A stretch of DNA of 7,498 bases, taken from the IMG/VR virus record IMGVR_UViG_2671180338_000015; one strand, written 5' to 3'. Positions 1 through 7,498 of the stretch are shown in pieces (within the stretch, counting starts at the first letter, position 1; each line of letters starts with the position of its first letter). Source of the DNA: a virus. Lineage: Duplodnaviria; Heunggongvirae; Uroviricota; Caudoviricetes. The notes beneath the pieces are model-generated. The model searched no databases. It saw nothing but the letters and a program-made list of their open reading frames with translations, and was not told the DNA's origin. The position numbers were made by a program, and so were the translations under genes.

Positions 1-438
1 GCCCATACCGGCGGCTTACCATCCGGATACTGGACCTTGTTTGTAAAAACTACGCTTTCAATAAATTTTTCCCCATAGCAACAAGGGCACTGCTTTTTAC
101 TCGCTGCGCTGCGGGCATAATCCTCAAAAGCGTACGAAGCCATAATGCGCATCACTACCGGTTTTATTTCTGCCGGAAGTTTTCTCAACGCCGCCACACG
201 ATCGCACCGACTGAGTGCATAATCTGCCAGTAATTCTGTTGCCCGCGCCCTGTCATTCATACTGATGCCCATTTTCCCCAGGAACGCAGAAAACCCCATC
301 TCAGCCCGATTCTGTGTCATGCCCTGCGCGGCCATCACATCAGTGATACTCAGCGCATCTTTTGACGTTGAGGCCGATGCATCGGTCAGGCAAGGGGATT
401 TTGGGGAGTAGTATTTCGGTAAATCTTCCAGTTTCATT
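1..438 (-). CDS. Q-like putative late-gene antiterminator, second copy; partial, 3' end lies beyond the window start
   Basis: ATG at 438..436. My translation gives MKLEDLPKYYSPKSPCLTDASASTSKDALSITDVMAAQGM... through ...QYPDGKPPVWA at the window edge, about 93% identical to the 176-aa ORF at 640..1170. Absent from the ORF track because it has no in-window stop. Confidence 0.5.
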
Positions 439-653
439 TTTTGACCTGCTCTTCATGCATTATGGGGTAAATCTTCACCCCCAGACGTCCACCAGATACT
501 GGCTGACCACGAACGATATTGATTTCATCAAACTGCTCATCGTCCATTAACACTCCCGCATGTGTCAGTGCATCCAGTGGTGCTTTCAGGATATTGTCCA
601 GGTCACGACGGCGCTTATCCGGTGGCTCTGCAATAATCTTTATCGCCAGTCTT
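434..653 (-). pseudogene. rusA: rusA 3' fragment (C-terminal about 73 codons); an ATG at 739 opens a 101-aa chimeric frame 434..739
   Basis: ORF track 434..739: after residue 26 (LSGRLAIKIIAEPPDKRRRDLDN...) it is near-identical to the C-terminus of the full rusA at 1167..1541. The first 26 residues are read from the Q-like 3' region in another frame. No good SD upstream of 739. Confidence 0.6.
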
Positions 654-1170
654 CCGGACAGGCAACTTTTACCACCTCCCTGACTTTTTTCCATTCTTCC
701 CAGTAAGACGGATACACACCTTTCGTACACTTTGCCCATACCGGCGGCTTACCATCCGGATACTGGATCTTGTTTGTAAAAACCTCGCTTTCAATAAATT
801 TTTTTCCGTGACAGCAGGGGCACTGTTTTTTGCTCGCCGCGCTACGGGCATAATCTTCAAACGCATACGAAGCCATAATACGCATCACTGCCGGTTTTAT
901 TTCTGCCGGGAGTTTTCTTAACGCCGCCACGCGATCACACCGACTGAGTGCATATTCTGTCAGCAATTCTGTTGCCCGCTCTCTGTCATTCATACTAATG
1001 CCCATTTTCCCAAGGAACGCAGAAACCCCCATCTCAGCCCGATTCTGTGTCATGCCCTGCGCGGCCATCACATCAGTGATACTCAGCGCATCTTTCGACG
1101 TTGAGGCCGATGCATCAGTCAGGCCGGGGGATTTTGGGGAGTAGTATTTCGGTAAATCTTCCAGTTTCAT
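640..1170 (-). CDS. Q-like putative late-gene antiterminator (176 aa) with a Cys cluster; last 7 codons are read out of rusA-derived sequence
   Basis: ORF track 640..1170. Sits directly downstream of rusA with an ATGA start/stop overlap at 1167..1170, the usual position of Q in lambdoid phages. Contains CPCCH plus further Cys residues, suggestive of zinc binding. Family assignment is from gene order and motif, not a search. Confidence 0.5.
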   Translation of the reverse strand: MKLEDLPKYYSPKSPGLTDASASTSKDALSITDVMAAQGMTQNRAEMGVSAFLGKMGISMNDRERATELLTEYALSRCDRVAALRKLPAEIKPAVMRIMASYAFEDYARSAASKKQCPCCHGKKFIESEVFTNKIQYPDGKPPVWAKCTKGVYPSYWEEWKKVREVVKVACPEDWR

Positions 1171-1387
1171 TTTTTGACCTGCTCTTCATGCATTATGGGG
1201 TAAATCTTCACCCCCAGACGTCCACCAGATACTGGCTGAGCACGAACGATATTGATTTCATCAAACTGCTCATCGTCCATTAACACTCCCGCATGTGTCA
1301 GTGCATCCAGTGGTGCTTTCAGGATATTGTCCAGGTCACGACGGCGCTTATCCGGTGGCTCTGCAATAATCTTTATCGCCAGTCTTC
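735..1387. repeat. Tandem direct repeat, copy B
   Basis: Same alignment as copy A. Homology ends at 653/1387, where copy A continues into the Q-like 3' end and copy B into the rusA 5' half. Confidence 0.9.
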
Positions 1388-1541
1388 CGGACAGGCTTAA
1401 TTTCAGTCGCTGCTGACGGACAATAAGCGCCACATCCCGGCGATAACGCTCACCGGCTTTTGATACAAAATATGTGTTGTCACGACGTCGCCAGTAAGTA
1501 TTCACCGTCGGCGGATAAGGTAAAATAAACTCATGGCGCAT
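1167..1541 (-). CDS. rusA: Crossover junction endodeoxyribonuclease RusA (Holliday junction resolvase), 124 aa
   Basis: ORF track 1167..1541. Shows RusA hallmarks (LPYPP..N.Y, PDKRRRDLDN, DAL, MDDEQ, GGRL) matching recalled E. coli RusA. ATG at 1541..1539 overlaps the stop of the upstream gene. Confidence 0.85.
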   Translation of the reverse strand: MRHEFILPYPPTVNTYWRRRDNTYFVSKAGERYRRDVALIVRQQRLKLSLSGRLAIKIIAEPPDKRRRDLDNILKAPLDALTHAGVLMDDEQFDEINIVRAQPVSGGRLGVKIYPIMHEEQVKK

Positions 1542-1798
1542 CAGCGCAGCACCTCCTGCACCAGTTTTTCAAACTTTCCGACTCTGGTTTCCAGCTCTGC
1601 CACACAGTCCACCAGCTCATCTACTGCTTTCTGTGCGCGATGCTTCGCCTGCATCAGTTCCCGAAGCGCGGGTACCATATCTTTACGGATAGCGTCTTTT
1701 GTTATGCCCGTTTTTTCGAGTTGTTCAGCATGACGCAGCATTTCCTGCGCGTGTTTACGCAATTGTTCAGGGGTAAAAGTCATTGTCTGGTTGTTCAA
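1541..1798 (-). CDS. Small hypothetical phage protein (80-85 aa), translationally coupled to rusA
   Basis: ORF track 1541..1798. The track start is a TTG at 1798 with GGAG about 10 nt upstream; an in-frame ATG lies at 1783. Its stop TGA overlaps the rusA ATG by one base. Product is a charged, helix-like protein. Confidence 0.55.
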   Translation of the reverse strand: MNNQTMTFTPEQLRKHAQEMLRHAEQLEKTGITKDAIRKDMVPALRELMQAKHRAQKAVDELVDCVAELETRVGKFEKLVQEVLR

Positions 1799-1918
1799 AA
1801 GAAACGCTCCATCTTACTGCTGTCAGTTCGTTTATTACTGTATCTGCGCGGATTGCCGGGCTTCATGGGAGTGGAAAGCACCCGTGCACTTTCCTGGTCC
1901 ACAGGCAGAAAATGTCCG

Positions 1919-2073
1919 TAGACTGGCCCCCTGAATCTCCAGACAACCAGTATCACTTAAATAAGTGATAGTCTTAATACTAGTTTTTAGACTAGTCATT
2001 GGAGTACAGATGATTGATGTCTTAGGGCCGGAGAAACGCAGACGGCGTACCACACAGGAAAAGATCGCAATTG
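1919..2073 (+). mobile_element. IS2 left end fragment (IRL plus first about 21 codons of orfA), cut off by the IS21-family insertion
   Basis: Sequence from TAGACTGGCCCCCTGAATCTCCAGACAACC... through the ATG at 2010 ([21 protein letters not shown]) matches my recollection of the IS2 left end and InsC/OrfA N-terminus. Homology stops near 2074. Confidence 0.7.
2010..2073 (+). pseudogene. IS2 orfA (InsC-like transposase regulator), 5' fragment only
   Basis: GGAG at 2001..2004, ATG at 2010, translation [21 protein letters not shown], then interrupted by the inserted element. Confidence 0.65.
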
Positions 2074-2132
2074 TGTCAACGCCACGATGTTTGACCGTTA
2101 TTTGCCATTTTCATGCCCGCTAAATACTTTCG

Positions 2133-4102
<1,970 letters not shown>

Positions 4103-4193
4103 GTTGATGTCCTTTCTGGTGTGAGAACCTTAAGGAAACAACATGTTGGGTGGAGCGGACAATCCAAATGGCGAATTACCGTCTTATATCACT

Positions 4194-4204
4194 NNNNNNN
4201 NNNN
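4194..4204. other. Run of 11 N: scaffold or assembly gap of unknown true length
   Basis: Literal n characters in the sequence. Lies exactly at an IS terminus and inside a rusA copy. Confidence 0.98.
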
Positions 4205-4415
4205 CACGGCGGCGCTTATCCGGTGGTTCTGCAATAATTTTTATTGCCAACCTTCCGGACAGGCTTAATTTCAGCCGCTGCTGGCGAACAATAAGCGCCA
4301 CTGCCCGGCGATAACGCTCCCCGGCTTTTGATACAAAATATGTGCTGCCACGACGACGCCAGTAAGTGTTCACCGTCGGCGGGTAAGGTAAAACAAATTC
4401 TATGCGCTCGGTCAT
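4205..4415 (-). pseudogene. rusA: rusA 5' portion (third rusA copy in the window; N-terminal about 70 codons), truncated at the gap
   Basis: ORF track 4176..4415: MTERIEFVLPYPPTVNTYWRRRGSTYFVSKAGERYRRAVALIVRQQRLKLSLSGRLAIKIIAEPPDKRRR then Xs. About 90% identical to the rusA at 1167..1541. ATG at 4415 directly follows the stop of the upstream gene (TAAATG). Confidence 0.7.
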
Positions 4416-5474
4416 TTATGCTTTCCACTTCAGAACACCCGAATTTCTCGCGTGCATTAAAAAACGAATCAGCAACAACAGCTGACTGCCGTGTTTCTCT
4501 TCAAAATCTTTTACTCCGGCATGTAGTTCGTTACGGCATTTACGGCATAACGGAATAACAAACAAATCATCAGCCTTTGTTCCCATCCCTCCCAGTCCAT
4601 GACCAATGATGTGATGCGGATCATCTGCCTGATTGCCACACGTCATGCATTTCTGCGTTTTTACCCAGCGCGTGTATACAGGCATCTCTTCCCGTTGTGA
4701 TTTCTGGCGCTGGAGATACTGAGCCGGTGACTCCGGATCAACGGCAATGCTGACCACCGTCTTTTCCTGTGGTGGGTTCTGTTGCTGGTGGACGTGAGGC
4801 AGTAACGCAATATTTTTTGTGCGCTGCTTCAGTATGCTGGTGGCTGTCTGCTCTCCCGGTATGATGTCGCTTTCACTGTACACAGAGCGAATTTTTTCCG
4901 CACGCAACCCCAGCGAACGACGTAATACCGCTTCCGGTAGCGCGTCCGCCACCTGATTGCGGACCGCCCACCAGGATAATTCAGCCAGAGATAATTCACG
5001 CTCCTGCGTACCGCTTATTGCGTGACCGATGACGTCAATCATCCATGCTGACAGGTTTTGATGAGCAAGTTGCTCGAGTGATTCGGATGTCTGGTCACGC
5101 AGCTGGTTGTCGCAGTGCCAGCACAACACCATTGCGCCGGTACCATAACGGTGAATGACGGTTTCGCTGTGATGATAATCGCCGTGTGGCCACTGGCAGG
5201 ATTTAATATGGCGCAACAGCCAGTCAGACAATGCACCAGCACCACCAGCAGCACGAATCACCCGTGCGTTACTGAAAAACGGCAGCAATGTTTTGTCTTC
5301 CACCAGCGGCTGGCGAGCGGCAGGAACGACCCCGGACGGCAGATTACGCATGCTTTTTGGTTCCGGCTCCACCAGTATTCTGCCGTTATGGAATGCTGAC
5401 ATTGATTCACGGCCTGGCTTAACGATAACCAGACCGAGTTCCGGTACCAGAACAGGTCGAAGTAATACCCGCAC
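4416..5474 (-). CDS. DUF968-like prophage protein (YdfU-like) with a C-terminal HNH-like Cys/His cluster
   Basis: ORF track, 352 aa. C-terminal CMTCGNQADDPHHIIGHGLGG...CRKCRNELH gives a CxxC...HH...CxxC...H pattern. Track start is a GTG; in-frame ATGs occur at codons 25 and 42, so the true start is uncertain. Family name is from memory of K-12 Qin ydfU, which is similar in size and position. Confidence 0.6.
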   Translation of the reverse strand: MRVLLRPVLVPELGLVIVKPGRESMSAFHNGRILVEPEPKSMRNLPSGVVPAARQPLVEDKTLLPFFSNARVIRAAGGAGALSDWLLRHIKSCQWPHGDYHHSETVIHRYGTGAMVLCWHCDNQLRDQTSESLEQLAHQNLSAWMIDVIGHAISGTQERELSLAELSWWAVRNQVADALPEAVLRRSLGLRAEKIRSVYSESDIIPGEQTATSILKQRTKNIALLPHVHQQQNPPQEKTVVSIAVDPESPAQYLQRQKSQREEMPVYTRWVKTQKCMTCGNQADDPHHIIGHGLGGMGTKADDLFVIPLCRKCRNELHAGVKDFEEKHGSQLLLLIRFLMHARNSGVLKWKA

Positions 5475-5475
5475 A

Positions 5476-5754
5476 TTACCTCCAGATCCGTTGCTGGAAT
5501 GTGCGGGACGGACGCGTTGGCCGTTCGGAGTAAGGGAGCCTGACGGAGATTATCCAGTGACGGTAGTCGAGGCTAAGGGCTTTTTTAACCTCGCATCCGC
5601 GCCTGCGGTAACACTGAATGAGCCATTCGGCCTGTTCTTCAGTGCATGGGGGATGCTGGTACCAATCAGATTTAAATGCGTGAGAGCGCCGCCCGTGCCT
5701 GCTGGCAAAGACGGCTGAATTATCAGAATTGTGTAGTCTGGAATTTTGCGCCAT
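5476..5754 (-). CDS. Hypothetical 92-aa ORF; stop abuts the DUF968-like start
   Basis: ORF track 5476..5754. ATG at 5754 has GGAG about 9 nt upstream. Composition is unusual (rich in R, H, S, W), so it may be a spurious frame over the DUF968 leader. Confidence 0.3.
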   Translation of the reverse strand: MAQNSRLHNSDNSAVFASRHGRRSHAFKSDWYQHPPCTEEQAEWLIQCYRRRGCEVKKALSLDYRHWIISVRLPYSERPTRPSRTFQQRIWR

Positions 5755-5820
5755 CGGCTTTCTCCGGTGGCACAGTGTTACTCAACAGGGGTTCAGCCCT
5801 GCGCTGAATTGTAGATGAAT

Positions 5821-6081
5821 TCACTCATCTTCAAAAGCAGAAAAACCAGCCTTAATCCCAGCTTCTTTCAGAGACGGCAACGATGTGACAAATTCATTTG
5901 CACGCGAAATAAAACCATCCGTCACAAGCCCATCCACAAAATGAATTAACGCAGCTCCACTCTTCCTTTGTTGAGACTGTAAACATTTAATACGGCAGTG
6001 GCTGACAATAGCGCCATTCTCAACGCGCACAGTATAGAGGCCATCTTCACTAAAAATTTCACGTAATTCTTCGATTTTCAT
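5821..6081 (-). CDS. Small hypothetical protein (86-87 aa) in the position held by rem in K-12 Qin
   Basis: ORF track 5821..6084 (TTG at 6084, ATG at 6081). GGAAGGA lies 8-10 nt upstream. A sigma70-like promoter sits about 80 bp upstream. Confidence 0.5.
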   Translation of the reverse strand: MKIEELREIFSEDGLYTVRVENGAIVSHCRIKCLQSQQRKSGAALIHFVDGLVTDGFISRANEFVTSLPSLKEAGIKAGFSAFEDE

Positions 6082-6163
6082 CAACAGAATCCTTCCAGAT
6101 AAATAGCACTCCCCTGTTCGGGGTCCATCCCTCTTCTCCCTGCGCGCTACTTAAGTATTTTTG

Positions 6164-6193
6164 ATTCTATTCCGGCACCATCTAAAACTTCAA
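6164..6193 (-). promoter_or_regulatory. Putative sigma70 promoter for the 5821..6081 gene: -35 TTGAAG (6193..6188), 18-bp spacer, -10 TAGAAT (6169..6164)
   Basis: Read directly on the minus strand. Lies between the hok terminator and the downstream gene. Confidence 0.35.
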
Positions 6194-6200
6194 ACGCGTT

Positions 6201-6233
6201 GAAAATAAAAACAAAAACCCGCCGAAGCGGGTT
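6201..6233 (-). terminator. Rho-independent terminator of the hok transcript: stem AACCCGC/GCGGGTT with a 4-nt loop, followed by a T-rich tract on the minus strand
   Basis: Plus strand 6216..6233 aacccgccgaagcgggtt is preceded by gaaaataaaaacaaaa, which reads as a T-rich tail on the minus strand. Confidence 0.6.
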
Positions 6234-6238
6234 AAGTG

Positions 6239-6253
6239 TGGGTGCATTGAGGA
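6239..6253 (-). promoter_or_regulatory. fbi-like 3' element of hok mRNA, complementary to the proposed 5' end (tac-like) at about 6612..6626
   Basis: Minus strand here reads CCTCAATGCACCC. The proposed mRNA 5' end reads GGGTGCTTGAGGC, whose reverse complement is GCCTCAAGCACCC, a near-perfect match. Confidence 0.45.
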
Positions 6254-6301
6254 TGCCTGACCCATCAGAGGTGGCGAGGGATTTCTCCCCCGCCTGGTCT
6301 C

Positions 6302-6457
6302 TTACTCCTCAGGTTCGTAAGCTGTGAAGACAGCGACCTCCGTCTGGCCGGTTCGAATTCGTACCTCGCAGAGGTCTTTCCTCGTTACCAGTGCCGTCAC
6401 TATGACGGTTAAACAGATGACGATCAGGGCGATTAACATCGCCTTTTGCTGCTTCAT
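6302..6457 (-). CDS. hok: Hok-family type I toxin (51 aa, small membrane peptide), HokD/RelF-like
   Basis: Internal ATG of ORF 6302..6514 gives MKQQKAMLIALIVICLTVIVTALVTRKDLCEVRIRTGQTEVAVFTAYEPEE. AAGGAGAAG SD lies about 7 nt upstream. Classic Hok length, hydrophobic N-terminus and LCEVRIR motif. Confidence 0.9.
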   Translation of the reverse strand: MKQQKAMLIALIVICLTVIVTALVTRKDLCEVRIRTGQTEVAVFTAYEPEE

Positions 6458-6514
6458 AGCCTGCTTCTCCTTGCCTTTCGGCACGTAAGAGGCTAACCTA
6501 GATTTGCCGTTCAT
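6302..6514 (-). CDS. mok: mok-like 70-codon reading frame, in frame with and extending upstream of hok
   Basis: ORF track 6302..6514, ATG at 6514 with GAGG about 9 nt upstream. K-12 mokC/hokC are annotated with a shared stop in the same way, as I recall. Confidence 0.45.
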   Translation of the reverse strand: MNGKSRLASYVPKGKEKQAMKQQKAMLIALIVICLTVIVTALVTRKDLCEVRIRTGQTEVAVFTAYEPEE

Positions 6515-6582
6515 AGATTGAGCCTCAGATTAATGTTAAGCGTCTTGCCGGACGCGTAATGTTAACTGGGGCTTTTCTCTAT
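6500..6582 (+). ncRNA. Candidate Sok-like antisense RNA region, opposite the mok translation start; boundaries not determined
   Basis: Placed by analogy with hok/sok loci. Plus strand has a possible weak promoter (TTGCCT 6471..6476, TAACCT 6494..6499), a stem-loop at 6536..6559 and a T-run at 6572..6575. No single element is strong. Confidence 0.25.
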
Positions 6583-6633
6583 CTGCCTTTTGGTGTTCAT
6601 GCCTGAGACAGATAGCCTCAAGCACCCGCTGCA

Positions 6634-6661
6634 ATTCTACTTAACTCTCCTTTTCCCGCAA
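6634..6661 (-). promoter_or_regulatory. Putative hok promoter: -35 TTGCGG (6661..6656), 16-bp spacer, -10 TAGAAT (6639..6634); transcript start near 6626
   Basis: Read on the minus strand. Downstream 5' sequence GGGTGCTTGAGGCTATCTGTCTCAGGC resembles the 5' end of plasmid R1 hok mRNA as I recall it, and is complementary to the 3' fbi-like element. Confidence 0.45.
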
Positions 6662-6748
6662 ACCGTTTTTATCCCCAGCGGCAAATCGAATACACCACCA
6701 GCGCCACCGCCATCGCAATTCCTACCGTTGTTAATGCTTCAGGCCAGG

Positions 6749-7093
6749 TCATCGTAAAATATCCTCCACGCTTATCAGTCCGTTCCGCTCCAGATAACTC
6801 ATCGCCTTATCCGGTAATTTGCAGTCTGGCTTCGCTTTTCTCAGTTGCCAGGTTAACTGCTTTACCAGCATGGTTAACTCATCGACCAGACGCTGATATC
6901 CCACTGGTTTGTATTCATGCAATTTACCGGCTGGCTCTGCTGCCAGCGATACCAGTGCGATTTCCAGAACAGCAATATCCATCTTATATGTGCGGATGAT
7001 GTCATGGTCGATTGTGCCCGGTATGCACAGTCTCTGTGCTTCAATAGTCTCCTCTGCGTGAGCTATTAACTGCTCTCTGGTAAAAGTCGTCAT
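6749..7093 (-). CDS. Hypothetical 114-aa protein, second gene of the small-gene cassette upstream of hok
   Basis: ORF track 6749..7093. ATG overlaps the stop of the 55-codon ORF (ATGA); AAGAAGGGG lies about 8 nt upstream. No family recognised; it is not RelE-like. Confidence 0.6.
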
Positions 7094-7257
7094 GCCGTAG
7101 CCCCTTCTTGATATTTTTCAAACCAGAACACAACCGGCTCTGCTTCCAGCGATGCCAGCGCAATCCGTGCCAGTTCCATTTGTTCACCACGGGTAAGCCC
7201 GTTTTCAAGCGGGTTTTTAATGAACAATTCAATACGTTCTTTGGTAATAGTGGTCAT
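7090..7257 (-). CDS. Hypothetical 55-aa acidic protein, absent from the supplied ORF track (below its length cut-off)
   Basis: My translation of the minus strand gives [55 protein letters not shown]. Canonical SD AAGGAG (7269..7264) lies 6 nt upstream of the ATG at 7257. TGA at 7092..7090 overlaps the next ATG. Confidence 0.6.
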
Positions 7258-7267
7258 GTGTTACTCC

Positions 7268-7498
7268 TTAACCCGCAGTGCTTTCAACTGATGAGGGGAA
7301 CAAAATCTTTTCATCAAACCCTGCATTCATATCATGAACAGCAACACACCAATCCATCGACGAACGATTATCAAGAGCCTCCATGATTTCATCCATGCGG
7401 CGTAGGTCATACAGGTAAATGCTTTTATCGCCAATGGTGTAAAAGCCAATTTTTTTCGGTGATGGATGAGGTGTACTGGCAATAGCGGACACTACCAT
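7268..7498 (-). CDS. Hypothetical protein, C-terminal part (probably continues beyond the window end)
   Basis: ORF track 7268..7498. Its stop TAA (7270..7268) is embedded in the SD of the next gene, implying an operon. The ATG at the window edge may be coincidental. Confidence 0.45.
   Translation of the reverse strand: MVVSAIASTPHPSPKKIGFYTIGDKSIYLYDLRRMDEIMEALDNRSSMDWCVAVHDMNAGFDEKILFPSSVESTAG

Follow-up and report, generated by a model that had tools for sequence, protein, structure and literature searches.

A hokD/hokW-type hok/mok/sok cassette in the nin region of a lambdoid prophage

Genes and transcription signals of the locus

The window, a stretch of 7,498 nucleotides of viral DNA, carries a hok gene with its associated reading frame and signals on the minus strand between positions 6661 and 6201. 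One IMG/VR contig is identical to the locus at 510 of 510 positions. The toxin gene hok (6302–6457, minus strand; ATG at 6457, stop codon at 6304–6302) encodes 51 amino acids. The protein matches the Pfam family HOK_GEF with E=3e-23 (81.6 bits, cut-off 22) and is identical in 51/51 residues to HokD/RelF of Escherichia coli K-12 and in 47/51 to HokW; the NCBIfam Hok models gave sub-threshold matches only. The Pfam match and the identity with HokD confirm the 51-residue Hok called in a first-pass annotation of this DNA and place it among the Hok/Gef toxins of about 50 residues, which combine an N-terminal transmembrane helix with a conserved periplasmic tail. Its Shine-Dalgarno sequence AAGGAG (6467–6472, minus strand), recognised from the sequence, is conserved in all family members retrieved, and its complement overlaps the −35 element of the sok promoter described below.

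The mok reading frame (6302–6514, minus strand) starts at ATG 6514, comprises 70 codons and is in frame with hok, whose stop codon it shares. A mok-like frame of this extent had been proposed before; it is borne out by the list of open reading frames and by the related phage copies, as 79 of the 95 that could be scored also have the in-frame 19-codon mok extension. The architecture is the same in mokW and mokC. A GAGG sequence (6523–6526, minus strand), located 8 nt 5′ of the mok AUG, is the putative mok Shine-Dalgarno. An open reading frame of 54 residues on the plus strand (6324–6488) was discarded, being taken for an artefact of the strand antisense to hok.

The hok promoter consists of a −35 element TTGCGG (6656–6661, minus strand), identical in 933W, GF4 and M8, and, after a spacer of 16 nt, a −10 element TAGAAT (6634–6639, minus strand) which ends 6 nt before the +1 position G6627. 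The −35 element has just 3/6 consensus matches, and a generic promoter scan with a threshold of 9/12 matches placed both the hok promoter (8/12) and the sok promoter below this limit. Family-wide conservation was used instead. In hok loci of many genera, and in different contexts, a TAnnAT hexamer is found 6–7 nt upstream of the GGG or GGC 5′ end; these cross-genus loci come from a DNA pattern scan of genome contigs filtered by a Hok reading frame, the unfiltered scan having included chance matches in Streptomyces and other taxa. Judged from these signals, hok appears to have a constitutive promoter of its own. The promoter is the one initially read from the sequence, with the start set at G6627 rather than near 6626.

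The predicted full-length hok (mok-hok) mRNA spans 6205–6627 on the minus strand. Its +1 position was assigned by homology and by the start of an Rfam match, and its 3′ end is expected within the T run at about 6215–6201. The 423-nt transcript folds at −169.2 kcal/mol (z = −7.0). A terminator scan recovered the rho-independent terminator suggested for 6201–6233 (minus strand), with a stem at 6233–6216 of seven pairs (five of them GC) and a loop of four, followed by TTTGTTTTTA. This terminator is common to K-12 Qin, HannyBb and PPompW, but is absent in 933W. All elements that the first-pass annotation had listed were found on the minus strand, within 1 nt of where it had put them and far beyond chance.

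The cassette belongs to a lambdoid prophage, in whose nin region it has replication genes on one side and rem, DUF968, rusA and Q on the other. Strain GF4 and K-12 Qin share this gene order; in Qin, rem, DUF968/ydfU and Q follow downstream as they do here. The nin-region genes on either side run in the same direction as the cassette, and no terminator was predicted between the upstream open reading frames and hok. The surrounding prophage is damaged: an element of the IS21 family is inserted in rusA, some segments are duplicated and there is an assembly gap.

Folding of the hok mRNA and the antisense gene

The leader matches the complete Rfam model RF01794 (model positions 1–157 of 157) at 6627–6452 with 112.4 bits (gathering score 59) and E=1.1e-25. 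This family is named ‘sok’, yet it describes the leader from the 5′ end of the hok mRNA to the hok AUG, as the match lies on the hok-sense strand. The conserved sequence and secondary structure of the family, including the tac-ucb stem and the target hairpins, are present in the leader.

At the very 5′ end, the translational activator element tac, GGGUGCUUGAGG (6616–6627, minus strand), pairs in the full-length fold with the fold-back inhibitory element fbi, CCUCAAuGCACCC (6240–6252, minus strand), its complement 47–56 nt after the stop codon. The duplex comprises 12 pairs with one bulged U and has an energy of −21.1 kcal/mol, which was equalled in 1/2000 shuffles of the 3′ region. Apart from the complement of tac itself, fbi is the sole tac-complementary site of this kind in the 7.5-kb window. 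Complementarity of the 5′ and 3′ ends, one of the original observations, is well beyond chance, and it is used in the predicted fold of the transcript of about 420 nt: the tac-fbi pairing occurs in both the minimum free energy (MFE) and the centroid structure of the 423-nt RNA, with pair probabilities of 0.90–1.00.

The same spacing of 47–56 nt after the stop codon is seen in Escherichia, Kluyvera, Pantoea, Pseudocitrobacter and R1-type plasmids. Compensatory changes were observed at pairs 4 and 12 of the duplex. Across the comparison 99% of the cells are paired, against 43–57% when the partner is slid, where the homologous fbi segments had been chosen as the best complement to tac, though at a conserved distance. 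Pair 7 was omitted from the formal count because the bulge shifts one column between the hokB and hokD types, and three rows (L006, L185 and L191) were ignored because automatic picking had taken the wrong motif.

Alternative partners for tac and for the mok Shine-Dalgarno region were found within the leader. In the MFE structure of the 3′-truncated RNA, tac pairs with GUCUCAGGCAU (6599–6609, minus strand) in a local 5′ ‘metastable’ hairpin, the role of which has been described for R1 hok (PMC9841398). The ucb (anti-SD) element AAGCCCCAG (6566–6574, minus strand) pairs with the mok Shine-Dalgarno region in the full-length MFE structure and thereby sequesters it. Pairing of tac with ucb is part of the Rfam consensus structure and also of the MFE structure of the isolated 5′ domain (−25.8 kcal/mol). 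When this stem is enforced in a constrained fold, the mok Shine-Dalgarno region GAGGCU pairs with its complement dcb, AGCCUC (6489–6494, minus strand). The dcb element overlaps the −10 element of sok on the opposite strand, an overlap likewise noted for R1 (PMC9841398).

In constrained folding, the tac-ucb stem has a cost of +11.1 kcal/mol when it is imposed on the full-length RNA, versus +1.3 kcal/mol for the 3′-truncated RNA. The unconstrained MFE structure of the truncated RNA contains the local 5′ hairpin and is without the tac-ucb stem. Given this structure and a gap of 1.3 kcal/mol, the predicted switch is within the error of the energy model. A further hairpin in the 3′ untranslated region, GGCGGGGGA-GAAA-UCCCUCGCC (6273–6294, minus strand), appears in all folds and aligns with GGCGGGC-GCAG-GCCCGCC of R1. 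By analogy with R1 (PMC9841398), it is likely to be the stop point of 3′ exonucleolytic processing.

On the plus strand, the hok leader contains a candidate sok promoter. Its −35 element TTGCCT (6471–6476), its −10 element TAACCT (6494–6499) and the 17-nt spacer between them are identical to those of sokW in 933W. The form TTGNNN of the −35 element is conserved family-wide, in part because the search pattern contained it. At the −10 position TAACCT is the commonest sequence among 45 distinct family members (13/45), and all are of the form TAnnnT. In sokW, mutation of the −10 region abolished antitoxin activity (PMC8621323).

The predicted Sok antisense RNA (about 6506–6576, plus strand) has its 5′ end 8 nt inside mok, following the annotated sokW and sokC. 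It would consist of a single-stranded 5′ tail of 14 nt, a long hairpin and UUUU, with a 3′ end anywhere from 6576 to 6582, and it folds at −29.9 kcal/mol (z = −4.9). The first-pass annotation had not located the antitoxin gene, but the position of about 6500–6580 that it anticipated for the antisense RNA agrees with this homology. With a promoter in the hok leader, a mok-complementary tail and a terminator hairpin, the region has the features of a cis-encoded Sok gene.

A hypervariable patch was observed at 6500–6521, which corresponds to mok codons 2–6, the Sok 5′ tail and 5 nt upstream of the Sok +1. Among 102 unique phage copies, nucleotide diversity is 0.33 in the patch versus 0.10 in the rest of the transcript, and cassettes that are nearly identical elsewhere fall into about 10 discrete alleles of the tail. 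The allele of the window occurs at 1,709 places in 1,626 genomes (up to four per genome), another at 2,049 places in 1,752 genomes. The patch (6521–6500) might conceivably be a diversifying specificity determinant by which co-resident copies in polylysogens are blind to each other's Sok; if true, the tail alleles would work like incompatibility or immunity types. We regard this as doubtful and do not favour it over the simpler view that constraint is relaxed where the sequence forms a hairpin loop and encodes a leader peptide of no importance. Strict exclusion of alleles between co-resident copies was not seen, the same allele being present more than once in some genomes, and the idea is therefore still speculative.

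Relatives of the cassette

The closest characterised relative is hokW/mokW/sokW of the Stx2 phage 933W and of the Sakai prophage Sp5 (AF125520; PMC8621323), with about 93% DNA identity over the cassette. In 933W, mokW, hokW and sokW are annotated at homologous positions. The hok promoter, tac, ucb, the sok promoter, the hok Shine-Dalgarno and fbi are identical in the two copies except at the bulged base. In each of them Sok is 71 nt long with the same extra hairpin segment, and mok is an in-frame extension of hok with 70 codons in all. They differ in mok codons 2–6, the Sok 5′ tail, which read MNGKS here and MLNTC in 933W, and in genome position, as hokW is located near the right end of the prophage.

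The hokD (relF) locus of the cryptic prophage Qin in K-12 encodes the identical protein, and its DNA is identical at 322 of 331 positions from the hok Shine-Dalgarno through the terminator into the region upstream of rem. However, relBE replaces everything upstream of window position 6471, and K-12 hokD is without the hok promoter, tac, ucb, the mok start and sok. As homology begins only at the ribosome-binding site of hok (6471), K-12 hokD is the truncated derivative.

In the hok/sok (parB) locus of plasmid R1, the order of the elements and their pairings are the same, but Hok is just about 39% identical, and the 5′ leader hairpins differ in length. The R1 mok also is a 19-codon in-frame extension, and the R1 sok promoter has the same layout (TTGCGC-17-TATCCT). 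The tac and fbi sequences of R1 have co-varied (GGCGCUU with AAGCGCC). The R1 copy is plasmid-borne with a demonstrated killing phenotype. In the prophage copy, fbi is followed by a clean intrinsic terminator. E. coli hokC (gef)/mokC/sokC has a Hok protein that is 82% identical, the same tac and the same mok architecture, and the 5′ end of sokC is 8 nt inside mok as in the Sok predicted here. In contrast, the hokC leader is without the extra hairpin segment of about 20 nt, the −10 element of sokC differs and follows a spacer of 18 nt, and in K-12 an IS186 element separates hokC from its fbi.

All mRNA elements of the R1 paradigm, namely the promoter, tac, ucb, mok Shine-Dalgarno, dcb, mok, hok, 3′ hairpin, fbi and terminator, were found in the cassette, as were the sok promoter, tail and hairpin. 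This completeness supports a whole hok/mok/sok locus, and the reading as a decayed remnant was rejected because all elements are intact. The initial description of an intact, autonomous module stands, K-12 hokD being the truncated version. Among the 102 unique phage copies, the conserved block extends approximately from promoter to terminator, which fits a self-contained cassette.

The cassette is already known, and it is common and ordinary in E. coli. Matches occur in about 4,900 of the 5,426 complete E. coli genomes, RefSeq names the same kind of locus hokD in thousands of genomes, and many phages as well as P1-like IncY phage-plasmids have the cassette as a conserved block.

Mechanism, role and significance

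These sequence elements, predicted pairings and homologies argue that the minus strand of 6661–6201 carries a hok/mok/sok type I toxin–antitoxin cassette of the hokD/hokW type, which is intact and would work by the R1-type mechanism. We put the probability of this reading at about 0.9. The mechanism, including transcription, processing and toxicity, is inferred from the R1 paradigm (summarised in PMC9841398) and read off the present sequence.

A weak constitutive promoter would yield an mRNA of about 420 nt from G6627. In the nascent RNA, tac at the 5′ end would be kept in the local hairpin. In the finished RNA, tac would pair with fbi near the 3′ end and ucb would cover the mok ribosome-binding site, so that the full-length RNA would be neither translated nor bound by Sok. 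Slow 3′ trimming to the hairpin at 6294–6273 would remove fbi, whereupon tac could pair with ucb and the mok start would be freed; translation of the overlapping hok would require translation of mok. A Sok of about 71 nt would be made from a stronger plus-strand promoter (6471–6499; +1 at about 6506), and would pair by its single-stranded 5′ tail with the region where mok translation starts; the resulting duplex would be destroyed. Once the supply of Sok stops, the pool of stable mRNA would yield Hok, a 51-residue inner-membrane peptide expected to collapse the membrane. A stable 3′-processed hok mRNA, an unstable Sok and RNase III cleavage of the duplex have been partly shown for hokW-sokW (PMC8621323).

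For the same prophage system, HokW is toxic and is neutralised by sokW, which is gone on induction. The locus speeds growth arrest and lysis and doubles phage release after induction, and its deletion halves the yield (PMC8621323). The most likely role of the present cassette, if less certain, is the corresponding one: loss of Sok at induction would let Hok hasten growth arrest and lysis, so that more phage is released. This role may not transfer, given that hokW lies near the right end in Sp5/933W and not in the nin region. With the damage to the surrounding prophage, an induction-linked role may moreover be moot in this strain. Roles in defence or stabilisation are possible.

The first-pass annotation described the module as competent for post-segregational killing, that is, as an addiction module which kills cells that lose the prophage, as R1 hok/sok kills plasmid-free cells. 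Presence of all R1-type regulatory elements would suit this, as would conservation of the block in many phages and also in phage-plasmids of the P1-like IncY kind, for which addiction would be sensible, and prophage maintenance is one of the roles listed for toxin–antitoxin systems in the literature. However, according to Pedersen & Gerdes (1999), as cited in bioRxiv 10.1101/2025.08.07.668861, the intact chromosomal loci hokA, hokB and hokC are not activated by rifampicin and show no killing upon rifampicin or plasmid loss. Deletion of hokW-sokW was without effect on growth, its phenotype appearing at induction (PMC8621323). Mis-segregation, moreover, does not cause the loss of a prophage that is integrated. 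The claim is not supported as it was worded, and we consider such killing unlikely. A device for abortive infection or phage exclusion, in which a lytic phage stops host transcription, Sok synthesis ends and Hok is released, seems equally improbable. Its mechanism needs just a stable mRNA together with an antisense RNA that is unstable, as seen here. Prophages are about fourfold enriched in hok genes (bioRxiv 10.1101/2025.08.07.668861), and R1 hok/sok reportedly defends against phage, as cited in that preprint. But hok is not enriched near defence systems (bioRxiv 10.1101/2025.08.07.668861), and nothing in the window bears on phage exclusion.

The locus might also be silent or decayed like the K-12 copies, with hok transcribed only by read-through from the early rightward operon and no Sok made. 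Its orientation along with the nin-region genes, the lack of a predicted terminator upstream and the sub-threshold scores of both promoters would be in keeping with this. Against it, no inactivating change was found in comparison with the experimentally active hokW-sokW, of which both RNAs are detected in lysogens before induction (PMC8621323), and even in unrelated contexts the spacing between the hok −10 element and +1 stays fixed. Decay is exemplified by K-12 hokD, where all upstream of 6471 is missing. A silent locus is very improbable.

With a cassette present in most complete E. coli genomes and a regulation that is a textbook case, the locus has little significance as a discovery. It shows the complete form of a locus which K-12 has only as the truncated hokD/relF. 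As RefSeq usually names the hokD coding sequence alone and leaves mok and Sok unannotated, the coordinates of the RNA elements help annotation. For the intact cassette preferred here, the nin-region site means that early rightward transcription runs straight towards a killer cassette of a validated type. Such transcription through the cassette would be a testable route by which release of Hok may be coupled to prophage induction.

A predicted self-contained hok/mok transcription unit

The minus strand at 6000–6900 carries both reading frames claimed by the first-pass annotation: a 51-residue Hok (ATG 6457, stop 6304–6302) and a 70-codon mok-type frame (ATG 6514), which is in frame with hok and shares its stop. 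The Hok protein matches the Pfam family HOK_GEF (E = 3e-23); it is identical to HokD/RelF of Escherichia coli K-12 and agrees with HokW of prophage 933W/Sp5 at 47 of 51 residues. A UACG motif at 6319–6316 (minus strand), situated in the 9-nt loop of a small local hairpin, contains the Tyr-47 codon of hok. It matches the sites of TadA A-to-I editing reported for hok mRNAs, hokD being edited at about 6% (PMC12214031), and is a possible editing site; its editing would recode Tyr-47 to Cys.

The promoter proposed earlier is present on the same strand, with a −35 element TTGCGG (6661–6656) and, after a 16-nt spacer, a −10 element TAGAAT (6639–6634) located 6 nt before G6627. The terminator scan likewise returned the expected terminator, a stem at 6233–6216 (minus strand) followed by a T run, which is the sole strong terminator-like site in that part of the window. 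Homologues were collected by two pattern scans. That of IMG/VR yielded 102 unique phage copies of the hokD/hokW type; the other, in which each species was represented by one genome, recovered Hok loci from many genera, among them Escherichia, Shigella, Kluyvera, Citrobacter, Pseudocitrobacter, Atlantibacter, Pantoea, Serratia and Erwinia. In Hok loci of many genera, a TAnnAT hexamer is found 6–7 nt 5′ of the GGG/GGC end regardless of the upstream context, which argues for transcription of hok from its own promoter rather than by read-through only. The conserved block in the 102 phage copies begins near the −35 element and stops at the terminator, as fits a self-contained cassette. Directly past the hok terminator, upstream of rem (5821–6084), lies a further promoter-like sequence, TTGAAG-18-TAGAAT (6164–6193, minus strand), which is kept in the K-12 Qin prophage as well.

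The predicted antisense RNA and mRNA switch

The antisense RNA, which the first-pass annotation had not located, could be placed by homology on the plus strand at 6506–6576. As annotated, sokW and sokC both begin 8 nt within mok, and homology to these starts predicts G6506 as +1. The corresponding promoter consists of TTGCCT (−35, 6471–6476) and, after 17 nt, TAACCT (−10, 6494–6499), both identical to 933W. The −10 element has the form TAnnnT in all of 45 distinct family members, drawn from many genera, TAACCT being the commonest; as the search pattern prescribed the TTG of the −35 element and some of the spacer, independent evidence comes from the −10 element and its spacing only. In Sp5, mutation of the sokW −10 region abolished protection, which was regained with sokW in trans (PMC8621323). 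The predicted 71-nt RNA has a free 5′ tail of 14 nt, a long hairpin and a terminal UUUU (−29.9 kcal/mol, z = −4.9), which is the architecture of Sok. Among the complete E. coli genomes, RefSeq matches H99–H108 carry a name for the hokD coding sequence alone and have no feature beneath the mok-start/Sok region; E. coli genomes with the cassette generally lack annotation of mok and Sok.

The Rfam covariance model RF01794 covers 6627–6452 over its full length (112.4 bits, the gathering score being 59; E = 1e-25). Although named ‘sok’, it models the hok leader, since its match is on the hok-sense strand and spans the mRNA from the 5′ end to the AUG of hok; the stem between tac, the 5′ element of the mRNA, and ucb (6574–6566) is the first helix of the model. 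As previously claimed for the two ends, tac (GGGTGCTTGAGG, 6627–6616) is complementary to the 3′ element fbi (CCTCAATGCACCC, 6252–6240) except for one bulged T. When the 423-nt transcript was folded (−169.2 kcal/mol, z = −7.0), this complementarity was used in both the minimum free energy and the centroid structure, all 12 tac–fbi pairs having probabilities of 0.90–1.00. The duplex (−21.1 kcal/mol) was equalled in one of 2000 trials with the 3′ region shuffled, and no equally good tac partner was found elsewhere in the window, the element's own complement excepted. In the full-length fold, ucb covers the mok Shine–Dalgarno sequence (GAGG, 6526–6523), as in the published closed form (PMC9841398).

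The isolated 5′ domain folds into the Rfam-type tac–ucb stem (−25.8 kcal/mol). Forcing this stem carries a penalty of 11.1 kcal/mol in the full-length RNA, which falls to 1.3 kcal/mol in an RNA cut back to the 3′ hairpin 6294–6273; in the forced open form of the latter, dcb (6494–6489) pairs with the mok Shine–Dalgarno sequence. Without constraint, the cut RNA instead forms a local hairpin of tac with 6609–6599, which corresponds to the ‘metastable’ nascent structure of plasmid R1. In the folding model, every alternative pairing of the R1-type paradigm thus exists, and 3′-end removal makes the open form competitive; being a thermodynamic prediction alone, this is no proof of the switch itself.

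Across homologues, the best tac complement lies 47–56 nt past the hok stop and covaries with tac. The pairs include tac GGGUGCUUGAGG with CCUCAA(u/c)GCACCC, GGGUGCCUGAGA with UCUCAuGGCACCC in hokB, GGGCGCCUGAGA with UCUCAuGGCGCCC, GGGUGCUUGAGA with UCUCAAcGCACCC, and the R1-type GGCGCUUGAGG with CCUGAAGCGCC. In a formal count of nine tac/3′-segment pairs, 99% of cells were paired versus 43–57% with the partner slid, the 3′ segments having been picked as the best complement to tac; two base pairs showed changes on both sides. Two tandem hok cassettes on the same strand, about 500–770 bp apart, were seen in E. whittamii, an Atlantibacter sp., Franconibacter helveticus and one Kluyvera-type locus (L141, L173, L191 and L218 of the one-genome-per-species scan).

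Distribution, allelic variation and prophage context

Loci of this kind have been described before and are extremely common. A 551-nt query matched 4941 of 5426 complete E. coli genomes (3414 covering at least 80% of it), with a median of two and a maximum of 10 cassette places per genome; the coding sequence bears the RefSeq name hokD. Also matched were 82 phage records including 933W, where mokW, hokW and a 71-nt sokW antisense RNA are annotated at homologous positions. Copies with about 87% identity occur in P1-like IncY phage-plasmids, and an IMG/VR contig (L043) is identical to the window copy over 510 nt.

Within the transcript, strong variation between the 102 phage copies is confined to a single internal part, 6521–6500 (diversity 0.33 versus 0.10 in the rest of the transcript), which occurs in about 10 discrete alleles. 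It comprises mok codons 2–6, the single-stranded 5′ tail of Sok and 5 nt before the Sok +1. The window allele, ATGAACGGCAAATCTAGG (Mok MNGKS), is present in 11 of the 102 copies and in 1626 of the 5426 genomes. Since the Sok tail starts pairing, the alleles could be specificity types. Strict allele exclusion among co-resident copies was not found, the same allele occurring up to three to four times in some genomes, and the variation may simply reflect weak constraint on a loop and on a leader peptide that matters little.

The cassette is located in the nin region of a lambdoid prophage. The near-identical locus of strain GF4 has the order replication P, small ORFs, hokD, rem, DUF968, rusA, Q, tRNAs and lysis genes on one strand, and K-12 Qin shows the same order. 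Homology of K-12 hokD to the window begins only at 6471 (the hok Shine–Dalgarno sequence; 322 of 331 downstream positions identical), with relBE upstream in place of the window sequence. The window thus holds the complete form of the locus, and K-12 hokD is the truncated derivative. Upstream, a 27-residue hydrophobic ORF (6669–6752, minus strand) begins at an ATGA that it shares with the stop of the 114-residue ORF ahead of it, and its end is 8 nt away from the −35 element of hok; it had no Pfam or NCBIfam match. A similar, unannotated frame is readable in 933W (MTWPEAFANVGTVMAVVLVVYSICRWR).

Downstream of the cassette, 2133–4204 holds an IS21-family element (istA 2930–4102, istB 2133–2933) abutting a run of 11 Ns (4194–4204), which probably stands for a gap in the assembly at the edge of the IS. 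A rusA 5′ fragment (4205–4415) directly adjoins this run; full rusA (1167–1541), another fragment (434–739) and a Q-type antiterminator ORF (640–1170) are also present. Direct repeats are formed by 1–300 and 734–1033 (90% identical) and by 1337–1539 and 4205–4407 (89%). This arrangement points to a rearranged, mosaic or mis-assembled region. Because the surrounding prophage is damaged there, any role of the cassette that is tied to induction may be lost in this strain.

Function of the cassette

Every element listed for a complete module rather than a remnant is present, and the Rfam and Pfam models agree. In the 933W/Sp5 relative, HokW is toxic and neutralised by sokW, and the lysogen contains both RNAs; upon induction, sokW disappears, and the appearance of HokW follows, about an hour ahead of endolysin. 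Deletion of the hokW–sokW locus delayed growth arrest by about 40 minutes and halved phage release (PMC8621323). The window cassette has the same orientation as early rightward transcription, and the terminator scan of the window predicted no terminator upstream of it. We infer that transcripts reading through at induction would meet the sok promoter head-on. The post-segregational killing proposed in the first-pass annotation is unproven, and addiction of this kind, like phage exclusion, is a less likely role. A working type I toxin–antitoxin cassette, which would release Hok once the supply of Sok stops, is well supported by homology, and its role is most likely to help lysis at induction.
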